In this document: piece after piece, positions 1-64,000 of the stretch
Layout of the letters: the number at the start of each line of letters is the position of its first letter
How positions within the stretch are numbered: the first letter of the stretch is position 1
Source of the DNA: an uncultured Candidatus Binatia bacterium
GTDB lineage: Bacteria; Desulfobacterota; Binatia; Bin18
Length of the DNA: 64,000 bases
Reading direction: 5' to 3'
Assembly (NCBI GenBank): GCA_965214605.1
Contig: OZ243961.1
Coordinates: 1,103,008 to 1,167,007 of the forward strand
Notes under the pieces: model-generated
Seen by the model: the letters and a program-made list of their open reading frames with translations, nothing else
Database searches by the model: none
What the model was told of the DNA's origin: nothing
Made by a program: the position numbers and the translations under genes

Positions 1-2
1 GC

Positions 3-233
3 CGGGGCTTCTGTGCCGAATGTGGCTGTCCGGTCTTTATCGATGCCAAACTCGTGCCAGACCTGATGGGTCTGTGGGCCGCCAGCTTAGACGATCCCAA
101 CCGCTTCACTCCCCAGGTCGAGGTGTGGACGGCCAGCGCTCCAACCTGGGCGTACCTGCAACCGGAGCTGGACAAATACGAGCACGCGCCAAATGAAGAG
201 CAGATGCGCTACATTCTGGCGTCTCGGGCCTAG
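3..233 (+). CDS. GFA (glutathione-dependent formaldehyde-activating / CENP-V) family protein, C-terminal fragment running off the left edge
   Basis: Frame 3 is open from the window edge to TAG 231-233. Translation RGFCAECGCPVFIDAK...LDDPNRFTPQVEVWTASAPTWAY fits the Cys-rich GFA pattern (FC..CG). Confidence 0.6.
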   Translation, partial: RGFCAECGCPVFIDAKLVPDLMGLWAASLDDPNRFTPQVEVWTASAPTWAYLQPELDKYEHAPNEEQMRYILASRA

Positions 234-333
234 GGGAGAAAGAAAAGGCAAAGAGCAAAAAATCTCCCCACATATTTGTAATGGCAGCCCTTTCTGATAT
301 ATCCCTAGGGTGAGCTTTACGGGAGGAGTGCCT

Positions 334-1098
334 ATGGGTCGCTTGGATGGAAAAGCGATTATTCTGACGGGGGCCGCGCGCGGACAGGGAGCGGTTGCCG
401 CGGAGACGTTTGCCAAGGAAGGAGCACGGCTCCTGCTGAGCGACGTGTTAAGCGAGAAGGGCGAGCGGGTGGCAGCCAAAATTAATGCGGACGGGGGGCA
501 GGCCGTATTCGAAGTCGGCGATGTCTCGCAGGAAGCCGACCCACCGCGTTTGGCAGAGCGCTGCGCCTCGGCCTTCGGGCGGATCGACGTCTTATACAAC
601 AATGCCGGAGTCATTCTCGGCAAACCCATTCAGGACACCAGTCTTGACGAGTGGAATCAGATTCTGCGGATTGACCTGACCGGCCCGTTTTTAATGAGCA
701 AGGCGGTCATTCCTCACATGATGACTCAAAAGAGCGGCTCCATCATCAATATCTCTTCGGCCGGTGGTATTGTTGGCTATCCCTCTATGGCCGCCTACGG
801 GGCAGCCAAAGGCGGCCTAGTCAATCTGACCCGCTGTATGGCGGTCGATCTAGCCAGCTACAATATCCGGGTCAACGCAATCTGTCCGGGCGCAATCGAT
901 ACCCCCATGCCACGTGCGTATATCAAGAACATGGAAAACAAAGAGGCGGCCTGGCAGCAGATTGCGGATGCCCATCTGTTAAAGCGCTTTGGCAGGCCGA
1001 TCGAGGTCGTTCATCTGGCGCTGTTCCTGGCCGCTGATGAATCAAGCTTTATGACCGGTTCGATCATTCCGGTCGATGGTGGGCAGACGGCGTATTAA
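334..1098 (+). CDS. SDR family short-chain dehydrogenase/reductase
   Basis: GGAGGAG Shine-Dalgarno 5 nt before ATG 334. Motifs TGAARGQG (cofactor loop), NNAG, and the S...YGAAK catalytic triad region. Confidence 0.9.
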   Translation: MGRLDGKAIILTGAARGQGAVAAETFAKEGARLLLSDVLSEKGERVAAKINADGGQAVFEVGDVSQEADPPRLAERCASAFGRIDVLYNNAGVILGKPIQDTSLDEWNQILRIDLTGPFLMSKAVIPHMMTQKSGSIINISSAGGIVGYPSMAAYGAAKGGLVNLTRCMAVDLASYNIRVNAICPGAIDTPMPRAYIKNMENKEAAWQQIADAHLLKRFGRPIEVVHLALFLAADESSFMTGSIIPVDGGQTAY

Positions 1099-1099
1099 A

Positions 1100-1795
1100 T
1101 CAGTCTGAACGCACGGTCCATTTCTTCAATTGCAACACCAGGCGTTGCCGCTCGTTGAGGCTCAGATTGCCGCTGCCCTCAAGCAGCGGGAACGTTTCGT
1201 CGCGCTGCACCATCCCAACGCCCGGAGCGTACAGGCTGATCACCGTCACCTTGCCACCTTTACTCCAGTGCATAACCTCGACACAGTCTTCGAAAGTCCC
1301 GGCTGGGAGGGTCACGGCTTGGTCTAGGGCGGTAATCTCATACCGGCCGTCGTTGTTCTCCCACACTGTCCCAGTCCGTAGGGGTCTTTTGAGGAAAAAT
1401 GTAGGTCCGGCATCTGTGCTCGGCTTGTCTTGTAGCTGGGCTCGAAATTTCCTGTGGATCATCGGCTGGGGTTGGAGGTCAACATTTATATCGTTATTGG
1501 TCAGGCGCTCAATACCGTCGGCCGTTGGCCGAAACTCCTCCTCAAAACTGGCGGTCGCCAACGAATCGGTCGTAATTTTGACCACAAACACGTCCTCTTC
1601 CTCACGAACAACTTCCCACTCTTCGGTACTGCTGCCCGCGCTGCCCTCATATAGCCAGCGATTCCCCACCGCCAGCGGGAAATAGGTCACCAGGTCCGGT
1701 TGTGCCCCAGCCACACCCTGTAGCCACAGCACGATAGCGACAACCCCGATGACCACAGAGCCGCGGTGCGCACGTTTCTTCGATCGATTTCCCAT
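1100..1795 (-). CDS. hypothetical exported or membrane-anchored protein
   Basis: GAGGAGGA SD precedes internal ATG 1795. N-terminus MGNRSKKRAHRGSVVIGVVAIVLWLQGVAGA looks like a signal peptide or anchor. No recognisable domain. Confidence 0.55.
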   Translation of the reverse strand: MGNRSKKRAHRGSVVIGVVAIVLWLQGVAGAQPDLVTYFPLAVGNRWLYEGSAGSSTEEWEVVREEEDVFVVKITTDSLATASFEEEFRPTADGIERLTNNDINVDLQPQPMIHRKFRAQLQDKPSTDAGPTFFLKRPLRTGTVWENNDGRYEITALDQAVTLPAGTFEDCVEVMHWSKGGKVTVISLYAPGVGMVQRDETFPLLEGSGNLSLNERQRLVLQLKKWTVRSD

Positions 1796-1857
1796 CGTCC
1801 TCCTCGCCCAGTGTTCATCTTGCACACAGACCGGGCGACCAGATAAAGGATTGTACC

Positions 1858-3996
1858 ATGACCAAACGAGAAAGACACACTGGCTGTGGTGAGCAGATGA
1901 CCCTGCTCACCCGGCGCGCCAGGGACGACCTCGGCACGCTAGTCGGCCAGTTGACAAGCGCCCAAGGAGACCGGCGCCGTGAGCTGCAAGCCCTTCTCCA
2001 ACGCCGGCTGACCGATCCAGGCCAGTTGGCAGACAGTTCGGTCCTGCCGGCTGACCACCCGCTGAGACGCCAGGCAAGGATTGTTCAGCAGCTGTTCAGC
2101 GCCGTCACTACTGCTCCGCTGTCGACGGGCGCCCTGGCCGGCTTAGACACCATCCCGCGCCAATCTCCGCTGGCACCCTGGAAATTACTCATCCGCGCAC
2201 TTGATGCGTTTTATCGCCGCGCAGATGAACTGGCTGAAGCCAATCTGGCCCGGATCCCGGCCGATTCCGGTCCGGGCCGTTTGGTCCCAGTCCTGCGAGC
2301 CCTGCTGAGTAAAACCGATACACTGGCTGAGTCGGAATTTCCCGACCCCAGCGCTCATGTAGCGGCCCTGTTGGAGCAGGTCAGCGCCGGCAATCACGCC
2401 CGACGCAGCCAGCTCAGCCAGGCACTGCTCTCTCATAACGAAAACCCTCCCCGCGCCACCCTACAACCCTTCCTCCCGTGGCTGGCCACTCTTCCGGCTA
2501 GCCATAGACACACGTTTATAAGGACGATGTTACACCACTGGCAACGGAATGGGGGGCTGTCACCCGGCCTCATAGACCTCCTCAGCCATCAAAGCATTGA
2601 CCCCGATATGCAGCGTCTTGCTGCCCTCAGCCTTGAACACCGCCACTGGGACGGGGCACTGCTGCTGTGGGACGCCTACCTCAGCGCGGCTCAGGCCGCA
2701 GGGCGGCTGTCTCCGAGCAGCCCGGAAACCGTTCATATTCTGCTGCATATGAGCGATCTGTTTCCGTCCGCTCCGCAGCAGATACTAGACGATTTAGGCC
2801 TGGCTTCTGAACAAGCACTCCGGCACCTGATCCGCACCGGCCAGTTTCCGGCCGTCTTTGATCGGGCCGCCCTGCTTGACCGGGCACGTCAAGCCGTCGG
2901 GGCTCTCTCGCCTCAACTCGGAGCACGGGTCTTTCGGGCCTCACTCGCCTACCATGAGCGGCGCGATGTCAAACGGGCCGAGGCTGAGGCCGAAGCCTGG
3001 CACAGCGCCTATCCGCACGATCTTGAGCCCCTGCTCTACCTGCTTGAAACCGCAGAAAAGCGTGGCGCAGTCCGAAAAGCGCTCGATTTTGTAGCCAAAG
3101 CAGAAGCCCTGAACCGCCTCCATCCCCAGCTACGGCACAGCCGGTTTCGGCTCCTGTTATCAAGAGCCGAGCGGCGGATTCAAGAGGCCAAATCCACGCT
3201 GGCCTTGGCCGATCTGGAACGCCTAGCCCAAGAACCACGAGCCAACGAGGGCGATACCAAAGCTTATCTGTTGTCTCTCAACTGGGCGCTCGCCCACAAA
3301 ATGGGCGATGCCGCCAGCGCCCAAAATCTGGCGCAGACCTTAGCCAGAACGGTCAACAATCAGGCTCTGCACGCCCTGATCCTCGCCACTGTGAGTGAGA
3401 TTACCAAAGTCTCTCGCCCTCAATGGTCAGCGAAAATTCCGTCCCTCCAGGCGATTGAGGGGCTGGCGCGGGCATGTGCCCTGTTTGGGGCGCTGAACCA
3501 TCGGGTAGCTGTACCGGACAGTTTCGTGAGCCAGGTTGAAAAAAACCTGGACAAGGCCACTGTGGCTCAGTTGCACGCCCTGTGTCACGGCGGCTTAGCC
3601 ATCGGGCAGCCAACCCTGACCTATATCGCTGCCGGTCACGGGCTGCGCTACCCAGAACCCCACCTGCACCGTTTTCTGTTGGCTCGCGGCAAAAGCCTAG
3701 GGGGAATACTCACCCATGCTCACCAAACCCGAGCCCGCAACTGTCTACGGGCGGCCCGTGAGTTGGCCAACCGGACACGGGATAAAGAGGCAACGGACCA
3801 GGCAGCGGCAGCACTCGACACACTGCCGACCTGGGGAGAGATAGAGGCCGTGCTGCTTGCTGCTCCCCACCACCCGCCTAGTCAGGCACAAATAGACCTG
3901 GCTCTTGAGGTCGAACGCCGTCATACTACGCCGCCACGTCTGGCCGGCCACGCGGCCGCTCACAGGCCCACTTTATCACAAGAAGCCTTGCGATAG
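1858..3996 (+). CDS. hypothetical 712-aa helical (TPR/HEAT-like composition) protein, first gene of the atypical Hsp70 cluster
   Basis: Long uninterrupted ORF, Leu/Ala/Arg-rich with no catalytic motif seen. Co-directional with and immediately upstream of the J-domain gene. Confidence 0.65.
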   Translation: MTKRERHTGCGEQMTLLTRRARDDLGTLVGQLTSAQGDRRRELQALLQRRLTDPGQLADSSVLPADHPLRRQARIVQQLFSAVTTAPLSTGALAGLDTIPRQSPLAPWKLLIRALDAFYRRADELAEANLARIPADSGPGRLVPVLRALLSKTDTLAESEFPDPSAHVAALLEQVSAGNHARRSQLSQALLSHNENPPRATLQPFLPWLATLPASHRHTFIRTMLHHWQRNGGLSPGLIDLLSHQSIDPDMQRLAALSLEHRHWDGALLLWDAYLSAAQAAGRLSPSSPETVHILLHMSDLFPSAPQQILDDLGLASEQALRHLIRTGQFPAVFDRAALLDRARQAVGALSPQLGARVFRASLAYHERRDVKRAEAEAEAWHSAYPHDLEPLLYLLETAEKRGAVRKALDFVAKAEALNRLHPQLRHSRFRLLLSRAERRIQEAKSTLALADLERLAQEPRANEGDTKAYLLSLNWALAHKMGDAASAQNLAQTLARTVNNQALHALILATVSEITKVSRPQWSAKIPSLQAIEGLARACALFGALNHRVAVPDSFVSQVEKNLDKATVAQLHALCHGGLAIGQPTLTYIAAGHGLRYPEPHLHRFLLARGKSLGGILTHAHQTRARNCLRAARELANRTRDKEATDQAAAALDTLPTWGEIEAVLLAAPHHPPSQAQIDLALEVERRHTTPPRLAGHAAAHRPTLSQEALR

Positions 3997-4012
3997 GATG
4001 TGGTGCTTAACA

Positions 4013-4321
4013 ATGAAAAACACCGCCATGCTCAACCCTTTTGTCGTTCTCAATGTTAAAGACACCGCCGATGATGAGACCATTCGGGCGGCCTATGTGC
4101 GAGCCCTCAGGCATTCCCCACCAGACCGCGATCCGGAAGGATTTGGCCGGATTCGGGATGCGTATGAAGCGATTCGGGATGCCGAAAAACGTCTCGCCTA
4201 TCGCCTGTTCGGTCCGTTGCCGCTCGCCCGAGTTGAGGACCTATTTGATCTCATACCAGACGAACGGCGGCATCTCGGTCCAGAGCCGTGGTTAAATATC
4301 CTGCGGGGGGCACAACGGTGA
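4013..4321 (+). CDS. small J-domain protein (DnaJ-like) with non-canonical HPD region
   Basis: MKNTAMLNPFVVLNVKDTADDETIRAAYVRALRHSPPDRDPEGFGRIRDAYEAIRDAEKRLAY follows the J-domain helix II-loop-helix III pattern. An alternative ATG lies at 3998. No G/F region or Zn-finger region. Confidence 0.75.
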   Translation: MKNTAMLNPFVVLNVKDTADDETIRAAYVRALRHSPPDRDPEGFGRIRDAYEAIRDAEKRLAYRLFGPLPLARVEDLFDLIPDERRHLGPEPWLNILRGAQR

Positions 4322-5016
4322 GCAGGTTCACTGCGGACCAACGTCAACGTCTGCTAGAGACTGTCCAATCCTGGCTTGACGAACTCGATCAGGCAGAGCC
4401 GGCCCCGTCGGGTCTTTCCCCTGACATCATGGCTTCACCTGAGCCAGTTCCCGATCTGTTTTCTGTACTTGGGCAGCTGAGCGCGCTGACTCGTGAGACC
4501 CAGCTGCAAGGCCGGGCCACCAACCGTCTGCACACCGAACTTGGTCAGACCCTAGACGGGCTGGCCGAGCAAGTTGCCCAAAGCGAGACATCCACCTCTG
4601 GCCAAGCCTTAGTCCGCCAACTGAGCCAGGCACGGCGCGAGACGCGCACCGAACTCGTATCCGAGCTGCTTGAGGTCCGCGACCACCTGAGCCGTAATCT
4701 GATCGAGGCCGAGCGGCGGCTCACCAACTTGAGCGGCCTACGTGCCCGTCTTGGCCAACGTCCGGTGCTCGAAGCCCTCGTCAAAGGCACGCATCTGGCC
4801 CAGGAGCGGCTCGACGATCTGCTGCGGCGGCTGGATGTGTACGAGATTGCATGTCTTAACGCGGCATTCGATCCAAATCTGATGCGAGCAACCGCAGTCA
4901 GTCACACCACCACTGCAGTTCCAGGCACGGTAATCGCAGTTATCCGTCCCGGCTACACCTGTAACGGCCAGGTCATACGTTTTGCCGAAGTAAAGGTGGC
5001 CAAGAACAAGGAATGA
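4318..5016 (+). CDS. GrpE-like nucleotide exchange factor
   Basis: C-terminus AFDPNLMRATAV...PGTVIAVIRPGYTCNGQVIRFAEVKVA matches the GrpE beta-domain signature (FDP..H.A, GY...g..lR.A.V.V). The GTG start overlaps the J-gene stop as GTGA. Confidence 0.7.
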   Translation: MSRFTADQRQRLLETVQSWLDELDQAEPAPSGLSPDIMASPEPVPDLFSVLGQLSALTRETQLQGRATNRLHTELGQTLDGLAEQVAQSETSTSGQALVRQLSQARRETRTELVSELLEVRDHLSRNLIEAERRLTNLSGLRARLGQRPVLEALVKGTHLAQERLDDLLRRLDVYEIACLNAAFDPNLMRATAVSHTTTAVPGTVIAVIRPGYTCNGQVIRFAEVKVAKNKE

Positions 5017-5048
5017 GAAACGGCGGAGAAAGACGCTGACCAACGACC

Positions 5049-6917
5049 ATGACACATGACACTATCCTTGGCATTGACCTGGGCACCACCACCTCCGAGG
5101 TTGCGGCCATCGTCGGTGGCGAAGTCCAGGTGTTGGCCGTTGACGGCGAGCGGACGATGCCTTCGGTCGTCGGCCTCACTCCAGACAACCGTATCCTGGT
5201 TGGCACCCCGGCTCGGAATCAATACCCCTTGTATCCAACCCGCACGGTGAAGTCGATCAAACGCCTGATGGGCTCCTCTCAACAGGTCGTGCTGGGCCGG
5301 CACAGCTATTCCCCACCAGAAATCTCAGCCCTGATCCTACGCAGACTGAAAACACGCGCTGAGACTGTCCTGGGCCGCTCACTCCCCCGAGCGGTTATCA
5401 CCGTGCCGGCCTATTTCTCCGACGCCCAACGCCAAGCCACCCGAGACGCCGGCCACATCGCCGGCCTGGAGGTCGTCCGTATTCTCAATGAACCGACCGC
5501 CGCAGCCCTGGCCTATGGCGCCGACCGGCGGGGAGAGCGCACAGTCCTGATTTATGACCTGGGCGGAGGGACGTTCGATGTGTCCCTGGTCCAGGTCCGG
5601 GACGAGATTACCGAGGTCATCGCCAGTCACGGCAACAACCACCTGGGCGGTGATGATTTCGACCAGCGGTTGTTGGACTGGGTCCATGACCAGTTTGTCC
5701 AGTCGGGCGGCCCAGACATTCGAACCGATCCCATAGCTATGAGCCGTCTATTATGTGCGGTTGAGGAGGCCAAAAAGCGCCTGAGCTTTGAGCCCTACAC
5801 CCGTATTCGGGAAGAGCATTTGGCCGAACAAAATGGGGTCCCAGTCCACCTTGATCTGGAAATATCTCGGGCGGACTATGAACTGTTGATCCAGCATCTG
5901 GTGGAAACCACCCTGGACAGCGTGCATCAAGCACTGAACGACGCAGGGAAGCGGCCGGACCAGATTGACGAGGTGCTGCTGGTCGGTGGCGCGAGTCGTA
6001 CGCCGCTGGTATCCCAGCTTCTTGAAGACAAGACCGGCTTAGTCCCCCACCAAGACCTCCAGCCCGAGCTGTGTGTCGCCTTTGGGGCCGGGGTGTTAGC
6101 CGCCCGCCAGGCGGGCCACAATATTGATCGGGTTTTGGTCGATATCTCGCCCTACTCTTTTGGTCCGTCGCACCTTGGTTTTCTGAACGGTAGACCGTAT
6201 GAACACTGTTACCACCCGATTATTCGGCGCAACACGCCCCTGCCAGTCAGCCGCACCGACTCCTACCATACGCTGGTTGACGGGCAAGCCGACTGGCAGG
6301 TATCCGTCTATCAGGGCGACGATCCAGACGCCTTAAACAACATTTTGGTTGGACGCTTCTGCGTGGAAGGACTCTCCCACGTGCCGGCCGGCAATGAGAT
6401 GCTGTGCCGTATGGAACTCGATCTGGATGGAATTCTCAAAGTCACGGCTATTGAGAAGCGCACCGGTTTGGCCCGGCACATTACGATTGAGGGAGCTACT
6501 ACTGCCATGTCAGCCGAGGATCTGGCCCAAGCCCGTCAGCGTACGCACGACTTATTGGCCCAGGACTGCACAGACACGGCCGAAGCGTTTGAGCAGGAGG
6601 AGATACATTCCGGCCGGACCGAACTGACGACATACGAGAACGCTGATGGCCACCAGAGCCGGATGAAACCAGCGTTGACGTTTGTGGAAACCACCCAGGA
6701 CCGCGAAAGCCAAGAGCTGCGCCAACACGTGTTTGCCGCCGGCCGCCTGTTAGAGCGAAGCCGTCGCCTGCTGAAAAAAATGACGCCTGAAGACCAACAA
6801 GAGGCGCTCGAGCTGCACCAACAAATCGAGGAGGCGCTGCGGATACAGAATTGGGACTATCTCCACACGGCAATTACCGAGCTGACCGATCTGCTGTTTT
6901 ATGTCGAAGAAGCCTAG
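5049..6917 (+). CDS. Hsp70-family ATPase (DnaK paralog)
   Basis: GIDLGTTTSEVA, DLGGGTFDVS and VLLVGGASRTPLV motifs plus a substrate-binding beta-domain (VYQGDD...ILKVTAIEKRTG). The C-terminal ~130 aa are unlike the DnaK lid. Confidence 0.9.
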   Translation: MTHDTILGIDLGTTTSEVAAIVGGEVQVLAVDGERTMPSVVGLTPDNRILVGTPARNQYPLYPTRTVKSIKRLMGSSQQVVLGRHSYSPPEISALILRRLKTRAETVLGRSLPRAVITVPAYFSDAQRQATRDAGHIAGLEVVRILNEPTAAALAYGADRRGERTVLIYDLGGGTFDVSLVQVRDEITEVIASHGNNHLGGDDFDQRLLDWVHDQFVQSGGPDIRTDPIAMSRLLCAVEEAKKRLSFEPYTRIREEHLAEQNGVPVHLDLEISRADYELLIQHLVETTLDSVHQALNDAGKRPDQIDEVLLVGGASRTPLVSQLLEDKTGLVPHQDLQPELCVAFGAGVLAARQAGHNIDRVLVDISPYSFGPSHLGFLNGRPYEHCYHPIIRRNTPLPVSRTDSYHTLVDGQADWQVSVYQGDDPDALNNILVGRFCVEGLSHVPAGNEMLCRMELDLDGILKVTAIEKRTGLARHITIEGATTAMSAEDLAQARQRTHDLLAQDCTDTAEAFEQEEIHSGRTELTTYENADGHQSRMKPALTFVETTQDRESQELRQHVFAAGRLLERSRRLLKKMTPEDQQEALELHQQIEEALRIQNWDYLHTAITELTDLLFYVEEA

Positions 6918-6935
6918 CCACGGAGACTCTCCAGC

Positions 6936-7304
6936 GTGTCTGACAGCACTCCTTCTTCCTCCGGCACTCCTCGTTCATCACTGCAAGAGGCACATTGTCC
7001 AACCTGCCGGGCAGCTTGGCGTGGGGCGGCTGTCTGCGCCCGATGTGGGACCGACCTAGACCCGCTCATGCGTCTGGCAACAAAAGCCTGGCAGCTACGT
7101 GAGCGGTCCCGTCAAGCCCTAGGTGCAGAGGACCGCGCTGCCGAAGCCCTGGCCTGGGCCGAGGTTGCCTGTCAGCTCCAGGCAACGACACGCGGCCTGC
7201 GCTTACTAGCCTTGGCCTTGCTTGCCAACGGTGCCGTGGCAGAGGCAGTGGCGATGATTGAGCAAATCTCCAAGGGGGAGGAGGCTCGCTGTACCCGCGT
7301 ATGA
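6936..7304 (+). CDS. hypothetical protein with N-terminal zinc-ribbon (CPTC...CARC)
   Basis: GTG start 18 nt after the Hsp70 stop. CPTCRAAWRGAAVCARCGTDL four-Cys motif followed by a helical Ala/Leu-rich tail. Confidence 0.5.
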   Translation: MSDSTPSSSGTPRSSLQEAHCPTCRAAWRGAAVCARCGTDLDPLMRLATKAWQLRERSRQALGAEDRAAEALAWAEVACQLQATTRGLRLLALALLANGAVAEAVAMIEQISKGEEARCTRV

Positions 7305-7958
7305 CACGTCGGCGACATGCCCACGCCTGTCTGCCGGAGACAGGATAAACATCCAGCGCGCTTGCCTGTCTTGGAATGATATCTGCGTTCGCGCCGCCGT
7401 ATTTGCCAACGAGGGCCAGACGCAGAGCTTCTCTAACGCCCCCTTCCATGTCTGCAGCGTCCAGTGCCGCTCGGCGGGCCCACTACGGGACACGTGTCAC
7501 CAAGCTCGACAACAACCGCGGCGATACCGCCTGTGCCTCGTGCTGACGCAGACGTTTTACCACTCTGGCGAGTCCGATTTGGCAGTCCTTGAACCTGCAG
7601 GAGCGCGGTCTGCAGAGTGGAGGGCTGGTATGCGCACGCGCCTTGACGTTGAAGTCATTGAGGTCGCGACGGCCCCAGATGCCCCAGGCCGCGAAGATCA
7701 AGCTGAGGGGCTCATTCGATAGCGGTCTCTGCCTAGTCGTGTGCCGAGAAGAGGGGTCGACATGCGTGACGAACACGGGAGCTCTGCAAACGTCCGGCGT
7801 TGAGACGCGTTTCGGACTCAGCCTCATGGTGGATTGGTCACAGCCGGCGTCCTAATGAGGCGACGGGCCGTATCAGTCGCGCGCTGGACGCAGATTTCGA
7901 ACCCGCTGTCCATCAAGACCGGGCTTAACTGCGTCTTGGACGAGATGGGCAAACAGCC

Positions 7959-9173
7959 CTAATCCTTGAACTCAGGTAAAATCTCGCTGCCGAAAAGTTC
8001 GAGCTGGCGCTTGGCCTCGTCCCAGGGCATCAGGCCCTGGTCGAAAAACCAGCCGAACCATTCTATACTGCTGTTCTTGTGCAAGGCTTCGAGTTCACGT
8101 TTGACATCGTCCACTGTGCCGACCAGGGCGTACTTGGACTCGACCATGCGCTCGAAGGTATTTGGAACCGGGGTGGTTTCACCTGGAAAGCGATACGCCT
8201 CAAAAAAGCCAAATCCGGAGAAATACTCGATAAAGCCGGCGCCCTGACACGTTGCGCCTAAAGAGTAGGCCTGGGGGTAGGAATCGCCGAGGTGAACTGA
8301 CCGAAAGGCGCCCACACTCTGGCCAAGCGTGAGGTGACGGCCAACCTTGGCTGCTTCGTCACGGTAGGCTTCGCACAGCTCACGGAACGACGGTGGATGG
8401 GCAGTCAGAATCCAGGGCACGATATTCTCGGCCGCACACCAACGGATCGTTTTTTCACTGACCGAGAACGGTTGCCAGATCGGCGGATGGGGCTGGGTAT
8501 AGGGTTTGGGCACGACACAGATGCGCTGGACTACCCCGTTCTCGTCTACCTCGCCCTTGGCCCCGTATTTGGCGGTCCAATTTTTGGCTACCGGCCAGCG
8601 CTGAATCCCATGTTCGTAGGGAGTTGGAACCTCATAGTACTTTGTTTTGAAACGAATTGACTCTTGGGTCCAGGCCATCTTCATGATCTTGAAGACCTCT
8701 TCAAAAACCGCCCGGTTGTGGATGTCCACCTCTGAGCCGTCCATTGGTGCACCGGTCACATGATAATGCTGGCCAAGCACGTTCGTCCAGCGATCTTGAT
8801 AGCCCCGGGCAAATCCAGCCACAAAACGGCCCTTGGTCAGGTGATCCAGCACCGCGATCTCTTCCGCCACCCGAATCGGGTCCCAGGTCGGCAGGACCAG
8901 TCCCAGCGAGGCAAACTTAATCCGCTCGGTACGGGCGGCCAGATCGGTATACAGTAATAGCGGCGCAATGGAGGCTTCATAGCCTTCTGAGTGAAAATGA
9001 TGCTCGGTGGTCGACAACGCATCAAAGCCCAGGTCTTCAGCCATGTGGGCGATATCCCGCACCTCTTTTAGGAGGTCCTGATACTTCTCATTATCCCGGC
9101 CGATCGGCCGCAGCTTTTCACGCTCTTCAAATGTGGCTGGGATAGTCGGCAGCAAGAATAGATTAAATTTCAT
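7959..9173 (-). CDS. LLM-class (luciferase-like) flavin/F420-dependent oxidoreductase
   Basis: AGGAGGA SD 7 nt before ATG 9173. MKFNLFLLPT...DLGFDALSTTEHHFHSEGYE is the typical LLM N-terminus. Confidence 0.85.
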   Translation of the reverse strand: MKFNLFLLPTIPATFEEREKLRPIGRDNEKYQDLLKEVRDIAHMAEDLGFDALSTTEHHFHSEGYEASIAPLLLYTDLAARTERIKFASLGLVLPTWDPIRVAEEIAVLDHLTKGRFVAGFARGYQDRWTNVLGQHYHVTGAPMDGSEVDIHNRAVFEEVFKIMKMAWTQESIRFKTKYYEVPTPYEHGIQRWPVAKNWTAKYGAKGEVDENGVVQRICVVPKPYTQPHPPIWQPFSVSEKTIRWCAAENIVPWILTAHPPSFRELCEAYRDEAAKVGRHLTLGQSVGAFRSVHLGDSYPQAYSLGATCQGAGFIEYFSGFGFFEAYRFPGETTPVPNTFERMVESKYALVGTVDDVKRELEALHKNSSIEWFGWFFDQGLMPWDEAKRQLELFGSEILPEFKD

Positions 9174-9345
9174 ACGCGATCCTCCTGTGAGCCAAATGGT
9201 TAGGCCACCCTCTTTGGCTAGCATATGCACGCCGTTCCGTCATTAGGGGCGGTAGCGTCCAATCCGTCGCGCCCCTCTCCCGCATTGTTCTTCCCGTCCG
9301 GACAGGCTATAAGTCGGGGGGCGCGTCACAAACGGAGGGAATATA

Positions 9346-10499
9346 ATGGCGGATCAGCTACAACATGATTTGCTGCCACGGGCGAGCCACGATGAGCTCG
9401 CACGACAAAACTTTGTGCAAAGTCTGAAATTACACCTGGCAACAAAAATCGCCCCGGGCAATGAGCTTGTTTATGAAAAGCGGGCCAAACCCCGCTTTCA
9501 ACAACAGACAGGACGTCCGCCCAAAGACCGCCACGAAGTTCGCCGGAGCATGCGAGACGAGCCGTATTATCAGGCCTGGGGCTCACTGCAACGGACCAGT
9601 CAGGAGATGATGTGGGAGGCGGTCGACTCAAGCGTTGCGCGCCAGCTGCCTGAGCTTGTTGTGCGTGCCAGTCACAACGCCAAGCCCCTGGGCTCCTTAC
9701 GTCTCGATCCGGATCTTGCCATCCCAACCTATCACACGGCAGTCGATATTCACTGCCAACCCGGCGGCTATCATACTGAGTGCGGTCCGCAGGATGATGT
9801 GGCGGCTGGAGCGCTCTACGATCGCGCCGTCCATATCTACGCCATGAGCCGTCTGGGGACATTGAATGACGAGATGGGACAGTCGGTCGTGGTGTATTTG
9901 CAGCACCGCTATCCGGATTGCCGACCCACCCGAATCCTTGACATGGGCTGCACGGTTGGCCACAGCACGCTCCCCTATGTCGATGCCTATCCAGCGGCCC
10001 AGGTTTTTGCCATTGACGTGGGCGCGCCGGTGCTCCGCTACGCTCATGCCCGGGCTGAAGCGCTGGGCAAATGTGTTCATTTTTCGCAGCAAAACGCTGA
10101 ACGGACCACGTTTGCCGAAGCATCGTTTGACCTCATTGTGTCGCATATTTTGCTACACGAAACGTCGAGCAAGGCGCTCCGTAACATCGTTCGAGAAAGC
10201 TATAGGCTGCTCACTCCGGGCGGTCTGATGATCCACCAGGAGGTCTCCCAGTATCACGGCTTAGACCCCTACCAAGCCTTCATCCTTGATTGGGACACGT
10301 ACAACAATAACGACCGTTCTGGGGGACTCTGCGTGACACAGATCTGACCGCGATTGCTGTTGAAGCCGGCTTTGCCAAAGAGCAGGTCGTTGAGACGATG
10401 ATTCCGAGCGCCTTCCAGGTCAAAGGGCGCGCCCGACGTCTCCAGGCCGGCGACTTTGGCGGCAGCGGACAATGGTTCATCTTTGCTGCTACCAAATAG
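9346..10499 (+). pseudogene. class I SAM-dependent methyltransferase interrupted by a 1-nt frameshift near 10312
   Basis: ILDMGCTVGHS (motif I) and LLTPGGLMIHQE. The reading frame ends ...WDTYNNNDRSGGLCVTQI* at 10347. A shifted frame from 10314 reads PFWGTLRDTDLTAIAVEAGFAKEQVVETMIPSAF...FIFAATK* up to TAG 10497-10499. Confidence 0.7.
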
Positions 10500-10523
10500 T
10501 ACCAGGCTGCGGGGAAAAGAACG

Positions 10524-10856
10524 ATGACACGGACAGCCAAGGGCCAGCGTCCAGCCTTTTTTGACGACCCGCAGATTGACAAGCTGTTAGCGATAATCAT
10601 GGCTCTGGCCGGAGAAGTGAGCGTACTGCGGGAGCGGCTCGATACGGTCGAAAGACTGCTCGAGGCCGAAGGCCTCGTATCTCGTCGCAATATTGAAACC
10701 TACCGAGCGGACGCCGCCGCGGCTGTGGAACGAGAACGCTGGCGGGGAGAATATCTGGAGCGGATTCTGCGGGTTCTCCACCAAGAGCGGGAGACGATAG
10801 CAGACAGCAAAACGCTCCCATCCCACGAACGGGCGGTTCGCACCGGAACTTTGTAA
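10524..10856 (+). CDS. hypothetical small protein (coiled-coil-like)
   Basis: 110-codon ORF starting at an ATG, with charged heptad-like sequence. No recognised domain. Confidence 0.5.
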   Translation: MTRTAKGQRPAFFDDPQIDKLLAIIMALAGEVSVLRERLDTVERLLEAEGLVSRRNIETYRADAAAAVERERWRGEYLERILRVLHQERETIADSKTLPSHERAVRTGTL

Positions 10857-11518
10857 GAGCCAAGAGCGCAGTTTTGGCCTTTAACTTTCAGGATTTTCCC
10901 AATGTCTTTGATTCTCGGTGTTGACCTTGTCGGCACGTCGGCACATACACAAAGGCCATTTTTCGGCATCTCGCCCATCCTGACAGAAGGATGTCATCGA
11001 CCGACATCAGCATCCAGAATCGAGGTAATGCGCTATTTTTCCTTGATTTTCGAATAGCGACGAGGCGTGCATTGTCGTCTCCGATGCGCTTCAACGCGCC
11101 TGAGTTTCAGTCCGGTCGCTTGCGGTATGCTACGGTTCCATCCCCACCTGAAACAGGAACATTTACAGTTGACCAGGCACGGCGTCAGGCGGCGCTCGCC
11201 ATCGCCCGCATCAAGTACGTCGCGGAGCACCTGCCCAACGTCGGGGTAACCTTCGACAAGTTTCCTGTCGTCGCCCACGCATCGGGGCGCTCGACAAAAC
11301 ACAGCGCATCGGGCAGCGCCTCAACCCGAACTCAAGGACATGCGGTGGACCCTGCTGGGGATCCCGGAAGCCTCGGTTCCGAACACAGTATTGCCTTCTG
11401 CAACCTTATCGACTATAGTAGCCGGCGACCCAGCGAACCTACGTTACCAACCCGCCATTCTTCGGGCAGCCAAGTTTCTGTGGCGGCAAGAATATCGTCG
11501 AGCGAGGGCGGCACACCC

Positions 11519-12067
11519 ATGCGAATACGCCACTACTCCATAACGAAACGCCTCGTCTTCGTTGGGCCGTTTCTGTATGTGCTCGTGCTGGCGACGGCAT
11601 CCCTCACGGGGCGGGGAGAAATCTACCCCTTCTTTGCCTGGGACTTGTTCGCGGGGGTGCCGGCGGGGTGGGTCATCCAGACGCCCGCCGTGGTGGCGCA
11701 TCCGATGGACGACTCCCGAAATTTAGGGGGGGGGGGGGGACGCTGGGTCATTCCGTCCCCCGACCCCCGGCATTTGAAGGTGCTGCGCGAGGTCCTGCAC
11801 GCGTGTGAGCGCCGCGCGGCCCCCGCGTGCCGGTCCGCCGTGGCCCGCCTGCTGCTCCCCCTCGTCGTTGACGGCGTGGGGAGCGGCGCCGTGGAGTTCA
11901 GTCTCGTCTGGGCGGCCGTCGATCTGCGCGCCCTCCGGGAGGACATCTGGGCGCTCGCCGCCGGCCGCACGCAGCGCATGGACTATGCCCGGGTCGCTAC
12001 GGTGCTCTCGCGGTGGCGCGCGGCCGCGGCCGGCGGCCTGCACCGGGTTGATGGGGGCACCCCGTGA
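11519..12067 (+). CDS. hypothetical membrane-anchored protein containing a G14-encoded Gly run
   Basis: ATG 11519. MRIRHYSITKRLVFVGPFLYVLVLATASL is a TM anchor, followed by EIYPFFAWDLF. The stop overlaps the next start as GTGA. The tracked 358-aa ORF (10991..) probably over-extends upstream. Confidence 0.5.
   Translation: MRIRHYSITKRLVFVGPFLYVLVLATASLTGRGEIYPFFAWDLFAGVPAGWVIQTPAVVAHPMDDSRNLGGGGGRWVIPSPDPRHLKVLREVLHACERRAAPACRSAVARLLLPLVVDGVGSGAVEFSLVWAAVDLRALREDIWALAAGRTQRMDYARVATVLSRWRAAAAGGLHRVDGGTP
11726..11739. repeat. homopolymeric G14 tract inside a coding sequence
   Basis: Counted directly: ...aatttag then 14 G then acgctgg. It encodes GGGGG in the current frame. Confidence 0.95.
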
Positions 12068-13416
12068 ACGCTGCGCGGCTGCAGGGCCGGCTCCGCAAGA
12101 CCCTCCTCCACGTGGAGACGGGGGAGCGGCGGCGCGCGGCCGACTTCTCGCGGGCCGCGCGCCACATCGCCGTGCTGGTCCGGTTCTATTACATCTTCGT
12201 CGCGTACCTCCTCTTCGGCCGGTTCAAGGTTGCGAATTTGCTCCACGGCATTCCCCCGCCCGCGCCGTTGTGGCCCCTGGACCTGATGGCGACAGTCGCG
12301 GGCTCCGCGTGGCTCGCGTGGGGCGAGCTCCTCACGGCGGCGGGCGTGGGGGTGGCGCTGCTGGCGGCGCTGTGTCCGGGCGTGCTGCTCTTCCGGCTTG
12401 GGGTCTTCGTCTATCTCTTCATCGGCATCGCGCTGGCCAACTCCTATGGCGCCATCAGCCATGGGCGCCATCTCTTCCTCTATGTCTCCTTCGGGTTGTT
12501 GTGGCTGCCGGCGGCCATCGGCCGCCCGGAGCGCATGGCGCGCCGGGAGGCGATGGCGTGCAACGCGGCCTTCTGGCTGACACAGGCACTGCTGCTGCTG
12601 CCCTACAGCCTCAGCGGCTTCTGGACACTCTGGCGCAGCAACCTCCAGTTGGTGTCCCTCGACTCCTTCGTCCGGCTGGTCCTCGCCGGCCTGCTCGAAC
12701 AGGCCGGCGGGCCCCTCCCGCCGCTGGTCCCGTGGCTCGCCCAGTACCCCTCGGTCGGCCAGGGCTTGTATCTGGCGTTTTGCTATGTGGAAGGGCTGCT
12801 GCTCGTCAGTCTGTTCCGCCCCCACTTGCAGCGAGGGTTCGGCCTGGTCGTCATCGGGTTCCATCTCGGGACGCGGTGGCTGCTCGGCTTTGCCGCCGCT
12901 CCCTACCTCGTGCTCTGGTTCCTCTTCCTGGTGGCTTCGCCGTTCGCCGCGGCCCGGTTCTCCCCGGTCGCCACGGCGCGCTCGCTGCCGCTCCTCGGCC
13001 TCCCCTTCCGCGCGTGGGCGCGCTGGAGGCGCCCGGAGAAAGGGGCGGAGAAGGCGTGGCTGGTGTATGATGGCGAGTGCCCGTTCTGTTCGCGTTACTC
13101 ACGCATGGTCGATGTGAGAGATGCCATCGGCGAACTCATACTCGTGAACGCCCGCGATGGGGGGCCGATCGTGGACGAGATCAAGGCCCTGCCTTGGGAT
13201 CTCAACAGGGGCATGGTACTGAAACTGAACGGACGATACCGGTTTGGCGACGAGGCCCTGCACACCTTGGCGCTCCTGTCGCGGAAGAATGGCGCATTCG
13301 GCATCCTGAACCGTCTCGTGCTCGGTTCGCGCGCGGTCGCATGGTTCGCATACCCGCTGTTGAAGCTCTGCAGGAGGCTGGCGCTGATGGCGAAAAGGGT
13401 TCCGGTCCTGAAGTAG
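12064..13416 (+). CDS. fusion protein: polytopic membrane domain (possibly HTTM-like, unverified) + C-terminal DCC1-like thiol-disulfide oxidoreductase (DUF393)
   Basis: About 330 aa with multiple hydrophobic spans. Then WLVYDGECPFCSRYSRMVD carries the DxxCxxC motif that defines the DCC family, and the rest of the C-terminal domain is DCC-like. Confidence 0.75.
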   Translation: MNAARLQGRLRKTLLHVETGERRRAADFSRAARHIAVLVRFYYIFVAYLLFGRFKVANLLHGIPPPAPLWPLDLMATVAGSAWLAWGELLTAAGVGVALLAALCPGVLLFRLGVFVYLFIGIALANSYGAISHGRHLFLYVSFGLLWLPAAIGRPERMARREAMACNAAFWLTQALLLLPYSLSGFWTLWRSNLQLVSLDSFVRLVLAGLLEQAGGPLPPLVPWLAQYPSVGQGLYLAFCYVEGLLLVSLFRPHLQRGFGLVVIGFHLGTRWLLGFAAAPYLVLWFLFLVASPFAAARFSPVATARSLPLLGLPFRAWARWRRPEKGAEKAWLVYDGECPFCSRYSRMVDVRDAIGELILVNARDGGPIVDEIKALPWDLNRGMVLKLNGRYRFGDEALHTLALLSRKNGAFGILNRLVLGSRAVAWFAYPLLKLCRRLALMAKRVPVLK

Positions 13417-14110
13417 GAAACTCTTCGTAACGTTCACCTTCGCGACGGGGATCACCGACGCTACTGCTTGATGACGAAACCTTCATCAAGCGGGGAGATG
13501 CAGCGAATGCTGGCGGAGGGCATTGCGTCCGAGGACCGGCGGATTGTCGATCTGACGGTGCTGGATCTAAACGTTCAGTCGCCGCAGCACGGTCCCGACC
13601 TTCGGTGGGTGCAGGCTCACCCGTGGAGCTCAACCCGCCCCATCGCCGAGGTCCGTGCCCTACAGCGAGTATTGATTTCATGTCACGCCCAGGTCCGATT
13701 TCGCCCGGAGGACGTTTGGGAATAACCTCGGGGCGGAATGAATGGTTGGTGAAAGCCATGGAGAATTATATTGAGATTGCGCCTTAGGTTCACGGTCGGT
13801 CCCCGTTGATGGCCGTGGGCCGTCACAAGCGGGAAGAGGCGCAGGAATGGTTGGCGGCGTGTTTCCGGTGTCCGGCGTATTCGCTAGGCTGGCGTCGGTC
13901 GGGGCGGGTCTGCAACCGTTCCGGATGATCGATGGGAGGGGGCAAAAGGACCTGACGCCGCCCTCAACCGGCGTCAAGCCGGTGAAAGAATCGTCATCGA
14001 GAACCGCCGTGCGCTCGACGACAACGCATGGCGGCGAGCGTTACCAGCCTCTTGCGGGACCTCAATTCGATTGTGTATGATGACACCGACACGGTCACCC
14101 GTACGGCCCG

Positions 14111-14143
14111 ACCGAACAGTCACCAGAATCGTAACTGTTCGGT
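14111..14143. promoter_or_regulatory. perfect 10-bp inverted repeat ACCGAACAGT-N13-ACTGTTCGGT about 140 nt upstream of the hydantoinase A gene
   Basis: Read directly from the sequence. It lies in the AT-richer non-coding DNA preceding ATG 14281. Operator-like symmetry; the binding factor is unknown. Confidence 0.3.
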
Positions 14144-14280
14144 GACCTGTATGTGGAGAACGCAGACATGCACAGTTACGATGTTGATCGAATCCGCTTG
14201 CGGAATGCTTACGCTAACGGAAGTTTGCAAATGTTACTAGAATTTTTGTTCTTTTAAAAGAATAATGAAAACAATCTGTT

Positions 14281-16341
14281 ATGAGCTTCACAGGATCCGA
14301 TTACCGCATCGGAGTTGACGTAGGCGGCACCTTTACAGACCTGCTACTTTTTGACCAACAAACCGGCCACCAGGTCAGGGCCAAGACCCCCTCGACTCCA
14401 GACGATCCGTCGGTCGGCGTGCTGGCAGGGATTGATAAGATCTGTCGGGCGGCCCAGATCCCTGCGGCCCAGATCACCCACATTATGCATGGCACGACCG
14501 TAGCAACCAACGCAGTCCTGGAAGGCAAGGGTGCCCGGGTCGGCCTGATTACAACCGAGGGGTTCAAGCAGATCCTGCACCTGGCCCGCTCGTGGACGCC
14601 GGGTCCGCTGGCAGGCTGGATTACTATGGAGAAGCCCGATCCGCCTGCCGCAATTGAGTACACCCGAGAGGCTAAGGAGCGGATCGACACCCACGGCAAT
14701 ATTGTCACCCCGCTCGACGAGGATGCGCTGCGAGACGCGCTAGACGACTTGGTCGGTCAAGCTATTGAAGCCCTCACCATCTCCCTGATTAACTCGTATA
14801 CCAATCAGATTCACGAAAAGCGGATTAAAGCCATTGCCCAGGAACTCTATCCCGATCTGCCGGTCACTGCTTCCTCTGAGGTTCTACCCGAGTTCCGTGA
14901 GTATGAGCGCACCCTGACCGCGGTGATGAACTCCTATGTCCGCCCTACCGTTTCGGTCTATTTACGGAATTTCGCCGATCAGTTGATTGATCACGGGCTA
15001 CGCGCAGAGGTGAATATCCTGCGCTCCGACGCGGGTCTGATGACCTTACGCATGGCCCAAGAACGGCCGGTGTACGCCGTCATGTCGGGTCCGGCCGGTG
15101 GGGTTGCAGGAGCGCTGTTTACCGCCACCACAGCCGGCTTTGGTAATATTCTCACCCTGGATATGGGCGGGACCTCAACCGACGTCGCGCTGTGTCAGAA
15201 CGGCACGCAGACTATCGCCCGCGAGACAACACTGGGCTATTTTCCAATCAAAGTTCCCTCGGTTGATGTACGCAGCATTGGGGCTGGGGGTGGCTCGATT
15301 GCCCATGTGCCGGAGATTACGAATGCTCTGCGGGTTGGTCCGCAGAGCGCAGGGGCAGAGCCGGGGCCGGCGTGTTACGGTCGGGGCGGAACCCAACCAA
15401 CGGTGACAGACGCTAATCTTGTGCTCGGCCATCTGCCCCCTCGACTGCTAGGCGGTGAGATGCGTCTGGACGAAGAGGCCGCGCACGCTGCGGTTGAGAG
15501 CGTAGGCCGCAAACTTGGTTTAGACGTCTATCGGGCCGCGCAGGGCATTGTGGATATTGTCAATGAGAACATACATGGCGCGTTACGCCTGGTCTCAGTG
15601 CAACGCGGCTATGACCCGCGCAATTTTGCACTCGTGGCTTTTGGTGGTGCAGGTCCCCTCCACGCCAACGCGGTGGCCAGCCTAATTGGCTCATTCCCTC
15701 TCATCATCCCCCCCGCACCCGGGATACTATGTGCCACCGGCGATGTGTGTTCCGACTACCGTGAAGAGTTCGCTCGGACCGTACTGCGGACCCTGGACCA
15801 GCTGCCGGCGGCTGAGGTTAAACAGTTGCTCCAGGAACTCGGCAGCGAGGCCGCCGGCTGGCTTGAGCGCGAGGGCATTCCCCGCTCCCAGCAGGACATA
15901 TTCTATAACGCCGACATGCGCTATTTCCGCCAAGGCTACGAGCTGCCGATCGTCATTACGCTCGAAGACTTACAGGCACAGGGGATCGGCATCCTAGCCG
16001 ACCGCTTCCACGCTTTGCACGAACAGTTGTACCGCTTTCGGCTCGACGCGGAGTGCGAAATCGTCAACCTGCGGGCCGTGGCTCTGGGTAAAGGGGCGCG
16101 CTTCAGCCTGAACGCAGCGGACCTCGACGGCCCGGACGCGGCCCATGCCCAAACCGACGAGCACCGGACTTATTTTGACGGCAATTTTCTGCCCACACCA
16201 ATCTATGATCGGTTCAAGCTCAGACCCGGTAACCGGCTCACCGGCCCAGCCATCGTTACTGAAATGGACTCGACCACCGTCGTCCTGCCGCACTGTACGG
16301 CTGAGGTCGATCGCTACGCCAATATTTTGGTTCGACCGTAG
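14281..16341 (+). CDS. hydantoinase A / oxoprolinase family protein (HyuA-like)
   Basis: YRIGVDVGGTFTDLLL N-terminus, LDMGGTSTDV, FGGAGPLHA. 686 aa. Confidence 0.9.
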   Translation: MSFTGSDYRIGVDVGGTFTDLLLFDQQTGHQVRAKTPSTPDDPSVGVLAGIDKICRAAQIPAAQITHIMHGTTVATNAVLEGKGARVGLITTEGFKQILHLARSWTPGPLAGWITMEKPDPPAAIEYTREAKERIDTHGNIVTPLDEDALRDALDDLVGQAIEALTISLINSYTNQIHEKRIKAIAQELYPDLPVTASSEVLPEFREYERTLTAVMNSYVRPTVSVYLRNFADQLIDHGLRAEVNILRSDAGLMTLRMAQERPVYAVMSGPAGGVAGALFTATTAGFGNILTLDMGGTSTDVALCQNGTQTIARETTLGYFPIKVPSVDVRSIGAGGGSIAHVPEITNALRVGPQSAGAEPGPACYGRGGTQPTVTDANLVLGHLPPRLLGGEMRLDEEAAHAAVESVGRKLGLDVYRAAQGIVDIVNENIHGALRLVSVQRGYDPRNFALVAFGGAGPLHANAVASLIGSFPLIIPPAPGILCATGDVCSDYREEFARTVLRTLDQLPAAEVKQLLQELGSEAAGWLEREGIPRSQQDIFYNADMRYFRQGYELPIVITLEDLQAQGIGILADRFHALHEQLYRFRLDAECEIVNLRAVALGKGARFSLNAADLDGPDAAHAQTDEHRTYFDGNFLPTPIYDRFKLRPGNRLTGPAIVTEMDSTTVVLPHCTAEVDRYANILVRP

Positions 16342-16704
16342 ACGTGGCGGGAGGAAAGCAAGCTAGAGCATGGATGAACAGTCCCTCGACCTTGCTCAAC
16401 GAGCAGTCATCGCCTTGGCAACGGTGCCAAAGCCTGAAAAGCCTGAGATGTCTCCCGGTGACTGAGTAGCCCTGAGAGTCGGCATGTCCCACGGTTTGCT
16501 CATTGTCTGGGGCTTCTGTAAGGTGCATACTAGAGAGTGGAGAATGACTAGACGTTCGCGCAACGCAAGAAAGAAAAGTAGGCACTCTATCCACCCGGTA
16601 TGACCTGCACGTGGTCGAGTTGACAGACAGCGAGTTCCAGAACCTTGACGACAACCTAGTGCAGCCCCTGCTCCTCTTCGGCATCAATTGCACCTGACAC
16701 ATCT

Positions 16705-17400
16705 ATGACAGTAGCCTCCCCCCTTCTCCCCGACCCAATAGCCAAGCTGGTCGCTGGCGCCTTAGCCTTCCGCCAGGACGAATACGGAGCTGGCAGCAGC
16801 CTCATGCCCCGTTTGGCCGCTGGCCAGCAGCCCCACGTCCTGATGATTGGATGCAGCGACTCGCGCGTTGATCCGGCCCTACTCTGCGGTACAAGGCCTG
16901 GCGATCTATTCGTTGTTCGCAATGTCGCTAACCTAGTGCCGGCCTATGACCAGCGCGACAGCCTGGGCCAGGGGGTGCGCGCAGCTCTCGAATATGGCGT
17001 GAAAGCGCTGAAGGTTTCACACATCGTCGTGCTCGGCCACTCCCACTGCGGCGGCATCCGGGTCCTGATTGATACAGCCCGAGGCAGAGCGCCTGCATTT
17101 GAATGTATCGGCCCATGGCTCAGCCTGGCCGGCGATGTCTGCGACCGAGTGTTGAAGCAGCTGGCCGCGGATTCCTCAAAACATGTGACCACAGAGCAGC
17201 TGCCAACCTACGCTCCGCTGGTCGAGCGCCAAGCCGTCCTGCACTCTCTTCACAACCTCCGCACTTATCCCTGGATCAGCACCAGAATCGCCAGCGAGAC
17301 ATTGAGCCTACACGGCTGGTGGTTTGATCTCGATTCCGGGCGGCTATGGACGACCCAAGCGCCGGCTTCGGACAAGCTCACCCTGCTTGAGGCCGAGTGA
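16705..17400 (+). CDS. beta-class carbonic anhydrase
   Basis: IGCSDSRV and GHSHCGG zinc-ligand motifs. 231 aa. Confidence 0.9.
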   Translation: MTVASPLLPDPIAKLVAGALAFRQDEYGAGSSLMPRLAAGQQPHVLMIGCSDSRVDPALLCGTRPGDLFVVRNVANLVPAYDQRDSLGQGVRAALEYGVKALKVSHIVVLGHSHCGGIRVLIDTARGRAPAFECIGPWLSLAGDVCDRVLKQLAADSSKHVTTEQLPTYAPLVERQAVLHSLHNLRTYPWISTRIASETLSLHGWWFDLDSGRLWTTQAPASDKLTLLEAE

Positions 17401-17480
17401 ATGAGTCCCTGGCCGTCGGCTTTTCTCTAAGCGCCCTATCTGGTAGCTGAAGGGGAGAGTTGGCAGAGAGGAGCACAACT

Positions 17481-19370
17481 ATGCGCGACGTGAACATCGC
17501 TACTATTCCAGACCTTGAGGTTGACCCGGTAACGCTCGACATCATTGAGAGTGCGCTCAAGAACTATCGCTACGAAATGGACGCGGTGCTGTACCGTACC
17601 GCCATGTCGCCCGTTATTCGGGAACAGCACGACGAGTTTCCGATGATTTGCGACCCCAACGGTCGGATGGTCGTCGGCCAGTTCGGCTCGTATATCCGGG
17701 AGATGATGGACGGCTTCGACCGTCCAATCTACCCCGGCGATGTTATCCTGCTCAACGACCCCTATCTGTGCGGCGGAGCGATCTCGCATATCAACGATTT
17801 TTTGGTTTTAGTCCCGATCTTTGACGGCGATGAGCTAATCGGCTGGACGTCGATGTTTGGCCACCAAATGGATGTCGGTGGCCCTCTGCCCGGCTCTTTT
17901 CCGACCAACGCCACCTCCATTTTTGGCGAGGGGCTGCGTATCCCACCGGTCAAGCTGTTTGAGAAGGGCGCCCTGAACGAGGATATCTTGCATTTGATTC
18001 TCAACAATGTGCGCATCCCGATCATGAACCGCTCCGATCTGATGGGCATTGTGGCCGGCTGCAAAACCGCCGAGCAGAGAGTCACAGAGCTGTGTGAGCG
18101 GTTTGGCCGCGACACGTATTTGGCTGCTTGTCAGGCCCTGCTCGACCGCACCCGGCGAGCCATGCAGACGCTCATCAAGCGCAATATTTCGACCGAACCG
18201 CAGTCTTTTGAGGACTATGTTGACGACGACGGGCTAGGCAACGGACCGTTCAAAATGAAACTCACTATTTGGCGTGAAGAGGAGAAAGTCGTCTTCGACT
18301 GGACCGGCACAGACCCGCAGGCGGCCGGGCCGATTAACTTCTACCTGAACGAAGGTATGTTCAAAATGTTCATCGGCGTCTACCTGATCATGGTCTATGA
18401 CCCGCAGATTCTGTTCAACGACGGCTTTTATGATCTGATTGAGGCGCGCTTGCCCGACGGCTCCCTGCTCCACCCCAAGTTTCCAGCGGCCCTCGGCTGC
18501 CGCACCCACGCCCTAGCTCGGCTGTTTGACGTGATGAGCGGTTGCCTCGGCCAGAAGAGCCCCGAGCTGACCACCGCGGCTGGCTACGGCACCAGCCCCC
18601 ACCTGCTGTATAGCGGAACCGACAAAAAGGGGGAGTTTTTCTTTATTATGGAGATCAGCTACGGCGGCATCCCGGGCCGACCGGTCGGCGACGGCATAGA
18701 CGGCCATTCGTGGTGGCCGCTGTTCACCAATATTCCGACTGAGTATTTGGAGAGCTACTGCCCACTGCGGATTGATCGTTACGCCTCGGTGATGGATTCC
18801 GGCGGAGCCGGCCTGCACCGCGGAGGCAATGGCATAGATAAATGGTATACTTTTCTAGAACCCGGTGAGATCGCCATTCATGACGATCGTTGGTTGACCC
18901 CGCCGTGGGGGATCTTGGGCGGCAAGCCGGGCATGCGGTCCAAAAAAATCCTGATTCGTACAGATGGCAGCCAAGAAGTCTTGCCCTCGAAGTGCGATCA
19001 AATCAAAGTTGAGTCAGGTGACCAACTGATCTACCAGACAGCTGGCGCCGGAGGTTGGGGAGACCCGCTGAAGCGAGCGGCAGAGAAAGTGCGCAGCGAT
19101 GTGGTGCGGGATCTGGTGTCTGTTGACAAGGCGCGGCGCGAGTACGGTGTTGTGCTTGATCCAGACACCGCTCAGGTCGATCAAGACGCCACCGGTCAGC
19201 TGCGTGAACAGCTGGCCCAAAAGCGGGACGAGCAGCCCACCTTTGACTTCGGTCCCCCATTGCCCGAGTTGCTTGCTCGTTGCAAACAAGAAACCGGTTT
19301 GGAGCCGCCGACTCCGCCGAGCCTGCCGGACAACTGGGCCGTCAATGGAGCCAAGAAACGGGCGGCCTGA
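17481..19370 (+). CDS. hydantoinase B / oxoprolinase family protein (HyuB-like)
   Basis: EVDPVTLDIIESAL..., NDPYLCGGAISHINDF and SGGAGLHRGGNG motifs typical of HyuB. ATG 17481 is preferred over the TTG at 17460. Confidence 0.9.
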   Translation: MRDVNIATIPDLEVDPVTLDIIESALKNYRYEMDAVLYRTAMSPVIREQHDEFPMICDPNGRMVVGQFGSYIREMMDGFDRPIYPGDVILLNDPYLCGGAISHINDFLVLVPIFDGDELIGWTSMFGHQMDVGGPLPGSFPTNATSIFGEGLRIPPVKLFEKGALNEDILHLILNNVRIPIMNRSDLMGIVAGCKTAEQRVTELCERFGRDTYLAACQALLDRTRRAMQTLIKRNISTEPQSFEDYVDDDGLGNGPFKMKLTIWREEEKVVFDWTGTDPQAAGPINFYLNEGMFKMFIGVYLIMVYDPQILFNDGFYDLIEARLPDGSLLHPKFPAALGCRTHALARLFDVMSGCLGQKSPELTTAAGYGTSPHLLYSGTDKKGEFFFIMEISYGGIPGRPVGDGIDGHSWWPLFTNIPTEYLESYCPLRIDRYASVMDSGGAGLHRGGNGIDKWYTFLEPGEIAIHDDRWLTPPWGILGGKPGMRSKKILIRTDGSQEVLPSKCDQIKVESGDQLIYQTAGAGGWGDPLKRAAEKVRSDVVRDLVSVDKARREYGVVLDPDTAQVDQDATGQLREQLAQKRDEQPTFDFGPPLPELLARCKQETGLEPPTPPSLPDNWAVNGAKKRAA

Positions 19371-19421
19371 GAAGGAGAAAAATCGAAGGCCAAGGGTCCA
19401 AAACTCTTTGGGGAAGACACG

Positions 19422-20177
19422 ATGGGGAAACTCGACAATAAGATCGCCCTCGTCACCGGCTCCAGCAGCGGCATCGGAAAGACTGTTGCTCTAGCCTTTG
19501 CCGACCAAGGCGCCGATCTCGTCCTCAACTATCCGAATGATTCCCAGCTGCAAAACGTCACTCGCGTCAAGGAAGACATTGCCGCCTTCGGACGCCGGGT
19601 GATCGCCGTCCGAGCCGATGTCTCCCAGGAAGACCAGGTGCAGAGCTTAATTGACACGACCGTTCAAACCTACGGACGGATTGATATTCTGGTCAATAAT
19701 GCCGGGATCGGCACGGCCAGCCTGGTCGAGAACATGTCGATCACGATGTGGGATGAAATGCTAGCTGTCAACTTACGCAGCGTCTTCCTATGCACCCGTC
19801 TAGTTTTACCGCTCATGTATCAACAAAACTCCGGCAAGATCATTAACACCGCCTCACAGCTTGCCTATAAAGGCGCGCCGGGACTCAGCCATTACTGTGC
19901 GGCCAAAGCCGCCATCATTGGCTTTACTCGCTCCCTGTCACACGAGATCGGCACCCGGAATATTAACGCTAACTGTGTGGCGCCAGGTGCAACCCATACC
20001 CCTCTTGTGGACGGTCTCAACAAAGAAGCGGTTGAGGCGATTCGGGCGGCTATTCCCAAGGGCCGACTGGCGACGGTGGATGAAATTGCTCCAACCTATG
20101 TCTTTTTGGCTTCAGACGAATCGCGGCACTTTGTTGGCCAGTGCCTCAGCCCCAACGGCGGAGACGTCATGCTCTAA
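19422..20177 (+). CDS. SDR family oxidoreductase (FabG-like)
   Basis: VTGSSSGIG, NNAG, S...YCAAK catalytic motif. Confidence 0.9.
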   Translation: MGKLDNKIALVTGSSSGIGKTVALAFADQGADLVLNYPNDSQLQNVTRVKEDIAAFGRRVIAVRADVSQEDQVQSLIDTTVQTYGRIDILVNNAGIGTASLVENMSITMWDEMLAVNLRSVFLCTRLVLPLMYQQNSGKIINTASQLAYKGAPGLSHYCAAKAAIIGFTRSLSHEIGTRNINANCVAPGATHTPLVDGLNKEAVEAIRAAIPKGRLATVDEIAPTYVFLASDESRHFVGQCLSPNGGDVML

Positions 20178-20265
20178 GACATTCGGCCGACCCTTCTCTT
20201 CCCTTTTCTCCGCCCTCTGCCTCCTGCCTTGTCACACCTGGTCCACCCAGATACACTCGGCCGCC

Positions 20266-21501
20266 ATGCCTCAACCGCCCTCCGCCTCCACGGTGTCATC
20301 CCAGCTGTCCCAGGATCCGACTCCCCAACCAACCCTGTTCACCTCCAATTACGTGCTGCTATGTGTCAGCGCTTTTCTGTTTTCGGGTAGCATGTTCATA
20401 CTGTTTGCGGTTCTACCGCTGTTCGTTGTTCAGGAACTGCATGGAGCAGAATCCCAGGTCGGCCTCATTATGGGTGCGTTTGCCATCTCGGCGGTGTTGA
20501 CTCGACCTTTCTCTGGACTGCTGGTTTCGATCTGGAGCCGAAAAAGCGGGCTAAGCATCGGAACCTTCATCTATTTCCTGGCTCCTGCCCTGTACACCTT
20601 GGCCGGATCAGTGTCGCTCATGCTAGGCCTACGTTTTTTTCACGGCATCGGCATTGCCATCTATACCACCGCGTCGAGCGTATTTGTCGCCGACCTGTCT
20701 CCTCCCTCCCGGCGTGGAGAAGCCATGGGGTATTACGGCATGGCGCTGAACCTGTCGATGACAATCGGCCCAGCCCTAGGCGCCTATCTGGTCGGCAAGA
20801 TCGGCTTTATCAATCTGTTTTGGCTGTCCGCAGCGCTGGCGCTAGCTAGCTTCTTGCTCACCCTGCTCCTGCACGAACCCCACCGTTCTCCACCACCGCC
20901 TCAGACCCCGGCCAAGCGTCCGCCCTTATTCCACCGGTCCGCCCTGTTTCCGGGGCTGATTGCGGTCTGCATGACCATGACCTTTGGCACGGTCGTGTCC
21001 TTTCTGCCGCTGTTTGTGCAGGCTCACCAACTCGGCAACCCAGGTCTGTTCTTTACCGTATACTCCATTGCTGTAGTTGTCTCGCGTCCCTTTGCTGGCC
21101 GGCTGTCAGACCGCTTTGGCCGGCCGGTGGTGATCATCCCCGGTATGCTGCTGCTGACTATGGCGATGACTATCTTGGCGTTCTCAAGTAGCCAGTTCGG
21201 AATGCTCAGCGCGGCTGTCTTTCAAGGCTTCGGCTTTGGTGGTGTCCAGCCATCACTGATGGCCCAGGTGGTCGATCGCTCAACCGACCACGATCGTGGT
21301 CCGGCGCTGGCCACGCTGATGGGGGCATTCGATGTAGGTGTCGGTCTGAGCTCGGTCGGTCTAGGCCTGGTCCTGGGAGCCACAAGCTTTCCCGTTACCT
21401 TTCTATGCGCAGCCGGGATTGGTCTGTTTGGCGCCGCGGCGTCGACCTGGGACGCGTTCTTGCGTCAACCGGCTCAGTCCGTCCCTGGCAAGACCTTGTG
21501 A
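20266..21501 (+). CDS. MFS transporter
   Basis: About 12 hydrophobic spans and an MFS loop motif (GRLSDRFGRP). ATG 20266. The tracked ORF start at 19861 overlaps the SDR gene and is rejected. Confidence 0.85.
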   Translation: MPQPPSASTVSSQLSQDPTPQPTLFTSNYVLLCVSAFLFSGSMFILFAVLPLFVVQELHGAESQVGLIMGAFAISAVLTRPFSGLLVSIWSRKSGLSIGTFIYFLAPALYTLAGSVSLMLGLRFFHGIGIAIYTTASSVFVADLSPPSRRGEAMGYYGMALNLSMTIGPALGAYLVGKIGFINLFWLSAALALASFLLTLLLHEPHRSPPPPQTPAKRPPLFHRSALFPGLIAVCMTMTFGTVVSFLPLFVQAHQLGNPGLFFTVYSIAVVVSRPFAGRLSDRFGRPVVIIPGMLLLTMAMTILAFSSSQFGMLSAAVFQGFGFGGVQPSLMAQVVDRSTDHDRGPALATLMGAFDVGVGLSSVGLGLVLGATSFPVTFLCAAGIGLFGAAASTWDAFLRQPAQSVPGKTL

Positions 21502-21701
21502 ACAAGCCACCATGCCCATTCGATAAGTGCAGCGACTTTTGATCCGCCCCCTGTCAGGAAGCTGCGACTGTTGGCATGCCCGAAGGGCAAGTGGAGGGCC
21601 AAGCCCAAGTCAGCGTCGAATTGGTCGCAGACCGATTTGTCCTACAAGCAAACCTCGACTAGAGCCTGAAAGAGCTGGAATCGTGTCTCACGCTCCGCTT
21701 G

Positions 21702-21783
21702 GGGAAGGGGCCGGTCGTGGCGGTTCGTCTTATCACGGCTCTGGCAAAGCTGTTGCAGAGCGGTAGGGGCAGGGCCCCTTCCC
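21702..21783. repeat. 11-bp inverted repeat (GGGAAGGGGCC ... GGCCCCTTCCC) with a ~60-nt spacer between convergent genes
   Basis: Arms at 21702-21712 and 21773-21783, read directly. No U-tract, so not a canonical intrinsic terminator. Confidence 0.3.
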
Positions 21784-21797
21784 GGCCCGGTTGTAGA

Positions 21798-22625
21798 CTA
21801 CTGCTCGAACTGAATCGAAAAGCCTTCGCGCTCGTTGTTCTCCTTATCAATCAAGATCGTGCTGGCCGAACTGTAAGTACCCATCGGATAGAACAGAAAG
21901 CCGCTCACTCGTTGCCCCGGTTGCAGGGTTTCCACCTGCAGAGCCTTACTCTGGCTGCCCGCCGGTGCCGTAATTGGTGTGACCCGTCCTCCCCCGGCAA
22001 CGCGCAGATAAACCTTGTCGAGCTCAATCCCATACGGTCGTGAAGTATTGTTGTGGATCTCAACTTTGATCGGCAGGATGCCGCTGGCCGGCAAATCGGA
22101 CCCCAGTTCGATCTGAGACTCAAAGCCGTCGAAGGGGGTCAGGGTCATATTCAGCCCGCCCTTGGCTTCTTGTTTGTCATACGCTTCCTGGTTAGCAGCT
22201 AAGATACCAAAGGTCCGGGCAAAATTATTATGAAAACCGCCGGGTCGCTCAGCCGCGCCGATCAGCGATGGGACTGCCACCCCGCCCCGCTCGGGGACTA
22301 CGGTGACCCCGTCAGCGCCACAGGTGATGGTGACTCGGCCACCCTCGCCTTGGCGCGCCTCCGTATTAGTGCCAGCAATGATGTAGCCGGGCGAGCCAGG
22401 GGTGGCGACCTGGACCGACTTCACCGGATGGCCCAGTATCTGGACTGCCCGGTAGGCTAAACGGTTGGCCTGTTCACAGCCCAGCTTTGGAACAGACACC
22501 GTCCGAGTCCGGGGCGGCATAGTTGGGGTACAGCTTGTCAACACTAGCCCGGCTGCACATACCGAGAAAAACAGCACTTGGTGATATAACACAACTCCTC
22601 CCAAGAACTCGCGTTGTTCTAGCAT
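21798..22625 (-). CDS. hypothetical lipoprotein
   Basis: The N-terminal hydrophobic stretch ends in a lipobox-like LTSC. No recognised catalytic motif. Confidence 0.55.
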   Translation of the reverse strand: MLEQREFLGGVVLYHQVLFFSVCAAGLVLTSCTPTMPPRTRTVSVPKLGCEQANRLAYRAVQILGHPVKSVQVATPGSPGYIIAGTNTEARQGEGGRVTITCGADGVTVVPERGGVAVPSLIGAAERPGGFHNNFARTFGILAANQEAYDKQEAKGGLNMTLTPFDGFESQIELGSDLPASGILPIKVEIHNNTSRPYGIELDKVYLRVAGGGRVTPITAPAGSQSKALQVETLQPGQRVSGFLFYPMGTYSSASTILIDKENNEREGFSIQFEQ

Positions 22626-22668
22626 CTAGTGTATCAAATACTTCTGACCTAGGCGATGACGGGTATTG

Positions 22669-23232
22669 CTAACGCCCATCCTTCAACTCGTCTCGAAGCC
22701 GGCCCAACTCTTGCATCATGGCAATGATATCGGCCAAGGAATAGTGGGCGTTACGCGGGCTGGTCGAAGGCAGAGTAAACACCCGTGCCCCACCAAAGCT
22801 TTCGGTCTGGCGACCGATGCGGATCTGCTTTGTTCCGCAGCAGGCCCGGTAGCCGGTTAAGCCGTTGAAGCACACGATGCGCGGGCGATAGCGCACAATC
22901 TTCTCGTGCAGCTGCCGCGCTCCGTGACGGAACTCCTCAGCCTGCAGTTCATGGATGCCGCGGGTCGGTCGTTTGACCACATCGGTCAGCCCAATCCCCC
23001 AGTCCAACAATCGCTCCTCGTCCCCGGGAGCGACCGGCTCGGGAACCAGACCGGAGGCTGACAGTGCGGTCCAAAACCGATTCTGCTTCCGGGCAAAATA
23101 GCGTCCGATCTGGGCCGAATAGTAGCCCGGATTTATGCCGACCAACACAATATCCAGGTTATTGCGCAGATAATCGGGCAGGTTGCGGAGCGTTTCCGGA
23201 TGCGGTTTGTAGGGACGTGAAGGGCGCGCCAT
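22669..23232 (-). CDS. mug: G/U mismatch-specific DNA glycosylase (Mug/TDG family)
   Basis: VGINPGYYS...NRFW...RPTRG...LPSTSPRN parallels the E. coli Mug motifs GINPG, NRFW and PNPSG. Confidence 0.85.
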   Translation of the reverse strand: MARPSRPYKPHPETLRNLPDYLRNNLDIVLVGINPGYYSAQIGRYFARKQNRFWTALSASGLVPEPVAPGDEERLLDWGIGLTDVVKRPTRGIHELQAEEFRHGARQLHEKIVRYRPRIVCFNGLTGYRACCGTKQIRIGRQTESFGGARVFTLPSTSPRNAHYSLADIIAMMQELGRLRDELKDGR

Positions 23233-23240
23233 GGTGAGCC

Positions 23241-24338
23241 TCAGCTTTGCCTATCACGGAGGCGAGCGTACTGGTATCGCAGGGCACGGTTGGACCATAC
23301 GCCAAGGAGGGAAGGCAGCACGATTCCATACACCTGGGAGCGCGTAATCTTGATCTGGACGTCGGGGTTGAGCAGCTGACACGAACCTCGGATGCGGGTC
23401 AGGGTCGAGACGCCGATGAGCAGGGGCCAGGCGCAGGCCAGACGCAGTCTCCACTCCCGGCGCGGAACCGCTAGGGTGTAGCGCCACCCGGCCTGATAGT
23501 GAGATAGGGTAAGCTCAAGCAACTCATTGAGCAAGGGTCGTATACGGCTGAGATTGGCTGGCTCGAATAATTCCTCGGGTTTCACCCCCAGTCTGTTGAG
23601 GTCTTCGTGGGGCAGATAACATCGCCCCAGACGCAGGTCGCAGGCTAGGTCGCGCAAGATATTGGTCAGTTGCAAGCCTTTGCCAAACCGAACGCCGTAT
23701 TCGGCCATGACTGCAAGATCCCAGTCACGAAGAGCCGGACGGTGGGCGACCGCTGTCTTGGTCCAGAACTCTCCGACACAGCCGGCCACGTAATAGGTGT
23801 ACTGATCGAGATCGTGGCGGGAGCGTAGCGCGACCGCCCTGCTGGCCGCCCCTTCGTCTTCAGGCGGAAAGACCGTGAGATCCATCTGCATCCCTTGGGT
23901 GAGGGTCAGAACCAGCTCACGAATCCGCTGTTGATCGTCTGGTCCAAGCCTGGATAACAGCTCAAAACAGGCGCCAAGCTGCAACAGCAGTTCGCGTTCC
24001 GCAGGGCCGTGCAGTTGCTCGCCCAGCTGCCGCTGGAGATCGGGCAACGGGCTGAGATCCCCCTGAGAAAAAGCCAGACGATAGCGCTCAAGCTGGATCA
24101 GCCGTTGGCTTGGGGACAGCAGCGCAGTATCGGCGATTGTATCTGCAGCACGACAGAACAGGTAGGCTAAGCCCAACGATAGGCGCACGCTAGACGGCAG
24201 GACGCGCAGGCTCAGATAAAAGGAGCGACTAACCCGAGGCAGAATATCAAAGAGGAGCCGGGAAGCTGTTTGGTCGTGCACCATGCGGCTCAAGACATAC
24301 GCGCCTGCACCGTCCAGGTCAACACGGTGCGGATGCAC
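23241..24338 (-). CDS. squalene/phytoene synthase family protein
   Basis: SRSFYLSLRVLP, FCRAADTIAD (first Asp-rich motif), NILRDLACDLRLGRCYLP (second motif). The start may be the internal Met near 24284. Confidence 0.8.
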   Translation of the reverse strand: MHPHRVDLDGAGAYVLSRMVHDQTASRLLFDILPRVSRSFYLSLRVLPSSVRLSLGLAYLFCRAADTIADTALLSPSQRLIQLERYRLAFSQGDLSPLPDLQRQLGEQLHGPAERELLLQLGACFELLSRLGPDDQQRIRELVLTLTQGMQMDLTVFPPEDEGAASRAVALRSRHDLDQYTYYVAGCVGEFWTKTAVAHRPALRDWDLAVMAEYGVRFGKGLQLTNILRDLACDLRLGRCYLPHEDLNRLGVKPEELFEPANLSRIRPLLNELLELTLSHYQAGWRYTLAVPRREWRLRLACAWPLLIGVSTLTRIRGSCQLLNPDVQIKITRSQVYGIVLPSLLGVWSNRALRYQYARLRDRQS

Positions 24339-24362
24339 GGGGAGGCACCCCCGTGGAGCCCC

Positions 24363-24899
24363 TCACTCCAACATCAGCCCTGAGCGGCACGCCTGCTCCA
24401 GCGCCAGTCGCCGCATCGAAAAGCGGTCTTTTTCCTCGGCGCTCATCTCGGCAAACGTGCGGGAGCTACCGGTAGGCTGAAAGATAGCGTCCCAGCCAAA
24501 GCCATGGCTGCCGCGCGGGGACGCAACAATGCTGCCAGAAACGCTACCGGCAAACACCCAGCAGTCGACTCCATCGTGATAGCCGAACACAGTTGTCGCA
24601 GTTGCCACACGGTCAGTGTCCAGCAGACGGCACAGACCCTCGTTGCCCAGGCTTTGCAAAAACCAGGTGATTAGGGCGCCAGGCAGGCCGTTCCAGGCAT
24701 CAAAGGCCAGGCCGGTGTCCTCAACCAAGACCGGACGTTGGAGAGCGCTGTAAGCGTGGGTGGCTTTATGCCGTACGACCGGCTCTAGCTCGACGGCCTG
24801 TATTTCGTCGAGGTGGAGCGGCTGGTGTGCCACAGCACGGCCGAGCAGGCGCTCCACCTCGGCGGCTTTCGCAGCGTTGGCGGTAACAAAGGTGAACAT
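24363..24899 (-). CDS. rdgB: non-canonical purine NTP pyrophosphatase (RdgB/HAM1 family)
   Basis: MFTFVTANAAKAAE..., VLVEDTGL, GFGWDAIFQP and FAEM..EEK..S.R motifs. ATG 24899 shares one nt with the def stop (TGATG). Confidence 0.85.
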   Translation of the reverse strand: MFTFVTANAAKAAEVERLLGRAVAHQPLHLDEIQAVELEPVVRHKATHAYSALQRPVLVEDTGLAFDAWNGLPGALITWFLQSLGNEGLCRLLDTDRVATATTVFGYHDGVDCWVFAGSVSGSIVASPRGSHGFGWDAIFQPTGSSRTFAEMSAEEKDRFSMRRLALEQACRSGLMLE

Positions 24900-25444
24900 C
24901 AGTCCGCGGTGTCGGTCGGCAGCCAGTAGCGTTGCCACTCATCGAGGTGAGACAAGGTGTGCAGCGAGTCCATGCGGTCGACATACACCTTACCCTGCAG
25001 GTGATCATACTCGTGCTCGATGACGCGGGCATGAAAATCTTTGGCCACAAAATCAAGCGGCCGCCCGTGGCGGTCCAGCGCTTGGACGCGCACCGCGGTG
25101 TGACGTCTGACCATCCCCCGTAGACCCGGGATACTCAGACAGCCCTCCCACAGTTCGCCTCGCTGCTCAGACAACACGCTCAGCCGAGGGTTGATTAAAA
25201 CCGTCAGCGGAACCGGCGACACGTCGGGATAACGGGGGTGTTTGTCTACTTGTAGGACAGCAAGCTGCCGCGACACATGCACTTGGGGTGCCGCCAAGCC
25301 GACCCCGATATACTCGTGCATGGTTTCGATCATATCGTCAATCAGGCGCTGAAACTCGGCATGTGGAATGTGCTCGGGCAGGACGAGCTGCGCGGTTTTC
25401 CGTAACACCGGATGTCCTAGACGGCAGACTTTTAGAATAGCCAT
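24899..25444 (-). CDS. def: peptide deformylase
   Basis: GVGLAAPQV, EGCLSIPG and HEYDHLQG motifs. Start MAILKV at 25444. Confidence 0.9.
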   Translation of the reverse strand: MAILKVCRLGHPVLRKTAQLVLPEHIPHAEFQRLIDDMIETMHEYIGVGLAAPQVHVSRQLAVLQVDKHPRYPDVSPVPLTVLINPRLSVLSEQRGELWEGCLSIPGLRGMVRRHTAVRVQALDRHGRPLDFVAKDFHARVIEHEYDHLQGKVYVDRMDSLHTLSHLDEWQRYWLPTDTAD

Positions 25445-25457
25445 GTTACAGCATCGC

Positions 25458-26114
25458 TCAGGGACGCCTCCGACGCTGGCTACGGCCCTGGTGGGGACGT
25501 TGAAAGGCCAACACCCGATGCCCATGTCGATACTGGGTGACCAGCGTGGCTAGGGTCTCACGATCGATCAGAATACAATCCTCACGTCGAGCTAGCGTCC
25601 GGGCACGGAGACTAAACGGTTGGTTAGCCAGCACCAGCGCGCCGTCACACCCCTGGTCCTGACTAGCGGTCAGTGCCTCAATGACCACGTTTTCCGTCAG
25701 CGGTCTAGTGTGTCGGAACACACGGCCTAGCAGCCGGTCGGCGCCTCGGGTCAACAAAACATCGGCCCCGGGCGAGTTAGACCGGACCAGCGGAGTAACC
25801 TCATAGCCCTGGGCCCGCAACAGGTCGGCCGCATAGCGAGAAAACTCGGTATCCGACATGCTGTCCAGCTCGTGCAGCCGCTCACTCCGCTCACGTTGTC
25901 GCGTATAGCTCTTCCACACAATCCAGATACCGAGCCCACCGCCCATCCACACCAGGGCACTTATCCAGTTGCCCTGGAGGGCGGAGGTGGCAAAGACAAA
26001 AAGCAAGAAGAGCGCGGTGCCTTTGATCAGACGCGTCCGGGTAGTCTTTCCCGGCCGTGCCTTGTGGCTGAGTTCAACAGCGCGGGACGGTTCCTGCATA
26101 GCTTCCTCAGACAA
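25458..26114 (-). CDS. membrane-anchored restriction-endonuclease-fold (Mrr_cat-like) protein
   Basis: Two N-terminal TM spans. Then EFSRYAADLLRAQGYEV...GADVLL...LIDRETLATLV resembles the Mrr catalytic-domain layout. The usual (E/Q)xK position reads VFR, so activity is uncertain. Confidence 0.55.
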   Translation of the reverse strand: MSEEAMQEPSRAVELSHKARPGKTTRTRLIKGTALFLLFVFATSALQGNWISALVWMGGGLGIWIVWKSYTRQRERSERLHELDSMSDTEFSRYAADLLRAQGYEVTPLVRSNSPGADVLLTRGADRLLGRVFRHTRPLTENVVIEALTASQDQGCDGALVLANQPFSLRARTLARREDCILIDRETLATLVTQYRHGHRVLAFQRPHQGRSQRRRRP

Positions 26115-26200
26115 GACGGTCAGTTATTACACGACTATTAGCCAGATATCCCAGCAGGAGAAAGAAATCAATCGGGAAAACAGAGACACGTGCTCGCGGG

Positions 26201-27124
26201 TCAGCATTGTGTCGTCAGCACGACCCCACCAATCACTAAGAGTGTTCCAAACACATGGACGGCGGTGATCTGCTCACCAAGAAACACTACTGAAAACACG
26301 AGCACGATGACCGGAATGAGATTCATGAACACGGCCGCCCGATGTGGGCTGATATGCGTCAGGGCTTGATAGTACAACAGATTGGTCAGTGGCGAGAGGA
26401 CACACAAATAGGACACAGCCGCAATCAAAATCGGACTGTACTCAAAGGCGGGCTGGAACGGCTCCTCAAAGAAAAAGACCGGGAGCAAAACTACTGAGCT
26501 CACCAGGTAGGCGCTGGCCGTCGCCGCAGTGGGCGAGCGCTGGCGTAAGGCAATCCGGCTATAGACAGTATACACCGCCCAACTGATCTGGCCGATCAGG
26601 ATCAGTACGTCACCCCAGTTGAACGAGCGCTGGAGCAGATTTTCCACCGACCCCTGACAGATGATGGCCACCAGGCCGATGGAGGACAAGACGACTCCGG
26701 CGACGTTGAGCAGACTGAGTTTCTCCCTCAAAAACAGCCAGGACAGCAAGGTCACCCAGATTGGCGTTGCGGCGGCCAAGATGCCGGCGTTGGACGACGT
26801 CGTCATCTTCAGCCCAACATAGAAAAGCCCGCCCGAAGCCAAGACCCCGCTAAAGGCCATGATCAGACTACTCTTGGGGTCTTTGCGGATTTCACGCCAC
26901 CAGTCCGGGTCTGACTGCCAGCCTAGGAGGTTGAGGACCAGGGCTCCAAATATTGTCCGGACGGCCATCAGAGTGAAAGTTCCGACCAGGGTCAGAGCGA
27001 ATTTTCCGGCCGGGAAATTCCCAGCCCACAGACTGATGACACCGATGAGCAGGAGGTAAGCCACAGGCGAGCCGATGTCCTTTCTGGCGGCGGTGTGGGG
27101 GAAAAGGTATATGCTGGCTGGCAC
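26201..27124 (-). CDS. DMT superfamily (EamA-like) transporter
   Basis: Ten hydrophobic spans in two EamA-like halves. Confidence 0.85.
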   Translation of the reverse strand: MPASIYLFPHTAARKDIGSPVAYLLLIGVISLWAGNFPAGKFALTLVGTFTLMAVRTIFGALVLNLLGWQSDPDWWREIRKDPKSSLIMAFSGVLASGGLFYVGLKMTTSSNAGILAAATPIWVTLLSWLFLREKLSLLNVAGVVLSSIGLVAIICQGSVENLLQRSFNWGDVLILIGQISWAVYTVYSRIALRQRSPTAATASAYLVSSVVLLPVFFFEEPFQPAFEYSPILIAAVSYLCVLSPLTNLLYYQALTHISPHRAAVFMNLIPVIVLVFSVVFLGEQITAVHVFGTLLVIGGVVLTTQC

Positions 27125-27162
27125 AGAGACAAGCCAAGGGGCGCACCACGCACCGATCCGCT

Positions 27163-28770
27163 TCAGCCGTCTTCGAGGTCGGCCACAATCTCGGTCAGCC
27201 AGCGCGGATCAAGTTCGGGAACAGAGGCCACGAGCCGCTCGGTATAAGCGTGCTGGGGACGGGTCAGTACCTCGCGGACTGGACCGCGCTCTACAATACG
27301 GCCTTGGTGCAGGACGAGCACCTCGTCGGCCAGAGATTTTACCACGCTTACATCGTGGCTGATGAATAGATAGGCCAGGCCAAGCGCTTTTTGTAACCCC
27401 TGGAGGAGCCGCACAATCCCCTCGGCAACAACAGGATCAAGCGCCGAGGTTACCTCATCACACACGACGACATCGGGTCGGGCCGCCAGGGCACGGGCGA
27501 TGCACAAGCGCTGCTTTTGGCCGCCCGAGAGTTCGGTGGTCCGGCGCCCGGCAAAAGCGGCGGGCAGCTCAATCATGTCTAGCAGTTCGGCAACCCGCTT
27601 TTGCCGGACCCGACCTCTTAGTCCAAAATAGAATTCCACCGGCCGGCCAAGGACGCGGGCGATCGTGTGGCGGGGATTCAGTGCCACATCGGGCATTTGG
27701 GAGATCAGCTGCACCCGGCGCAGGGTGTCACGGCTGCGTTGGGTGTAGGACGTAGGGAGCGGCTGGCCGTCAAAGATCACAAGCCCTGACTGAGTTGGCA
27801 GCAGGCCGCTCACTACCCGGGCCAGCGTACTCTTGCCGCTGCCGGACTCCCCGACCATAGCGACGGTCTTTCCACGTTGGAGACAAAAACTGAGGTTGTC
27901 AAGAACAGGGGTTCCGGGGCGATAGCTCGCCCGCAAGTTCTGGCACTCAAGCACGACCGAGCTTGGGCGTCGAGACTGGCTGACCGTCCGTCGACGCCAG
28001 GTGGCAAGCAAGCGACGAGTATAAGCGCGTTGCGCTCGGTTAAGAATATCTGGAGTGGACCCTTCTTCAACAACACGGCCGTGACGTAACACGGCGATCC
28101 GGTCTGCCAGCTGGGCGACTAGCGCCAGATCGTGACTAATGTACAGCGCGGCGGCACTGCGAGACCTGATGATCTTCTTGATCGTCACCAGGACCGCGAT
28201 TTGAGTCGTCGCATCCAGGGCCGCAGTCGGCTCATCAAAAATGATGAGCTCAGGGCGGCCCGCCATAGCCATCGCTAGCATGGCACGTTGGAGCTGGCCA
28301 CCAGACACTTGATGCGGATAGCGCGTGCCGATTGTCGGTGGCAGGGCCAGCTGGGCGTACAGCCGGGTGACGCATTTGCGTGCCTCACGGGGGGAGAACA
28401 GACCGTGTTCGAGGGACGGCTCAATACACTGGGTCAGCAAGCGATGGGCGGGATTAAAAGACGCCGCCGCGCTTTGTGCAACATAGGCAATCCGGCTCCC
28501 ACGGAGCTCGCGCAACTCAGCCTCGACCAGCGTATGGAGATCTCGTCCATCAAAGACGATGGAGCCCCCTGCAATACGGCAGCCGGTGCGACTATAATAC
28601 ATAGCGGCCAGACCAAGTGTCGACTTGCCAGCTCCAGACTCTCCGATGATACCGAGCACTTCTCCACGATCAATGTGCAGATCAATCCCGTGTAGGATGG
28701 TCTGTCGTTGGCTGGCAACCCCTTCGACCTGTAAGTTGCGGATAGTGAGGAGGCGTTCCGACATCGTCAT
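27163..28770 (-). CDS. ABC transporter ATP-binding protein with duplicated ATPase domains (peptide/nickel Dpp/Opp type)
   Basis: Two Walker A sites (GESGAGKS, GESGSGKS), two LSGGQ signatures and two Walker B/D-loops in 535 aa. Confidence 0.9.
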   Translation of the reverse strand: MTMSERLLTIRNLQVEGVASQRQTILHGIDLHIDRGEVLGIIGESGAGKSTLGLAAMYYSRTGCRIAGGSIVFDGRDLHTLVEAELRELRGSRIAYVAQSAAASFNPAHRLLTQCIEPSLEHGLFSPREARKCVTRLYAQLALPPTIGTRYPHQVSGGQLQRAMLAMAMAGRPELIIFDEPTAALDATTQIAVLVTIKKIIRSRSAAALYISHDLALVAQLADRIAVLRHGRVVEEGSTPDILNRAQRAYTRRLLATWRRRTVSQSRRPSSVVLECQNLRASYRPGTPVLDNLSFCLQRGKTVAMVGESGSGKSTLARVVSGLLPTQSGLVIFDGQPLPTSYTQRSRDTLRRVQLISQMPDVALNPRHTIARVLGRPVEFYFGLRGRVRQKRVAELLDMIELPAAFAGRRTTELSGGQKQRLCIARALAARPDVVVCDEVTSALDPVVAEGIVRLLQGLQKALGLAYLFISHDVSVVKSLADEVLVLHQGRIVERGPVREVLTRPQHAYTERLVASVPELDPRWLTEIVADLEDG

Positions 28771-28970
28771 TGAGTATCACACTGAAAATTTTGATTGATC
28801 AACACCTACCCACAGCATTGTCACCGGTTCATCCTCGTTTGAGCTCGCAGCCGGGATATCTGAAACTGCTGACCTCCGGAAAATAGACCTATTAGCTGTT
28901 TCCAATTGCCCAGACCGGGATCGTTCGGTCAGCTGCGCAAGCGATTTGAGCTGAACGACCAGTTCGAGGA

Positions 28971-29567
28971 GTGACTGGTGTGGAGCCATCCCCCGAGGTG
29001 TTTCGTCTGACCAGCAGTAAATGCAAGGCCAAATACCTCCGGAAACTCAGCACAGAGCATCTGTCCTGCGAGGTGCTAAAGCTGACAGACATTCGCAATC
29101 CAGATAAAAGTCGAAGATCGCTCAAGCTCCTCCAGATAGAAAACCCAGGCTTGCTCAATGAATTGGCCAGCTCGCTTGAGATGAGCAAGGAGATCGTCAC
29201 ACAAGATCTTGATCTCTTGGAAAAAAGCGGCGAACGCCTCAAGCCCCATGCGTTCGTATTTTTGGCAAACGTATACCGCAAAGCTGATAGCGACGCCGGT
29301 GAGGAGTCACAGGTCAGCTTGTCTGGTTTTGCGCTCAAATTCGCCTGTAAGCAGGTCCGCAAACCTGATACTTTTTCGGAGTACCAAGGCGCGATGTGGG
29401 AAGCTATGAACAGAGAAAATTGGCTTTCTTTCACCCTCGGCGTACAGAAGGCGACCCCTACACCTGGGAAAAGAGGCTCCACACAGGCGTGCAATAGGCG
29501 GCCCGCCTCTCTCAGTTATGAGTCGAACCGCCCGTTGAGGGCGATAACCAGTCAACAACCAGATTGA
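28971..29567 (+). CDS. hypothetical protein, possibly wHTH-like, in a low-GC wedge antisense to the ABC operon
   Basis: 198-codon ORF with balanced composition. The segment SLKLLQIENPGLLNELASSLEMSKEIVTQDLDLLEKSG looks helix-turn-helix-like. The start codon is uncertain and the 3' end overlaps the permease stop. The antisense 200-aa ORF is Ser/Arg/Leu-rich and less protein-like. Confidence 0.3.
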   Translation: MTGVEPSPEVFRLTSSKCKAKYLRKLSTEHLSCEVLKLTDIRNPDKSRRSLKLLQIENPGLLNELASSLEMSKEIVTQDLDLLEKSGERLKPHAFVFLANVYRKADSDAGEESQVSLSGFALKFACKQVRKPDTFSEYQGAMWEAMNRENWLSFTLGVQKATPTPGKRGSTQACNRRPASLSYESNRPLRAITSQQPD

Positions 29568-30339
29568 CGCCGACCGTGAGTAGCGCAATCGCGGCGGCCG
29601 GAAAAAACGGGGCCGCTAGTCCAAACGGAATCGCCCCCGCGTTTTCGCGGACCATAGTGCCCCAATCGGCCGTCGGTGGCTGAATGCCTAGGCCAAGAAA
29701 ACTGAGCGAACTGATAAACAGGAATACAAAGCAAAAGCGCAGACCAAATTCTGCCAGTAGCGGTCCAAACGTATTGGGCAACATCTCGTAGCGGACGATC
29801 CACCACCATCCCTCACCCCGCAACCTGGCCAACTCGACAAACTCCATCACCGCCACGTCCAGGGCCAGGGCTCGCGATAACCGGAAGACACGGGTAGCGC
29901 TCACCAGGACGCTCACCAGGACGACGGTCGCCGTCGAAGGGTTCAAAATCGACAGCAGCACCAAGGCGAGAATGAAGCTGGGAATAGCCATCAATACCTC
30001 AACCACCCAGCTGAACAACGTATCGAGCCAGCCGCCAATAAGGGCGGCCGAGGAGCCGGCGACAACGCCGAGGACGAACGCCAACAGAGTCGTGAGCAGG
30101 GCTACTGAAACAGTATTGCGAGCGCCGTACAATAAACGCGACAACAGGTCTCTGCCAAGCTGATCCGTTCCAAACAACGCCGAGCGGCTTGACGCCTCCC
30201 ACACATCACCGATGACCTCGGTTTCGCCATACGGAGCCAGCACCGGGGCCAGCACCGCCGTCCCGAGGTAGACGACAATCAAGCTCAAGCCAAGTCTAGC
30301 GCTCAGCGGCACGGCTACGAGACTACGCAAAACAGACAT
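29512..30339 (-). CDS. ABC transporter permease (DppC/OppC type)
   Basis: Six TM spans and an EAA-like loop (VELARLRGEG). Confidence 0.9.
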   Translation of the reverse strand: MSVLRSLVAVPLSARLGLSLIVVYLGTAVLAPVLAPYGETEVIGDVWEASSRSALFGTDQLGRDLLSRLLYGARNTVSVALLTTLLAFVLGVVAGSSAALIGGWLDTLFSWVVEVLMAIPSFILALVLLSILNPSTATVVLVSVLVSATRVFRLSRALALDVAVMEFVELARLRGEGWWWIVRYEMLPNTFGPLLAEFGLRFCFVFLFISSLSFLGLGIQPPTADWGTMVRENAGAIPFGLAAPFFPAAAIALLTVGVNLVVDWLSPSTGGSTHN

Positions 30340-30341
30340 GG

Positions 30342-31295
30342 CTAGCTGCTCTGACGCAGCCGAGGATTACTCAGCATGACCAACACATCGGCTGTGAGGT
30401 TAAGCACCACGTACACCGAGGCAAAAATTAGGCCGCACGCCCGCACCACCGGTAGGTCACGTTTGGACACCGCGTCGACCAACAGCTGACCGAGTCCGGG
30501 ATAAACGAACACCACCTCGACCACCACCACCCCGACGATCAAGAAGGCCAGGTTTAGGACAATGACGTTCATAATCGGCGACACCGCGTTGGGCAGGGCG
30601 TGGTAGACAATAATCCGGCTCGGAGACAGCCCTTTGAGCTGAGCCATTTCAATATACGAACTCCGCAGCAAGTTCAGAATCGCCGCTCGGGTCAGCCGTA
30701 CCATATGGGCGCTGACGACCAGGCTGAGGGTCAGGACCGGTAGACTGAGGGCGTACAGTTTGTCGGCCAGCGACATACCGGGAGAGATAATCGACACCGC
30801 CGGAAAGACGTGCAGCTGGACCGCAAAGACGGCCGTGACAAGATAGGCGATAAAAAAATCCGGCAGCGAAATCGTGCCCAGGCTAATAATCGACAGGACT
30901 TTATCAATCCACCTCTCGCGGTACACCGCGGCCACAACGCCCAGGCTCAGGGCCAACGGAACCGCAATCAACGCGGTCACCGCCGCCAGCAACAGGGTGT
31001 TGGCCAAACGCCCACCAATCAGTTCGGTCACCGCTCGCTGATTAGCCAGCGAGGTGCCGAGGTCGCCACGGACAAGAGCTGTCAGCCAGTCGAGGTAGCG
31101 GACATGCGGCGGTTGGTCTACACCTAGCTGGCGACGCAGGGCGGCGACCGTGTCGGGCGTTGCCGACTGGCCCAGCACCGCTTCGGCTACATCACCCGGC
31201 AGGACCTCCAGCCCAAGCGATAGGATAAGCGAGATGACAAACAGGGTCAGCAGGCCAAGGGCCAGCCGTTGGGCGATCAAGGCCCGCAGATTCAT
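30342..31295 (-). CDS. ABC transporter permease (DppB/OppB type)
   Basis: MNLRALIAQRL start at 31295 overlaps the SBP stop as ATGA. YIEMAQLKGLS is the EAA loop. Confidence 0.9.
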   Translation of the reverse strand: MNLRALIAQRLALGLLTLFVISLILSLGLEVLPGDVAEAVLGQSATPDTVAALRRQLGVDQPPHVRYLDWLTALVRGDLGTSLANQRAVTELIGGRLANTLLLAAVTALIAVPLALSLGVVAAVYRERWIDKVLSIISLGTISLPDFFIAYLVTAVFAVQLHVFPAVSIISPGMSLADKLYALSLPVLTLSLVVSAHMVRLTRAAILNLLRSSYIEMAQLKGLSPSRIIVYHALPNAVSPIMNVIVLNLAFLIVGVVVVEVVFVYPGLGQLLVDAVSKRDLPVVRACGLIFASVYVVLNLTADVLVMLSNPRLRQSS

Positions 31296-32878
31296 GGCCC
31301 GCCGTTCTCCCGTGCCCACCACCAGCGCTCGGCACACTTGCCGCCGTCAAGCTCCCGATGGCTGGCTAACTGTCCGAAGCGCAGCCGCCGGTCGACGGCA
31401 CACACATCGGCGGCAAACAGCGGAATAATAGCCCCACCCTCATCCCGCACAATAGCCTGCATCTCGGCGTACTGCTCAGCGCGTTTTCGCTCGTCCAATT
31501 CCGCCTGGGCGGATCTCAGCAGCCGATTAAACCGTGGATGGCTAAAATGTGTGTCGTTCCAGGCCGCACCTTGGGCATAAGCGGTTGCAAACATCAGACC
31601 TACGGTCGGCTGGCCGTTCCATGAACACACGCAAAAGGGCTTTTTGAGCCACACGTTTTTCCAATATCCATCGGCCGGCTCGCGGACGATCTCGATAGGA
31701 ATACCCGCCTTTGCGGCGTGTTCCTGATACAGCACAGCTGTATCGACCGCGCCGGGAAAAGCGGCCTCCGAGGTGCTCAGCCGCAGAGCTGAAGAGCCCA
31801 GCCCGGCGCGCCGCATATGAAACCGGGCGCGGTCCGGATCGTAGCGCCGCTGTGCCAGGTGGGCGGCAAAATAGCGCTGCCCGTTCCTGATCGGATGATC
31901 ATTACCAAGGCTGCCATAGCCGCGCAAAATGGTGCGTAACAGGGCCTCTCGATCTATGGCATATTTGAGCGCCAGGCGCGCATCGACATTATCAAACGGC
32001 GCGACATCGGTATGCATGGCCAGAGAGTAGTGTTTCGTCCCACGGGTTTGCAGCACCTGAATGCCGGGCAGGCGTTTCAAGAGATGCAGGGTTTTCAGCT
32101 CGCAGCGGTTGATGACGTTAACCTGACCGGTTTGCAGGGCGGCGGTTCGAGCGTTCACATCGGAAATGGCCAGCATTTCTATTGTCTCAAAGTGAGCACG
32201 GCCGGTCTTCCAGTAGTTGGAATTCCGCCGGGTCAGCGAGCGGACGCCGGGCTCAAACTGAACCAATTGATAGCCACCGGTCCCCAGGCCGGTCGTGACA
32301 TCGCTGCGGTGAGGCTGAATCGTCAGGTGCACGTCGGCCAGCACAAACGGAAAATCGGCCTGACTGTCCTTGAGATCAAAGATCACCCCAGCCTTCCCAT
32401 CCGGACGGATGCGGCGAATGTTGTCCAGCAAACTTTTTACCGGCGAGATCGAACTCTCGCCCCGATGATGGTTGATCGAGGTGACCACATCGACGGCCTC
32501 AAGGGTTTTGCCGTTGTGAAACTCAACACCCCGTCGCAGTCGAAAGTACCATACTCTGGCATCCGAAGAGGCGTCCCAGCTCTCGGCCAACTCGGGTCTG
32601 GGCTCACCCTGTTCGTCTATCTCGACTAGAGTATTACGTAACTGGCCAAAAGACAGCAGGGTCATAAAGGCGTCTGATATACGGGCCGGGTCGAGCGAGT
32701 CGCTAGTGAAGCCACCCGAAATCCCCATCCGTAATTGACCGCCTTTCTGCGGAGTGATGGCACGCGCCTGAGCCAACAGTTCGGGGGCGGCCGAGGCCAG
32801 CCCTAGGGCCGCGACCGAGGCTAAGAACTGCCGACGGGACAGCGGGCTTGGAGCGGACGTGGCGGTCGACATAGGCAT
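31292..32878 (-). CDS. ABC transporter substrate-binding protein, family 5 (peptide/nickel), with Tat-type signal
   Basis: The N-terminus has SRRQFLASVAALGLA (twin-arginine motif). 528 aa with family-5 SBP architecture. Confidence 0.9.
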   Translation of the reverse strand: MPMSTATSAPSPLSRRQFLASVAALGLASAAPELLAQARAITPQKGGQLRMGISGGFTSDSLDPARISDAFMTLLSFGQLRNTLVEIDEQGEPRPELAESWDASSDARVWYFRLRRGVEFHNGKTLEAVDVVTSINHHRGESSISPVKSLLDNIRRIRPDGKAGVIFDLKDSQADFPFVLADVHLTIQPHRSDVTTGLGTGGYQLVQFEPGVRSLTRRNSNYWKTGRAHFETIEMLAISDVNARTAALQTGQVNVINRCELKTLHLLKRLPGIQVLQTRGTKHYSLAMHTDVAPFDNVDARLALKYAIDREALLRTILRGYGSLGNDHPIRNGQRYFAAHLAQRRYDPDRARFHMRRAGLGSSALRLSTSEAAFPGAVDTAVLYQEHAAKAGIPIEIVREPADGYWKNVWLKKPFCVCSWNGQPTVGLMFATAYAQGAAWNDTHFSHPRFNRLLRSAQAELDERKRAEQYAEMQAIVRDEGGAIIPLFAADVCAVDRRLRFGQLASHRELDGGKCAERWWWARENGGP

Positions 32879-33018
32879 AGCTTGGGTGGCGGACGGGCCT
32901 CAGTCTGAGGCGTCTTTTGTCAGGGGCGTCACCGGGCTATGATAGTCAAAACTCGACAAGGGATATAGGGCCTCGGGCGTGAGGCCAAGAACTCTACCAA
33001 GAGGCGTTTAGGTCATCC

Positions 33019-33966
33019 GTGCCTTCCCCTCCAGATTCACCGCTGACGCCCTTTTTAGCTCGCAATGGCGTCTTGATTGTCGACGGGGGGCTGGCAACCG
33101 AACTCGAAGCGCTCGGCTATCAGCTTCCCGATGGACTGTGGTCAGCCCGCCTGTTAGACACAGCGCCTCAGGCTATTCAACAAGTCCATGCCGACTATCT
33201 GGCGGCCGGCGCCGATTGCATAATCACCGCCAGCTATCAGGCCAGCCTGCCCGGCTTTGTAGACCACGGCTACAGCCAAAGCCGAGCCGTTGAGCTGCTT
33301 CGCACTTCGGTCGAGCTAGCCCTGAACGCGCGCGAGTCGTTTTGGTCCAAGGCCGGCAATCGGCCCAGCCGTCTGCGGCCGCTAGTTGCGGCCAGTATAG
33401 GTCCCTACGGCGCCTATCGTGCCGACGGTTCTGAGTACACTGGCCAGTACGGCCTGAGCGAGGACGAGTTGGTCACTTTTCATCGGCAGCGCTGGCAGCT
33501 CTTCGTCGCCAGCCAGGCCGATCTGCTGGCCTGCGAAACGATTCCCTGCGCGCTGGAGGCTCGGGCCTTGGCCCACCTGCTGAACGAAACGCCGGACAGC
33601 CGGGCCTGGGTCAGCTTCAGCTGTCGGGACGGACAGCACATCAGCGACGGCACGCCGCTGGCAGAAGCCCTGGCCCCGTTTGTTGACCTCCCTCAGGTGG
33701 TCGCGCTGGGCACTAACTGTACGGCCCTCCGCTATGTTTTGCCCCTGCTTGAGACGCTTCACAGCGTCACTGCCAAGCCGCTTATCGTCTACCCCAATTG
33801 TGCTCAGGGCTATGACAGACAGACACGGCGGTGGGGGGCGTCCCTCCTGGCCTGCGACTTTGCGGCCGCTGCTCAGACCTGGCAGCAAGCCGGAGCGGTG
33901 CTGATCGGCGGCTGTTGTCGGACCACGCCAAGCCATATTGCAGCCCTCCGCGCCCGCTTGGTATAA
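33019..33966 (+). CDS. mmuM: homocysteine S-methyltransferase
   Basis: LIVDGGLATELE, GADCIITASYQ, NC and GGCCRTTP zinc-ligand motifs. Confidence 0.85.
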   Translation: MPSPPDSPLTPFLARNGVLIVDGGLATELEALGYQLPDGLWSARLLDTAPQAIQQVHADYLAAGADCIITASYQASLPGFVDHGYSQSRAVELLRTSVELALNARESFWSKAGNRPSRLRPLVAASIGPYGAYRADGSEYTGQYGLSEDELVTFHRQRWQLFVASQADLLACETIPCALEARALAHLLNETPDSRAWVSFSCRDGQHISDGTPLAEALAPFVDLPQVVALGTNCTALRYVLPLLETLHSVTAKPLIVYPNCAQGYDRQTRRWGASLLACDFAAAAQTWQQAGAVLIGGCCRTTPSHIAALRARLV

Positions 33967-34020
33967 GACCGGACAGCAACCCTATCCGTAGCGTCACGGC
34001 TGGTGTCGAGGGCGAACGGG

Positions 34021-34536
34021 CTAATCAAACTCCAGCAGCGCAAACACGTCATGCGGGGCGAGATGCCGACGGCCATCCAAAGTGGTCAGTTCAATCAGAA
34101 AGGCGACTTCAACCACCTCGCCTCGTAGCTGCTGAATGAGCTGCAGGGCAGCCCGGGCTGTACCACCGGTGGCTAATAGGTCATCAACTAACAAGACTCG
34201 ACTGCCGGGTGCAAACGCATCTTGATGGATTTCTAAACGGTCGGTGCCGTACTCTAGTTCATAGTTGGCCGCGAAAGTTGCCGCCGGCAACTTTTCGGGC
34301 TTGCGCACGATCGCCAGGCCGCAGCCTAAGCTATAGGCAAGCGCTGTGCCGACCAGGAAGCCACGCGCCTCTATTCCCACGATCGTATCAACCCGGTCCC
34401 GATAGCGCTCGGTTAGGCGGTCAATGCACACGCGCCAGGCCGGACCGTTGGCCAGCAGGGGGGTGATGTCACGGAACATAATACCCGGTTTGGGAAAATC
34501 TGGGATGCTTCGGATGTAGGCTTTGAGGTCAAGCAT
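34021..34536 (-). CDS. apt: adenine phosphoribosyltransferase
   Basis: IPDFPKPGIMFRDITPLL and VLLVDDLLATGGTA PRPP-binding motifs. 171 aa. Confidence 0.95.
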   Translation of the reverse strand: MLDLKAYIRSIPDFPKPGIMFRDITPLLANGPAWRVCIDRLTERYRDRVDTIVGIEARGFLVGTALAYSLGCGLAIVRKPEKLPAATFAANYELEYGTDRLEIHQDAFAPGSRVLLVDDLLATGGTARAALQLIQQLRGEVVEVAFLIELTTLDGRRHLAPHDVFALLEFD

Positions 34537-34552
34537 GACGGTCTCCGACGCG

Positions 34553-35290
34553 TTATTTACTGACTAGCTGACGGTCCGAGGGTAAGAGTTTGAGCGGATT
34601 CTGGGCTTTATTATGACGCCGAATCTCAAAATGCAAATTGGGGCCGGTAGTCCGTCCGGTCTTGCCAACGGCAGCAATCCGCTGGCCCTGTTTGACAGTC
34701 TGGCCCTGTTTGACGTAATGCGCGCTGTTATGGGCATACACCGAGGCATAGCCATTACCGTGCCGAACAATAATAACCTTCCCATAGCCTCGCAACACCC
34801 CGCTGTAGATGACTTCACCTGGAGCGACAGCCACGACCGGGGTGCCGGCCGGAGCGGCAATATCAATCCCATCGTGAAAACTGTTATTGCGCGGCCCATA
34901 TTTCGAGGTTACGGTACCAGTAGCCGGCCAGATAAAACGACCCCGAGCTGGACGATCCAACTCATGTTTCTGCTCCTTAACAGCCGTCCGCCTAGCCGCG
35001 ATACGTTGGCGCGTCGGCCCAGCCCGGGGCTGGGCGGTCTTCAATGAGTCGGTCCCGCCGTGCGGAATACGCAAGCGCTGGCCAACCTGGATTTTATCTG
35101 GATCAACAAGATTGTTCAGCTGGGAAATCTCTCGGAAAGGGATGCCGTAGCGCACCCCGATAGCAGACAGGGTGTCGCCCGGTCGTACAGTATGAACCAG
35201 CTGTCTTGCCCCCCGTGAACACCCCGACATGCCCACGCACCAGAGCAGGATGAGCCCCAAGCCAAGGTATATCCGCCTCCGCACCGCCAC
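34553..35290 (-). CDS. LysM domain-containing M23 family metallopeptidase
   Basis: LysM (HTVRPGDTLSAIGVRYG...VGQRLRIP), then HDGIDIAAPAGTPV and TGPNLHFEIR M23 motifs. Confidence 0.9.
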   Translation of the reverse strand: MAVRRRIYLGLGLILLWCVGMSGCSRGARQLVHTVRPGDTLSAIGVRYGIPFREISQLNNLVDPDKIQVGQRLRIPHGGTDSLKTAQPRAGPTRQRIAARRTAVKEQKHELDRPARGRFIWPATGTVTSKYGPRNNSFHDGIDIAAPAGTPVVAVAPGEVIYSGVLRGYGKVIIVRHGNGYASVYAHNSAHYVKQGQTVKQGQRIAAVGKTGRTTGPNLHFEIRRHNKAQNPLKLLPSDRQLVSK

Positions 35291-35299
35291 TCCCTCACA

Positions 35300-35884
35300 C
35301 TACCCATACCACCACCCCAGAACAACAAACCCGAGCAGCAGCAGAATGGTAAAGACTATTGTCAGGATGTTGAAGTATTTGTCAATAAAGGTCTTGATGG
35401 TCGGACCGTAATAATAAATCAGGCCGCTGATGAGCAAAAAGCGGGCCGAACGGCTCAGGATCGAAGCAATCACAAATGTCGCCAGCGAGAGCTGGGTCGC
35501 TCCCGCCGCAATGGTAAAAACCTTATACGGAATAGGCGTAAAGCCAGCAATGGCAACGGCCCAGCCCCCGTACTCCACAAACCGCTGCTGGACCTCGGCA
35601 AACGCGTCCTGAGCGTTGTACAGCTCAATGATTGGCCGTCCGACCCCATCCATCAGCAGCCAGCCTATCAGATAGCCGCCCAGACCACCTGCAACAGATC
35701 CGACCGAACAGATCAGAGCAAACCGAAAAGCCGCCCCCGGTTTGCCCAAGGCCAGGGCCATCAGCAGCACGTCGGGGGGAATAGGAAAAAAGGACGACTC
35801 GACAAAAGCGATCAGCAAAAGGGCTAGACCGCCATAGCGATGGTCAGCCCAGCCGAGGACCCAGTCGTATGCCTGTCGAATCAT
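35300..35884 (-). CDS. YqaA/DedA (VTT domain) family membrane protein
   Basis: LLLIAFVESSFFPIPPDVLL motif with multiple TM spans. Confidence 0.8.
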   Translation of the reverse strand: MIRQAYDWVLGWADHRYGGLALLLIAFVESSFFPIPPDVLLMALALGKPGAAFRFALICSVGSVAGGLGGYLIGWLLMDGVGRPIIELYNAQDAFAEVQQRFVEYGGWAVAIAGFTPIPYKVFTIAAGATQLSLATFVIASILSRSARFLLISGLIYYYGPTIKTFIDKYFNILTIVFTILLLLGFVVLGWWYG

Positions 35885-35908
35885 TGAAAGCGGAAAGAAT
35901 CATTCCGT

Positions 35909-37525
35909 TCAGACCCGCAACGGAGCGGGCGCCTCGACTGACGCGGGTTGACCGGTACGTTTTTTATCTTTGTACAGTTTGTACTCGATGCTATCGACAA
36001 GAGCCTGCCAGCTGGCCTCAATCACATTTGGTGAGACTCCAACCGTCCCCCATTTGCTATGTTCGTCCCCGGATTCAATCAACACCCGCACCGTCGCCCC
36101 GGTTCCGGCATCTTCGCCCAGCACCCGGACTTTATAGTCGAGCAGTTCCACGGTCTCGAGTTGGGGATAGAACTGGGTCAGAGCTTTGCGCAGCGCCCGG
36201 TCGAGGGCGTTGATCGGGCCGTTGCCCTGGGCCGCGGTATGCTCAACTGCTCCGTCTGGGCCTTCGACCATGATGGTCGCCTCAGACAGGGACGGCCCGT
36301 CCTCTTCGTGCTTCTCATCAATCACCCGAAAGCCGATCAAGCGGAAGTGGCGCACCTTGCCGTTAAGAGCTTTTTGCATCAACAGCTCAAACGACGCGTC
36401 GGCTCCCTCATACTGAAAGCCGGCGCTCTCAAGCTGTTTGACCTCGTGCAGAATCGTTTTTACCGCCGGATCGGTATTGTCCACGTCAAGCCCAAACTGC
36501 TTGGCTTTATAGATCACATTGCTACGACCCGACAAGTCAGAGACCAAGACACGTTGGTGGTTGCCGATCAGTTCAGGATCAATATGTTCGTAGGTCTCGC
36601 GATTTTTTTGGACCGCGGCCACGTGCAACCCGCCTTTATGGGCAAACGCGCTGGCACCAACGTAAGCTTGGCGCTTCTGGGGTTCGATATTGGCTAGTTC
36701 GTACACCGTGCGGGAAACCGTCGGCAATGTCTTGAGCTGGGCTGGGCTGACACACTGGTAGCCTAGTTTGAGTTGCAGATTCGGTACGACTGAGCACAGG
36801 TTGGCGTTTCCACATCGCTCGCCAAAACCGTTAATCGTGCCCTGCACCTGGCCGGCTCCGCCCTCCACACCGGCCAGCGAGTTGGCAACGGCCAGCTCAC
36901 AGTCGTTGTGACAGTGAATGCCCAGGCGGCTGCCCAGGCGAGCGGCCGCCTGGGTCAGATCCCGAATCTCGTGCGGCATGCTTCCCCCGCGCGTATCACA
37001 TAAGACCAACACATCGGCCCCGGCCTGGGCGGCCACCTTCAGACATTCTAGAGCGTAGTCGGAGTTGGCCTTGTAGCCGTCAAAAAAGTGCTCGGCATCA
37101 AAAAAGACCTCATCCACGCGGGCCTTCAGATAGGCAATCGAGTCACCGATGATTTCGAGGTTCGCCTGTTTTGAGATCCGCAGATCGTCTCGGACATGCA
37201 AATCCCAGGCCTTACCGACGATGGTGACAACCGGGGTCTCGGCTTGGAGCAACAACCTGATATTCAGGTCATCGCCGGCCGTGATATTGGCACGGCGAGT
37301 GGAACCAAAAGCGGCGATTTTGGCCTGTTTGAGAGAGAGTTTTTTGACCGCGCTGAAAAATTCCTCATCCCTCGGGTTAGAGCCCGGCCAACCGCCCTCA
37401 ATGTAGCTCGTGCCAAAATTGTCCAATTGCTGGACAATCAACAGCTTATCTTCCAGGGTAAAAGCCACGTCTTCGGACTGACAGCCGTCACGCAGGGTGG
37501 TATCGTACAAGACTATGCGTTGCAT
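35909..37525 (-). CDS. cimA: (R)-citramalate synthase (LeuA/CimA family)
   Basis: IVLYDTTLRDGCQSE...YIEGGWPGSNPRDEEFF is the CimA-type N-terminus. The C-terminal LeuA-dimer regulatory domain is present. 538 aa. Confidence 0.8.
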   Translation of the reverse strand: MQRIVLYDTTLRDGCQSEDVAFTLEDKLLIVQQLDNFGTSYIEGGWPGSNPRDEEFFSAVKKLSLKQAKIAAFGSTRRANITAGDDLNIRLLLQAETPVVTIVGKAWDLHVRDDLRISKQANLEIIGDSIAYLKARVDEVFFDAEHFFDGYKANSDYALECLKVAAQAGADVLVLCDTRGGSMPHEIRDLTQAAARLGSRLGIHCHNDCELAVANSLAGVEGGAGQVQGTINGFGERCGNANLCSVVPNLQLKLGYQCVSPAQLKTLPTVSRTVYELANIEPQKRQAYVGASAFAHKGGLHVAAVQKNRETYEHIDPELIGNHQRVLVSDLSGRSNVIYKAKQFGLDVDNTDPAVKTILHEVKQLESAGFQYEGADASFELLMQKALNGKVRHFRLIGFRVIDEKHEEDGPSLSEATIMVEGPDGAVEHTAAQGNGPINALDRALRKALTQFYPQLETVELLDYKVRVLGEDAGTGATVRVLIESGDEHSKWGTVGVSPNVIEASWQALVDSIEYKLYKDKKRTGQPASVEAPAPLRV

Positions 37526-37572
37526 GGTGGACCTCTGAGAAATAGGATCTCCGTATCGGGACGGGGGCGCTG

Positions 37573-38787
37573 CTACTGAGCAGGGGCGATAAACTCGTCG
37601 TGCAAGACGCGGACGGCAAGTTCACGGTATTTGGCCTCAATGACAATAGAAATTTTAATCTCTGAGGTCGAAATCATCTGAATATTAATCCCCTCACGGG
37701 CTAAGACCTGAAACATGCGAGACGCCACCCCGGCATGGCTACGCATGCCGAGTCCAACGATGGACACTTTGGCGACCTGTGTATCAAACGTCACTCCGCC
37801 GGCCTGAATCTCCTCGGCAATACGTTCAACCCGGCTCAGTGCTCTCTGTACGTCGTCTTGGGGCACGGTGAAGGTCAGATCGGTAGAGCCCTCAGCACTC
37901 GCGTTTTGGATGATCATATCGACCACAATATTGTCATCCGCGATAGGGGTAAACAGCTTGGCCGCCAAACCGGGTCGGTCGGGAACCCGCTGCAGGGTAA
38001 TTTTGACTTGGTTCAGGTCGGACGTCACGCCTGAGACGATCACGTCTTCCATACTCGGTTCCTCTTCGACCAGAAACGTTCCGGTGTCCGGCACAAAGCT
38101 CGACCGGACATGGACCGCTACGTGGTGGCGTTTGGCGAACTCAACCGATCGAATCTGCAAAACTTTTGCCCCCAGGCTGGCCAACTCAAGCATCTCGTCA
38201 TAGGAGACACGCTGCATTTTTCGGGCGTTGGGGCAGATGCGCGGATCGGCAGTATACACGCCGTCCACATCGGTGTAGATCTCACACACCTCGGCTTGGG
38301 TCACGGCCGCAATAGCTACCGCCGAGGTGTCCGATCCGCCCCGGCCCAGAGTGGTAATATTGTCGTCGGCGTCAACTCCCTGAAAGCCGGCCACCACCAC
38401 GATGGCGCCGTTGTTGAGCGCGCCGGTCAAGCGGTCGGTTGCGATACGCTGAATCCGCGCCCGGCCAAAGGTACTATCGGTAGTGATTTCGACCTGGTGG
38501 CCGAGCAGCGGTTGGGTCGGATAGCCCATGTCTTTCAGAGCCATAGACAGTAGGGCCACAGTCACTTGTTCTCCAGTTGAAACCAAGAGATCGCTGGCCT
38601 GGGCGTCGGGGCGATCGGTCACCTGCCCGGCTAGTCCTAACAGCCGGTCCGTCTCACCGCTCATGGCCGACACCACAACCGCGACCCGATGGCCAGCGTT
38701 GCGAGTTTTGGCAATCCGCTGGGCGACCGCCTTGATTCGGTCAGGCGATCCGACCGATGTTCCGCCGTATTTCTGAACAATAAGCAT
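37573..38787 (-). CDS. aspartate kinase
   Basis: [15 protein letters not shown]-terminus, [14 protein letters not shown], and two C-terminal ACT domains. Confidence 0.95.
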
Positions 38788-38798
38788 GGAATCCGTCT

Positions 38799-39293
38799 TC
38801 AGCAGAAAAAACGAGAGGGCTCACCAAGCCGGCGTATCAAGCGTCGGTAGGGCTCACCATACGCCGTCAACGTAATCATTCGGACATCGGCATGAGCGAT
38901 GCGCAAGGACACTAGCAGATACTCCTCAAGCAGGTTGACCGGGAGAAACCGAAACCATTCGACGGCGCTCACCCCCCGGCCAAACAGATACTCCTCAAAC
39001 CCGAGCTCTTCCATATCCTCGGTCTCAAGGCCTTCCAAACGGTACAAGTCGATATGGAATAGAGCAGCCTTCTCCCTATAATGCTCGGCGATGAGAGTAA
39101 AGGTGGGGCTGGCAACCGCATCACCATCAAGCCCTAGGCCGGTGGCTAAGCCCTTCACAAAGCAGGTCTTGCCAGCCCCCAGATCACCCTCAAGGCCGAC
39201 GACGGCTCCGGGCGATAATCTCCGCCCGATCTCTCGGCCGAGTGCCCGAGTCTGTTGGGGACTACCAGTTCGTACGGTCAAGCTAGAATTCAT
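38799..39293 (-). CDS. tsaE: tRNA threonylcarbamoyladenosine biosynthesis ATPase TsaE
   Basis: [14 protein letters not shown]-loop, SPTFTLI, and HIDLYRL motifs. Confidence 0.85.
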
Positions 39294-39307
39294 GGCTGAA
39301 GCGCCGT

Positions 39308-40894
39308 CTAGCCAGTCGGCTGATGGGCCTGAGTTGACAAGGACTGCAGTGAGCGCGGCAGCCGGTCGATAACGTCTCGGGCCAGTATTCCGACTGGTCC
39401 GAGCTCTTGGGCTGCCAGGTCACCCGCGCTGCCGTGGACGAAAACGCCTAACTGACACGCCTCAGCAGGCCGATAGCCTTGGGCCAGCAGACCGCCGATG
39501 ATACCGGCCAGGACGTCGCCCATCCCTCCGCTGGCCATACCAGGGTTACCAGTCGGATTGATCCAGGCCCAGCCGTCGGGAGCAGCGATCACCGTCCGAG
39601 CGCCTTTGAGGACAACATAACATCCGGAGTGGCTAGCGAAGCTGCGAGCGACGTCAAGGCGATCGACCTGGACCTCGGCCGTGCTGGTGCCGGTCAGCCG
39701 CGCCATCTCACCCGGATGTGGGGTCAGCACGACCGGCTGCGACGCCTCGCCCAGCATGTCGGGCTGGGCTGCTACACAGTTCAGGCCGTCGGCGTCGATT
39801 AGGAGCGGCATCTCGGTATTCTTGAGCAACCAGCGGGTCAGCTTCAGCGTGTCGGCAGAGACGCCAATACCGGGTCCAAACGCGATGGCGGTCCGGTCCT
39901 GGAGCGCCGCCGTATAGGGCGCTCTTGACGCCATCCGCAGACTGCCGTCGGCGCGTTCGGGAAGGCCGAGCGTCATGGCTTCGAGCAGGACCGAAGAAAA
40001 GACCGGAATAAGAGACTCCGGTCCAGCCAGCGTCACCAAACCGGTTCCGATCCGCAGGCTAGCAGAGGCGGCCAACAGCGCGGCGCCGCTCTTGCCGCGG
40101 GCACCAGCCAAGACCACCAGGTGTCCGAAGCGGCCCTTGTGTGATTCGGGCTGACGCGGCTGGACAAAGAGGCCCACTGTTTCAGGACTCAGCAAACCCA
40201 ACGTCGGCTCGACCGCGGCCAACGCCTCAGGCGCAACCCCGATATCGACGACGACCAGACGACCGACATACTTCAGCCCAGGATACAGGCTGAGGCCGAG
40301 CTTAGGATAGCCGAACGTGACGGTCAGCTGAGCTCGAACTGCGGCCTCCAGAGGCTGTCCGTTGTCGGCGTCTAAGCCGGACGGAATATCAACTGCGACC
40401 ACCGGCCGGCCACTGGCATTGACCAGCTTGATCAGTTCGGCAGCCATCCCCCGGACCGGCGCGTTGAGCCCGGTTCCCAGCAGGGCATCGACAACGACAC
40501 AACAGCTACTGAGTTTGTCCTGAACCAGCGTCAGCTGCTCCAGCTGCGTTACTTCGGTAATCCGCCCGCGGCCGCGGGCAAAGGCCAGCATATTGTGGCG
40601 CGCATCGCCTCTCACCGCCGCCCGTTTTGCGGCCAAGACGACCTCACAGGCGAGGCCGTGTTTTTTGAGTAAGCGGGCCATCACAAAGCCGTCGCCACCG
40701 TTGTTGCCCTTGCCGGCCAGCACCAAAACGGTAGCGTTCTTCTTATCGCTCAGGAGCTGCGGAAACGCTGCAAGCAGGTGGGCCGTTGCCCCGGCTCCAG
40801 CCCGTTCCATGAGTACCCGCCCCGGCGTTCCGTAGCGTTCAATGGTGAGCCGATCAATCTCACGCATCTGTTGGCCAGTCACCAGATACATCAC
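39308..40894 (-). CDS. nnr: bifunctional NAD(P)H-hydrate epimerase / ADP-dependent dehydratase
   Basis: N-terminal YjeF_N (GKGNNGGDGFV) and C-terminal carbohydrate-kinase domain (GNPGMASGGMGDVLAG). Confidence 0.9.
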   Translation of the reverse strand: MMYLVTGQQMREIDRLTIERYGTPGRVLMERAGAGATAHLLAAFPQLLSDKKNATVLVLAGKGNNGGDGFVMARLLKKHGLACEVVLAAKRAAVRGDARHNMLAFARGRGRITEVTQLEQLTLVQDKLSSCCVVVDALLGTGLNAPVRGMAAELIKLVNASGRPVVAVDIPSGLDADNGQPLEAAVRAQLTVTFGYPKLGLSLYPGLKYVGRLVVVDIGVAPEALAAVEPTLGLLSPETVGLFVQPRQPESHKGRFGHLVVLAGARGKSGAALLAASASLRIGTGLVTLAGPESLIPVFSSVLLEAMTLGLPERADGSLRMASRAPYTAALQDRTAIAFGPGIGVSADTLKLTRWLLKNTEMPLLIDADGLNCVAAQPDMLGEASQPVVLTPHPGEMARLTGTSTAEVQVDRLDVARSFASHSGCYVVLKGARTVIAAPDGWAWINPTGNPGMASGGMGDVLAGIIGGLLAQGYRPAEACQLGVFVHGSAGDLAAQELGPVGILARDVIDRLPRSLQSLSTQAHQPTG

Positions 40895-40902
40895 GGTATC
40901 CT

Positions 40903-42300
40903 CTACTCCGGTACGCCCAGGTGTGTACGCACCGCGTCGGCCACCTCCTCACCGTAGCCGTGCACCCGGCTCTCGTCGGTTCCTTCGACCATGACCCTCA
41001 CCAAAGGTTCGGTACCGGAGTAGCGCACCAGTAGACGGCCGGAATTGCCCAGCGCTTTGGTCACCCGTTGCATGGTCAGGGCAATAGGTTCGACGCTGGT
41101 TAGATCACACCGCTCACGGACCCTGATGTTAATCAGGTGTTGCGGATAGCGCGCCATGATGTGCTTGAGTTCGGACAGTGGCCGTTGGCGCTGGAGCATG
41201 ATGGCTAAAAGCGACAGAAAGGTGATCAGACCGTCCCCAGTCGTGTTGGTGTCTAAGAAGACAACATGCCCAGACTGTTCTCCGCCCAGCACATATCCAC
41301 CCCGCCGCATCGCTTCGACCACATAGCGGTCACCGACCGGAGTCCGAACCAACCGCCCGCCCATACGGCGCAGCGCCACCTCAAGGCCGAGATTGCTCAT
41401 CACGGTTGCCACCAAGGTCTTATGTGGAAGTTTGCCGGTGCGCAACTTTTCCTCAGCAGCAATGGCCAAAATGGCGTCACCATCGACAATCTCGGCGGTC
41501 TCGTCAACCAGGATGGCCCGATCTGCGTCGCCATCAAGAGCCAGCCCGATGTCCGCCCCGGTCTCTCGGACCAGCCGTTGGACGTGGTAGGGGTGGAGCG
41601 CTCCACAGTCGGCGTTAATATTCTCCCCGTCTGGCTCAACCCCAATCGCGGTCACCTGTGCGCCCAGTTCGGCCAAGACTTCGGGGGCTACTCTATAGCC
41701 AGCGCCGTTGGCACAGTCGATAACGATTTTGACCCCTTCCAGGGTCAGCTCGCGCGGAAAAGTAGTCTTGGCAAAGACGTTATAGCGTCCCAGGGCATCA
41801 TCGATCCGGGCGGCCTTGCCGATGGCGGTCGCGGTAGGCCGCAAATGGTCAATCTTCCCATCCATAACCAGCGCTTCGATGTTATCTTCGACGCCGTCAG
41901 GCAACTTGAACCCATCCCGCGAAAAAATCTTGACTCCATTATCCTGGAACGGATTATGCGAGGCGGAGATCATGACCCCGGCATTCGCCCGCTGGCTGCG
42001 GGTCAGAAAGGCAACTCCAGGAGTTGGTAGGGGCCCGACCAAGAGCACGTCCGCACCCATCGAACAGATGCCGGACGCCAGAGCGGTCTCAAGCATATAC
42101 CCCGACAAACGGGTATCCTTGCCAATCAGAATTTTATGCCGACCTGGGACATCACGAAAGACATAGGCCAGCGCTCGTCCGAGCCGTAGCGCCGTTTCTG
42201 CCGTTATCGGCTCGATATTGGCAACCCCCCGGATCCCGTCAGTACCAAACAAGCGTCCCCCCGTGTGCCCATCGCCCTGTCCATTTCCACTGTCCGTCAT
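40903..42300 (-). CDS. glmM: phosphoglucosamine mutase
   Basis: [23 protein letters not shown] (active-site Ser), DGDADR and GGEQSGH motifs. ATG 42300 (MTDSG...) is preferred over the extended ORF start at 42402. Confidence 0.95.
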
Positions 42301-42337
42301 AAACCTGTCCCTCTCACTTGTACAGGTGGCAGCGCTG

Positions 42338-43336
42338 TTATTGCCCACCCACCCCGGTGGGTTCCTCTTCGGCGTCTTGATTGTCTTCACCCGGCCGAGC
42401 AACCTGCCCGTTCGTCAGAGTTAAAGACACCTCCATCGGCTCCTGGGAGACAATCTCAACCCCCGGCGGCACCAGAACCGTTATGGTGGCCGGGGCGGTG
42501 CCCGACTTGTGTCCGGCCGCATCAATAAATACCTCTTCCTCACTCAACTGTAACTGTTCCAGCACCCGTTGCGGGCCGTGCACGACAACATCAACCGTGG
42601 TCGGAGAAAGCGCGGCGACTAGGTCCGTATTGCGCACGGTCAACGTGATCTGTGGAAAGGCGCGCGAGATCATCACATCCTGAATCTCAACTCGAACGCG
42701 AACTTGTGGCAGGTTGTAGGCCAGCAGGTCATCCTGCGGCCGTATTAAATCGAGATCAAGCGTCGTCGATTGAGTCAAGCGACTCAGCTGCAGGGGCTCG
42801 GTCAGCACCGACCGGAGACGAGCCACAGCAGGAGCCGGACCGGTGACTTCGACCGTATCAGGCACCAGCTCCATCTCGCCGGCTTGATAGCCCGAGGGTG
42901 GCTCGCCTTGGACGTCGAGATGGATCGGCAAGGTGCGCGTCTCAATCCGGGTAATGTCAAGGTTGATTTGAGACGGACTGATCCGCACCAGCTGTACCCC
43001 ACGCGGCAGACTGAGCCGTTCAGCTCCAATCCGGAAAGACGACTGCCCAGGACGCATTCCGGTCAGGTCCAACACGATCTTTGGTTGGTTGAGTAAGCCT
43101 AAGAGGGTGCGCGGTCCGAGGACTTGGACATCGACCGAAGCAACCTGGACTCCGGTCACGACCAAGTGGGGCGGCAGGTTTCGCCATTCGAGCGGAACGG
43201 TCAGCGACTTTTCAGTATCCCGCTCTCCAGCATTCACCATCAGCCACAGCCCGGCTGCAAAGACCAGAGAAAACACTTTCACAAAAATGTTCCGAAAGAT
43301 GATCCGCCACAGGAGGTGCAATCCGTCCTTAAGCAT
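42338..43336 (-). CDS. YbbR (CdaR-like) domain protein
   Basis: N-terminal TM then repeated YbbR-like beta modules, in the canonical position between cdaA and glmM. An alternative ATG lies at 43378. Confidence 0.75.
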
Positions 43337-44084
43337 GGACAAAAAACTGTTGGAGCGAGACGCGGAGCGTGGCGACATCTAAGTCATGCTCAATCCGCCC
43401 TTCCCGTACCAAGGACACAGTCCCTTCTTCTTCCGATACTATCACAACAAGCGCGTCGGTTTCCTCGGTCAGTCCGATTGCCGCCCGATGACGAGCGCCC
43501 AGATTTTTATTCACGTTAGGATTAACGGTCAGCGGCAAGAAACACCCCGCTGCGGTAATGCGCCCAGCCTGAATGACAACTGCTCCGTCATGAATCGGCG
43601 AGGCAGTCAGAAAAATACTCCCCAGTAATTCTTTACTCACCCGGGCATCAAGCGGGGTGCCACCCCCGATGTACTCGTTGAGCCCGACGGTTCGTTCCAG
43701 AACGATCAGCGCCCCAATCCGTTTTGAGGCCAACGAAACCGCAGCTCGGCTCACCTCCTCAGCAACCGAGGTATACGTACTCCGGGTGCGTACCCCGAGC
43801 AAGGACCCACGTCCCATCTCGGTCAAGGCCCGACGGATGTCGTTTTGAAACAGCACGACAATAACGAGCAGGATAGAGCCAAGGAAATTATCCAGCATCC
43901 AGTTCAGGGTGTAGAGCTCCAAAACCTGAGAGCCGAGATAGGTCAGAAACAGAAGGACCAAGCCGACCAACATTTGCACCGCTCGAGTCCCCCGGATCAG
44001 ATGGATGATCCAGTACACCCCACAGGCAATGAGGACGACATCAAGGAGGTCTTGCCAGCGCAGCTGAATAAAGAGATCGGACAT
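43329..44084 (-). CDS. cdaA: diadenylate cyclase CdaA
   Basis: Three N-terminal TM spans, then a DisA_N domain (GALIVLER, DGAVVI, GARHRAA, VSEE.G.VS). Confidence 0.9.
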   Translation of the reverse strand: MSDLFIQLRWQDLLDVVLIACGVYWIIHLIRGTRAVQMLVGLVLLFLTYLGSQVLELYTLNWMLDNFLGSILLVIVVLFQNDIRRALTEMGRGSLLGVRTRSTYTSVAEEVSRAAVSLASKRIGALIVLERTVGLNEYIGGGTPLDARVSKELLGSIFLTASPIHDGAVVIQAGRITAAGCFLPLTVNPNVNKNLGARHRAAIGLTEETDALVVIVSEEEGTVSLVREGRIEHDLDVATLRVSLQQFFVHA

Positions 44085-44235
44085 GGGGCTCAGGCTGCTG
44101 CCCCCACACGAACCACCCTCCGCTCAGACACAGACGGCGTCTGTAGGCTGGTCCAGGGGCGTCCGCTGAGGACAACGGTCGAGCCCCGGTTGCCAAGACG
44201 GGCGGCGTGCGGCATGGGTAGCCTCAACTTTTGGA

Positions 44236-46077
44236 CTAGGCCTCGGCTGGTGCCGGTGAATCGCTCGCCGCGTTTGGATCTTTGCCAAAGAGTTTAATCA
44301 TCTCGGCAATCTCGGCCCCATCCAGGACTTCTTTCTCCAGGAGATGCTCAGCCATCTTGTGCAAGACCTCGATATTGGTCTGCAACAGCACCTTGGCTCG
44401 CTCGTAGGCGTTCATGATGATCCGACGAACCTCGCTATCAATCTCAATCGCCGTCTGCTCAGAGTATTCTTTCATTTGGGTGAAATCACGGCCCAGAAAA
44501 ATCTGTTCATCTTTCTTACCAAACGTCATTGGGCCGAGCTTTTCGCTCATACCCCACTCACACACCATACGACGGGCCAGTTCGGTCGCTTTCTCGATAT
44601 CGTCGCCCGCGCCGGTCGTGGTATGGCCGAGCACGATCTCTTCCGCCACCCGACCGCCAAACATAATCGCCAAACGCTTGAGCACGTACTCTTTGGAGAA
44701 GGTATGACGGTCGTCGACCGGGACCTGCTGGGTCACGCCGAGTGCCATCCCACGCGGGATAATCGAGACTTTGTGGACCGGATCAGTGCCCGGAGTGAGT
44801 CCAGCGACAAGCGCGTGGCCTGCCTCGTGATAGGCAGTGTTACGTTTCTCTTCAGACGTCAGAATCAGACTGCGCCGCTCGGCTCCCATTAAAACCTTAT
44901 CTTTGGACAGCTCAAAGTCTTCCATACTGACTTTTTCTTTGTTTTGGCGGGCGGCCAGCAGGGCGGCCTCGTTCACGAGGTTCTCGAGGTCGGCCCCGGA
45001 GAACCCCGGCGTTGTGCGGGCCAGGGTTTCGACATCAACGCTCTCGTCGATTGGCACATGGCGACTGTGAACACGCAGAATCTCTTCGCGGCCGCGGACA
45101 TCCGGACGGGGCACCACCACCCGCCGATCAAATCGCCCCGGCCGCAGCAGGGCGGGATCGAGAACATCAGGCCGGTTGGTGGCTGCAATAAGAATGACCC
45201 CCTCATTGGCCTCGAAACCGTCCATTTCGACCAAGAGCTGGTTAAGCGTCTGTTCGCGCTCGTCGTGGCCGCCCCCCAGCCCCGCCCCACGGTGGCGTCC
45301 AACCGCATCAATTTCGTCGATGAAGATCAGACATGGAGCCTGTTTTTTGCCCTGGATAAACAGATCGCGGACGCGGGATGCCCCGACCCCGACAAACATC
45401 TCGACAAAGTCTGAGCCGCTTATTGAGAAGAACGGCACCCCGGCCTCGCCGGCAATGGCACGGGCTAGCAGCGTTTTCCCGGTTCCCGGTGCGCCCACCA
45501 GCAATACGCCCTTGGGAATACGACCGCCTAGGCGGGTAAACTTTTTGGGATCTTTCAGAAAGGCAATGATCTCTTCGAGCTCTTGTTTGGCCTCCTCAAT
45601 ACCCGCAACGTCGCTAAAAGTGACTTTTTGCTGATTTTCGGTCAACACCTTGGCCCGGCTCTTACCAAACGACATAGCCTTGCCCCCACCCATCTGCATC
45701 TGGCGCATAAAGAACACCCAGACACCGATGAGGAGCAACATCGGGAACCATTGGACTAAGACCGCCACATACCACGGATCGCCCTGTTCGGGCTTGGCGG
45801 CAACCCGCACGCCCTGCTCGCGCAGGGTCCGCAGCAATTCAGGATCATCGGGCGAGGGCGCAAAGGTTTTAAAGCGGCTGTCGTCACTAAAGCGGCCATA
45901 AATCGTCTGCCCCTGTATGGTGACTTCGGAGACCTCACCGCGTTTGAGGGCGGAGAAGAAATCGCTAAACACCACCTCAGGTCTTTGAGGCTGCTGGCGG
46001 CTGAATAAATTAAACAGCAGGAGAATCATGAGTCCCAACACCAGCCATAAAGCGAGATTGTGTGAAACTTTGTTCAC
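44236..46077 (-). CDS. ftsH: ATP-dependent zinc metalloprotease FtsH
   Basis: [11 protein letters not shown] Walker A, IIFIDEID Walker B, the SRH region, and the HEAGHA zinc site. GTG 46077 ([13 protein letters not shown]) is preferred, with an alternative GTG at 46101. The tracked N-terminal extension to 46236 overlaps tilS. Confidence 0.95.
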
Positions 46078-46108
46078 TCCTTGCCCCTTTCCATCATACA
46101 CGGCCAAC

Positions 46109-47656
46109 CTAACACAGTTCTGCTTTCTCCGGCAATGGGCTGACCACACACTGACACACCGAACGCGTTGTCGGCGTGACCAGGGCGGTTTTCCCCCGGA
46201 CATAACCGGGCACCCATGCCACTTCAGAATCATCATCTCCCAAAACGACCAAGGGAAAAATCAGACGCAGACGGCGCGGCAGCTTAGCATCACTAAATAC
46301 ATTGTAAACTTTCTTTCGGCCAGCCATGCCTAGAGGAAAAATACGATCTCCGGGCCGCACACTGCGCACCCGAAGGCCTGACGACACCAGCGCGGCGTCA
46401 AAGAACGTCCGCCACGGATCGGCCGTTCGCGCCTGGGCGGGTGTAGCCTGCCACGCGATCGGCTCGCTCAGCCAACACTGCCAGCCGCTGCCGGGTATGT
46501 GGGGGATAGCGGGCAGTCCCAGCCTTTGCCCGCATGAGAGGAGGTAGGTGTAGGATTCAGAGGTAAAACGCTTTGGTTCAGCAATAAGACAGTCCTGTTC
46601 AACCCGGACCTGGAGACTGCCGGGCAGTTCAACAGTGCCCCGAACCCGCCCTTCGGCCAAGGCCCGAACCTGTTCAAGGTGAATAAAGCCAAGGTGGTGG
46701 CCAATGAGTTCGAGCCACTGGCGTAAAATCCGGACGCGCAGGGCGACAGGCTCAGTCGCCCAGGCGCGGACGCGCAGGCCGGGCATGCCGTCCCGCTTAT
46801 ACTGAACGCGCAGTCGGGCCGCCGTTGTCGCGGTTTCGAGCCAAGCCTCTTCTTCGCGTAAGGTATCGGCCAGATGGGCCAAATGACGAGAGATGCGAGG
46901 CGAGAACTCGGTCGCCAGCAGGGGCAACAGGCGGTGTCGAATGCGGTTGCGAGCATAACCGAGATCGGCGTTACTGGGATCGGTCACATAAGACAACCGG
47001 CGGTCGGTCAGATACTCCAAGACTTCCTGCCGGCTGCAGTCCAGCAGCGGACGAATGAGCCGCTTGTCTCCCTGCGTTCCGATCGTGCGACTTGGCGGAA
47101 TACCGCTTAGGCCGCGCCGGGCACTGCCCCGCAGGAGCCGAAACAGCACGGTTTCGGCCTGATCGTCCCGGGTGTGGGCCAGAGCTAGATAGTCCAGCCC
47201 TTCTTGCTCCATCACCGCTTCAAAAAATTGATAGCGCGCGTTGCGCGCCCAGGCTTCAACGCCGTGAGGGGGGGGGGAGAAGTCCAGTTTCTTTATAAAG
47301 CAGGGCAGCTGCCACAGCCGACACAGCCGTTCAACATATCGCTGTTCGTGGTCGGCTTCCGGCCGCAGCCCATGGTTGACGTGGAGTACGCTGAGGTGTG
47401 AGGGGACACTGCTCGGCTGGGCTAGCAGGGCGCTCAACAAGGCGACAGAGTCTGGTCCACCCGAAACCCCGACTCCGAGACGAACGACCTGGTTGCCCGG
47501 CCCAGCCTGTCCTGGGGAAGAAAAAAACCGCCTCAGAGCAGTCTCGACTTTACGTTCGAGCGGCAAAACCCCTCCCTTTTTTCCCCCTGAACGGGGGCTT
47601 TGACCTTCCATACGTCTACCGTACGGCCCCTTGTGACGTTGCGGGAACCTTGGCAT
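46109..47656 (-). CDS. tilS: tRNA(Ile)-lysidine synthase
   Basis: [15 protein letters not shown]-loop, immediately upstream of ftsH (conserved synteny). The start may be the internal Met at 47611. The gene contains a C10 run (plus-strand G10 at 47268-47277) encoding SPPPH. Confidence 0.85.
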
Positions 47657-47667
47657 GGTGTCGGGTT

Positions 47668-48321
47668 GTGCAAAGATACGCCCTACCCCACGTGTTCGCT
47701 CTTCTTCTTGTTTGGAGCCTGTGTGTCCCAGGCGTGGCTTTTTCTGCCGACCCAGCCCCCTGGAGTAAATCGCTCCCGCCAGGCTTAGCAGAATTGCTGC
47801 AGGAATTACATCAAAAATATGGTCCCGATACGATCGCCCTCCTAGGCCGGTTGCTCGACACCTCTCGACGCAGCGGTGGTCTGCTCACCGCGTCTGTGGA
47901 AGTGAGCGGTATTGAGACCCAGCAAGAACAGACGTTCCTAACTTTTCAGGTGAAAACCGGCCTGATCTATAACTCTCTTGTGCTGAGTCAAACCGAGCGA
48001 CTCATTGACCTGTGGACCAAGATTGTAGCGCAATCATTCATGGCTTTTCGAACCTTAGAGTTTCCTGCCGATGGAATCTTGCTGGCCCTCCATTACCACT
48101 CCAGGCCCTACGGCAGCCTTGAGGATCTGAACCAGGATCTCGACGACCCTAGTCAGGCTGGTGAAGCGGGCGAAGCGAGATTCTATTTCTCGGAACAATC
48201 CTTACAAGCCTTTCTGAGTGAGGAACTCTCGGCGCAAGAGCTGCTGACCCGAACAACCATCCTGGCCAACGGCAGGCCGGTTGCGCTTCAGCTCCCACCA
48301 CCGTCCAACAGCGAGACCTAG
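47668..48321 (+). CDS. hypothetical exported protein
   Basis: GTG 47668, just past the divergent tilS start. Signal-like ALPHVFALLLVWSLCVPGVAFSA. No recognised domain. Confidence 0.5.
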   Translation: MQRYALPHVFALLLVWSLCVPGVAFSADPAPWSKSLPPGLAELLQELHQKYGPDTIALLGRLLDTSRRSGGLLTASVEVSGIETQQEQTFLTFQVKTGLIYNSLVLSQTERLIDLWTKIVAQSFMAFRTLEFPADGILLALHYHSRPYGSLEDLNQDLDDPSQAGEAGEARFYFSEQSLQAFLSEELSAQELLTRTTILANGRPVALQLPPPSNSET

Positions 48322-48347
48322 CCAAGATTTGGCTGAGGCTTGGTGGT

Positions 48348-48449
48348 TTACTCTTTATTGCCGCTTACCAGCACGGCTACAGTTGCTATGGCCGCAGAAA
48401 GCACGGCCGCCCCGGCAACAATTTGCATAAAAATAGCAAGGGGGTCCAT
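48348..48449 (-). CDS. 33-aa hydrophobic small protein (unannotated sORF)
   Basis: MDPLAIFMQIVAGAAVLSAAIATVAVLVSGNKE. An AAGGAGAA SD lies about 6 nt upstream of ATG 48449. It is below the ORF-track length cut-off and sits directly downstream of the tRNA. Confidence 0.4.
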   Translation of the reverse strand: MDPLAIFMQIVAGAAVLSAAIATVAVLVSGNKE

Positions 48450-48511
48450 AGCTGTTCTCCTTGAGAAGGGTTCTGAAATTCGAAATGTTGTATCTACACA
48501 AAAGTGAGGCA

Positions 48512-48585
48512 TAGCGACGGGCAGAATCGAACTGCCGACCTAGGGATTATGAGACCCTCGCTCTAGCCTACTGAGCTACGTCGCC
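48512..48585 (-). tRNA. tRNA-Met (anticodon CAT); elongator most likely, Ile2/initiator not formally excluded
   Basis: Manual cloverleaf of GGCGACG-TA-GCTC-AGTAGGCTA-GAGC-G-AGGGT-CTCATAA-TCCCT-AGGTC-GGCAG-TTCGATT-CTGCC-CGTCGCT-A. 7-bp acceptor stem (G1-U72 wobble) and GGCAG/CTGCC T-stem. No encoded CCA. Confidence 0.9.
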
Positions 48586-48615
48586 ACAACGTCCTTAGCA
48601 GGATAACAGCTAGGC

Positions 48616-48645
48616 ATACTAGCCGACAATGGCCCAGCTCGGCAA
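48616..48645 (-). promoter_or_regulatory. candidate sigma70-type promoter for the tRNA (TTGCCG-18 nt-TAGTAT)
   Basis: On the minus strand, the -35-like element is at 48645-48640 and the -10-like element at 48621-48616, about 30 nt upstream of the tRNA 5' end. The match is only moderate. Confidence 0.3.
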
Positions 48646-48669
48646 GCCCGCTGGCCTGCTAGGTGATCA

Positions 48670-49413
48670 TCATCCGACTGCCGACCAGTGTTTGCCGACG
48701 TCGCGTTCCCTCACCTGCCGGCTCCCCTTTGCTACCTGGTACAGGGTCTTGCTGGTCCACTCAAGACAGGTCAAGTACCCACCGTAGACAAGACCCGTAT
48801 CAATCCCGACCTTGTAAGGAAGATGAAAGCGGACCTCAGGTTGGGGCGTGTGGCCGTACACCACCGTGTAAGGAAGGGAGTGACGGTTACTGATAAACTC
48901 CTGACGGATCCACAGCAGATGTTCAGCCTGTTGGTCTGCGAGCGAGCGCGAGGGATCGATACCGGCGTGGACGCACAAAACTTCTTGGCCCGGATCTCGG
49001 CTCGGAGCTAGGCTGGGACCTTGGCCTGGAAAGGAGAGAGCTAAGCCGCGCAGAAACTCGACGTGCGCCTCGGGAATACGCGCGGCCGCTGAGCTCGCGT
49101 CAGGCCAACAGCCGTAGCTGTCCAGGGTCTGGACCCCGCCATTCATCAGAAATGCGTCGCGATAGAGTCCCCCATGATCGAGAAAGTCAAGGAACATATC
49201 CTCATGGTTTCCTCTGAGAAATGTCAATCTGCAGACCTGATCGGCCCGCAGGTCTAATAGCAGGTCGACCACCTCACGGGCTCCGGGTCCACGATCAATA
49301 TAGTCGCCCAAAAAGACGAGGTGATCCTCGACCCGGAGGGTTAAGGCGTCCAGCAGGGCCTCAAGCTCAGCCGGACAGGCATGAATGTCTCCTACGATAA
49401 AGAAACGCGCCAT
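48670..49413 (-). CDS. metallophosphoesterase (PPP/ApaH-like Ser/Thr phosphatase family)
   Basis: GDIHAC, GDYIDRGP and RGNHE motifs. Start MARFFIVGD at 49413. Confidence 0.85.
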   Translation of the reverse strand: MARFFIVGDIHACPAELEALLDALTLRVEDHLVFLGDYIDRGPGAREVVDLLLDLRADQVCRLTFLRGNHEDMFLDFLDHGGLYRDAFLMNGGVQTLDSYGCWPDASSAAARIPEAHVEFLRGLALSFPGQGPSLAPSRDPGQEVLCVHAGIDPSRSLADQQAEHLLWIRQEFISNRHSLPYTVVYGHTPQPEVRFHLPYKVGIDTGLVYGGYLTCLEWTSKTLYQVAKGSRQVRERDVGKHWSAVG

Positions 49414-49593
49414 GGTTCTTTTCTCAGATTCCGACCGGCCGCGGCCGGAGCGACAGTTCTTGCTGAACAGCGATTTCATTCTCTACCCAATACGCCTGAC
49501 ATGAGCCTGAGGCAAAGCCTACTCAGTAACGCTATACCTTAAAATACGCGACCCACTCCAGGTTCAGAAGTTTCGCTCCGTTGGTCGGCTCTA

Positions 49594-49618
49594 GCGGTTC
49601 TTCCGAGATAAGAACCGC
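49594..49618. repeat. perfect 9-bp stem / 7-nt loop hairpin (GCGGTTCTT-ccgagat-AAGAACCGC)
   Basis: Read directly. It lies in the lower-GC, ambiguously coding stretch 49480-50170. Confidence 0.4.
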
Positions 49619-50171
49619 CGGGTAGCGTTGGATTACTAGTCCTGGTTGGCGAAACACTCGGGTTCAAGGGAGCGTCACAGTAAAGCTCTCTCTGCATCAA
49701 TAAATAGTCCCCGGCCCAATCCGGTGCGTCGACGATCTCGAACGGGCCTATGATGCGGACATAAACAGTGCCTTCCACAGGGCAGGAGATAACGACAATT
49801 GATCTCATCATCACGCTGGGGAATGAAACTACAGCTCTTGAGAGAACATCTTCCCCGGTAACGCTGCCATTCGTCATCGGGACAAGTCGGGTTAACGAGC
49901 CGCGTTTGGAGCACGCAGGGGTTGTGCTCTTGCCGCAGCAGCGGAGAGCCGATGTATACACGGCTGGCCTGTTCAAAGATCTCAAACGCATCAGCACTCC
50001 GCAGTTTCTGTTGAATCAAGCGATCATCATTTCCTCTTGGTTAGACGGTTTTCCTCTCTCCAAAAAGGCGACTCGTCTTCCTCTCATACAGCGCACAACA
50101 TAGCTGGAGTCTACCGACACGCCTTGACGCCCCCGCTTTTGTACTGCTAGGGCTAGGCGGGGGTCCTTGGT

Positions 50172-50531
50172 ATGACCATAACGCAATTGCTGGCCCGAGA
50201 CCACCTCTTCATCGCCGGTCTAATCCTGCTCGTGCTGGGTTTAGGCAACGCGGTTGTCGCCCTGACAAAAGTGAACGAGTACCTGGCGGTTCTGGCAGCC
50301 ACGACTCCTCAGGTCGAAGCGGCGACCGCGCAGCTCTTTCGTGGCGCTCAGCGCCATATCCCCAGCGAAGCCCGTGAGCGCTGGGACATCGCTCAGGCCA
50401 AGCTGGACTTCTATCATGTCGTACTGAGTAGCGGCTGGCTGATGCTCGGCCTGGGCGTGGTGTGCACGGTGGTGGGCCTTATTCGTTTTCGCCGCCGGCT
50501 GTCCGGGTCGGCAGCAAAACGGCTCTTATAG
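50172..50531 (+). CDS. hypothetical two-TM membrane protein
   Basis: 119-codon ORF with two hydrophobic spans. No recognised domain. Confidence 0.5.
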   Translation: MTITQLLARDHLFIAGLILLVLGLGNAVVALTKVNEYLAVLAATTPQVEAATAQLFRGAQRHIPSEARERWDIAQAKLDFYHVVLSSGWLMLGLGVVCTVVGLIRFRRRLSGSAAKRLL

Positions 50532-50659
50532 ACGGGCTAAGGCGCCCCCAAAGCTGGCCGACAGGGAATATCACATAAAAGTGAGAAAATCGCCATACAA
50601 CGGTTGACATTCCAACCCGTCTTTACTACCTTCTTCTTGCTTTAGTCGATGGGAGTCAC

Positions 50660-51841
50660 ATGGTGCCCGAGCCCGTTCTCGAACAGATTTCTCTGAGCTT
50701 TGATCAACTCCTCGCTCGTGCGGGTGAGGGCGCACAGCTGTCTGCCGCCCAGGGTTATCGCCTAATCCACTGTACGGACGAGGAGTTCCCGGCCTTGTTG
50801 GCGGCTGCGGGCGACCTGCGTGATTGTCACAAAGGGCAGACAGTCACCTACTCACGCAAGCTCTTTCTACCGGTCACCAATCTGTGCCGAGATCGTTGCT
50901 CGTACTGCACCTTTCGTAAGGACCCACGCGATCCCGCCGCCTGGACTATGACGCGCAACGACCTCCACCAGTGGCTCTCCCGAGGTCAAGCCCAGGGTTG
51001 TAAAGAAGCCCTGATGTGCCTGGGCGACAAGCCCGAACTGGTCTCTCGGGCGTACCGCACCACGTTGGCCGATTTAGGCCACCGGACGACAACCGAATAC
51101 ATCTACGAAGCGTGCCAGATTGCGCTGTCATACGGCATTCTGCCCCACACTAACGCGGGCATCCTGAGCTACGACGAGATGCAATGGCTCAAAGATGTGA
51201 ATGTGAGCTTAGGCCTGATGCTGGAAAATATCAGCCCTCGGTTACGCCAACGCGGTATGGCCCATTTTTCAGCTCCGGACAAAGAACCCGCCGTTCGGGT
51301 CAAGATGATCCGCGAAGCTGGTGAGCTGGAAATTCCCTTTACGACCGGAATTCTGATTGGCATTGGAGAGACGCGCGAGGAAGTGGTCGACAGTCTGCTC
51401 GCCATCCGTGACATCCACCAGGAGTACGGCCACATTCAAGAGGTCATCATCCAGAATTTTCGGGCCAAACCTGATACCCGCATGGCCGACGCTCCCGAGC
51501 CGGAGGGCCTGGAAGTGGCCAAAACGGTGGCCGTCGCCAGGCTGTTGCTCGGTGGGCAGATGAACGTCCAAGCTCCGCCCAATCTCAACCCGGTCGATCA
51601 TCGCCTCCTGTTGCGTGCTGGCATTAACGACTGGGGAGGGATCTCGCCGGTCACCAAAGACTACGTCAATCCCGAAGCGGTCTGGCCACATCTAGACACC
51701 CTGGCCCAGACCTGTCGAGAGGAGGGTTTCTGGCTGCGTGAGCGACTGGCCATTTATCAAGAGTATATTGATCGGCCCGGATTTCTCCTGCCGGCCCTGC
51801 GTCCACGGACTGAGGCATTACAGGCCCAGATCAGCGCCTAA
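50660..51841 (+). CDS. cofG: 7,8-didemethyl-8-hydroxy-5-deazariboflavin (FO) synthase subunit CofG
   Basis: Radical-SAM CRDRCSYC motif and CofG-like length. First gene of the cofGHDE run. Confidence 0.9.
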   Translation: MVPEPVLEQISLSFDQLLARAGEGAQLSAAQGYRLIHCTDEEFPALLAAAGDLRDCHKGQTVTYSRKLFLPVTNLCRDRCSYCTFRKDPRDPAAWTMTRNDLHQWLSRGQAQGCKEALMCLGDKPELVSRAYRTTLADLGHRTTTEYIYEACQIALSYGILPHTNAGILSYDEMQWLKDVNVSLGLMLENISPRLRQRGMAHFSAPDKEPAVRVKMIREAGELEIPFTTGILIGIGETREEVVDSLLAIRDIHQEYGHIQEVIIQNFRAKPDTRMADAPEPEGLEVAKTVAVARLLLGGQMNVQAPPNLNPVDHRLLLRAGINDWGGISPVTKDYVNPEAVWPHLDTLAQTCREEGFWLRERLAIYQEYIDRPGFLLPALRPRTEALQAQISA

Positions 51842-51912
51842 GAAGGCTGTCCTCTCGTCCCTTTTTGGTCTGAAGTATTGACGTTTTTCGCTCCACAATA
51901 AGGAGACCTACT

Positions 51913-53199
51913 GTGGCAACCGACGGTCTTGCGAGTATTCTTGAACATATCGATCCTCAGGTCAGCACGATTCTGCACCGGGCCTTGGAGGGACAAGAAG
52001 TGTCCTGGCAGGAGGCACTGCTTTTGTGCGAGACAAATGGGCTCGATCTCCAGGCCGTGTGTCTAGTCGCGGATGAGATGCGCCGGCGTCAAGTCGGCGA
52101 GGTGGTGACGTATGTGATCAACCGGAATATTAACTTCACCAACGTCTGCATTAAACACTGCACCTTCTGCGCTTTTAGCCGTGAATATCGTGAAGAACAA
52201 GGCTATTTTCTCCCCGAAGAGGAAATTATCCGGCGGGCTCAACAAGCTGTTGATATGGGTGCCACCGAGGTGTGTATGCAGGCCGGCCTGCCGCCCAAGA
52301 TGAAGGGCGAGCTGTATATCGATCTGACCCGAGCAGTGAAAAAGGCCCTCCCGGACCTGCATATTCATGCCTTCTCCCCTGAAGAGGTCTTGTACGGCGC
52401 AACGCGGGCGGCGGTCTCGATTCCCAACTATCTAGCCGCCCTCAAGGACGCGGGCTTGGATACCCTGCCCGGCACGTCGGCCGAAATTCTTGACCAGGAC
52501 ATTCGTGATCGTATTGCCCCGGGGCGCATCACCACAAAACAGTGGATTGAGGTCATCACGTCCGCCCATGGCCTCGGCATTCCAACGACCTCAACGATCA
52601 TGTACGGCCACATCGAGACCCCGATACATTGGGTCAAGCATATGAATCTGCTACGTGATATCCAGAAGGAAACCGGAGGCTTTACCGAGTTCGTTCCCCT
52701 GTCCCTGATTCACCAAGAAGCACCCATGTACCAGCGCAAACTGATCAAAAACATGCGTCAAGGCGCAACTGGCACAGAAGTCATTAAAATGCACGCAGTC
52801 GCCCGCCTCATGCTCGGCCCGACGTTTCGGAATATCCAGTCATCGTGGGTCAAAGAGGGCCCAAAGCTGGCTCAGTATCTGCTGAATATAGGGGCCAACG
52901 ACCTGGGCGGGACCTTGATCAACGAGAGTATTTCCACCTCTGCAGGCGCCCAGTATGGGCAGCTCGTCCCGCCTAAAGAACTCCGTCGTCTGATCCGTGA
53001 TATTGGCCGGACTCCGGCTGAACGTGGCACTACATACACGCTCCGAACAATCTTCAACGGCCAGGACGAAGAGTTAAGCCCGCTCGACATGGTCGAAAAT
53101 CCGGACGAGCAGTTCGGTTCCTATCGGAAGCTGACCGCCTCGGATCAGTTCCGCTACGTACATCCCTTTGAACGCGAGAAGCAAGCGGCTTCTCACTAA
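51913..53199 (+). CDS. cofH: FO synthase subunit CofH
   Basis: Radical-SAM CIKHCTFC motif. AAGGAGA SD before GTG 51913. Confidence 0.9.
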   Translation: MATDGLASILEHIDPQVSTILHRALEGQEVSWQEALLLCETNGLDLQAVCLVADEMRRRQVGEVVTYVINRNINFTNVCIKHCTFCAFSREYREEQGYFLPEEEIIRRAQQAVDMGATEVCMQAGLPPKMKGELYIDLTRAVKKALPDLHIHAFSPEEVLYGATRAAVSIPNYLAALKDAGLDTLPGTSAEILDQDIRDRIAPGRITTKQWIEVITSAHGLGIPTTSTIMYGHIETPIHWVKHMNLLRDIQKETGGFTEFVPLSLIHQEAPMYQRKLIKNMRQGATGTEVIKMHAVARLMLGPTFRNIQSSWVKEGPKLAQYLLNIGANDLGGTLINESISTSAGAQYGQLVPPKELRRLIRDIGRTPAERGTTYTLRTIFNGQDEELSPLDMVENPDEQFGSYRKLTASDQFRYVHPFEREKQAASH

Positions 53200-53235
53200 C
53201 ATCACCGGGCGGCATGCCCTTTCCCCCAGATCAGC

Positions 53236-54189
53236 ATGCCACGCTGTGACGATCTCAGCATTACCGCTCTTGCTGGAGGGGTGGGTGCCGCCCGTTTCTT
53301 ACGTGGCCTAGTACGTGTCATCAATCCGGCCAATCTGAGTGTGGTGGTGAACACTGGCGATGATGACGAATTTTTTGGCCTATACGTGTCTCCAGACCTC
53401 GATACCATCACCTATACGCTCGCCGATGCTGTCGACCATGACAAAGGCTGGGGTCTGCCGGACGAGAGCTTCCACTGTCTTAGCGGGTTGAGACGCTATT
53501 ATCCCGAGACCTGGTTTAGTCTGGGTGACGCCGACCTAGCGACCCACCTGTTTCGGACTCAGCAGCTGAGACAAGGGCACACCCTGAGCCAAGTCACCGC
53601 CGCTATTGTCCAAGCCTGGGACGTGCGCGCCACGGTCTTACCGATGAGCAACGATCCGGTCCGGACGGTGGTCCACACCGAAGCGGGTGCTCTGCCGTTT
53701 CAGGAATATTTTGTCAAAGGTCGGGGTGAAGGTCGGGTCGAACGCATCGAGTTACGAGGGCTGCCGGACGCCCGCCCGGCGCCGGGCGTGTGTGAGGCGA
53801 TCCAGTCTGCACATTTGGTGATTCTCCCGCCCAGCAACCCGTTGGTGAGCATCGGGCCTATTCTCGGCCTACCTGGCGTCCGCGACGCCCTGCGCCAAAC
53901 CCCAGCGTTGGTTGTCGGCATCAGTCCATTGGTAGCCGGTAAGCCGATTAAAGGGCCGGCCGACCGTATGCTCAGTGGCCTCGGCATTGAAGCCTCGGCG
54001 ACTGGAGTGGCCGGCCTGTACGCCGACTTTCTGGACGCTTTCGTGATCGATACGCAAGATGCGGCTCAACGGGCCAGACTTGAAGCCCAGGGGCTGATGG
54101 TTCGGGTAACCGATACAATTATGAGTGATATGGAGAAATCAATTGCCCTGGCCCGGACGGCTGTTGAACATATGAAACGTGAAACATAG
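53236..54189 (+). CDS. cofD: 2-phospho-L-lactate transferase
   Basis: ITALAGGVGAARFLRGL N-terminus and NTGDD motif typical of CofD/FbiA. Confidence 0.9.
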   Translation: MPRCDDLSITALAGGVGAARFLRGLVRVINPANLSVVVNTGDDDEFFGLYVSPDLDTITYTLADAVDHDKGWGLPDESFHCLSGLRRYYPETWFSLGDADLATHLFRTQQLRQGHTLSQVTAAIVQAWDVRATVLPMSNDPVRTVVHTEAGALPFQEYFVKGRGEGRVERIELRGLPDARPAPGVCEAIQSAHLVILPPSNPLVSIGPILGLPGVRDALRQTPALVVGISPLVAGKPIKGPADRMLSGLGIEASATGVAGLYADFLDAFVIDTQDAAQRARLEAQGLMVRVTDTIMSDMEKSIALARTAVEHMKRET

Positions 54190-54232
54190 GAGGGATATCT
54201 CCTAGGCCGCTGTATCCCCGAAGGATTCTAAT

Positions 54233-54985
54233 ATGAGTACGATCGCACTCATCCCTATCCCCGATATTCCCCAAATTCAACCCGGTGACGATCTGGTCTC
54301 GCTCCTTCTCGACGCGATTGATCGGTCCAAGGTCGGCCTCAAAAACGGCGATATTCTGGTTATGTGCCAAAAAATCGTCTCCAAAGCCGAGGGTGCAGTG
54401 GTTGATTTGAAGACCGTCGAACCTTCGTCTTTTGCCCACCAGATTGCAGACCAGTGGGAAAAAGACCCCCGTATCGTCGAGGTTGTGCTACAGGAGAGCA
54501 AGCGGATCGTGATGATGAAAAATGGAGTAGTGATAACCGAAACAAAACAGGGCTGGGTGTGTGCTAACTCGGGAGTCGATGCGTCAAATACCCTAGCCGA
54601 CGATATCGTCATCGTCTTGCCTAAAGATCCTGACCGGTCGGCCAAAAGCATGCGGGTCGCTATTCAAGAACGCCGCAATATTTCGATCGGGATCGTTATC
54701 ACCGATACCTTTGGCCGTCCGTGGCGTGACGGTCTGGTCGAGTTTGCGCTGGGCGTCTCGGGATTTGAGGGCCTGCTTGACATGCGCGGCAGTGAAGACC
54801 TCCAGGGCCGAGAACTGCACCATACCATCGTCTCGGTTGCTGACGAACTCGCCTGCGCCGCCGGCCTGCTGATGGAAAAGAACGCGGCCGTACCGGCCGT
54901 GATTGTTCGTGGTTACAAGTACACTCCGGCCGAGGGCAGCGGACAGGTCTTGATCCGGCCGGCCGAGGCGGATTTGTTTCGCTAA
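54233..54985 (+). CDS. cofE: coenzyme F420-0:L-glutamate ligase
   Basis: PIPDIPQIQPGDDL..., GDILVMCQKIVSKAEG and ITDTFGRPWR motifs. 250 aa stand-alone (archaeal-type) form. Confidence 0.9.
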   Translation: MSTIALIPIPDIPQIQPGDDLVSLLLDAIDRSKVGLKNGDILVMCQKIVSKAEGAVVDLKTVEPSSFAHQIADQWEKDPRIVEVVLQESKRIVMMKNGVVITETKQGWVCANSGVDASNTLADDIVIVLPKDPDRSAKSMRVAIQERRNISIGIVITDTFGRPWRDGLVEFALGVSGFEGLLDMRGSEDLQGRELHHTIVSVADELACAAGLLMEKNAAVPAVIVRGYKYTPAEGSGQVLIRPAEADLFR

Positions 54986-55048
54986 GCTTCGCTTCAGGCC
55001 CTCAACTGATGTGGACTAGCAGCGCCCAACTTCTTTGAGCCTCCTGCC

Positions 55049-55123
55049 TCAAATCCAATTGTTTAAGTGAACAAGTTGGTCTTTCAGAACTCCGGCAGAG
55101 AGATTACTCAGAATGTTCAGCAT
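55049..55123 (-). pseudogene. possible truncated DUF5615/PIN-like toxin remnant downstream of the DUF433 relic
   Basis: A 24-codon ORF, MLNILSNLSAGVLKDQLVHLNNWI*, starts 19 nt after the DUF433 stop. It weakly resembles the M..LLDENLS N-terminus of DUF5615 proteins. Confidence 0.25.
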
Positions 55124-55142
55124 GGGAAATCCCCGGTCGATC

Positions 55143-55327
55143 TTAGCCTGAGGCTCTAGTAGTAGGCGTCATGCATTTCTGCCAAGAGGGAAACTCACGC
55201 AGGATATCTTCAACCGACAGCCCACGACGGTAGTCTAGGACAAGGAAACTCACCGGAAAGCGGCTTCCTATGATGACCGGTCTTCCCCCTGAACATGCGG
55301 ACGGCGTTCAACATAGGGACGACCCAT
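55143..55327 (-). pseudogene. DUF433-family (antitoxin-like HTH) gene remnant with a frameshift in a G5 run
   Basis: One frame gives MGRPYVERRPHVQGEDRSS*. The adjacent frame continues GGRPVIIGSRFPVSFLVLDYRRGLSVEDILREFPSW..., the DUF433 signature (GG.P.I.G.R.PV....L..G.S.E.IL..P.L). Confidence 0.55.
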
Positions 55328-55430
55328 ATTTATTGTCGTACTCTAGGCGCTCACCGTTCACTCCTGCTGAGAGGATCTCGCTATCCCAAAGCGTTCTCTG
55401 AACCTGAGCAAGTTGCATCCCGGCCAGGCC

Positions 55431-56648
55431 ATGACGACGAGACAAGATAGAAGCTCTCTCACTCTCCAAAGCCTGTTGCTTGCCGTCTGCCTAGTCCTGT
55501 CGACCGTTCCGGGCTTCTCGTCTCCACCCCCCGGTGTCAGCCTCATCGAGGGCAGTCTGACCCCTTTTTTTCACAATCGGCCCCTTTCGGCCTTTCGGGT
55601 CTACGCATTCCACGGCCACACTCCGCACCCGATTCCGTTTCAGATCGACGAACGGGACCAACGAGAGCGCTGGATTGTGAGGCACGGTTCAAAAGCCAAG
55701 CAGGACAGCCCTGCCGCGGTGTTTGACGCCAACGACGCCATTGTGGTGATGAACCGCGACCTGGGGCAGCGTGGCGACCCGTCCGTTCTTCCGGACCAGG
55801 CCAAGCGCTGGGCCGAGATCCGGGTCGGAGAAGAGACGAACCGGCTGGGTTTTGTCTATGTCGGGGTCTTTCCCCCAACACACACCCCACCACGCATCAC
55901 CCAGCCTTACGCCCGCTACGACCCGGCCACCGACCGGATCTATGCCGAGCGCTACGCCCTGGCCTTTGACGCGCCACTGCCAACCCATTTTGCTCCGGTT
56001 GAGCGGCTCGGCCACTTTGGGACCAATACTATAACCGGAGTCAAAGCCGGCGCCGAGGTCCGCTTGCTAGGCGGTTTGCTACGCTTCCAGCGTACCGAGG
56101 TCGATCTACGCAGCAGCTTGCGTGGCTACCAGTCCGGCCCGGTTCGGGTAATCCGCCAGGCGCGCTACTGGGTGCCGCTGCCGTTTGGCCTGCGCACCTC
56201 GGGCAAGGTCAATCTCATTTTCTACCGGGACTTTGTTGAGGGCAGCGCACGGATCAAGCTGAAAATCCCGCCCCGCCTCGTGCTGGCGGAGGGCGAATTC
56301 ACGACCTATTTTGACTTTCTGGACCTGCGCGGGGCGCGTCCGCTGCTGAATGGCCGCCTGAGCCGCTGGGCGGCACTGTGCCTACCGAGCGGCCGGACAC
56401 TTGTTCTTATTCCCCGGCTTGAGGACGGCTTGAGCAGGCTTGAGCAGCGCGTCTATTACGGTGGCGCTCAGCCCCATTTCGGCTTTCAGTTTTCGGAAAT
56501 TGGTCGTCTGGAGAGCGGCTCGCATCGCCTATCGGTTTTCGGCCTGCTGCTCGACACGACCGCCCCGGACACGGTTCAGCGGGCCGCCGATATCTTTCTC
56601 TCCCCCCCCCAAGTGGCCGCGCAGCTACTCAATGCCCAGCTGGACTAG
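55431..56648 (+). CDS. hypothetical exported protein
   Basis: ATG 55431. The signal-like segment LLLAVCLVLSTVPGFSS and about 400 aa with no motif I recognise. A C9 run at 56602-56610 encodes SPPQ near the C-terminus. Confidence 0.6.
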   Translation: MTTRQDRSSLTLQSLLLAVCLVLSTVPGFSSPPPGVSLIEGSLTPFFHNRPLSAFRVYAFHGHTPHPIPFQIDERDQRERWIVRHGSKAKQDSPAAVFDANDAIVVMNRDLGQRGDPSVLPDQAKRWAEIRVGEETNRLGFVYVGVFPPTHTPPRITQPYARYDPATDRIYAERYALAFDAPLPTHFAPVERLGHFGTNTITGVKAGAEVRLLGGLLRFQRTEVDLRSSLRGYQSGPVRVIRQARYWVPLPFGLRTSGKVNLIFYRDFVEGSARIKLKIPPRLVLAEGEFTTYFDFLDLRGARPLLNGRLSRWAALCLPSGRTLVLIPRLEDGLSRLEQRVYYGGAQPHFGFQFSEIGRLESGSHRLSVFGLLLDTTAPDTVQRAADIFLSPPQVAAQLLNAQLD

Positions 56649-57716
56649 AGACCAGGCGGCAACCGCCATCTGACGACACTGTTCCCTATAGCCCAACGCC
56701 TGAGGCGAGCTGGCGTTGCCGTCAAGTCCGCGCTTGTACACCCCCTGGATAATGGCGCCAATACGGAACAGGGCAAATACAATGTAGAAGGTCCAGTTCG
56801 GAATCTGCTTTCGTCCGGTCAGCTGGCAGTAGCGCGCCACATAGTCGTGCTCAGACGGAATCCCATAGCTGGCGTAATTAAGCCCAGTGATATCGCCCCG
56901 AATATCATCCGGCACATGGTAGGGGAGACAGTTGTGGGCCAAGTCGGCAAATGGAGCACCGAGCGTACTCAACTCCCAATCGACGACCGCCAACACACGC
57001 GGTTCGGTCGGATGAAAGATTATATTCTCTAAACGAAAGTCACCGTGGGAGATTGTGGTTTCGTCATCGACTGGCAGATGCTCGGGCAGCCACGCTATGA
57101 GCCGTTCCATCTCTGGAATATCTTCGGTTCTGCTGGCCGCATACTGTTTTGTCCAACGGTCAACCTGACGCGCCATATAGCCGCCAATCCGTCCATAGCC
57201 CTCTAGGCCAACCGCCCGAAAATCAACCTGGTGCAGGGCGGCGATCGCCTCGACCATTGCCGCATACACCCGTCCCCGCTCGTTCGGCGTCATATCACGC
57301 AGCTCATAGCCGCGTAACACCCGTCCATCAATAAAATCCATCAGATAGAAATCTGTGCCGATCACAGACGGGTCTTGACACAGCACGTAGGGCTTGGCGA
57401 CCGGCACGTCGGTGTTGCACAGCGCTGAAATGATCCGAAACTCCCGGTCAACCGCATGGGCCGAGGGCAGCAGCTTGCCAGGCGGCTTTTTACGCAGCAC
57501 GTAGCGCCGGCCGGCCGTATCCGTCAACACAAAGGTCGGGTTCGACATACCGCCCCGAATCTGTCCAACATGCATGGGTGGGGTGAAGTCGGCTAGGTGT
57601 CGGCACATATAACGCTCAAGGTGAGCCTGGTCGAAGTGGTGTTGCTCAAGCACCGGGGCGGTATCGGTGGTCAGCGAAACCAGCGGTAATGCCTCGGCCT
57701 GAGCGTTGGTCGCCAT
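56625..57716 (-). CDS. phosphotransferase (APH/ChoK-like kinase, ACAD10/11 N-terminal-type) family protein, paralog 1
   Basis: AAGGAGAG SD 6 nt before ATG 57716. Motifs GGMSNPTF, HGDFRLENIIF and VVDWELS (Brenner/APH catalytic loop). Confidence 0.85.
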   Translation of the reverse strand: MATNAQAEALPLVSLTTDTAPVLEQHHFDQAHLERYMCRHLADFTPPMHVGQIRGGMSNPTFVLTDTAGRRYVLRKKPPGKLLPSAHAVDREFRIISALCNTDVPVAKPYVLCQDPSVIGTDFYLMDFIDGRVLRGYELRDMTPNERGRVYAAMVEAIAALHQVDFRAVGLEGYGRIGGYMARQVDRWTKQYAASRTEDIPEMERLIAWLPEHLPVDDETTISHGDFRLENIIFHPTEPRVLAVVDWELSTLGAPFADLAHNCLPYHVPDDIRGDITGLNYASYGIPSEHDYVARYCQLTGRKQIPNWTFYIVFALFRIGAIIQGVYKRGLDGNASSPQALGYREQCRQMAVAAWSLVQLGIE

Positions 57717-57739
57717 CGGTATCTCTCCTTGTCCGTCGC

Positions 57740-58828
57740 TCATACGCCCCGCTCAACCAAGTCCCAGGCGGCGGTCGCCAACTGCTTGCACTTTTCACCA
57801 CGGGTGATGGCTTCGGGCGAGCTGGCATTGCCATCAAGCGCCCGTTTGTACACCCCCTGGACAATTGCCGCCAGTCGGAAGAGCGAAAACACCACGTAGA
57901 AGTTCCAGTTTTCAATAGCCGAGCGGTCCATCTGTTGGCAGTAGCGAGCCACGCACTCCTGCTCAGATGGAATGCCGTAGGTGGTAACATTGAGGTGGGT
58001 GATGTCCCCCCGGATATCGTCCGGCACCTGATAGGGTAGACAGTTATAGGCCAAATCGGACAGGGGCGCACCGAGCGTACTCAGCTCCCAGTCAACAACG
58101 GCTAACACCTGGGGCTGGGTGGGATGAAACAGCAGGTTCTCTAAGCGAAAATCGCCATGCACAATCGTGGTCTCATCGTCATCCGGCAGATGCTCGGGCA
58201 GCCAGGCTATGAGCCGTTCCATGGCCGGCAGCTCATCCGTTTTGCTCGCCTCGTACTGCTTGGACCAGCGCCTGACCTGGCGGCCCATATAGCCGCCGAT
58301 CCGACCGTAGTCCTCAAGCCCAACCGCCCGGAAATCAACCTGATGGATCTTGGCCATAGTATCAATCATGGTTTCATACACCGCCCGCCGCTCGCTCGGA
58401 GCGAGGTCGGGCAGCTCATACCCACGAAACACGCGACCCTCAACAAAATCCATAATATAAAAATCCACACCCAGCACTAACGGGTCCTGACACAGGACAT
58501 GCGGTTTGGCGACCGGCACATCAGTATCCCACAGAGCCGAGATGATTCGAAATTCTCGGTCAACCGCGTGGGCCGAGGGCAGTAGCTTGCCAGGCGGTTT
58601 TTTGCGCAGCACGTAACGCCGTCCAGCCCCATCCGTCAAGATGAAGGTCGGGTTCGACATCCCGCCCCGCACCTGTCCAACCGATAGCGGCGGACTGAAG
58701 GCCTCGATATGTTCGGCCATGTAGCGCGCCAGCGCGGCCTCATCAAAACGATGCTGGTCAAGCACTGGAGCAGTCTCAGCCGTGAGCGAAGTGAGCGGGC
58801 TGGTCTCTACTGCCTGGATTGTCGCCAT
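57740..58828 (-). CDS. phosphotransferase (APH-like kinase) family protein, paralog 2
   Basis: AAGGAGAG SD before ATG 58828. Roughly three quarters of residues are identical to paralog 1 by eye, including the block RRYVLRKKPPGKLLPSAHAVDREFRIISAL. Confidence 0.85.
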   Translation of the reverse strand: MATIQAVETSPLTSLTAETAPVLDQHRFDEAALARYMAEHIEAFSPPLSVGQVRGGMSNPTFILTDGAGRRYVLRKKPPGKLLPSAHAVDREFRIISALWDTDVPVAKPHVLCQDPLVLGVDFYIMDFVEGRVFRGYELPDLAPSERRAVYETMIDTMAKIHQVDFRAVGLEDYGRIGGYMGRQVRRWSKQYEASKTDELPAMERLIAWLPEHLPDDDETTIVHGDFRLENLLFHPTQPQVLAVVDWELSTLGAPLSDLAYNCLPYQVPDDIRGDITHLNVTTYGIPSEQECVARYCQQMDRSAIENWNFYVVFSLFRLAAIVQGVYKRALDGNASSPEAITRGEKCKQLATAAWDLVERGV

Positions 58829-58933
58829 CGCACGTCTCTCCTTTTTGGCGCTGACAAGATGCTCAAGTGGCCTCGTCCACGAATTGTTCCCCTAGTTCAA
58901 TCACCCAACAATAGGTATCGTCAAGGCGAGCGT

Positions 58934-59491
58934 TCAGCCAACGCGAGTTTGTCGCTCACGACCAAGGGTCACGATCCGCAACGTCCCGTCAACCTGTTCG
59001 AGCACCGTACAGGAGCAGTGATCCGGTTCAAAACACACCATCCGCTCATCTTTCCTCGCCACCCCCACCGCAGCATTGATGGCCACAAAATGGGTCGTGA
59101 TCAAGCTCGACGTTTGTAGGCTGCACAGAAAAGCGACCAGGTGCTCCTTCCAGTCCTGATAGAACTGCGGCAGGTCACTCCAGCGGCCGCGCAAGGCGCG
59201 GCGAATCCAGGCCGCGCGTTCGGCAAGATCTTGGCCAGGCGAAGGAATTTCGGCCACCACAGGCTCAATCCGCGCCTCACACTTCCACCTCCTCTCAAAC
59301 GGAACGGCGGTATCGCGGGCGCGCTGCAGCGGACTGCTAATCAGAGACAGGCGGCCGAGCGGTTCGAGCCGTTTTGCCAGGGCTGCTGCCTGGCGGTGTC
59401 CAAGCTCATTGAGTCCAGGGTCTGGATCTTCCCCAAATCCGGCTTGAGGCTGGCCGTGGCGGACGAGGTAGAGTTTGGGAGAAGACGGCAT
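58934..59491 (-). CDS. histidine phosphatase family protein
   Basis: LYLVRHGQP (RHG catalytic motif). GAAAGGAA SD before ATG 59491. Confidence 0.85.
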   Translation of the reverse strand: MPSSPKLYLVRHGQPQAGFGEDPDPGLNELGHRQAAALAKRLEPLGRLSLISSPLQRARDTAVPFERRWKCEARIEPVVAEIPSPGQDLAERAAWIRRALRGRWSDLPQFYQDWKEHLVAFLCSLQTSSLITTHFVAINAAVGVARKDERMVCFEPDHCSCTVLEQVDGTLRIVTLGRERQTRVG

Positions 59492-59735
59492 CGTGTATTC
59501 CTTTCGTGCCAAAAAATGGGCAGCCATGTTGCTTTTCGGGGGAGGGTGAGAACCTCTTGTTCGGCCTTAGAGTTATCCACTAGGTGGCTCAGCAAGGATA
59601 CTTTTGCCTAAAAAATCAGGGCCAGATGGCCGCTTCAGGGCCCTCCCCAGTGCAGGTACTCCAGTGTGGCACGATACATGCCTTTTCTCTACTGTACGAT
59701 GCCTCCACACTCACCCGGCAGGACAGGGAGAGACC

Positions 59736-60810
59736 ATGTATGACGCATGGGAGGGCTGGCTATGCCCGGGGGGTGACGCAATGTTCCCTCCTGAGGGGAC
59801 ACCGCGGCCAGCTGCAGAATTACTGCCGGAAAAGATTCAAGGTCTGCCCGATGGAGAAATTCTCCGTCTGCAGGAAGCGGCCGAAGGCACTCTGCTGAAT
59901 ATGGGATTCACCTCATAGCAGCTATAGCGACGGGACTGGGATGGAAAAAATCGGGCCGTTTGATCCACTGCCACGGATCATTGACGCACCGGAGCGGGCG
60001 GACATGGGTTGAGCGTGGCCTCAAGCAGCGCCGACAGACCCTAAAACTTTTCATCGACGCTATTTACCACGACTCAAAAATCTTCAAGGACAGCGTTATC
60101 CTCGAAGAGACTGTTCGGCCACCAGGGTTCGCCCCTCGTGTGTCAGCCTTGATCCCTCGTGAGACCTGGGGTGCCATATTACTGTCACCGAATCCGAGAC
60201 CGCGACAGCCAAATCTCCATCTTGGAAGATAACCTTCGCTGCCCATCCGAGGCCTCCTAGGGACTTCACTGACAGCCCATGAAGCGGACCTTCCCTTGGT
60301 CTTTGAAGCCTCTCAGAGCCGCCCGGTTGGGACTTACCCGGACCGCCCCGCTGTCCTTAGCCCCAGGCTCGCCTGAACACGCAAACGGTCGCAGCGGTGC
60401 TCCAACTCAGCCTCTTTTGAGTCTTCGTTTCCAGCTTAGCAAACGGGTGTTGAGTCGGGCGAGAGGGGGGGGGGGACAGCCAACGGATTTGTCCAAACGC
60501 GAACGCCCCTAGGGAGCGAGCGTGTTGTCTTGCCGGATTGATGATGATTTTCTTGATCCAAAGGGCGGGGCTGACTCAATGTCCGGCATCCTGGGCATCA
60601 TGGATGTCTACAAAGCTGGCCCCATCGGTCGACGCCTCCGGCACGGACATTACCGACGAGAAGGTCATCTGCGGCTATGTACAATCTGTCTGTGTCGGGA
60701 AGCCTCTAAATCGCCACTGCGCCTTGGAGCATTTTGAGCAGGATCGAAGAGGGCATAGTTTGCTGTCTAGGCCAATTGGCGGATCTATCCCAGCAGCCGG
60801 GGGATTGGCC
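59736..60810 (+). pseudogene. decayed circularly permuted type-2 ATP-grasp gene (multiple frameshifts/stops, 3' truncated)
   Basis: Fragments in three frames are collinear with the intact paralog at 61694-64000:
- GEILRLQEAAEGTLLNMGFTS*
- GPFDPLPRIIDAPE
- WVERGLKQRRQTLKLFIDAIYHDSKIFKDSVILEE
- L..NPSLPIRG...LPLVFEASQSRPVGTYP
- CRIDDDFLDPKGGADSMSGILGIMDVYKAG
- LAPSVDASGTDITDEKVICGYVQSV. Confidence 0.75.
60465..60475. repeat. homopolymeric G11 tract inside the ATP-grasp pseudogene
   Basis: Counted directly (gagag, then 11 G, then acagc). Confidence 0.95.
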
Positions 60811-60812
60811 GA

Positions 60813-61697
60813 TTAGGCCCGTTTTGCCTCGACCGCCACCTCCAGACTATGCGTCCCACCACCGAAGGCCACCCCTTTTAAGGGCGTCACATCGCTGTAA
60901 TCTCGACCCCAGGCCAGGACGACATGTTGGTCGGTTGGAATCAGGTTATTGGTCGGATCAAAATCCACCCAGCCCTGACCAGGGCTGTAGACCGACACCC
61001 AGGCGTGGGAAGCCGCGGCTCCAATCAAGGACGCCGAGTTAGCCTGGCCAGACGCTGGCACGGTTTCGAGATAGCCGCTGACATAGCGGGCGGCCAGGCC
61101 TAAGGATCGAAGACACGCAATAGCCAGCTGAGCATAATCCTGACACACCCCCCGGCGATGGGACAAGACCTCGTAGACCGAAGTCGCCGCGTTGGTGAAG
61201 TCAGGGTCATAGGTCAGGTCGTGATATATGCGCTCCATCAGCTCGCGGACCGCTTTGAGCAGGCAGCGTCCAGACGAGAACGACGGGGCGGCATATTCGG
61301 CAAAAGCCGAGGCGGCAGCGATCATTGGAGAGTCCAAAACAAATTGACGGGCGGTCAGCTGCTCCGGGGCGAGATTGTGGAGCAGATCCCGGCCGACTTC
61401 CTCCCAGGCCAGCGAAGCCTCCAACGGGGGAGACGCAACAGGACTGAGCAGCACCGTGCTCGACGCGCTTACCTCAAGCACGGTATGAGATTCCTGGATC
61501 GCAAAGTAGACCACCCGGTTGCCAAAAAAATCCTCACGTTCCTGATACACCGTCGGGACCGGATTGATCCGGAGTTGGCTGGTCTGACACTGTTGGCGCT
61601 CAAAAGAGCGCGGCAACAGATAGGCTTCATTCTGACAGTGCGAGACCGGCAGACTATAGCGATAGCGGGTCGTATGGAGGACGGTGTAGGGAATCAT
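60813..61697 (-). CDS. transglutaminase-like cysteine protease/ligase (Bact_transglu_N + transglutaminase core)
   Basis: Conserved N-terminal domain (MIPYTVLHTTRYRYS...) and a Cys-His-Asp core (RRGVCQDYA, ASHAWVSVY, DFDPTNN). The start overlaps the upstream gene stop by 4 nt. Confidence 0.9.
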   Translation of the reverse strand: MIPYTVLHTTRYRYSLPVSHCQNEAYLLPRSFERQQCQTSQLRINPVPTVYQEREDFFGNRVVYFAIQESHTVLEVSASSTVLLSPVASPPLEASLAWEEVGRDLLHNLAPEQLTARQFVLDSPMIAAASAFAEYAAPSFSSGRCLLKAVRELMERIYHDLTYDPDFTNAATSVYEVLSHRRGVCQDYAQLAIACLRSLGLAARYVSGYLETVPASGQANSASLIGAAASHAWVSVYSPGQGWVDFDPTNNLIPTDQHVVLAWGRDYSDVTPLKGVAFGGGTHSLEVAVEAKRA

Positions 61698-64000
61698 ATC
61701 CGATGTCCCATCAATTGTTGTTGGGCTTCGATATGGCTGAAGTAGGTCTGACTCAGGGCGTCGGAAAGGGCTAGCAGAAAGGCTCCGAGCTGGGCAAACA
61801 GTTCGTCTAGCTTTTCATACACCGGCTCTTCCCACACCGTCTGCGACAGCCCCTCAATATCCGTTGTGCGCAGCTTGGTCAGGGCTTGCAGCGCGAGGCG
61901 CTGGACCGGGCTGCGGTGCGGCAAGCTGGCCTTGCGAGGCAAGCGCTCGGCATGCTCCTGGAGGCGGACGAGCTGATAGCCGAGCGAGCGGGGGTTGCTC
62001 TCATCGTGCAATAACAGGTCGAGCACAGCCTGGGCGTCTATCTGGCTGTAATAGCGCCGCCGATAGGTCCGTCGGCTGTCGGTCATGGTCAGCACCACCT
62101 CCCACAGGCCACTCTGACCGCCAGTTGTCATCTCGCAGGCGATATGCAGCAGACTGATGGAGTGCAGGGCACGTTCCAGCCGCCGGCCCATCTCCAGAAA
62201 TCGAAAACCTTGGCCCCGGATCATGTTTTCAGCCATCAGCCCGGTAAAGGCGGCCAGCCCGGCGATCACCCGAGACAGGCTTTGCAAGGTCTGCTCCAGG
62301 CTCAGCCCCGAGGAGAGATCCCGGTCAAGCGTGTGCAGCATCCGGACCGTATCGTCGGATAGACGATCACGGACTGTCCGCTCGGCCTGCAACAGGGCGT
62401 CAAGCGTAAAACGCAAACTGCCCGGGCGCGTCGGCTCAAGGATGACCGCCAGCAGCTCGGGCTCGTCAGCCACCAACCGCCGGTTGACGCCATGGCTCAC
62501 CAGGTGCAGATAAGTCACTGCTTGATGGGTCACCGCGGACAACAATCCCGGCAAATAGGTATCATGATGGACGACCTCGGTGTCCAGCAGACGCGACAAC
62601 ATCTCCCGATACACTCGGGCGCTGCTCTCCATGCGCTCGGTATAGCGTCCGAGCCAAAACAGATTATCGGCCACTCGGCTCGGAATCTCTCCGCCACTCC
62701 GTGTCAGGGCAACCGGCCGCTCGGTCGAGGGCAACAGACTCACTGTCTGTTCGGGCTCTGAGGCCAAGACCCAGATATCCTTACTCACCCCGCTATCGTG
62801 ACTCGACACCTGCCAGACATCCGGGTCGGGCGCCACCCGCGCCAGCCCACCTGGCATCACCACATAACCATCGTTCCGCGCCACCAAAAAACTGCGCAAC
62901 ATCAGGGGACGCGGTGCCAGTCTCCCATCCACAAAAGTCGGGGCGGTGGACACCGTAATCGGCTCTTGAGCAACGTAACGGTGCGGCTGAGCTTTGATGC
63001 GGGCCATGAGGGCTTCTCGCTCGGCCGCGGACAGCTGAGCACCAAAGACAGCTTCAGAGCCGGCATGCGGAACGGTCGGTTTAATCACCAGACGCTCCAG
63101 ATGGGCTAGCACATAGCGCCGCTCCTCCTCCCCACCACACCACCAAGTGGCAACAGACGGCAGGTGCAAATCCTGTCCCAGGAGTTCTCTGCAGAGGACC
63201 GGCAAAAAGGCCAGCAGACCAGGATTTTCGAGGATGCCGACGCCCAGCGGATTGGCAACTACGGTCTGATGCGTGCGCGTCACTTGGACCAGCCCAGGGA
63301 TGCCCAGCAGCGAGTCTTTGCACAGCTCCAGCGGATCACAAAACGTATCGTCAACCCGCCGCAATACGGCGTCAACCCGCTGGAGGCCGTCCAGGGTTTT
63401 GAGCCACAGACACCCGTCTCGGACGGTCAAATCGCTCCCCTGGGCCAAGGTGTAGTCGAGGTATTGGGCGACATAAGCGTGTTCAAAATAGGCCGCGTTC
63501 CCCGGCCCCGGCGTCAACAACACAGTCCGGCCCGGCTCCTCTCGGTGGGGGACTAGGGTGGCCAGGGAGCTGCGCAAGGCCCGAAAATACAGGGCCAAGC
63601 GATGGACATGGGCATCACGGTACAAACTCGGAAAGACCCGCGATAGGGTCAGTCGGTTCTCCAGGGCATAGCCGGCACCTGAGGGCGCTTGGGTCCGGTC
63701 GTCAATGATCCGTATACTGCCGTCACGGGAGCGGACAAAATCAGCCGCATAGGAAAACAGAAAACGCCCGGACGGCGGACTGATAGTGACACAGGCGCGT
63801 AAAAATCCGGGATGGCTATAGATCAAATCAAGCGGCAAGAAGCCCTGTCTGACAAGTTTCTGTGGGCCATACAGGTCGGCCAGAATAAGATTATACAGCT
63901 CAGCGCGCTGAATCAGACCGCGTTCAATACCGCTCCACTCCTGGCTAGTCAGCAGGACCGGGATCAGATCAAGCGCCCACGGCCGCTCCCCGCCTCGAGT
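61694..64000 (-). CDS. circularly permuted type-2 ATP-grasp domain fused to alpha-E domain; 5' end lies beyond the window
   Basis: The reading frame stays open from 63838 to the window edge (TRGGERPWALDLIPVLLTSQEWSGIERGL...). ATP-grasp region: APSGAGYALENR, RRVDDTFCDPLEL. Alpha-E region: ADNLFWLGRYTERMESSARV. Confidence 0.85.
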   Translation of the reverse strand, partial: TRGGERPWALDLIPVLLTSQEWSGIERGLIQRAELYNLILADLYGPQKLVRQGFLPLDLIYSHPGFLRACVTISPPSGRFLFSYAADFVRSRDGSIRIIDDRTQAPSGAGYALENRLTLSRVFPSLYRDAHVHRLALYFRALRSSLATLVPHREEPGRTVLLTPGPGNAAYFEHAYVAQYLDYTLAQGSDLTVRDGCLWLKTLDGLQRVDAVLRRVDDTFCDPLELCKDSLLGIPGLVQVTRTHQTVVANPLGVGILENPGLLAFLPVLCRELLGQDLHLPSVATWWCGGEEERRYVLAHLERLVIKPTVPHAGSEAVFGAQLSAAEREALMARIKAQPHRYVAQEPITVSTAPTFVDGRLAPRPLMLRSFLVARNDGYVVMPGGLARVAPDPDVWQVSSHDSGVSKDIWVLASEPEQTVSLLPSTERPVALTRSGGEIPSRVADNLFWLGRYTERMESSARVYREMLSRLLDTEVVHHDTYLPGLLSAVTHQAVTYLHLVSHGVNRRLVADEPELLAVILEPTRPGSLRFTLDALLQAERTVRDRLSDDTVRMLHTLDRDLSSGLSLEQTLQSLSRVIAGLAAFTGLMAENMIRGQGFRFLEMGRRLERALHSISLLHIACEMTTGGQSGLWEVVLTMTDSRRTYRRRYYSQIDAQAVLDLLLHDESNPRSLGYQLVRLQEHAERLPRKASLPHRSPVQRLALQALTKLRTTDIEGLSQTVWEEPVYEKLDELFAQLGAFLLALSDALSQTYFSHIEAQQQLMGHRI

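Follow-up and report, generated by a model that had tools for sequence, protein, structure and literature searches.

What does a bacterium do with an Hsp70, a J-like protein and a GrpE that are set, in an unfamiliar order, between two further genes, and is such a set its housekeeping chaperone operon or something else? The question is raised by five ORFs, all on the + strand, at positions 1858-7304 of the window, by which we mean the whole 64-kb stretch of DNA that was analysed. The genes, and the elements within them on which the argument turns, are these:

1858..3996, + strand: gene for a TPR-like alpha-solenoid protein of 712 aa; the module's signature gene
4013..4321, + strand: gene for a J-like protein of ~100 aa (Pfam DnaJ, J-domain alignment, 71-member alignment)
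4118..4126, + strand: PPD tripeptide, Pro36-Pro37-Asp38, at the site of the canonical HPD (codons read in the sequence, DnaJ alignment)
4318..5016, + strand: gene for a GrpE-family nucleotide exchange factor, 232 aa, GTG start (Pfam GrpE)
5049..6917, + strand: gene for an HscC-type Hsp70, 622 aa (Pfam HSP70, indels, neighbour-joining)
6180..6203, + strand: FLNGRPYE, an 8-residue insertion in SBD-beta loop L1,2 (alignment with E. coli DnaK, HscA and HscC)
6936..7304, + strand: gene for a small Zn-ribbon/TPR-like protein, 122 aa, GTG start (ribbon invariant in homologues)
6996..7046, + strand: Zn-ribbon core CPTC-x3-W-x5-C-x-RCG-x-DL (22 aligned homologues, 60 loci)

Successive genes are separated by 16, -4, 32 and 18 nt, and GTGA at 4318-4321 is shared by the stop of the J gene and the start of the GrpE gene; the ORF coordinates thus agree with the five co-directional, close-packed genes and the GTGA overlap described in the first-pass annotation. 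The J gene can be read from the ATG at 4013 (102 aa), and many homologues begin at the equivalent of the ATG at 4028. Scans for promoters and terminators gave counts not above those in shuffled sequence. Upstream lies a divergent 241-aa gene (1100-1825, - strand), whose synteny is limited to Binatia.

Is the arrangement a property of more than one contig? A search from the 712-aa protein recovered the complete set, in identical order, in 53/54 loci of other genomes, the count being confined to independent loci with enough downstream sequence, and the carriers belong to Binatia, Rokubacteria, Nitrospinota, Acidobacteriota, Planctomycetota, Myxococcota and Hydrogenedentota. The reciprocal search from the Zn-ribbon gene found the Hsp70 end immediately upstream in 36 of the 41 metagenome contigs and the full five-gene set on 7/7 long contigs. 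The cassette is therefore real and strictly conserved in at least seven bacterial phyla, and because 53/54 independent loci repeat the gene order and the reciprocal test agrees, the five-gene arrangement is far beyond chance; that the two outer genes travel with the triad, as had been proposed, holds in both search directions. Occurrence within phyla is sporadic, the Hsp70s of different loci are 48-82% identical, and a single Rokubacteria contig carries two copies of the module. There are no further conserved neighbours (the commonest Pfam family matches 3/150 neighbouring proteins), and copies were found neither among 72,556 plasmids nor in viral contigs. All named carriers are uncultured MAGs, so that no phenotype exists; none of the named hits is a cultured carrier with published phenotypes, and the literature on the MXAN_274x genes gave nothing usable.

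The Hsp70 matches Pfam HSP70 at 2.7e-131 and combines an NBD with intact catalytic residues, a linker, an SBD-beta and a shortened lid that ends in a conserved (D/E)LLF(Y/F)(V/M)E(E/G). The ATPase motifs credited to it at first reading, GIDLGTTTS, DLGGGTFDVS and LLVGGASRTP, are all present in the translation. Its best NCBIfam and PDB matches are DnaK models and it is 39% identical to E. coli DnaK. Its score is 485.6 with the NCBIfam DnaK equivalog NF001413, which requires 648, and 471.9 with the DnaK equivalog TIGR02350, which requires 822.55; it is below the NCBIfam HscA equivalog cut-off as well. T11, K70, R71, R151, R167, N170 and E171 are kept in all but one of 58 module Hsp70s, and so, likewise in all but one, are T173, D194, T199, D201, D393, P419 and D481; with its catalytic and allosteric residues kept, the protein should, as far as residues can tell, hydrolyse ATP.

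It is HscC that the Hsp70 resembles in its indels, a likeness overlooked in the first-pass annotation. DnaK ~76-101 is deleted from NBD lobe I with the boundaries seen in E. coli HscC (module KRAMGSN---TNWRLG, HscC KRLMGSS---QQVVLG); the L1,2 insertion FLNGRPYE adjoins the substrate cleft, and HscC has an insertion at the identical place; SPYSFG aligns with HscC CPYSLG, the P-Y of the PYS(F/L)G strand being common to both; the lid has its helix A/B deletion at the HscC position (RQ---RTHDLL, HscC RT---RLSAL); and both proteins have short acidic/aliphatic C-terminal ends (LLFYVEEA, HscC DYLAIEIP). HscC itself has been characterised by the loss of DnaK 76-101, a 4-8-residue L1,2 insertion, a helix B that has lost about nine residues and a C-terminus that is short and acidic/aliphatic (PMC8215388). 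A neighbour-joining quartet over 525 ungapped columns grouped the module with HscC against DnaK and HscA in 100/100 bootstraps, with E. coli references only and with long-branch attraction possible. The IIB loop, shortened in HscA and HscC, both of which are independent of GrpE, keeps its DnaK length in the module Hsp70, which fits, at the level of sequence, an Hsp70 with a dedicated GrpE. Because of this loop and a GrpE gene that is always adjacent, the protein is, by its sequence features, a GrpE-retaining relative of HscC and not a typical HscC, and since the surroundings of its substrate cleft and lid are altered in the manner of HscC, its client range is probably narrow.

The C-terminal ~130 aa had been held to be unlike the DnaK lid. 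This does not stand, as the last ~60 aa align with DnaK lid helices C-E; helices A/B are only partly deleted, and a variable acidic insert lies between the deletion and helices C-E. The same alignment places LLF(Y/F)VE at the end of lid helix E, so that an EEVD-like docking of this motif onto TPR proteins was downgraded as a candidate, and the motif is probably just the end of that helix.

The J-like protein matches Pfam DnaJ at 2e-8 (34.7 bits, cut-off 27.8), and its J domain aligns to that of E. coli DnaJ and to the DnaJ structures 1bqz and 5nro_B. Opposite DnaJ kyHPDR it has rhsPPDR, and PPD or PPE replaces HPD, which is invariant in functional J-domain proteins apart from a tolerated HPE, in 71/71 family members, a substitution that had escaped the first reading. 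Among E. coli proteins it comes closest to DjlB (40% identity over 55 aa), with which it shares a short DP(E/Q)GF loop, and the J domain can on this basis be called DjlB/DjlC-like. A conserved ~35-aa C-terminal extension follows, LFGPxPL...ERRxVGPxPWLxVL. The protein has no G/F region, Zn finger or client-binding domains; the Pfam search and the 71-member alignment bear out the earlier remark that the first two are lacking. Without HPD, it falls by its sequence into the "type IV / pseudo-JDP" class of PMC13254874. When DnaJ is bound to DnaK, its H33 is bonded to the carbonyl of L391, its P34 touches P419, and its D35 forms bonds with both R167 and Q378 (PMC8215388). Of these partners on the Hsp70 side, P419, R167 and L391 are invariant in the module and Q378 has become L or M in 56/58. 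It is possible that PPD merely abolishes ATPase stimulation, by analogy with the pseudo-J-domain Pam16, in which case the J-like protein would be a regulator or tether and not an activator.

The GrpE matches Pfam GrpE at 5.1e-23 (82 bits, cut-off 25.8) and lies under the cut-offs of all NCBIfam GrpE equivalog models. Since the match covers residues 71-229, it carries an additional N-terminus of ~70 aa, as the long N-terminus reported earlier would have it. Its gene keeps its position across the other loci, always beside the module Hsp70. The small protein at the downstream end gave only weak zinc-ribbon matches in Pfam. Its ribbon cysteines, C21-P-T-C24 ... C34-A-R-C37, are invariant in homologues, in keeping with the CxxC...CxxC assignment first made for it, and the core residues show no variation among 22 aligned homologues and are conserved across 60 loci. 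The ribbon is N-terminal and is followed by four helices, that is, two TPR-like repeats. Homology with Hep1/Zim17 (zf-DNL) was rejected, no DNL-type homology being detected.

The 712-aa protein has no match in Pfam. Its AlphaFold2 model (pLDDT 78.7) is all-helical, as had been predicted from the letters, and the protein is a TPR-like superhelix of helical-hairpin repeats. Its family is large, comprising 1,680 clusters at 50% identity without a Pfam entry, and spans ~700-1000 aa, most members having ~816-1000; no extra domains were detected in the longer (~1000-aa) members. The Binatia clade of the window has lost an ~85-aa N-terminal TPR unit and a basic/hydrophobic C-terminal tail, both of which are present in most of the family. 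Across sequences of 46-82% identity about 120 positions are invariant. A polybasic C-terminal run occurs in 72/257 members, and a hydrophobic-Phe dipeptide within the last 30 residues in 135/257, usually after a basic run; the dipeptide takes the form Q-x-x-[LM]-F in 24 of those 135, and some tails terminate in QGSLF, which we take to resemble the beta-clamp-binding motif QL[SD]LF.

Which known system comes closest? At first reading no assigned function was known for the arrangement, a statement to be qualified, since a closest described relative has emerged in HscC with DjlB/DjlC (Kluck et al. 2002, reviewed in PMC8215388), encoded in E. coli as ybeQ-ybeR-djlB-ybeT-ybeU-djlC-hscC. Like HscC, the module Hsp70 appears as a specialised, non-heat-shock Hsp70; like DjlB/DjlC, the J domain has a short loop and a non-canonical tripeptide (HPETDPQGF theirs, PPDRDPEGF in the module); and in both cases helical-repeat proteins are encoded alongside. 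The differences are equally plain. HscC lacks the IIB "GrpE signature" loop and is GrpE-independent, whereas the module retains the loop and a GrpE gene; DjlB/DjlC are ~480-aa proteins with HPE, and the J-like protein has ~95 aa with PPD; HscC partners Sel1/DUF1266 proteins, the module TPR-like (~700-1000 aa) and Zn-ribbon/TPR proteins; and the variable acidic insert of the lid is unlike HscC. A comparison of the TPR protein with the DjlC C-terminal region by hhalign found no relation. With DnaK-DnaJ-GrpE the module shares the identical three protein families and probably a common ATPase cycle; unlike that system it has the order J-GrpE-Hsp70 flanked by two additional genes, a J protein devoid of HPD, G/F region, Zn finger and C-terminal client-binding domains, and an Hsp70 under the equivalog cut-offs with HscC-type indels.

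In PAM, the mitochondrial import motor, the small Zn-binding member is the Zn-finger escort Hep1/Zim17 and the non-enzymatic scaffold is Tim44. By analogy only, the module has members of both these kinds, and PAM (mtHsp70, Pam18, Pam16, Mge1) combines an Hsp70 with a GrpE-type factor and a J-like protein without HPD (PMC13254874); unlike PAM, the module shows no zf-DNL/Hep1 homology, no second, HPD-bearing J protein and no membrane channel partner. Two further candidates, the Myxococcus grpS-sglK system and the cyanobacterial DnaK1/DnaJ3/GrpE systems, were rejected on the same grounds, namely an unlinked J protein and the absence of the TPR and Zn-ribbon genes.

Taken as a whole, the module is best explained as an Hsp70 machine of the HscC lineage that is accessory and self-contained, has its genes in one operon, and is insulated and built on a scaffold, a reading on which our confidence is evenly balanced. 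The change of H to P together with the family-wide change of Q378 to L/M may constitute an orthogonal J-Hsp70 pair, insulated from housekeeping DnaK/DnaJ. The ~35-aa tail of the J-like protein would dock on the TPR superhelix, the Zn-ribbon/TPR protein or both, and so place the Hsp70 on the scaffold, where it would grip a basic-plus-hydrophobic handle or a scaffold-held client; the handle in most family members would be the scaffold's own C-terminal "[RQ]xxLF" tail. The scaffold complex would then have its assembly state remodelled as ATP is repeatedly hydrolysed and GrpE drives the exchange of nucleotide; in most lineages the scaffold's polybasic ends probably keep this complex on an anionic surface, membrane or nucleic acid. 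Since the scaffold of the window's own clade has no such tail, and no TPR unit at its N-terminus either, the proposed handle cannot be essential. A bolder version, which we consider rather doubtful, sees a new class of bacterial Hsp70 machine, a circuit insulated in evolution. Its PPD J domain, under positive selection, would drive or gate a GrpE-dependent Hsp70 of HscC-like type on a dedicated TPR superhelix at an anionic surface (membrane or DNA/replisome), and the "[RQ]xxLF" or "QGSLF-COOH" tail would be a built-in Hsp70 handle, much as the QLMLT motif is in clathrin uncoating, or a sliding-clamp-binding motif.

The TPR and Zn-ribbon/TPR proteins might instead be co-chaperones that choose or deliver clients encoded elsewhere (membrane proteins, a sigma factor or replication factors) without being remodelled themselves. 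Such an adaptor-type HscC system is a possibility to be taken seriously, if on the unlikely side: E. coli HscC uses specialised J proteins and has been proposed as a membrane-protein chaperone (PMC8215388). The E. coli hscC locus also has helical-repeat (Sel1) genes, ybeQ and ybeT. The polybasic scaffold ends suggest membrane or nucleic-acid localisation, and the QGSLF ends of some tails resemble the beta-clamp motif; against these points, ~40 neighbourhoods hold no linked candidate client gene, and the TPR protein, with its ~120 invariant positions, is far more conserved than generic adaptors usually are.

That the module is simply the lineage's divergent grpE-dnaK-dnaJ operon is very improbable. 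DnaK models are the best matches of its Hsp70, and the 64-kb window contains no second Hsp70/J/GrpE set, as this explanation would expect, but the sub-cut-off scores and HscC-type indels of the Hsp70, a J protein without HPD or any client-binding domain, the two copies on one contig and the constant coupling with two additional proteins all argue against it and support the initial impression that this is unlike a housekeeping operon; so does the sporadic occurrence within phyla, dnaK being reported from 98.9% of bacterial genomes (PMC11019930). Improbable too, if less so, is an anti-phage or other conflict system with an Hsp70 switch. The module's patchiness across distant phyla, its variable flanks, and the transposases or toxin-antitoxin genes beside some copies would suit one, and Hsp70-containing conflict systems have been described: GTPase-centred GAP1-N2 systems (PMC7159879), which like the module bring together an Hsp70, helical-repeat proteins and GrpE and DnaJ domains, and CoCoNuT CnuD (PMC11090510), an Hsp70 combined with HEAT repeats. 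The Aravind-type GTPase/HSP70 systems and CnuD were nonetheless rejected, the required partners being absent: GTPase, tubulin and McrBC genes are missing from the module, as is any effector gene or domain (nuclease, protease, pore-former), and its ATPase is intact where that of CnuD is degenerate. Nor did the five proteins find a meaningful match in PADLOC-DB v2 (LmuB at E=0.033 is spurious); the flanks are not enriched in defence families, and the absence from 72,556 plasmids and viral contigs, the strict gene order and the high Hsp70 identity (48-82%) also tell against such a role.

PPD or PPE in 71/71 members from at least seven phyla, beside their own Hsp70 and GrpE, is the pattern expected from purifying selection on a non-HPD motif, and the J-like protein and Hsp70 offer a matched pair for testing that motif biochemically. 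An HscC-type Hsp70 that still uses GrpE forms an evolutionary link between HscC and DnaK, and the module gives two large unannotated protein families a functional context. It also points to TPR-scaffolded Hsp70 machines in bacteria, a design known from eukaryotes. If the scaffolded, insulated circuit is true, bacteria would have their first counterpart of PAM, RAC or auxilin-clathrin, the scaffolded Hsp70 machines of eukaryotes, and it would mean that deviation from HPD can be functional.

The module comprises five co-directional genes at window positions 1858–7304, and the open reading frames, together with the GTGA overlap of the J-gene stop with the start of the GrpE homologue, are as the first-pass annotation had described them:

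1858–3996, + strand: 712-aa protein; open reading frame, no Pfam match
4013 (ATG; alternatively 4028)–4321, + strand: J protein of ~100 aa; open reading frame, Pfam DnaJ (2e-8)
4318 (GTG)–5016, + strand: GrpE homologue of 232 aa; Pfam GrpE (5e-23) over residues 71–229
5049–6917, + strand: Hsp70 of 622 aa; Pfam HSP70 (2.7e-131)
6936–7304, + strand: Cys-rich protein of 122 aa; open reading frame, zinc-ribbon matches only below threshold in Pfam

The Pfam matches agree with the J, GrpE and Hsp70 assignments made earlier from sequence inspection. NCBIfam scores are below the equivalog cut-offs of both DnaK and HscA for the Hsp70, and below those of every GrpE model for the GrpE homologue. The source genome annotates the zinc-ribbon gene as 78 aa only (protein P0272, from Met45), leaving out the conserved CPxC...CxRCG ribbon; since the homologues are ~127 aa long and include the ribbon, the start given in the public entry is probably wrong.

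Across genomes the five genes form a single conserved unit. Close homologues of the 712-aa protein number at least 191, every one unannotated or labelled "hypothetical". With a threshold of E<=1e-3, a profile search finds 1,680 representatives of 50%-identity clusters, of which 452 reach E<=1e-30. When GTDB was scanned with one genome for each species, 74 loci came up, from Binatia, Rokubacteria/Methylomirabilota, Nitrospinota, Acidobacteriota (Bryobacterales, Holophagales and Thermoanaerobaculia), Planctomycetota, Myxococcota and Hydrogenedentota, the nearest being those of other Binatia at 70–72% identity. When the five window proteins were used as tblastn queries, order and strand were the same in 53 of the 54 loci with at least 4.2 kb downstream, and three additional contexts, read from precomputed Pfam calls, are consistent with this. 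The sole exception, in an Acidobacteria gp6 MAG (L073, 9600–12600), keeps J-like and GrpE genes besides a split TPR gene, with neither an Hsp70 nor a zinc-ribbon gene downstream; it looks like a decayed copy, or else a misassembly. Reciprocally, a search of JGI metagenome contigs with the zinc-ribbon protein placed the Hsp70 C-terminus immediately upstream of it in 36/41, and each of the seven long contigs carries the complete set of four upstream genes. The earlier expectation that the 712-aa and zinc-ribbon genes travel with the chaperone triad thus holds in both directions. One Rokubacteria MAG contig (CAVXVV010000055.1) carries two complete modules ~25 kb apart (L019 and L054).

Aligned with E. 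coli DnaK, HscA and HscC, the Hsp70 proves to be of the HscC type. Module Hsp70s lack the DnaK 76–101 segment with boundaries identical to those in HscC, and have in common with HscC an SBD-beta loop L1,2 lengthened by an insertion, a "SPYSFG" motif (HscC "CPYSLG", DnaK "TPLSLG") with the next beta hairpin one residue shorter, a deletion within lid helices A/B and a short acidic/aliphatic C-terminal end, features given as distinguishing HscC in Mayer's review (PMC8215388). A neighbour-joining tree of 525 ungapped columns separates module Hsp70s and HscC from DnaK and HscA in 100/100 bootstraps, with references from E. coli only and long-branch attraction possible. Subdomain IIB, in turn, retains its full-length loop, the "GrpE signature" region that is shortened in the GrpE-independent HscA and HscC, which fits the constant presence of a dedicated GrpE gene. 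The catalytic and allosteric positions examined (T11, K70, R71, R151, R167, N170, E171, T173, D194, T199, D201, D393, P419 and D481) are all invariant or nearly so. The first-pass view that this Hsp70 has no DnaK-like lid is only partly right: helices C–E of the DnaK lid align with its final ~60 residues, and the conserved end (D/E)LLF(Y/F)(V/M)E(E/G) is most simply read as the terminus of helix E.

The J protein departs from its class at the defining motif. Its "rhsPPDR" stands opposite "kyHPDR" of the DnaJ J domain, and the tripeptide is PPD or PPE in all 71 family members, which on the sequence evidence makes the family a clear case of conserved deviation from HPD. For the DnaK–DnaJ complex, PMC8215388 describes a hydrogen bond from H33 to the L391 carbonyl, a contact of P34 with P419, and bonds of D35 to R167 and Q378. 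L391, P419 and R167 are invariant in module Hsp70s, so that two of the motif's three contacts may be preserved; Q378 is L or M in 56/58 sequences, and H33P in the J domain and Q378L/M in the Hsp70 may form a compensatory pair. A similarly conserved extension of ~35 aa after the J domain, LFGPxPL...ERRxVGPxPWLxVL, is a candidate docking peptide. The closest E. coli relatives of this J protein are DjlB/DjlC, with which it has a short "DP(E/Q)GF" loop in common.

The 712-aa and zinc-ribbon proteins are TPR-like. Most members of the 712-aa family are 810–1000 aa long; at the N-terminus, which is polybasic, they have an additional TPR unit, and at the C-terminus a tail. Both the TPR unit and the tail were lost in the window's Binatia clade. 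The tail is polybasic at its very end in 72/257 members (e.g., KKGRRR-COOH), and 135/257 tails have a hydrophobic-Phe dipeptide in their last 30 residues, usually behind a basic run, with 24 of these 135 fitting Q-x-x-[LM]-F and some stopping exactly at QGSLF. The basic run followed by [RQ]xxLF, seen among the homologues surveyed (P0010–P0269; loci L002–L077), resembles a DnaK-binding site and the MinD membrane-targeting helix, as well as the beta-clamp motif QL[SD]LF.

It is well supported that this is a self-contained Hsp70 module of the HscC lineage, chromosomally encoded and probably accessory, that its Hsp70 has its own GrpE and a J-like partner whose motif change is under selection, and that it always comes with two dedicated TPR-like proteins. 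In the mechanism we envisage, the J–Hsp70 pair would be insulated from the housekeeping system and tethered to the TPR scaffold by the J-like tail, and the Hsp70, reset by GrpE in each cycle, would remodel either the scaffold complex or a client bound to it, probably at an anionic surface in most lineages. The main alternative would make the module an adaptor for clients encoded elsewhere. Clustering of the flanking ORFs found no family in common beyond close relatives, and among 150 immediate neighbours three is the highest count for any Pfam family. A defence role is unlikely on present evidence, given that PADLOC found no defence-system match for the module proteins and that defence families are not enriched around the module, which was likewise not found on plasmids or viral contigs. 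A housekeeping role is also unlikely on present evidence.

In the window, the surrounding genes are ordinary metabolic ones (SDR, luciferase-like monooxygenase, methyltransferase, hydantoinase), and its 64 kb contain no further gene for an Hsp70, a J protein or a GrpE. Divergently upstream lies a gene for a 241-aa protein (1100–1825, −) that has a hydrophobic N-terminal stretch and matches nothing in Pfam, syntenic with the module only in Binatia (L001, L002, L004, L006, L007) and not in other phyla. Elsewhere, 11800–13420 is of unusual composition (GC 0.66, AT skew −0.21) and contains three long ORFs that overlap, each in a different frame (11805–13070 +, 11983–12864 −, 12064–13416 +), the last encoding a ~330-aa Arg/Pro/Ala-rich region and then a C-terminal DCC1-like thiol-disulfide oxidoreductase domain. 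Between 20000 and 32000, AT skew swings from −0.21 at 20–22 kb to +0.13 to +0.22 over 24–32 kb, coinciding with a run of minus-strand genes.

We found no description of the five-gene arrangement in the open literature. Nearest to it among described systems is E. coli HscC with its partners DjlB/DjlC, which carry HPE where the module J carries PPD/PPE. In E. coli K-12 (676000–690000; L079), a duplicated Sel1-repeat/DUF1266/J protein triplet (ybeQ-ybeR-djlB and ybeT-ybeU-djlC) adjoins hscC, and thus helical-repeat partners accompany the classical HscC system too. The module is a specialised Hsp70 system, and what would surprise a chaperone specialist is its invariant PPD, an HscC-like Hsp70 that appears to be GrpE-dependent, and a design based on a TPR scaffold.

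Follow-up and report, generated by a model that had tools for sequence, protein, structure and literature searches.

Evidence for a small horizontally acquired islet at the start of hydA in a Candidatus Binatia bacterium, carrying a putative GGCX-like gene pair

Comparative analysis of a 64,000-nt stretch of DNA from an uncultured Candidatus Binatia bacterium (GCA_965214605.1 OZ243961.1:1103008-1167007; hereafter, the window) supports the view that a 3.4-kb region is a small islet acquired by horizontal transfer, with a GC-rich two-gene core derived from other bacteria. Horizontal acquisition, already proposed in the initial annotation, is argued for by three independent lines of evidence: the outlying composition of the core, the absence of the insert from this site in the loci of four relatives, and 78-87% DNA identity to sequences in unrelated lineages. 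Sequence alignment indicates that the insert sits within the first roughly 10 codons of the host hydantoinase gene, hydA. Taken as a whole, the observations are in our judgment likely to be best explained by such an islet in hydA together with a cassette that appears GGCX-like. The event itself is an ordinary gene transfer; its cargo is poorly understood. Genes, motifs and repeats located below are on the + strand unless a - is given, and the two flanks of the insert are unstranded.

Results

The initial annotation had described a GC-rich core, with hand counts of 65-82 percent per 60-nt line, and computed GC, GC3, tetranucleotide and trinucleotide profiles all agree: the signature of the window is non-uniform, with the core as the outlier. 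GC of the bin 12001-13000 is 0.705, versus 0.54-0.64 in every other 1-kb bin, and in 200-nt windows it is about 0.65-0.77 across 11500-13100, versus about 0.58 elsewhere. GC3 reaches 0.85 (11519-12067) and 0.88 (12064-13416), compared with 0.56-0.73 in all other ORFs of at least 150 aa. The tetranucleotide distance of 11501-13500 (z = 6.1) makes this segment the sole k-mer outlier within the window, and in trinucleotide profile the core is farther from the host than any of 2000 size-matched segments drawn at random from the host (0/2000). In the same test, p is 0.18 for the left flank, which lies inside the host range, and 0.04 for the right flank, which is marginally atypical. The compositionally foreign part is thus the central 2.0 kb (11460..13460) only, rather than the whole 3.4 kb, which had all been described as unlike the rest of the window. 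Also borne out were the AT-rich right end (GC 0.435 over 14100-14299) and the presence of spurious ORFs generated by high GC (11805-13070, +, 421 aa; 11983-12864, -, 293 aa).

Homologs of the core at the DNA level occur in other lineages. The nearest are in L001, where 7406-9402 is 77.6% identical to the core over 2016 nt, and in L002, a contig of a ‘Rhodospirillaceae’ MAG, where positions 1-518 are 86.7% identical to the 3' end of the core over 518 nt; L001 is planctomycete-like, a taxonomy inferred only from its Pfam context (PSCyt2/PSD1/DUF1501). A further cassette homolog occurs in an actinobacterial sponge symbiont. In L004 the cassette has a GC of 0.49-0.55 versus 0.66 in the host; being GC-poorer than its host, it appears foreign in this second host too, in the opposite direction. 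The cassette GC3 of about 0.9 suggests that the donor of the core, the only recently foreign part of the insert, would have been a GC-rich genome.

Four syntenic loci of close relatives (L007, L008, L010 and L011; HydA 88-92% identical) lack window positions 10924-14308. Upstream of this segment, window 9335-10923 aligns with L007 6754-8358 at 75.5% identity (blastn), and L007 and L008 have kept the last host gene ahead of the insert, a 110-aa ORF (10524..10856), along with the methyltransferase gene upstream of it. In L010 and L011 a luciferase-like gene directly adjoins hydA, while L007 and L008 hold unrelated DNA at the same site, behind a 137-nt duplicate of the hydA 5' end with 84% identity to the true gene. 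The hydA 5' site is rearrangement-prone in this lineage. As a weak further indication of transfer, the long contigs listed for HydA relatives include none equal in length to a cassette-bearing contig.

The syntenic comparison sets the borders of the insert at 10937 and 14308, moving both edges of the region as first delimited (10860-14280). On the left, 10860-10936 is host DNA, consisting of a terminator-like hairpin and a relic of the old hydA start; on the right, the novel DNA (10937-14308) runs on inside hydA, reaching 28 nt into the annotated ORF. The relic (10902..10936), recognized by alignment and translation, reads ATG TCT TTG ATT CTC GGT GTT GAC... (MSLILGVD; MSLILGVDLVGT), and the hydA N-termini of relatives begin MSLTLGVDVGGT. 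Its last 22 nt form the left copy (10915..10936; TCGGTGTTGACCTTGTCGGCAC) of an imperfect direct repeat, directly followed by a tandem GTCGGCAC at 10937-10944; the right copy (14309..14330; TCGGAGTTGACGTAGGCGGCAC) lies where homology to the relatives' hydA restarts. The copies are identical at 18/22 positions and both align to the same hydA codons, so that the initial annotation, which had recognized no direct repeats at the borders, does not hold on this point. The hydA gene (hydantoinase/oxoprolinase A by Pfam; 14281..16341) is intact, with its N-terminus replaced: it reads MSFTGSDYRIGVDVGG, versus M[SP]xxLGVDVGG in 9/9 relatives read, and the first nine codons of the re-started gene (14281-14308) come from the right end of the insert. 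Sequence from the insert now starts hydA in frame, and the former start is left over as the relic.

Neither the left flank (10937..11459; unique DNA of host-like composition) nor the right flank (13461..14308; unique and non-coding-looking, with the AT-rich end) holds a convincing intact gene, as had been noted initially. Codon-position GC periodicity is absent from both (GC1/2/3 are flat in the left flank), and neither as a whole resembles any other fetched locus, tblastx included, or any Rfam family. The left flank is open for 176 codons in the reading frame of the cassette's small gene; this ORF has no Pfam or NCBIfam match, and plasmid records gave no match to it (as protein) or to right-flank DNA. 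A 14-bp palindrome (TTCTTTTAAAAGAA) lies at 14252-14265, in the AT-rich end of the right flank. In line with the initial reading, no integrase/recombinase or transposase was found in the ORF list, the six-frame translations, or Pfam and NCBIfam searches of the listed ORFs, and there is no tRNA target at either border, the sole tRNA of the window being at 48511. The hallmarks of an insertion sequence or transposon are lacking: no terminal inverted repeats at 10937 and 14308 were among the repeats found, and there is no transposase ORF.

The core encodes a small and a large protein whose genes overlap by GTGA at 12064-12067, confirming the coupling proposed in the initial annotation. A homolog of the small gene lies directly upstream of the large gene in 7/7 loci, with a 4-nt overlap in 4/7, and the cassette is a self-contained, translationally coupled two-gene unit. 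The small gene (11519..12067; 182 aa), whose start at 11519 is confirmed by homolog alignment, encodes a single-pass protein with a TM helix at residues about 7-31, the invariant motif E-x-x-P-F-F-x-W-x-L and a pair of cysteines (Cys96/Cys104). Positions 11728-11739 of the gene are a G12 homopolymer. No Pfam or NCBIfam family matched the small protein, DUF5819 had no match in five partner proteins even at E <= 10, and a single-sequence model of the partner as a single chain reached a pLDDT of 44.8.

The large gene (12064..13416; 450 aa) encodes a polytopic, putatively GGCX/HTTM-like domain of eight helices (residues about 1-325) fused to a thioredoxin-fold DCC1-like CxxC domain (residues 333-438; PF04134, 35.7 bits versus a Pfam gathering score of 27.8). 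The initial gene calls stand, as does the description of the pair as a membrane-anchored protein and a membrane-DCC fusion, with a TM helix in the former and the scored domain in the latter. In the DCC domain, Cys339 and Cys342 belong to a C-P-F-C redox motif (13078..13089; D-G-E-C-P-F-C). As in other DCC1-like/DUF393 domains, it is embedded in D-x-x-C-x-x-C; those proteins, however, are mostly small, soluble and single-domain (e.g. plasmid matches of ~150 aa), whereas in the large protein it follows, at the C-terminal end, a polytopic membrane domain. The membrane family has at least 1058 representatives at E <= 1e-3 (clusters at 50% identity). PF04134 matched 34/41 family members; about two thirds of the best 150 representatives, ten of which were searched against Pfam, are 300-360 aa long, too short for a DCC domain. 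One family member is fused to MGDG-synthase/GT28 domains. Conserved cysteines are absent from the membrane domain's invariant and near-invariant columns.

Codon 188 of the window's copy (12625..12627) is ACA (Thr), where 109/110 family representatives have Lys; His133 is kept in 106/110, within a family consensus of I-N-H-G that reads S-H in the window's copy (N132S). With the key lysine replaced by Thr188, this copy may be compromised in catalysis, provided that the base call is correct. Relative to the L001 copy, dN/dS is 0.52 (large gene) and 0.68 (small gene), versus 0.08 for hydA; the high cassette values may reflect relaxed constraint, or may be inflated by extreme GC3.

In GGCX, Lys218 is the general base, and activity requires N159 and H160 (PMC12647623). 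A structural model of the large protein (pLDDT 86.9) gave, among the 50 Foldseek matches listed, probabilities of 0.63-0.89 and TMq of 0.34-0.38 for GGCX chains only, versus TMq of 0.10-0.15 for other chains; the Foldseek E-values were not significant, and no VKOR chains were among the listed structural matches. Two different structure-comparison methods pick out GGCX, and the modeled membrane fold appears to be the same. Using a GGCX sequence checked against PDB chains, hhalign gave E = 0.08-0.15 and a weak but collinear alignment of the family N-H with N159-H160, Y..G..K with Y..G..K218, and F-H with F286-H287, in which the family Lys188 column aligns weakly with the catalytic Lys218. At the sequence level, Pfam HTTM (PF05090) had no match in 41 + 10 family members at E <= 1, and the HMM score against GGCX falls inside the range of shuffled controls. 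Drawn from structure and motifs only, the comparison leads us to regard the large protein as probably a distant structural relative of the GGCX HTTM domain. No substrate gene or biosynthetic context is common to the cassette loci. The initial annotation had overlooked the GGCX/HTTM-like character of the membrane domain, along with the location inside hydA and the bracketing repeat.

Discussion

An adjacent pair of genes encoding DUF5819 and HTTM-DCC1-like proteins has been predicted to form a GGCX-like complex, an example being the AlphaFold 3 prediction for Melghirimyces thermohalophilus A0A1G6IAS5 / A0A1G6IBF2 (bioRxiv 10.64898/2026.08.19.745780). Here, too, the two genes are adjacent, and the small partner likewise begins with a single TM helix, behind which lies a domain of about 150 aa. 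The Melghirimyces HTTM/DCC1-like protein has 447 aa with the DCC domain at 323-431, close to the 450 aa and 333-438 of the large protein, and its conserved Lys is residue 189, compared with 188 in the family described here. Residues right after the TM helix of the Melghirimyces partner are predicted to contact the pocket, and the same segment here is the invariant PFF-W motif. In contrast to that pair, however, no family member here matches Pfam HTTM or DUF5819, and the window's copy has Thr instead of Lys.

The large protein also differs from GGCX itself: there is no significant sequence similarity, its chain lacks the large luminal substrate-binding domain and has instead a fused CxxC domain of cytoplasmic appearance, the surroundings encode no substrate or biosynthetic cluster, and the catalytic Lys is absent from the window's copy. 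Bacterial VKOR-thioredoxin fusions and DsbB likewise combine a membrane quinone-handling domain (putative here) with a thioredoxin-fold CxxC domain, and this VKOR-like architecture suggests, by analogy, electron exchange between quinone and thiols. The fold here is nevertheless different from that of VKOR/DsbB, and the membrane domain lacks conserved cysteines.

As a locus, the insert resembles genomic islets at rearrangement hotspots, sharing their atypical composition, absence in relatives, target repeats, and disruption and repair of the end of the target gene, but it lacks an integrase, transposase or tRNA target, and only its central 2 kb is foreign in composition. That a GC-rich block from another organism was mis-joined during assembly, an alternative raised in the initial annotation, is extremely improbable: its composition is very unlike the rest of the window, it is 78-87% identical to contigs of other lineages, and L001 and the contigs of the host's relatives come from the same series of long-read metagenome assemblies, but host synteny resumes on both sides of the 3.4 kb with order and orientation kept, whereas a mis-join normally interrupts synteny one time. 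Moreover, both junctions fall in a hydA motif that is present in two copies, with the relic start on the left and the gene re-started in frame on the right, and 0.5-0.85 kb of DNA of host-like composition separates the foreign core from each junction. Very improbable too is an ancestral gene pair with gene-specific GC (e.g. through the amino-acid bias of membrane proteins, codon bias tied to expression, or biased gene conversion) that was lost in relatives. The absence of mobility genes, the host-like flank composition and the variability of the site among relatives, which implies that deletions do occur there, would fit such an origin; against it, the GC excess falls on third codon positions (GC3 0.85-0.91) rather than on those dictated by the encoded residues, another membrane gene of the window, an MFS gene, has a GC3 of 0.66, the nearest DNA-level copies are in other lineages, and the four relatives read have no pair at the site.

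Two further readings accept the transfer. The insert could be what is left of a larger integrative element, now decayed, that targeted the hydA 5' end and carried a replacement gene start, the flanks being eroded element genes (e.g. an integrase) and the cassette its surviving cargo. We consider this rather unlikely: a repeat of target sequence brackets the insert, a new gene start is supplied, different DNA follows the duplicated hydA 5' end in L007 and L008, the flanks are non-coding yet not foreign in composition, as older DNA would be, and 176 stop-free codons are left on one side; but no trace of an integrase/recombinase emerged from six-frame translations or from screening the one flank ORF against Pfam and NCBIfam, tblastx against the other loci and plasmid searches were empty, and the cargo at the site in L007 and L008 is unrelated. 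Alternatively, the transferred pair may have another function, the large protein being a polytopic membrane enzyme or transporter (e.g. one that modifies lipids or glycolipids) with the DCC domain as a redox sensor or switch. This is possible, though less likely than not, given the failure of sequence-level HTTM tests, the MGDG-synthase/GT28 fusion, which points to lipid chemistry, the many representatives too short for a DCC domain, and the lack of a carboxylation substrate encoded nearby. GGCX is, however, singled out by both structure-comparison methods, the near-invariant N-H, Y..G..K and F-H align collinearly with its catalytic positions, and an HTTM-DCC protein with a small TM partner has been described independently with the same architecture and near-equal residue numbering.

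Under the preferred reading, a horizontally acquired islet with a GGCX-like cassette, the membrane domain would use membrane quinol and O2 on the outer face of the membrane, with an active site that would center on the near-invariant Lys188 together with His133 and His267. The DCC1-like CxxC domain, which the positive-inside rule places probably in the cytoplasm, would supply or recycle reducing equivalents to the quinone. Anchored by one helix, the small partner would have its conserved PFF-W segment and outer domain packed on the membrane domain, standing in for the luminal ‘clamp’ of GGCX.

A more far-reaching proposal, which we advance tentatively and hold to be doubtful, is that the cassette belongs to a large bacterial family of split GGCX-like enzymes without a Pfam model, which would pass freely from phylum to phylum as a pair of genes. 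The HTTM-like membrane domain would carry out quinol/O2 ‘base-amplification’, the fused cytoplasmic CxxC domain would recycle the quinone, and the small partner would take over from the luminal clamp; this copy would be a recent arrival that no longer has its catalytic lysine. If true, such a cassette would amount to a self-contained vitamin K cycle within one operon.

Composition and extent of the insert

A small islet of recently acquired DNA, real and not an assembly chimera, lies within the hydantoinase/oxoprolinase A gene (hydA, 14281-16341, + strand). Horizontal acquisition, one of two readings offered by the initial annotation, is borne out by its atypical composition, by the lack of a match in four syntenic loci, and by DNA homologues in other lineages.

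The GC-rich core claimed in that annotation is real: GC is 0.705 in the bin 12001-13000 and 0.54-0.64 in all other 1-kb bins of the window, and in 200-nt windows it runs at 0.65-0.765 across 11500-13100, dropping to 0.435 at 14100-14299, the AT-rich right end that had likewise been noticed. The GC excess of the core (11460-13460) falls on the third position of codons: the small gene (11519-12067) has a GC3 of 0.85 and the large gene (12064-13416) one of 0.88 (0.91 in its membrane part), versus 0.56-0.73 in all remaining window ORFs of at least 150 aa, an MFS membrane protein (0.66) among them. Spurious long ORFs, of 421 aa (+) and 293 aa (-), are present in the core as described. A k-mer comparison, proposed as a check, singled out the core as the sole outlier in the window; tetranucleotide distance to the window average reached z = 6.1 at 11501-13500 (next unrelated segment, z = 1.2), and 0 of 2000 random same-size host segments were as distant from the host in trinucleotide profile. 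By trinucleotide composition the left flank (10938-11459) resembles the host (p = 0.18) and the right flank (13461-14308) is marginally atypical (p = 0.04); the recently foreign part of the insert is the middle only.

Synteny with relatives and insertion into hydA

A homologue search with HydA returned proteins 86-92% identical, encoded on long contigs, and a few more distant matches (80-82% identical) with source names Candidatus Binatia or 'Deltaproteobacteria'; on this basis the host is probably Binatia-like. Four loci from close relatives (L007, L008, L010 and L011) were fetched and compared with the window by blastn. L007 and L008 match window 9335-10923 (a methyltransferase gene and a 110-aa ORF) and resume at 14309 (hydA, hydB, MFS and following genes); L010 and L011 match 2083-9313 (dnaJ-like, grpE, hsp70 and luciferase-like genes), and also resume at 14309, with ∼200 nt separating the luciferase-like gene from hydA. 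Window 10924-14308 has a blastn match in none of the four. At the insert site, L007 and L008 carry 137 nt duplicated from the 5' end of hydA, which match their real gene at 84% identity, and then two unrelated ORFs on the minus strand. Three groups of relatives thus show three states upstream of hydA, marking this spot as a rearrangement hotspot.

Both junctions can be read. A terminator-like hairpin (10859-10878) lies just 3' of the 110-aa ORF, and 10902-10936 holds a relic of the hydA start, ATG TCT TTG ATT CTC GGT GTT GAC CTT GTC GGC AC (MSLILGVDLVGT), which aligns to the relatives' hydA start (MSLTLGVDVGGT) and to bases upstream of it. The HydA N-terminus reads M[SP]xxLGVDVGG in 9 of 9 relatives read, the window HydA alone having MSFTGSDYRIGVDVGG, and homology of the window hydA to relatives starts at 14309. 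The same hydA codons occur twice, at 10915-10936 and at 14309-14330 (18/22 nt identical), each time with a C in GTTGAC where relatives have a T. The relic, the paired 22-nt copies and the resumption of homology at 14309 define the novel DNA, and hence the borders, as 10937-14308 (3372 nt). Accordingly, hydA was split by the insert after ∼11 codons, and the right end of the insert is the source of its new start and nine codons.

The alternative raised in the initial annotation, a chimeric assembly join, would not bring back synteny and reading frame on the two sides of the insert, and their restoration here argues strongly against it. As for its borders, the annotation was right that no integrase, transposase or tRNA target is recognizable at the insert (ORF list, six-frame translations, tRNA search), but not that repeats are lacking, as the 22-nt copies bracket it. 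No terminal inverted repeats of the insert were found.

Several further features mark the junctions. GTCGGCAC occurs in tandem duplicate at 10929-10944, exactly at the left junction and at the end of the hydA relic, and could be an illegitimate-recombination scar. A perfect 14-bp palindrome, TTCTTTTAAAAGAA (14252-14265), in the AT-rich stretch 16 nt 5' of the new hydA start, might be an operator, or belong to a promoter, carried in by the insert. The new hydA ATG has no preceding Shine-Dalgarno-like sequence; L007 hydA has GGAGGA.

The neighborhood varies elsewhere as well. Between hsp70 and the luciferase-like gene, L010 (5376-8543) and L011 (5543-8413) hold three genes (GmrSD_N; AAA_15/AAA_21/DUF3696; one unannotated) that together look like a defence system, at a second variable spot where the window has just a 154-aa ORF (7258-7722). 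A beta-carbonic anhydrase gene lies between hydA and hydB in the window (16705-17400) and in L010 and L011, which hold further extra genes there (L010 12243-15842); in L007 (12052-12677) and L008 this gene is missing and hydA adjoins hydB, which in L007 is broken into two ORFs. The methyltransferase and 110-aa block (window 9335-10923) is 75.5% identical to L007 6754-8358, hydA and downstream genes being ∼87% identical, and is preceded by the luciferase-like gene in the window versus DUF1302/MMPL/BNR genes in L007; apparently this block has either relocated or evolves more rapidly.

Flanks of the core

The view that the flanks hold no convincing gene is upheld: GC1, GC2 and GC3 are flat in every frame, an Rfam search returned no families even at E ≤ 1, and a 176-codon left-flank ORF matched nothing in Pfam or NCBIfam. 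Comparison of the flanks with plasmid records, the remainder of the window and the other fetched loci, including the different L007/L008 insert, revealed no similarity, and the flanks contain one promoter-like match, the number expected by chance. They could be the remains of an older, ameliorated element. The left-flank ORF corresponds to 176 stop-free codons at 10991-11518, in frame with the small gene and continuing into it; lacking a codon-position GC pattern, and likewise unmatched in plasmid records, it either arose by chance or is what erosion has left of a gene.

A two-gene cassette in distant lineages

A BLAST comparison for taxonomic origin, another of the suggested checks, aligned the core (11460-13460) with L001 7406-9402 at 77.6% identity over 2016 nt, and window 12927-13444 with the end of L002 at 86.7% identity (both blastn). 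The core homology block extends from 59 nt 5' of the small gene to 44 nt 3' of the large gene. L001 is a 78-kb contig whose neighboring genes encode PSCyt2, PSD1 and DUF1501 domains, which are typical of Planctomycetota; the title of L002 names an uncultured Rhodospirillaceae MAG, and a further homologue occurs in Candidatus Poriferisodalis, an actinobacterial sponge symbiont. Scanning genome contigs yielded two partial relatives (L002, L003), and scanning metagenome contigs L014 and L015 only.

The small gene lies directly 5' of the large gene in all seven cassette loci (window, L001, L004, L005, L006, L014, L015), with a 4-nt overlap at four loci, and the surroundings consist of other genes in each: the cassette moves as a unit. 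Its GC equals that of the host in L005 and is slightly above it in L001. The L004 cassette (7030-9359) has a GC of 0.49-0.55 versus 0.66 for its host, and is therefore compositionally foreign in a second host too, in the opposite direction from the window, with a GC-poorer donor.

The large protein

As initially annotated, the large gene overlaps the small gene at GTGA and encodes a C-terminal DCC1-like domain (PF04134; 35.7 bits, cut-off 27.8), which retains D-G-E-C-P-F-C. For this 450-aa protein there are 99 close homologues of similar length (∼450 aa), together with shorter forms (∼335-350 aa) that lack the DCC domain. A membrane-domain profile recovered 1058 cluster representatives at E ≤ 1e-3; of the best 150, all strong family members, about two thirds are 300-360 aa, too short for a DCC domain. 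Pfam assigned DCC to two of ten representatives and an MGDG-synthase/GT28 fusion to one. The latter, P0331 (718 aa), combines the same membrane domain with MGDG-synthase and GT28 C-terminal domains, which may point to membrane lipid or glycolipid chemistry.

The membrane domain matched no Pfam model in any of 51 family members, and 0 of 10 distant representatives bridged to HTTM (PF05090), the Pfam model for the membrane domain of vitamin K-dependent gamma-carboxylase (GGCX). Sequence searches of the PDB with this domain gave chance matches only (for example PsaM and designed proteins). Among solved structures, GGCX is the sole structural relative of the membrane domain among the matches listed. 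The GGCX sequence used for comparison (residues 51-417) is 100% identical to PDB chains. Against it, hhalign with the family profile was weak (E = 0.15 and 0.084) and collinear over ∼170 columns, pairing N132-H133 with N159-H160, Y181..G185..K188 with Y..G..K218 (the catalytic lysine), and F266-H267 with F286-H287. An HMM of 110 family members scored no higher against GGCX than 1000 shuffled controls, so membership in the HTTM family is not found at the sequence level; the resemblance is one of fold and motifs.

A VKOR/DsbB-type thiol relay is ruled out, as the membrane domain has no conserved cysteines. Hydropathy and the positive-inside rule predict, with low confidence, a cytoplasmic N-terminus and C-terminal DCC domain, and Lys188 near the outer face. 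Searching plasmids with the DCC domain (tblastn) returned stand-alone DUF393 genes in unrelated contexts, with no HTTM neighbor.

The small partner protein

The small protein (182 aa) comprises a single N-terminal helix, followed directly by the invariant E-x-x-P-F-F-x-W-x-L motif, and a ∼150-aa outer domain. It matched nothing in Pfam or NCBIfam, and a homologue search with it returned no sequences, though L001 encodes a 58% identical protein; the empty result is therefore probably a word-index miss. A single-sequence AF2 model had a pLDDT of 44.8. The outer domain carries a Cys pair in 6/6 loci where the large protein has DCC, and lacks it in L015 (3300-4864), without DCC; on this single case the Cys pair and the DCC domain may co-vary.

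A run of 12 G at 11728-11739 encodes a Gly run (LGGGGGR) missing from the L001 copy; such tracts are prone to slippage and long-read assembly error, and the small gene is nonetheless in frame. Longer partners in L004 (7500-7956), L005 (7100-7985) and L006 (7560-8004) have one or two extra C-terminal repeats, D-V-Y...L-I-Y-V-K..C...F-F-L-H..P.D...L-P..R....F-D-N-L-D-F.F...C....L-P.Y.....T-G-Q, with no Pfam match.

State of the window copy

Both cassette ORFs are intact. Residue 188 of the large protein is Lys in 39/41 close homologues and 109/110 representatives; in the window it is Thr, encoded by ACA (12625-12627), a single substitution away from AAA, and the neighboring N-H motif has Ser in place of Asn. 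Catalysis may be impaired in the window copy, unless the Thr codon stems from a base-calling error. Wholesale decay is ruled out, with four deviations at columns at least 80% conserved versus four in the nearest homologue. Relative to L001, the large gene has a dN/dS of 0.52 (0.62 in its membrane part and 0.27 in DCC) and the small gene one of 0.68, compared with 0.084 for hydA versus L007. The cassette values suggest relaxed constraint, bearing in mind that dS may be lowered by extreme GC3.

Discussion

Small horizontally acquired islets are ordinary, well-documented events. This one is unusually cleanly bounded, the old hydA start, the new start and the duplicated target all being still legible. 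Of greater interest is its cargo, a mobile two-gene cassette belonging to a large membrane family without a Pfam model; the membrane domain, GGCX-like in fold and joined here to a thiol-disulfide oxidoreductase domain, always comes with a small anchored partner.

For the biochemical function of the cassette, as for the mechanism of its entry, we report what we infer. The closest parallel is an adjacent pair in Melghirimyces, consisting of a DUF5819 protein (N-terminal TM helix and domain) and a 447-aa HTTM/DCC1-like protein with the DCC1-like domain at 323-431, for which AlphaFold 3 predicts a complex resembling whole GGCX, with menaquinol near Lys189 (2026 preprint, 10.64898/2026.08.19.745780). 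The family described here is similar in architecture and numbering (450 aa, DCC at 333-438, Lys188), but the branch containing the window cassette is beyond the reach of the Pfam HTTM and DUF5819 models. Given this shared architecture and numbering, the window cassette most likely functions like the Melghirimyces pair. Its Lys-to-Thr change, if the base call is right, is a natural 'active-site mutant'. If GGCX-like chemistry holds true, these cassettes would represent a widespread bacterial quinone-dependent carboxylation or oxygenation with built-in reductant, spread across phyla as two genes and easily tested by heterologous expression.

Follow-up and report, generated by a model that had tools for sequence, protein, structure and literature searches.

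A G14 homopolymer in a two-gene membrane module of sponge-associated bacteria: a candidate phase-variable locus

Described systems and the locus in comparison

Phase variation through slippage at homopolymers typifies host-adapted pathogens and marks genes whose products are under fluctuating selection by the host or by phages. G/C homopolymers of about 8 or more have been described as drivers of such variation in Campylobacter, Neisseria, Bordetella, and Mycobacterium (PMC8355987, PMC5084427, PMC1891110, PMC10334774). The locus described here was found in the window, by which is meant the whole 64-kb stretch of DNA that was analyzed, and centers on a run of 14 consecutive G residues (G14) within ORF1, the first gene of a two-gene module (Table 1). 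Like the contingency loci of Campylobacter jejuni, Neisseria meningitidis (hmbR/hpuAB), Bordetella pertussis, and Mycobacterium tuberculosis (glpK), it has a G/C run longer than 8 inside an ORF, a change of one base truncates the product, and the length of the tract differs among close relatives. The product is also probably exposed in the envelope, and relatives carry further runs in a promoter region and beside a DNA-methylase fragment. It is unlike them in being known from sequence alone, in hosts that are uncultivated sponge symbionts and probably of Binatia-like background, and in the position of its tract, which lies mid-gene in a loop and not near the 5' end; furthermore, the window genome tolerates a C10 run in the essential gene tilS, and the target family is uncharacterized. 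The mechanism considered is of a known kind; what is new is the gene family, the sponge-symbiont hosts, and a mobile module that crosses phyla. Full-text literature searches returned no report of contingency loci or homopolymer phase variation in sponge symbionts.

A second parallel is offered by Helicobacter canadensis, for which switching of protein C termini by homopolymer tracts is described (PMC2823697). The likeness is limited to one relative of the window module (L011), in which a C15 run lies ~25 nt before the overlap of the two genes, within the last 10 codons of the ORF1 homolog, and where slippage would change only the tail of the protein and the position of its stop relative to the ORF2 start. 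The window tract is different in that its slippage truncates ORF1 mid-way.

The gene pair also resembles one described in a 2026 preprint (bioRxiv 10.64898/2026.08.19.745780), which presents a DUF5819 protein with an N-terminal helix that adjoins a 447-aa protein combining HTTM and DCC1-like domains; together the two are predicted to form a GGCX-like complex. The pairs share a two-gene architecture and a neighboring membrane protein of ~447-450 aa that ends in a DCC1-like domain; ORF1 has the same arrangement of an N-terminal transmembrane helix and a ~150-aa domain beside a DCC1-like membrane protein, and the pairing is kept at ~47 loci. At the level of sequence they are unlike: the Pfam model for DUF5819 matched none of 25 ORF1 family members, and that for HTTM none of 30 ORF2 family members, at E up to 1, and the ORF1 model has no significant match to a solved structure. 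Since ORF1 gives no DUF5819 sequence match, the resemblance is architectural, not a demonstrated membership. The preprint reports no homopolymer tract in its pair, which again sets the window pair apart.

Table 1. Coordinates of the features of the module and its tract within the window
Feature	Position	Strand	Description
Promoter-like site TTGCCT-17-TATAGT	11391..11419	+	In host DNA bordering the module, ~100 nt 5' of ORF1; count of such sites not above chance in shuffles
ORF1-ORF2 module	11459..13459	+	2.0 kb; 68.5% GC vs 58.6% in the rest of the window
ORF1	11519..12067	+	182 aa; N-terminal membrane anchor (helix 5-30) and folded domain of ~150 aa; family rare and without a name
Tract-bearing loop of ORF1	11702..11740	+	Residues ~62-74, between beta-strands 52-61 and 75-78
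G14 homopolymer	11726..11739	+	Gly70-74 of ORF1; candidate slipped-strand switch; G10 at the equivalent site in L082
TTG-initiated ORF, C-terminal half of ORF1	11774..12067	+	97 aa; start overlaps the -1 stop as TTGA; separate gene call in L082
Stop in the -1 frame	11775..11777	+	Reached at lengths 10, 13, 16...; product 84-87 aa; stop used in L082
Stop in the +1 frame	11806..11808	+	Reached at lengths 12, 15, 18...; product 94-97 aa
GTGA overlap, ORF1 stop / ORF2 start	12064..12067	+	Possible translational coupling; also in L001, L011, and L104
ORF2	12064..13416	+	450 aa; polytopic membrane domain (~25-320) fused to a DCC1-like thiol-disulfide oxidoreductase domain (333-438, CPFC)

The two genes and the distribution of their module

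ORF1 gave no match in searches of Pfam and NCBIfam, and a word-index homolog search with it returned zero matches, although homologs exist. These were found through the neighbors of ORF2 homologs and by exhaustive HMMER searching, by which the family comprises 39 clusters among 1.84 billion (1.84e9) representative proteins and is therefore rare. A scan of JGI data with the family profile yielded one full-length homolog and 17 others, mostly short N-terminal matches, and no new tract. The AlphaFold2 model of ORF1, built on 31 family members (pLDDT 85.5), has basic residues before its N-terminal helix and a compact alpha/beta domain after it. Cys96 is invariant in the family, and Cys104 is invariant or nearly so. 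The loop that carries the tract is the most length-variable segment of the family; judged from the model, it may be an insertion-tolerant beta-hairpin loop, which forms part of the explanation that we favor. ORF1 is probably a membrane-anchored, extracytoplasmic partner of the membrane enzyme encoded by ORF2.

Many homologs of ORF1 (L004, L006, L008, L011, L012, L013, L017, L049, and others) are ~300 aa long and have an extra conserved C-terminal domain (..FFLHxxPxDxxDLPxxRRxYGFDNLDFxF..C..LPDYxIxxIxTGQF..) that is missing from the window protein. Other open frames over the tract were considered and set aside. A longer ORF (10991-12067) shows no GC3 signal upstream of 11519, and homologs begin at the ATG at 11519; the minus-strand ORFs (11623-11979 and 11723-12043) are high-GC by-products, as codon-position GC fits the plus-strand frame only. 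Rfam and tRNA scans detected a single tRNA-Met, which is unrelated to the tract.

The C-terminal domain of ORF2 matches PF04134 (DCC1-like) at 35.7 bits against a cut-off of 27.8 over residues 333-438; this model matched all 30 aligned ORF2 homologs, and C339 and C342 are invariant. The ORF2 model has a pLDDT of 86, and the best structural match of its membrane domain is the vitamin K carboxylase (GGCX), to which its fold may be similar. An earlier note on this DNA had proposed that ORF1 overlaps the downstream DCC-fusion gene through GTGA, and the overlap is present as proposed. A G-rich stretch lies directly 5' of the ORF2 GTG and could be a ribosome-binding site of its own, so that a polar effect of ORF1 truncation on ORF2 is uncertain.

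The module shares 77.6% nucleotide identity with a locus in a Bryobacterales MAG (L001 3406-5402), and the homology runs from 60 nt before ORF1 to 43 nt after ORF2, with clean boundaries on either side. The FtsH protein of the window (44236-46236) has its closest relatives at 89-95% identity, and the closest named ones, at 83-84%, belong to Ca. Binatia, 'Deltaproteobacteria', and Methylomirabilota MAGs. The foreign GC content and Bryobacterales-like sequence of the module, set against an FtsH of the Binatia type, suggest that the module was very probably acquired horizontally. No IS remnants were detected beside the window module by blastn or tblastx. Related IS630-like (HTH_33/DDE_3) sequences are found in Bryobacterales at L001 2241-3314 and 5755-6769 and at L101 2955-4028, and the pair there is flanked on both sides in a composite-transposon-like arrangement; such flanks may explain the spread among sponge symbionts of different phyla.

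ORF2 has 99 homologs, and a scan at one genome per species gave 80 loci, mostly in sponge-associated MAGs. These represent Bryobacterales, Ca. Poriferisodalis and other Acidimicrobiia, Dehalococcoidia, Caldilineaceae, Pseudomonadales, Ca. Entotheonella, and Ca. Binatia, and in ~47 of the 80 an ORF1 homolog lies directly upstream of the ORF2 homolog, a position that the ORF1 family always occupies. The gene pair looks both niche-specific and common to several phyla. Sponge-associated MAGs, belonging to lineages far apart from one another, are nearly the sole source of full-length ORF2 homologs (L002-L049).

Frame, consequences, and length variation of the tract

The tract lies in the context AAATTTA-G14-ACGCTGG on the plus strand. 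Counted from the ATG at 11519, it begins at an offset of 207 nt (69 codons) and occupies codons 70-74 (GGG GGG GGG GGG GGA), at 38% of the length of ORF1; the peptide around the glycines reads ..SRNLGGGGGRWVIPS.. / ..DDSRNLGGGGGRWVIPS... GC3 in ORF1 goes from 0.78 on the 5' side of the tract to 0.91 on its 3' side with the phase unchanged, indicating that the same frame is coding on both sides, and the alignment to a homolog with 57% identity passes through G14 with no change of frame. Together these observations place G14 in frame within a real gene, as the earlier note had read it (five glycines, with protein-like sequence to either side). The expected number of G runs of at least 14 in the window is 8e-4 under a first-order Markov model, and the observed G runs extend up to 6 and then, after a gap, to 10, 11, and 14. 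The run thus stands inside an ORF at a length above chance, as do the simple-sequence repeats (SSRs) of contingency loci.

The effect of a change in length was simulated for tracts of 8-20. Full-length ORF1 is obtained only at 8, 11, 14, 17, and 20, and any length that does not equal 14 modulo 3 truncates it, as at frame-shifting contingency loci; the prediction that a change of one base in either direction would truncate the protein is thereby upheld, with simulated stops in both alternative frames (Table 1). The off-frame products keep the membrane helix and the first strand and lose the Cys pair together with the remaining domain. Their stops leave 255-286 nt untranslated 5' of ORF2, and on the arrangement of the two genes a loss of translational coupling between ORF1 and ORF2 on slippage is plausible. 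It is possible, if speculative, that the TTG-initiated ORF represents a re-initiation product in the OFF state.

The sites equivalent to the tract are compared in Table 2. Tract length is polymorphic among close relatives, as at contingency loci: G6, G6, and G26 in three copies from the closest clade, a Bryobacterales MAG and its metagenome; C4, C6, C12 or more, C16, and C17 in Pseudomonadales; and G14 against G10 in the window strain. Both comparisons that the earlier note had called for, of tract length in relatives (G6 vs G26, C4/C6 vs C16/C17) and of the presence of a repeat at the same position in homologs, thus came out in favor of a variable repeat. In ~40 other homologs the runs in the loop are no longer than 5. 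The runs consist of G, encoding Gly, in one clade and of C, encoding Pro, in another, so that the recurrence is at the level of DNA and does not reflect selection for a given peptide. The G26 of L101, on a 5.9-kb contig, is one base short of the in-frame G27; its frame is uncertain, yet the difference of ~20 bases from the G6 paralogs is robust. In L103 a 1-nt deletion lies 30 nt downstream of the tract, and the intervening stretch reads GRDAH where GAMRY is found otherwise, which looks like the trace of a past tract frameshift that was later compensated.

Table 2. Homopolymer at the tract site in the window strain and its relatives
Lineage	Locus	Run	State
Window strain	Window	G14	In frame
Window strain	L082	G10	Illumina contig, 4.7x; ORF1 split
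Bryobacterales	L001/L002	G6	Gene intact
Bryobacterales	L018	G6	Copy truncated at its 5' end
Bryobacterales	L101	G26	Flanks match L001 at ~98% identity; assembled sequence is out of frame
Pseudomonadales	L008	C17	In frame, read as poly-Pro; assembly at chromosome level
Pseudomonadales	L103	C16	In frame only via a compensating deletion
Pseudomonadales	L102	C12 or more	Site falls in a scaffold gap
Pseudomonadales	L007	C6	Gene frameshifted
Pseudomonadales	L006	C4	In frame
P0004 lineage	L105	C8	In frame

Runs also occur elsewhere in the operon of relatives. Besides the C15 near the gene junction in L011, a G16 lies in a divergent intergenic region of L014 (2252-2267), ~200 nt upstream of the ORF1 homolog. 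In 6 of 55 loci the ORF1 gene contains a G/C run of at least 8, and in none does the ORF2 gene, which is 2.2 times longer at equal GC; in an unbiased subset of loci the enrichment is modest (P about 0.02-0.05). A scan of JGI metagenomes with the tract flanks and a variable gap between them gave no matches.

Several further observations concern individual relatives. The G16 of L014 lies ~20 nt upstream of the start of a minus-strand gene for an arylsulfotransferase-like lipoprotein. In L018, a second Bryobacterales copy of the module, homology to the first copy starts (at 2645) only 25 nt upstream of the G6, so that a rearrangement breakpoint adjoins the tract site. The ORF1 homolog of L104, a 66%-identical relative from a Logan assembly, shifts frame at a G8 (L104 74-81) at about residue 148; this is another position than that of the window tract, and the frame change reflects a second site of slippage or else an error in the reads. 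In L009 a C18 (2122-2139) lies inside a fragment of an N6/N4 DNA methylase (PF01555, C-terminal part only) immediately upstream of the ORF1 homolog, reading ..IACDISPPPPPRAW..; the methylase could be phase-variable in a phasevarion-like manner, could be decayed, or could display the same general tendency to runs.

A direct comparison within the strain is provided by the 90%-identity cluster of ORF1, which holds two further proteins, of 84 aa and 97 aa, both encoded on L082. This 2.6-kb SPAdes contig comes from a separate ENA assembly of Illumina data and is 100% identical to window positions 10308-12955 over 2.6 kb, except at the contig end and at the tract, where it reads TTA-G10-CC in place of TTA-G14-AC, that is, G10 with an adjacent A-to-C change. 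With G10, ORF1 is split into two genes that encode these proteins. The A-to-C beside the tract resembles A-to-C differences at the end of the contig and is error-like; with this and the low coverage, L082 is weak evidence for an OFF allele and was not counted as proof. The OFF-looking alleles are those of L082 and L101, both technically fragile, and the comparison was made on assembled sequence. An apparent OFF allele of the Pseudomonadales homolog, in P0143/L102, was rejected. In this Illumina MAG of the L008 species, the site (L102 2829-2975) contains an N10 scaffold gap, with poly-G junk (G20, G19) and sequence full of errors ahead of it and C12 behind it, which gives the false appearance of a split gene.

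Readings of the tract

On the reading that we prefer, slipped-strand mispairing at replication would frequently change the length of G14. Lengths of 11, 14, and 17 would leave ORF1 intact (ON), and other lengths would bring in a stop 36-70 nt past the tract, so that the product would lack the two conserved Cys residues along with the remaining domain (OFF); the untranslated interval before the GTGA-coupled ORF2 would then probably reduce translation of the second gene. This would make it a contingency (phase-variable) locus, carried by a 2-kb module that sponge-symbiont bacteria have passed among themselves by horizontal transfer. Three lines of evidence argue for it: the recurrence of runs in the same loop in unrelated lineages, the large differences in length among close relatives, and the contrast with ORF2. 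Telling against it are the fragility of the OFF alleles, the C10 of tilS, the modest enrichment, and the position of the tract in mid-gene. Weighing these, we give about even odds to control of ORF1, and probably of ORF2, by slipped-strand phase variation at G14. The view of G14 as a genuine hypermutable simple-sequence repeat is a part of this best explanation, which as a whole hangs in the balance. On this reading, switching would be frequent and reversible, and there would be a polar effect on ORF2 and an adaptive value. The candidate switch proposed in the earlier note has thus fared well as regards a hypermutable, recurrent, and length-variable tract, and less well as regards actual switching, since the OFF alleles of L082 and L101 carry technical caveats and the tilS tract is not adaptive.

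The main rival, and a serious one that we consider quite possible without favoring it, is neutral. It holds that a genome-wide mutational tendency expands G/C runs, which persist where the protein tolerates Gly or Pro, as in loops and tails, and that the frameshifted variants are ordinary deleterious mutations, decaying copies, or sequencing errors. The 64 kb of the window contain four runs of at least 9, among them the in-frame C10 in tilS and a C9 near the 3' end of another ORF. Because bacteria cannot do without tilS, its in-frame C10 can be no useful ON/OFF switch, and not every such tract is adaptive; the window genome seems, from these runs, to tolerate or generate long G/C runs generally, and the symbiont genomes as a group look prone to them. 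Consistent with the neutral account, no loop of ORF1 is less constrained than the one that holds G14, unrelated neighboring genes of relatives have long runs as well (for example the C18 in the methylase fragment of L009), the G6 and G26 copies include truncated, IS-flanked, and probably decaying ones, and the best assemblies show the tracts in frame. Yet ORF2, in the same genomes and with loops and low-confidence segments of its own, offers more than twice the sequence and carries no run of at least 8. Runs recur, moreover, at this operon in unrelated lineages, whether at the loop, the C-terminal junction, or the promoter region, and coding runs of 14-26 are normally purged by selection unless their variability is tolerated or useful.

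The earlier note had also allowed for an artefact, in which the sequencing chemistry or the construction of a consensus creates the run or its exact length. Miscounts of long homopolymers are well known in long-read consensus sequence, the two assemblies of the same strain differ (14 vs 10), and poly-G junk and an N10 gap fall precisely at the homologous tract in the Illumina MAG L102. This explanation is nevertheless extremely unlikely for the tract itself. Contiguous, in-phase, homologous coding sequence lies on both flanks, two independently made assemblies that differ in style both have a long G run at this site, which is therefore no artefact of one technology, homologs from other samples have long runs in the same loop, and under purifying selection the majority allele is expected to be in frame, as this one is. 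Uncertainty is confined to the exact length of the tract, within a base or two. Almost as hard to credit, and very improbable in our estimate, is an origin at the level of RNA or the ribosome, by which transcriptional slippage or ribosomal frameshifting would produce a mix of full-length and truncated ORF1 from DNA of fixed length. Long homopolymers can cause slippage of RNA polymerase, both off-frames here stop within 70 nt of the tract, and the TTGA overlap of the -1 stop with a TTG start would permit re-initiation; against this, the known slippage signals are mostly A/T runs, and the large differences in DNA length among relatives show that the DNA itself varies.

A broader picture can be drawn tentatively, and we hold it to be rather doubtful. 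ORF1-ORF2 would modify the envelope as a mobile system akin to vitamin K-dependent carboxylase, flanked by IS630-like elements in Bryobacterales and present in at least 5 phyla from sponges, in which tracts would have been gained independently in several lineages (at the loop, the ORF1/ORF2 junction, or the promoter) and would give stochastic ON/OFF expression in the host. If it is true, no contingency locus would have been described before from sponge symbionts, and this one would provide a handle on envelope features relevant to symbiosis. If the tract does switch, a horizontally shared and uncharacterized two-gene membrane system would be marked as a host- or phage-facing trait of these bacteria. 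Independent of this, short-read MAGs fragment or become corrupted at the long G/C tracts of these genomes, as in L102 and probably L082, and false pseudogenes can result; annotation pipelines should flag such tracts.

The other long runs of the window differ in their settings. The C10 of tilS is a plus-strand G10 at 47268-47277, lying in the minus-strand gene 46109-47656, where it reads ..FSPPPHG..; the identity of tilS is backed by PP-loop, TilS, and TilS_C domains. A histidine-phosphatase gene and a transglutaminase-like gene enclose 1.3 kb (59528-60812) in which no convincing ORF and no Rfam match were found, and this interval holds a G11 (60465-60475). The C9 (56602-56610) lies 13 codons before the stop of an uncharacterized ORF of 405-411 aa (55413/55431-56648), reading ..FLSPPQV.., and its slippage would alter the C-terminal tail only; the 3' end of this ORF overlaps the end of a convergent APH-family kinase gene (56625-57743).

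What the first reader, a model, noticed from the sequence alone, without database searches (positions are those of the whole stretch)
12064..13416. Fusion of a large polytopic membrane domain to a DCC-type DxxCxxC thiol-disulfide oxidoreductase
The C-terminal ~120 aa (WLVYDGECPFCSRYSRMVD...) carry the DxxCxxC motif that defines the poorly characterised DCC/DUF393 family. The N-terminal ~330 aa are a multi-span membrane domain. The topology and His/Trp-rich loops made me think of HTTM (vitamin K-dependent gamma-carboxylase-like) domains, but I cannot verify that without an HMM search. A covalent fusion would point to a membrane-embedded redox enzyme with its own thiol reductant domain. The substrate is unknown.
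Basis: partly seen in the sequence, partly recalled or inferred. Interest (0 to 1): 0.5.

Follow-up and report, generated by a model that had tools for sequence, protein, structure and literature searches.

The report
Divergent GGCX-like membrane enzyme with DCC
The gene is real: it fuses an eight-helix membrane domain, a very distant relative of the vitamin-K-dependent carboxylase core, to a cytoplasmic DCC thioredoxin-like domain, and it always follows a small partner gene; similar systems are already predicted in other bacteria, and this copy lacks the key catalytic lysine.

Summary
ORF 12064-13416 (450 aa) carries a DCC1-like domain (PF04134, aa 333-438, above Pfam's cut-off) with D336-x-x-C339-x-x-C342. 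It follows an eight-helix membrane domain.

- A 182-aa single-pass partner gene (11519-12067) overlaps the start codon. It sits directly upstream in 51 of 52 related loci from seven phyla.
- The DCC domain is predicted to be cytoplasmic, on the opposite face from the GGCX-type active site.
- The window protein alone has Thr where 225 of 230 relatives have the Lys that aligns with GGCX Lys218.

The cassette is compositionally foreign (68.5% vs 58.8% GC). The same layout (TM partner plus HTTM-DCC protein) was described in silico in a 2026 preprint. I read this as a Pfam-invisible variant of a known but biochemically uncharacterised kind. The proposed chemistry is inference.

The parts
11391..11419 (+). 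Promoter-like site (TTGCCT-17-TATAGT) about 100 nt upstream of the partner gene. Weak evidence only.
   Evidence: one site found against 0.6 expected in shuffles, so not enriched. A terminator-like hairpin at 10859-10878 follows the preceding ORF, which fits the cassette being its own transcription unit.
11519..12067 (+). Partner gene, 182 aa: N-terminal cytoplasmic tail, one TM helix, ~150-aa extracytoplasmic alpha/beta domain. The true start is Met177 of the mechanical ORF 10991-12067.
11552..11608 (+). Partner TM helix (aa ~12-30), preceded by a K/R-rich tail (N-terminus inside).
   Evidence: AF2 helix 3-30. Family mean 3.4 K+R and 0.06 D+E in the N-tail.
11618..11650 (+). Partner motif E34-I-Y-P37-F38-F39-A-W41-D-L43-F44, directly after the TM helix at the outer membrane boundary.
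   Evidence: E34, P37, F38, W41, L43 are invariant in 30 sequences and 48 sequences. The motif is retained in distant partners L062 (EIFPFYSWFLF) and L061 (EIYPIFSWDLF).
11804..11830 (+). Invariant Cys pair C96...C104 of the partner, at the turn between two helices. Probable extracytoplasmic disulfide.
   Evidence: Both Cys are invariant in the close subfamily. AF2 helices 83-97 and 101-120. The pair is absent from distant partners.
12064..12067 (+). GTGA overlap: stop codon of the partner (TGA 12065-12067) and start codon of the fusion gene (GTG 12064-12066). This is a hallmark of translational coupling.
   Evidence: The same overlap occurs in the closest relative L058 and in L062.
12064..13416 (+). 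Fusion gene, 450 aa: divergent HTTM-like membrane domain plus DCC1-like domain.
12064..13038 (+). Membrane domain (aa 1-325): eight TM helices, N-in/C-in, remote HTTM/GGCX superfamily.
12439..12471 (+). Outer-face loop motif N126-S-Y-G-A-I-S-H133-G-R-H136 (family consensus NSYGxINHGxH). It aligns with GGCX D153-K-T-S-W-N-N-H160.
   Evidence: S127, G129, H133 are conserved in 216-221 of 230 and H136 in 193 of 230. The hhalign register places H136 on GGCX H160, with an ambiguity of about 3 residues towards H133.
12604..12627 (+). Motif Y181-S-L-S-G185-F-W-T188 at the outer end of TM5. It aligns with GGCX Y211-F-I-A-G215-V-K-K218 (catalytic base). The window has Thr (ACA, 12625-12627) where the family has Lys.
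   Evidence: Column 188 is K in 225 of 230 and R in 3. It is T only in this protein, which appears twice in the alignment (as the window translation and as P0001). The alignment has high posterior confidence. GGCX K218A loses activity (bioRxiv 10.1101/2025.02.09.637231).
12814..12834 (+). Cytoplasmic-face motif F251-R-P-H-L-Q-R257 between TM6 and TM7 (family FRPHLHR).
   Evidence: R252 and P253 are present in 224 of 230. R257 aligns with GGCX R276. The loop is K/R-rich, so inside.
12859..12864 (+). F266-H267 within TM7. It aligns with GGCX F286-H287 and the FH of bacterial HTTM proteins.
   Evidence: H267 is present in 227 of 230. Alignments.
13060..13377 (+). DCC1-like thioredoxin-fold domain (aa 333-438), predicted cytoplasmic.
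13069..13089 (+). D336-G-E-C339-P-F-C342, the DxxCxxC redox motif, at the beta1/alpha1 junction.
   Evidence: AF2 strand 330-335 and helix 340-348.

Best explanation
Window 11519-13416 is a horizontally acquired two-gene cassette. It encodes a split, highly divergent member of the HTTM / vitamin-K-dependent carboxylase (GGCX) superfamily.

Shown:
- The membrane domain of the 450-aa protein has eight TM helices. Conserved residues on its outer face align with the GGCX Glu-pocket His (H133/H136) and the catalytic Lys motif (Y181..G185..K188). An FH motif lies in TM7.
- The translationally coupled partner contributes one more TM helix. That gives 8+1 = 9 helices, as in GGCX. It also contributes an extracytoplasmic domain with an invariant E-x-x-P-F-F-x-W-x-L-F motif and a Cys pair.
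- The C-terminal DCC domain is a thioredoxin fold with CxxC at the canonical position, on the cytoplasmic side.

Inferred:
- The complex binds a membrane quinol. Like GGCX, it uses O2-dependent quinol oxidation at the outer face to modify a substrate that the partner domain holds or gates.
- The cytoplasmic CxxC domain returns reducing equivalents to the oxidised quinone (quinone or epoxide). That is the job VKOR does for GGCX.
- The DCC module is accessory, because most family members lack it.
- In this genome the catalytic Lys is replaced by Thr, and the lineage shows relaxed constraint. This copy may therefore be impaired or altered in chemistry.
For: Fold:
- Foldseek gives GGCX probability 0.99 and every non-GGCX hit <=0.28 (a second GGCX entry, 9wfc_A, has 0.90).

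Sequence:
- A 230-sequence family profile against a six-sequence HTTM profile gives 94.8% probability, E 5.6e-8, 167 columns. Reversed control 0.1%; ten block shuffles 0.9-20.6%.
- The motifs are colinear: NH, Y..G..K, R, FH, SP.
- The K column is Lys in 225 of 230. GGCX K218 is catalytic and N159/H160 form the Glu pocket.

Partner:
- Present upstream in 51 of 52 loci. It and the membrane gene are the only genes conserved across 49 loci.
- Also present next to distant members. GTGA overlap.

Topology: K/R distribution over 230 sequences.

DCC:
- A canonical HTTM gene lies next to a DUF393 gene in Paracoccus.

Precedent: preprint 10.64898/2026.08.19.745780 models a TM+DUF5819 protein together with a 447-aa HTTM-DCC1-like protein as a GGCX-like complex. 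Menaquinol sits near Lys189, and the partner's TM helix matches a GGCX helix.

Horizontal transfer:
- Cassette 68.5% GC against 58.8% for the window (sd 2.2%).
- Similarity to the closest relative stops at the cassette borders.
Against: - No HMM-level membership. Pfam HTTM, VKGC_lumenal_dom, DUF5819, VKOR and NCBIfam SdpA/SdpB are all silent. A family HMM does not find GGCX among PDB sequences.
- The Trp that follows the Lys in canonical HTTM (KLxxDW) is absent.
- The partner shows no detectable similarity to the GGCX lumenal region (hhalign 0.16%) or to any PDB fold.
- The CxxC and the putative active site are on opposite faces of the membrane. Any electron path between them is hypothetical.
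- No residue of the membrane domain tracks the presence of DCC.
- Only about 11 of 136 distant representatives carry DCC, so DCC cannot be essential to the core chemistry.
- The window protein itself lacks the Lys.
- No quinone, substrate or activity has been observed for any member.
Confidence: 0.6

Rival explanations
1. SdpAB-like peptide-maturation or export pair. As in Bacillus subtilis sdpA-sdpB, a small protein and an HTTM-type ~325-aa membrane protein would process or export a secreted peptide. DCC would be an add-on.
For: - The gene order (small partner, then HTTM-like membrane protein) and the ~325-aa size of the standalone forms recall sdpA-sdpB. The Sdp sizes and roles are from my own knowledge, not tested here.
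- The partner's Cys pair suggests extracytoplasmic disulfide chemistry.
Against: - NCBIfam, which should hold SdpA and SdpB family models (from memory; I did not verify they are in this copy), gives no hit at E<=1 for either window protein.
- No third gene of >=90 aa is conserved next to the pair in 49 loci, so there is no SdpC-like precursor. Shorter peptides were not surveyed.
- The partner is membrane-anchored and carries an invariant motif at the membrane boundary, which suits a subunit better than a chaperone.
Confidence: 0.1
2. Lipid-directed enzyme. The membrane domain would act on a membrane lipid or polyprenyl/glycolipid intermediate rather than a protein. Variable cytoplasmic C-terminal modules (DCC, glycosyltransferase) would supply or modify that lipid.
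For: - A distant member (P0206, 718 aa) is fused to an MGDG-synthase/GT28 domain instead of DCC, and lies between GT1 glycosyltransferase genes.
- No protein substrate gene is conserved.
- A plant DUF393 protein is listed in the plastoglobule proteome, a prenyl-lipid compartment (bioRxiv 10.1101/2021.02.05.430006).
Against: - This is a single fusion example, and its Pfam scores sit at threshold (25.5 and 21.9 bits).
- The conserved His/Lys constellation matches the GGCX protein-modifying site.
- The partner's globular domain looks like a substrate-recognition or cap module.
Confidence: 0.15
3. In this genome the cassette is a decaying or non-catalytic remnant. The family is enzymatic, but the window copy has lost activity (K188T) and persists only because it was acquired recently.
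For: - Thr at the Lys column occurs only in this protein out of 230.
- dN/dS against the closest relative is 0.52 (fusion), 0.68 (partner) and 0.65 (membrane domain). That is the highest of more than 130 family pairs, which range 0.10-0.46.
- A third close copy in the same metagenome (L059) has a 5'-truncated partner and at least two frameshifts.
- The cassette is compositionally foreign.
Against: - Both ORFs are intact and the GTGA coupling is kept.
- All 15 invariant residues of the 63-sequence alignment, the CxxC, and the partner's motif and Cys pair are retained.
- The pairwise dN/dS cannot be assigned to one lineage.
- The ACA codon and the L059 frameshifts could be assembly errors.
Confidence: 0.3

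Closest known systems
DUF5819 protein + HTTM-DCC1-like protein pair of Melghirimyces thermohalophilus (A0A1G6IAS5 / A0A1G6IBF2). AlphaFold3 model in bioRxiv 10.64898/2026.08.19.745780; in silico only.
   Same: - Adjacent genes.
- The partner has an N-terminal TM helix plus a ~155-aa domain.
- The membrane protein is ~450 aa with a polytopic domain, then a DCC1-like domain at ~323-431.
- A conserved Lys at ~189 lies next to the predicted quinol pocket (here, column 188).
- Hydrophobic partner residues just after its TM helix contact that pocket, which may correspond to the EIFPFFxWxLF motif here.
   Different: - There both proteins are recognised by Pfam (HTTM, DUF5819). Here neither is.
- Trp195 of the KxxxxxW motif has no counterpart here.
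- The partner here has an invariant Cys pair.
- I could not obtain those sequences, so direct homology of the partners is untested.
Human gamma-glutamyl carboxylase GGCX (PDB 9bum, 9bvo, 9l54; Pfam HTTM PF05090 + VKGC_lumenal_dom PF22777)
   Same: - Colinear motifs, including the H160 and Y211..G215..K218 equivalents and FH287.
- N-terminus cytoplasmic, active-site residues on the extracytoplasmic/lumenal face.
- Nine helices if the partner's helix is counted.
   Different: - About 10-15% identity, and no HMM hit.
- The ninth helix and the lumenal domain are on a separate polypeptide with no detectable similarity.
- There is an extra cytoplasmic DCC domain.
- The window copy has Thr for Lys218.
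- No propeptide-binding or Arch domains.
Canonical bacterial HTTM proteins (e.g. Paracoccus albus WP_271073465, Chondrinema litorale WP_284686687) and MloH of malonomycin biosynthesis
   Same: - Same superfamily by profile-profile comparison.
- The Paracoccus gene lies next to a separate DUF393/DCC gene, so the HTTM-DCC link also exists unfused.
- MloH is cited as a bacterial HTTM carboxylase acting on a non-Glu substrate.
   Different: - These are single 455-475-aa polypeptides with a fused VKGC lumenal domain.
- They score 1e-73 to 1e-83 on PF05090.
- They keep the KLxxDW motif.
DCC / DUF393 family (PF04134; Arabidopsis DCC1, B. subtilis YuxK)
   Same: - HMM hit above threshold.
- DxxCxxC at the beta1/alpha1 junction of a thioredoxin fold.
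- C-terminal helical extension.
   Different: Most described members are small soluble proteins. Here the domain is tethered to the cytoplasmic end of TM8.
VKOR fused to a thioredoxin-like domain (bacterial VKOR homologues)
   Same: Concept only: a quinone-handling membrane domain covalently joined to a thioredoxin-fold CxxC domain. This comes from my own knowledge.
   Different: - No VKOR hit and an unrelated membrane fold.
- In bacterial VKOR homologues the thioredoxin-like domain is extracytoplasmic and passes electrons into the quinone pool. Here the CxxC domain is cytoplasmic.

Membership tests
DCC1-like / DUF393 (PF04134) | Pfam HMM score above the gathering threshold | tested here: met
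   35.7 bits against 27.8, E 2.3e-8, aa 333-438 covering profile positions 1-108 of 113. 46 of 63 family members also match.
DCC1-like / DUF393 (PF04134) | DxxCxxC motif | tested here: met
   D336-G-E-C339-P-F-C342. Present in 80 of 81 fused relatives.
DCC1-like / DUF393 (PF04134) | Thioredoxin-like fold with CxxC at the N-terminus of the first helix | tested here: met
   [not shown]
DCC1-like / DUF393 (PF04134) | Thiol-disulfide oxidoreductase activity | not testable with these tools
   Needs biochemistry (insulin or DTNB reduction, redox potential).
HTTM (PF05090) | Pfam HMM score above the gathering threshold | tested here: not met
   No HTTM hit at E<=10 for any of 63 members or at E<=1 for 10 distant representatives. 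Positive controls score 248-280 bits.
HTTM / GGCX superfamily | Profile-profile homology to HTTM | tested here: met
   hhalign local 94.8%, E 5.6e-8, 167 columns; global 96.3%. Controls 0.1-20.6%. The HTTM profile held only six sequences, so this should be repeated with a full database.
HTTM / GGCX superfamily | Fold of the TM core | tested here: met
   [not shown]
HTTM / GGCX superfamily | Catalytic Lys (GGCX K218) in the Y..G..K motif | tested here: not met
   Family: K in 225 of 230, R in 3. Window protein: T188, codon ACA. The feature is met by the family but not by this protein.
HTTM / GGCX superfamily | His of the NH motif (GGCX H160) | tested here: met
   H133 in 219 of 230 and H136 in 193 of 230, both present in the window. 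The register is ambiguous by about 3 residues.
HTTM / GGCX superfamily | Trp after the Lys (KLxxDW) and a fused VKGC lumenal domain (PF22777) | tested here: not met
   No Trp at +5/+6 in the family consensus. No PF22777 hit. The partner against the HTTM C-terminal region gives 0.16%.
HTTM / GGCX superfamily | Quinol-dependent epoxidase/carboxylase activity | not testable with these tools
   Requires an enzyme assay.
DUF5819 (partner of HTTM-DCC proteins) | Pfam HMM hit | tested here: not met
   None of 30 partner sequences matches DUF5819 at E<=10. 22 database homologues carry no Pfam domain.
DUF5819 (partner of HTTM-DCC proteins) | Architecture and position: N-terminal TM helix plus ~150-aa domain, encoded next to the membrane protein | tested here: met
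   compared with the description.
SdpA / SdpB (NCBIfam antimicrobial-peptide system models) | NCBIfam HMM hit | tested here: not met
   No hit at E<=1 for either window protein. That the library holds these models is from memory.
VKOR | Pfam HMM hit | tested here: not met
   No hit.

The most novel reading that the evidence does not exclude
The cassette would be one representative of a large, Pfam-invisible branch of the vitamin-K-carboxylase superfamily. In that branch the enzyme is split into a membrane core and a disulfide-stapled extracytoplasmic cap. In the DCC-fused clade the enzyme carries its own cytoplasmic thiol reductase in place of VKOR, which would make a self-contained quinone cycle. 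The module would be traded horizontally among co-resident bacteria of at least seven phyla, apparently sponge symbionts, to modify an extracellular protein or lipid target.
Probability: 0.2. Interest if true: 0.75.

Novelty: new variant of a known kind. Interest (0 to 1): 0.5.

Why it matters
- Bacterial HTTM proteins are almost unstudied: one carboxylase in antibiotic biosynthesis, one epoxidase-only orthologue, and SdpB. No DCC protein has a known substrate.
- More than 1000 sequence clusters carry a GGCX-like core that current domain libraries miss. That widens the superfamily.
- The family offers a natural split version of GGCX for dissecting what the cap domain does.
- The recurrent HTTM-DCC link, fused here and adjacent in Paracoccus, gives a testable hypothesis for the DCC family: re-reduction of the quinone cofactor.
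- The cassette's discordant base composition across seven phyla suggests a niche-specific trait worth examining in symbiosis.
- For this genome specifically, the Lys-to-Thr change warns against annotating the gene as an active enzyme.

Tried and rejected
- Pfam and NCBIfam on the window proteins, on all 63 family members, on 20 distant representatives and on 30 partners. Nothing beyond DCC.
- Family HMM against PDB sequences. No GGCX.
- hhalign of the small 19-sequence profile against the single GGCX sequence. Not significant (0.14%), although the motif register was the same. Significance appeared only with a 230-sequence profile against a six-sequence HTTM profile.
- Foldseek on AFDB was unavailable, so I could not see how AFDB proteins of this fold are annotated.
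- Single-sequence homology search with the partner found nothing. The alignment query found 22 unannotated proteins.
- hhalign of the partner against TM9 plus the lumenal domain of HTTM proteins. Nothing. The resemblance I noticed by eye between EIFPFFxWxLF and the (Q/E)LxLP(W/Y)xxF stretch after GGCX TM9 is therefore unsupported.
- Search for a conserved third gene or substrate in 49 loci. None of >=90 aa.
- Search for membrane-domain residues that co-vary with DCC presence. None; the differences are clade effects.
- tblastn of the membrane domain against plasmids. No match.
- Literature search for the MAG sources, to confirm a sponge origin. Nothing found. The sponge-symbiont reading rests on taxon names and my own knowledge.
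- Transporter reading. Rejected: ABC-exporter and GPCR Foldseek hits have probability <=0.28 and TM-score <=0.16.
- I could not measure CxxC-to-active-site distances because model coordinates are not exposed. Topology was used instead.
Full report

Yes. ORF 12064..13416 on the + strand encodes 450 aa from a GTG start.

Pfam finds one significant domain: DCC1-like (PF04134) at aa 333-438, E 2.3e-8, 35.7 bits against a gathering cut-off of 27.8. The motif is D336-G-E-C339-P-F-C342 (nt 13069-13089). It is kept in 80 of 81 fused relatives.

The first ~325 aa are polytopic. The AlphaFold2 model built on a 63-sequence alignment is confident (mean pLDDT 89.7, pTM 0.74).

Together with hydropathy and K/R counts over 230 family members, it gives eight TM helices:
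- K/R-rich segments: N-tail (4.8 K+R), loop 4 (3.0), loop 6 (2.0), C-tail (5.1).
- K/R-poor or net-acidic segments: loops 1, 3, 5 and 7.

Both termini, and therefore the DCC domain, are predicted to be cytoplasmic.

The gene is not a chance ORF:
- 99 homologues at E<=1e-3, mostly ~450 aa.
- 1076 representatives of 50%-identity clusters match a profile of the membrane domain alone.

**2. What is the membrane domain?**

No Pfam or NCBIfam model matches it. This holds for the window protein, for all 63 aligned relatives at E<=10, and for 20 distant representatives.

The library does contain the relevant models. Canonical bacterial HTTM proteins taken from plasmids score 1e-73 to 1e-83 on PF05090. 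They also hit PF22777, the VKGC lumenal domain.

Structure comparison points to one thing:
- With Foldseek, GGCX (9bvo_A) has probability 0.99 and TM-score 0.38 normalised on the whole query. A second GGCX entry has 0.90. Every non-GGCX hit has probability <=0.28 and TM-score <=0.16.

At sequence level a family HMM does not find GGCX. The 19-sequence profile against the single GGCX sequence is not significant either. I had recalled the GGCX sequence from memory and verified it as identical to PDB 13ib_A.

I then built two profiles:
- A six-sequence HTTM profile: human GGCX plus five bacterial HTTM proteins found by tblastn in plasmids.
- A 230-sequence family profile.

hhalign of these two gives 94.8% probability (E 5.6e-8, 167 columns, window 118-297 against GGCX 142-317) in local mode, and 96.3% in global mode. 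A reversed template gives 0.1%. Ten block-shuffled templates give 0.9-20.6%.

The alignment puts the conserved motifs in register:

| Window / family motif | GGCX equivalent |
|---|---|
| NSYGxINH133GxH136 | DKTSWNNH160 |
| Y181-x-L-x-G185-x-x-K188 | Y211-F-I-A-G215-V-K-K218 |
| R257 | R276 |
| F266-H267 | F286-H287 |
| S292-P293 | an SP after the last helix |

In GGCX, K218 is the catalytic residue (K218A loses activity). N159, H160 and Y395 form the Glu pocket (bioRxiv 10.1101/2025.02.09.637231).

The domain is therefore a remote member of the HTTM/GGCX superfamily that falls outside the Pfam family definition. It also lacks the Trp of the canonical KLxxDW motif.

**3. The partner gene**

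The mechanical ORF 10991-12067 is an upstream extension of a real 182-aa gene that starts at ATG 11519. GAGGG lies 10 nt upstream. Its TGA overlaps the GTG of the fusion gene (GTGA, 12064-12067).

A homologue lies directly upstream of the membrane gene in 51 of 52 related loci. In an all-against-all comparison of ORFs in 49 loci, the partner and the membrane gene are the only genes conserved throughout.

Features of the partner protein:
- A K/R-rich N-tail and one TM helix.
- An invariant motif, E34-I-(F/Y)-P37-F38-F39-x-W41-x-L43-F44, at the outer membrane boundary.
- Two invariant cysteines (C96, C104) at the turn between two helices.
- A small alpha/beta domain.

Distant family members (L061, L062) also have an upstream partner with the TM helix and the motif, but without the Cys pair.

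**4. How often is DCC fused?**

- Among close homologues with a near-complete membrane domain, 74 of 93 are fused.
- In the genome scan, about two thirds of loci are fused. Where DCC is not fused, none lies within 5 kb.
- Among 136 more distant cluster representatives, only about 11 carry DCC. The norm is a standalone ~330-aa protein.
- One member is fused instead to an MGDG-synthase/GT28 domain.
- No residue of the membrane domain tracks DCC presence once clade is taken into account.

DCC is therefore an accessory module of one clade. The HTTM-DCC link is still recurrent: in a Paracoccus albus plasmid a canonical HTTM gene sits next to a DUF393 gene.

**5. What is already known?**

A preprint of August 2026 (10.64898/2026.08.19.745780) describes an adjacent gene pair in Melghirimyces thermohalophilus:
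- A protein with an N-terminal TM helix plus DUF5819.
- A 447-aa protein with HTTM (52-289) and DCC1-like (323-431) domains.

Its AlphaFold3 complex resembles whole GGCX:
- The partner helix matches one GGCX TM helix.
- DUF5819 sits where the GGCX clamp domains sit.
- Menaquinol is placed near Lys189, Trp195 and Phe273.
- Partner residues Leu59 and Phe60 touch that pocket.

The window cassette has the same layout and the same Lys position. It is so divergent that neither Pfam model detects it. The partner differs too, through its Cys pair.

**6. Most likely mechanism**

*Shown.* The membrane core is GGCX-like, with conserved His/Lys/His on or towards the outer face. A translationally coupled single-pass partner has an extracytoplasmic domain. 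The cytoplasmic thioredoxin-fold domain has CxxC at the canonical position.

*Inferred.*
- The two proteins form a nine-helix complex that binds a membrane quinol.
- It uses O2-dependent quinol oxidation at the outer face to modify a substrate that the partner domain recognises or gates.
- The cytoplasmic CxxC re-reduces the oxidised quinone, which is the role VKOR has for GGCX.

The weak point is geometry. The CxxC and the putative active site lie on opposite faces of the membrane. I could not measure distances because model coordinates are not exposed.

**7. This particular copy**

Column 188 is Lys in 225 of 230 sequences and Arg in 3. It is Thr (ACA) only in the window protein.

Against the closest relative (L058, 73% aa identity, Lys retained), dN/dS is 0.52 for the fusion gene and 0.68 for the partner. 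It is 0.65 for the membrane domain, the highest of more than 130 family pairs (0.10-0.46).

A third close copy in the same metagenome sample (L059) has a 5'-truncated partner and at least two frameshifts.

All 15 residues invariant across the 63-sequence alignment, the CxxC and the partner motifs are intact here. This copy may be impaired or altered in chemistry. An assembly error at one base cannot be excluded.

**8. Horizontal transfer**

- The cassette is 68.5% GC (GC3 85-88%) in a window averaging 58.8% (sd 2.2%). It is the most GC-rich of 311 sliding segments.
- Nucleotide similarity to L058 covers only 11460-13460. The flanks are unrelated.
- In 46 other loci the cassette differs from its flanks by -17 to +4 GC points.
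- The 49 genome hits are all MAGs from seven phyla: Actinomycetota (including Candidatus Poriferisodalis), Chloroflexota, Latescibacterota, Pseudomonadota, Verrucomicrobiota, Acidobacteriota and Spirochaetota.
- I read this set as a sponge-symbiont community. That rests on taxon names and my own knowledge; I could not confirm it from the literature.

**9. Verdict**

The kind of system (HTTM-DCC plus a single-pass partner) is already annotated, and has been modelled elsewhere. So this is a new, Pfam-invisible variant of a known but biochemically uncharacterised kind. It has a missing catalytic Lys in this genome. Interest is moderate.

Noticed in passing
window 11519-13416 compared with the whole window; loci L004-L050: The cassette is 68.5% GC (GC3 85-88%) in a 58.8% GC window, the highest of 311 sliding segments. 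In 46 related loci the cassette differs from its flanks by -17 to +4 GC points. Similarity to the closest relative (L058) stops at 11460 and 13460. This points to repeated horizontal transfer across seven phyla.
   Followed up: partly
L059:3629-5336: A third close copy of the cassette from the same metagenome sample (ERZ25070786) has a 5'-truncated partner and at least two frameshifts in the fusion gene. The gene caller reports only a 286-aa DCC fragment. It is either a pseudogene or an assembly error. It keeps Lys at column 188.
   Followed up: partly
L029 and L030, about 4425-7363: In two Candidatus Poriferisodalis genomes the partner gene is followed by two membrane genes in tandem: first a standalone one, then a DCC-fused one.
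   Followed up: no
L062:2589-5251 (protein P0206): A distant family member is fused at its C-terminus to an MGDG-synthase/GT28 glycosyltransferase domain instead of DCC. It is flanked by GT1 glycosyltransferase genes. Its upstream 169-aa partner overlaps it by 4 nt, and keeps the TM helix and EIFPFYSWFLF motif but has no Cys pair.
   Followed up: partly
L054:2473-4341 (Paracoccus albus plasmid p1): A canonical HTTM + VKGC-lumenal-domain protein is encoded next to, and divergently from, a standalone DUF393/DCC gene. The HTTM-DCC association therefore also exists unfused.
   Followed up: partly
L053:450-6774 (Chondrinema litorale plasmid): A canonical HTTM gene sits inside a cluster of imelysin, di-haem oxidoreductase and TonB-dependent receptor genes, which looks iron-related.
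   Followed up: no
window 9346-10347 (+): A class I SAM methyltransferase with weak similarity to quinone methyltransferases (UbiE/MenG, RquA, MpqE models, all far below their cut-offs) lies upstream on the same strand. It is not conserved next to the cassette in other loci.
   Followed up: partly
window 10857-11518: A GC-rich gap of about 660 nt lies between a small ORF (10524-10856, followed by a terminator-like hairpin at 10859-10878) and the partner gene. The reading frame of the partner stays open back to 10991, but homologues start at 11519. No Rfam family matches at the gathering threshold.
   Followed up: partly
window 11805-13070 (+) and 11983-12864 (-): Long ORFs (421 and 293 aa) overlap the fusion gene in other frames. 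They are shadow ORFs of a very GC-rich gene. An equivalent antisense ORF cluster recurs in 44 loci simply because the gene itself is conserved.
   Followed up: yes
window 48512-48585 (-): A single tRNA is the only Rfam match above the gathering threshold in the 64-kb window.
   Followed up: no
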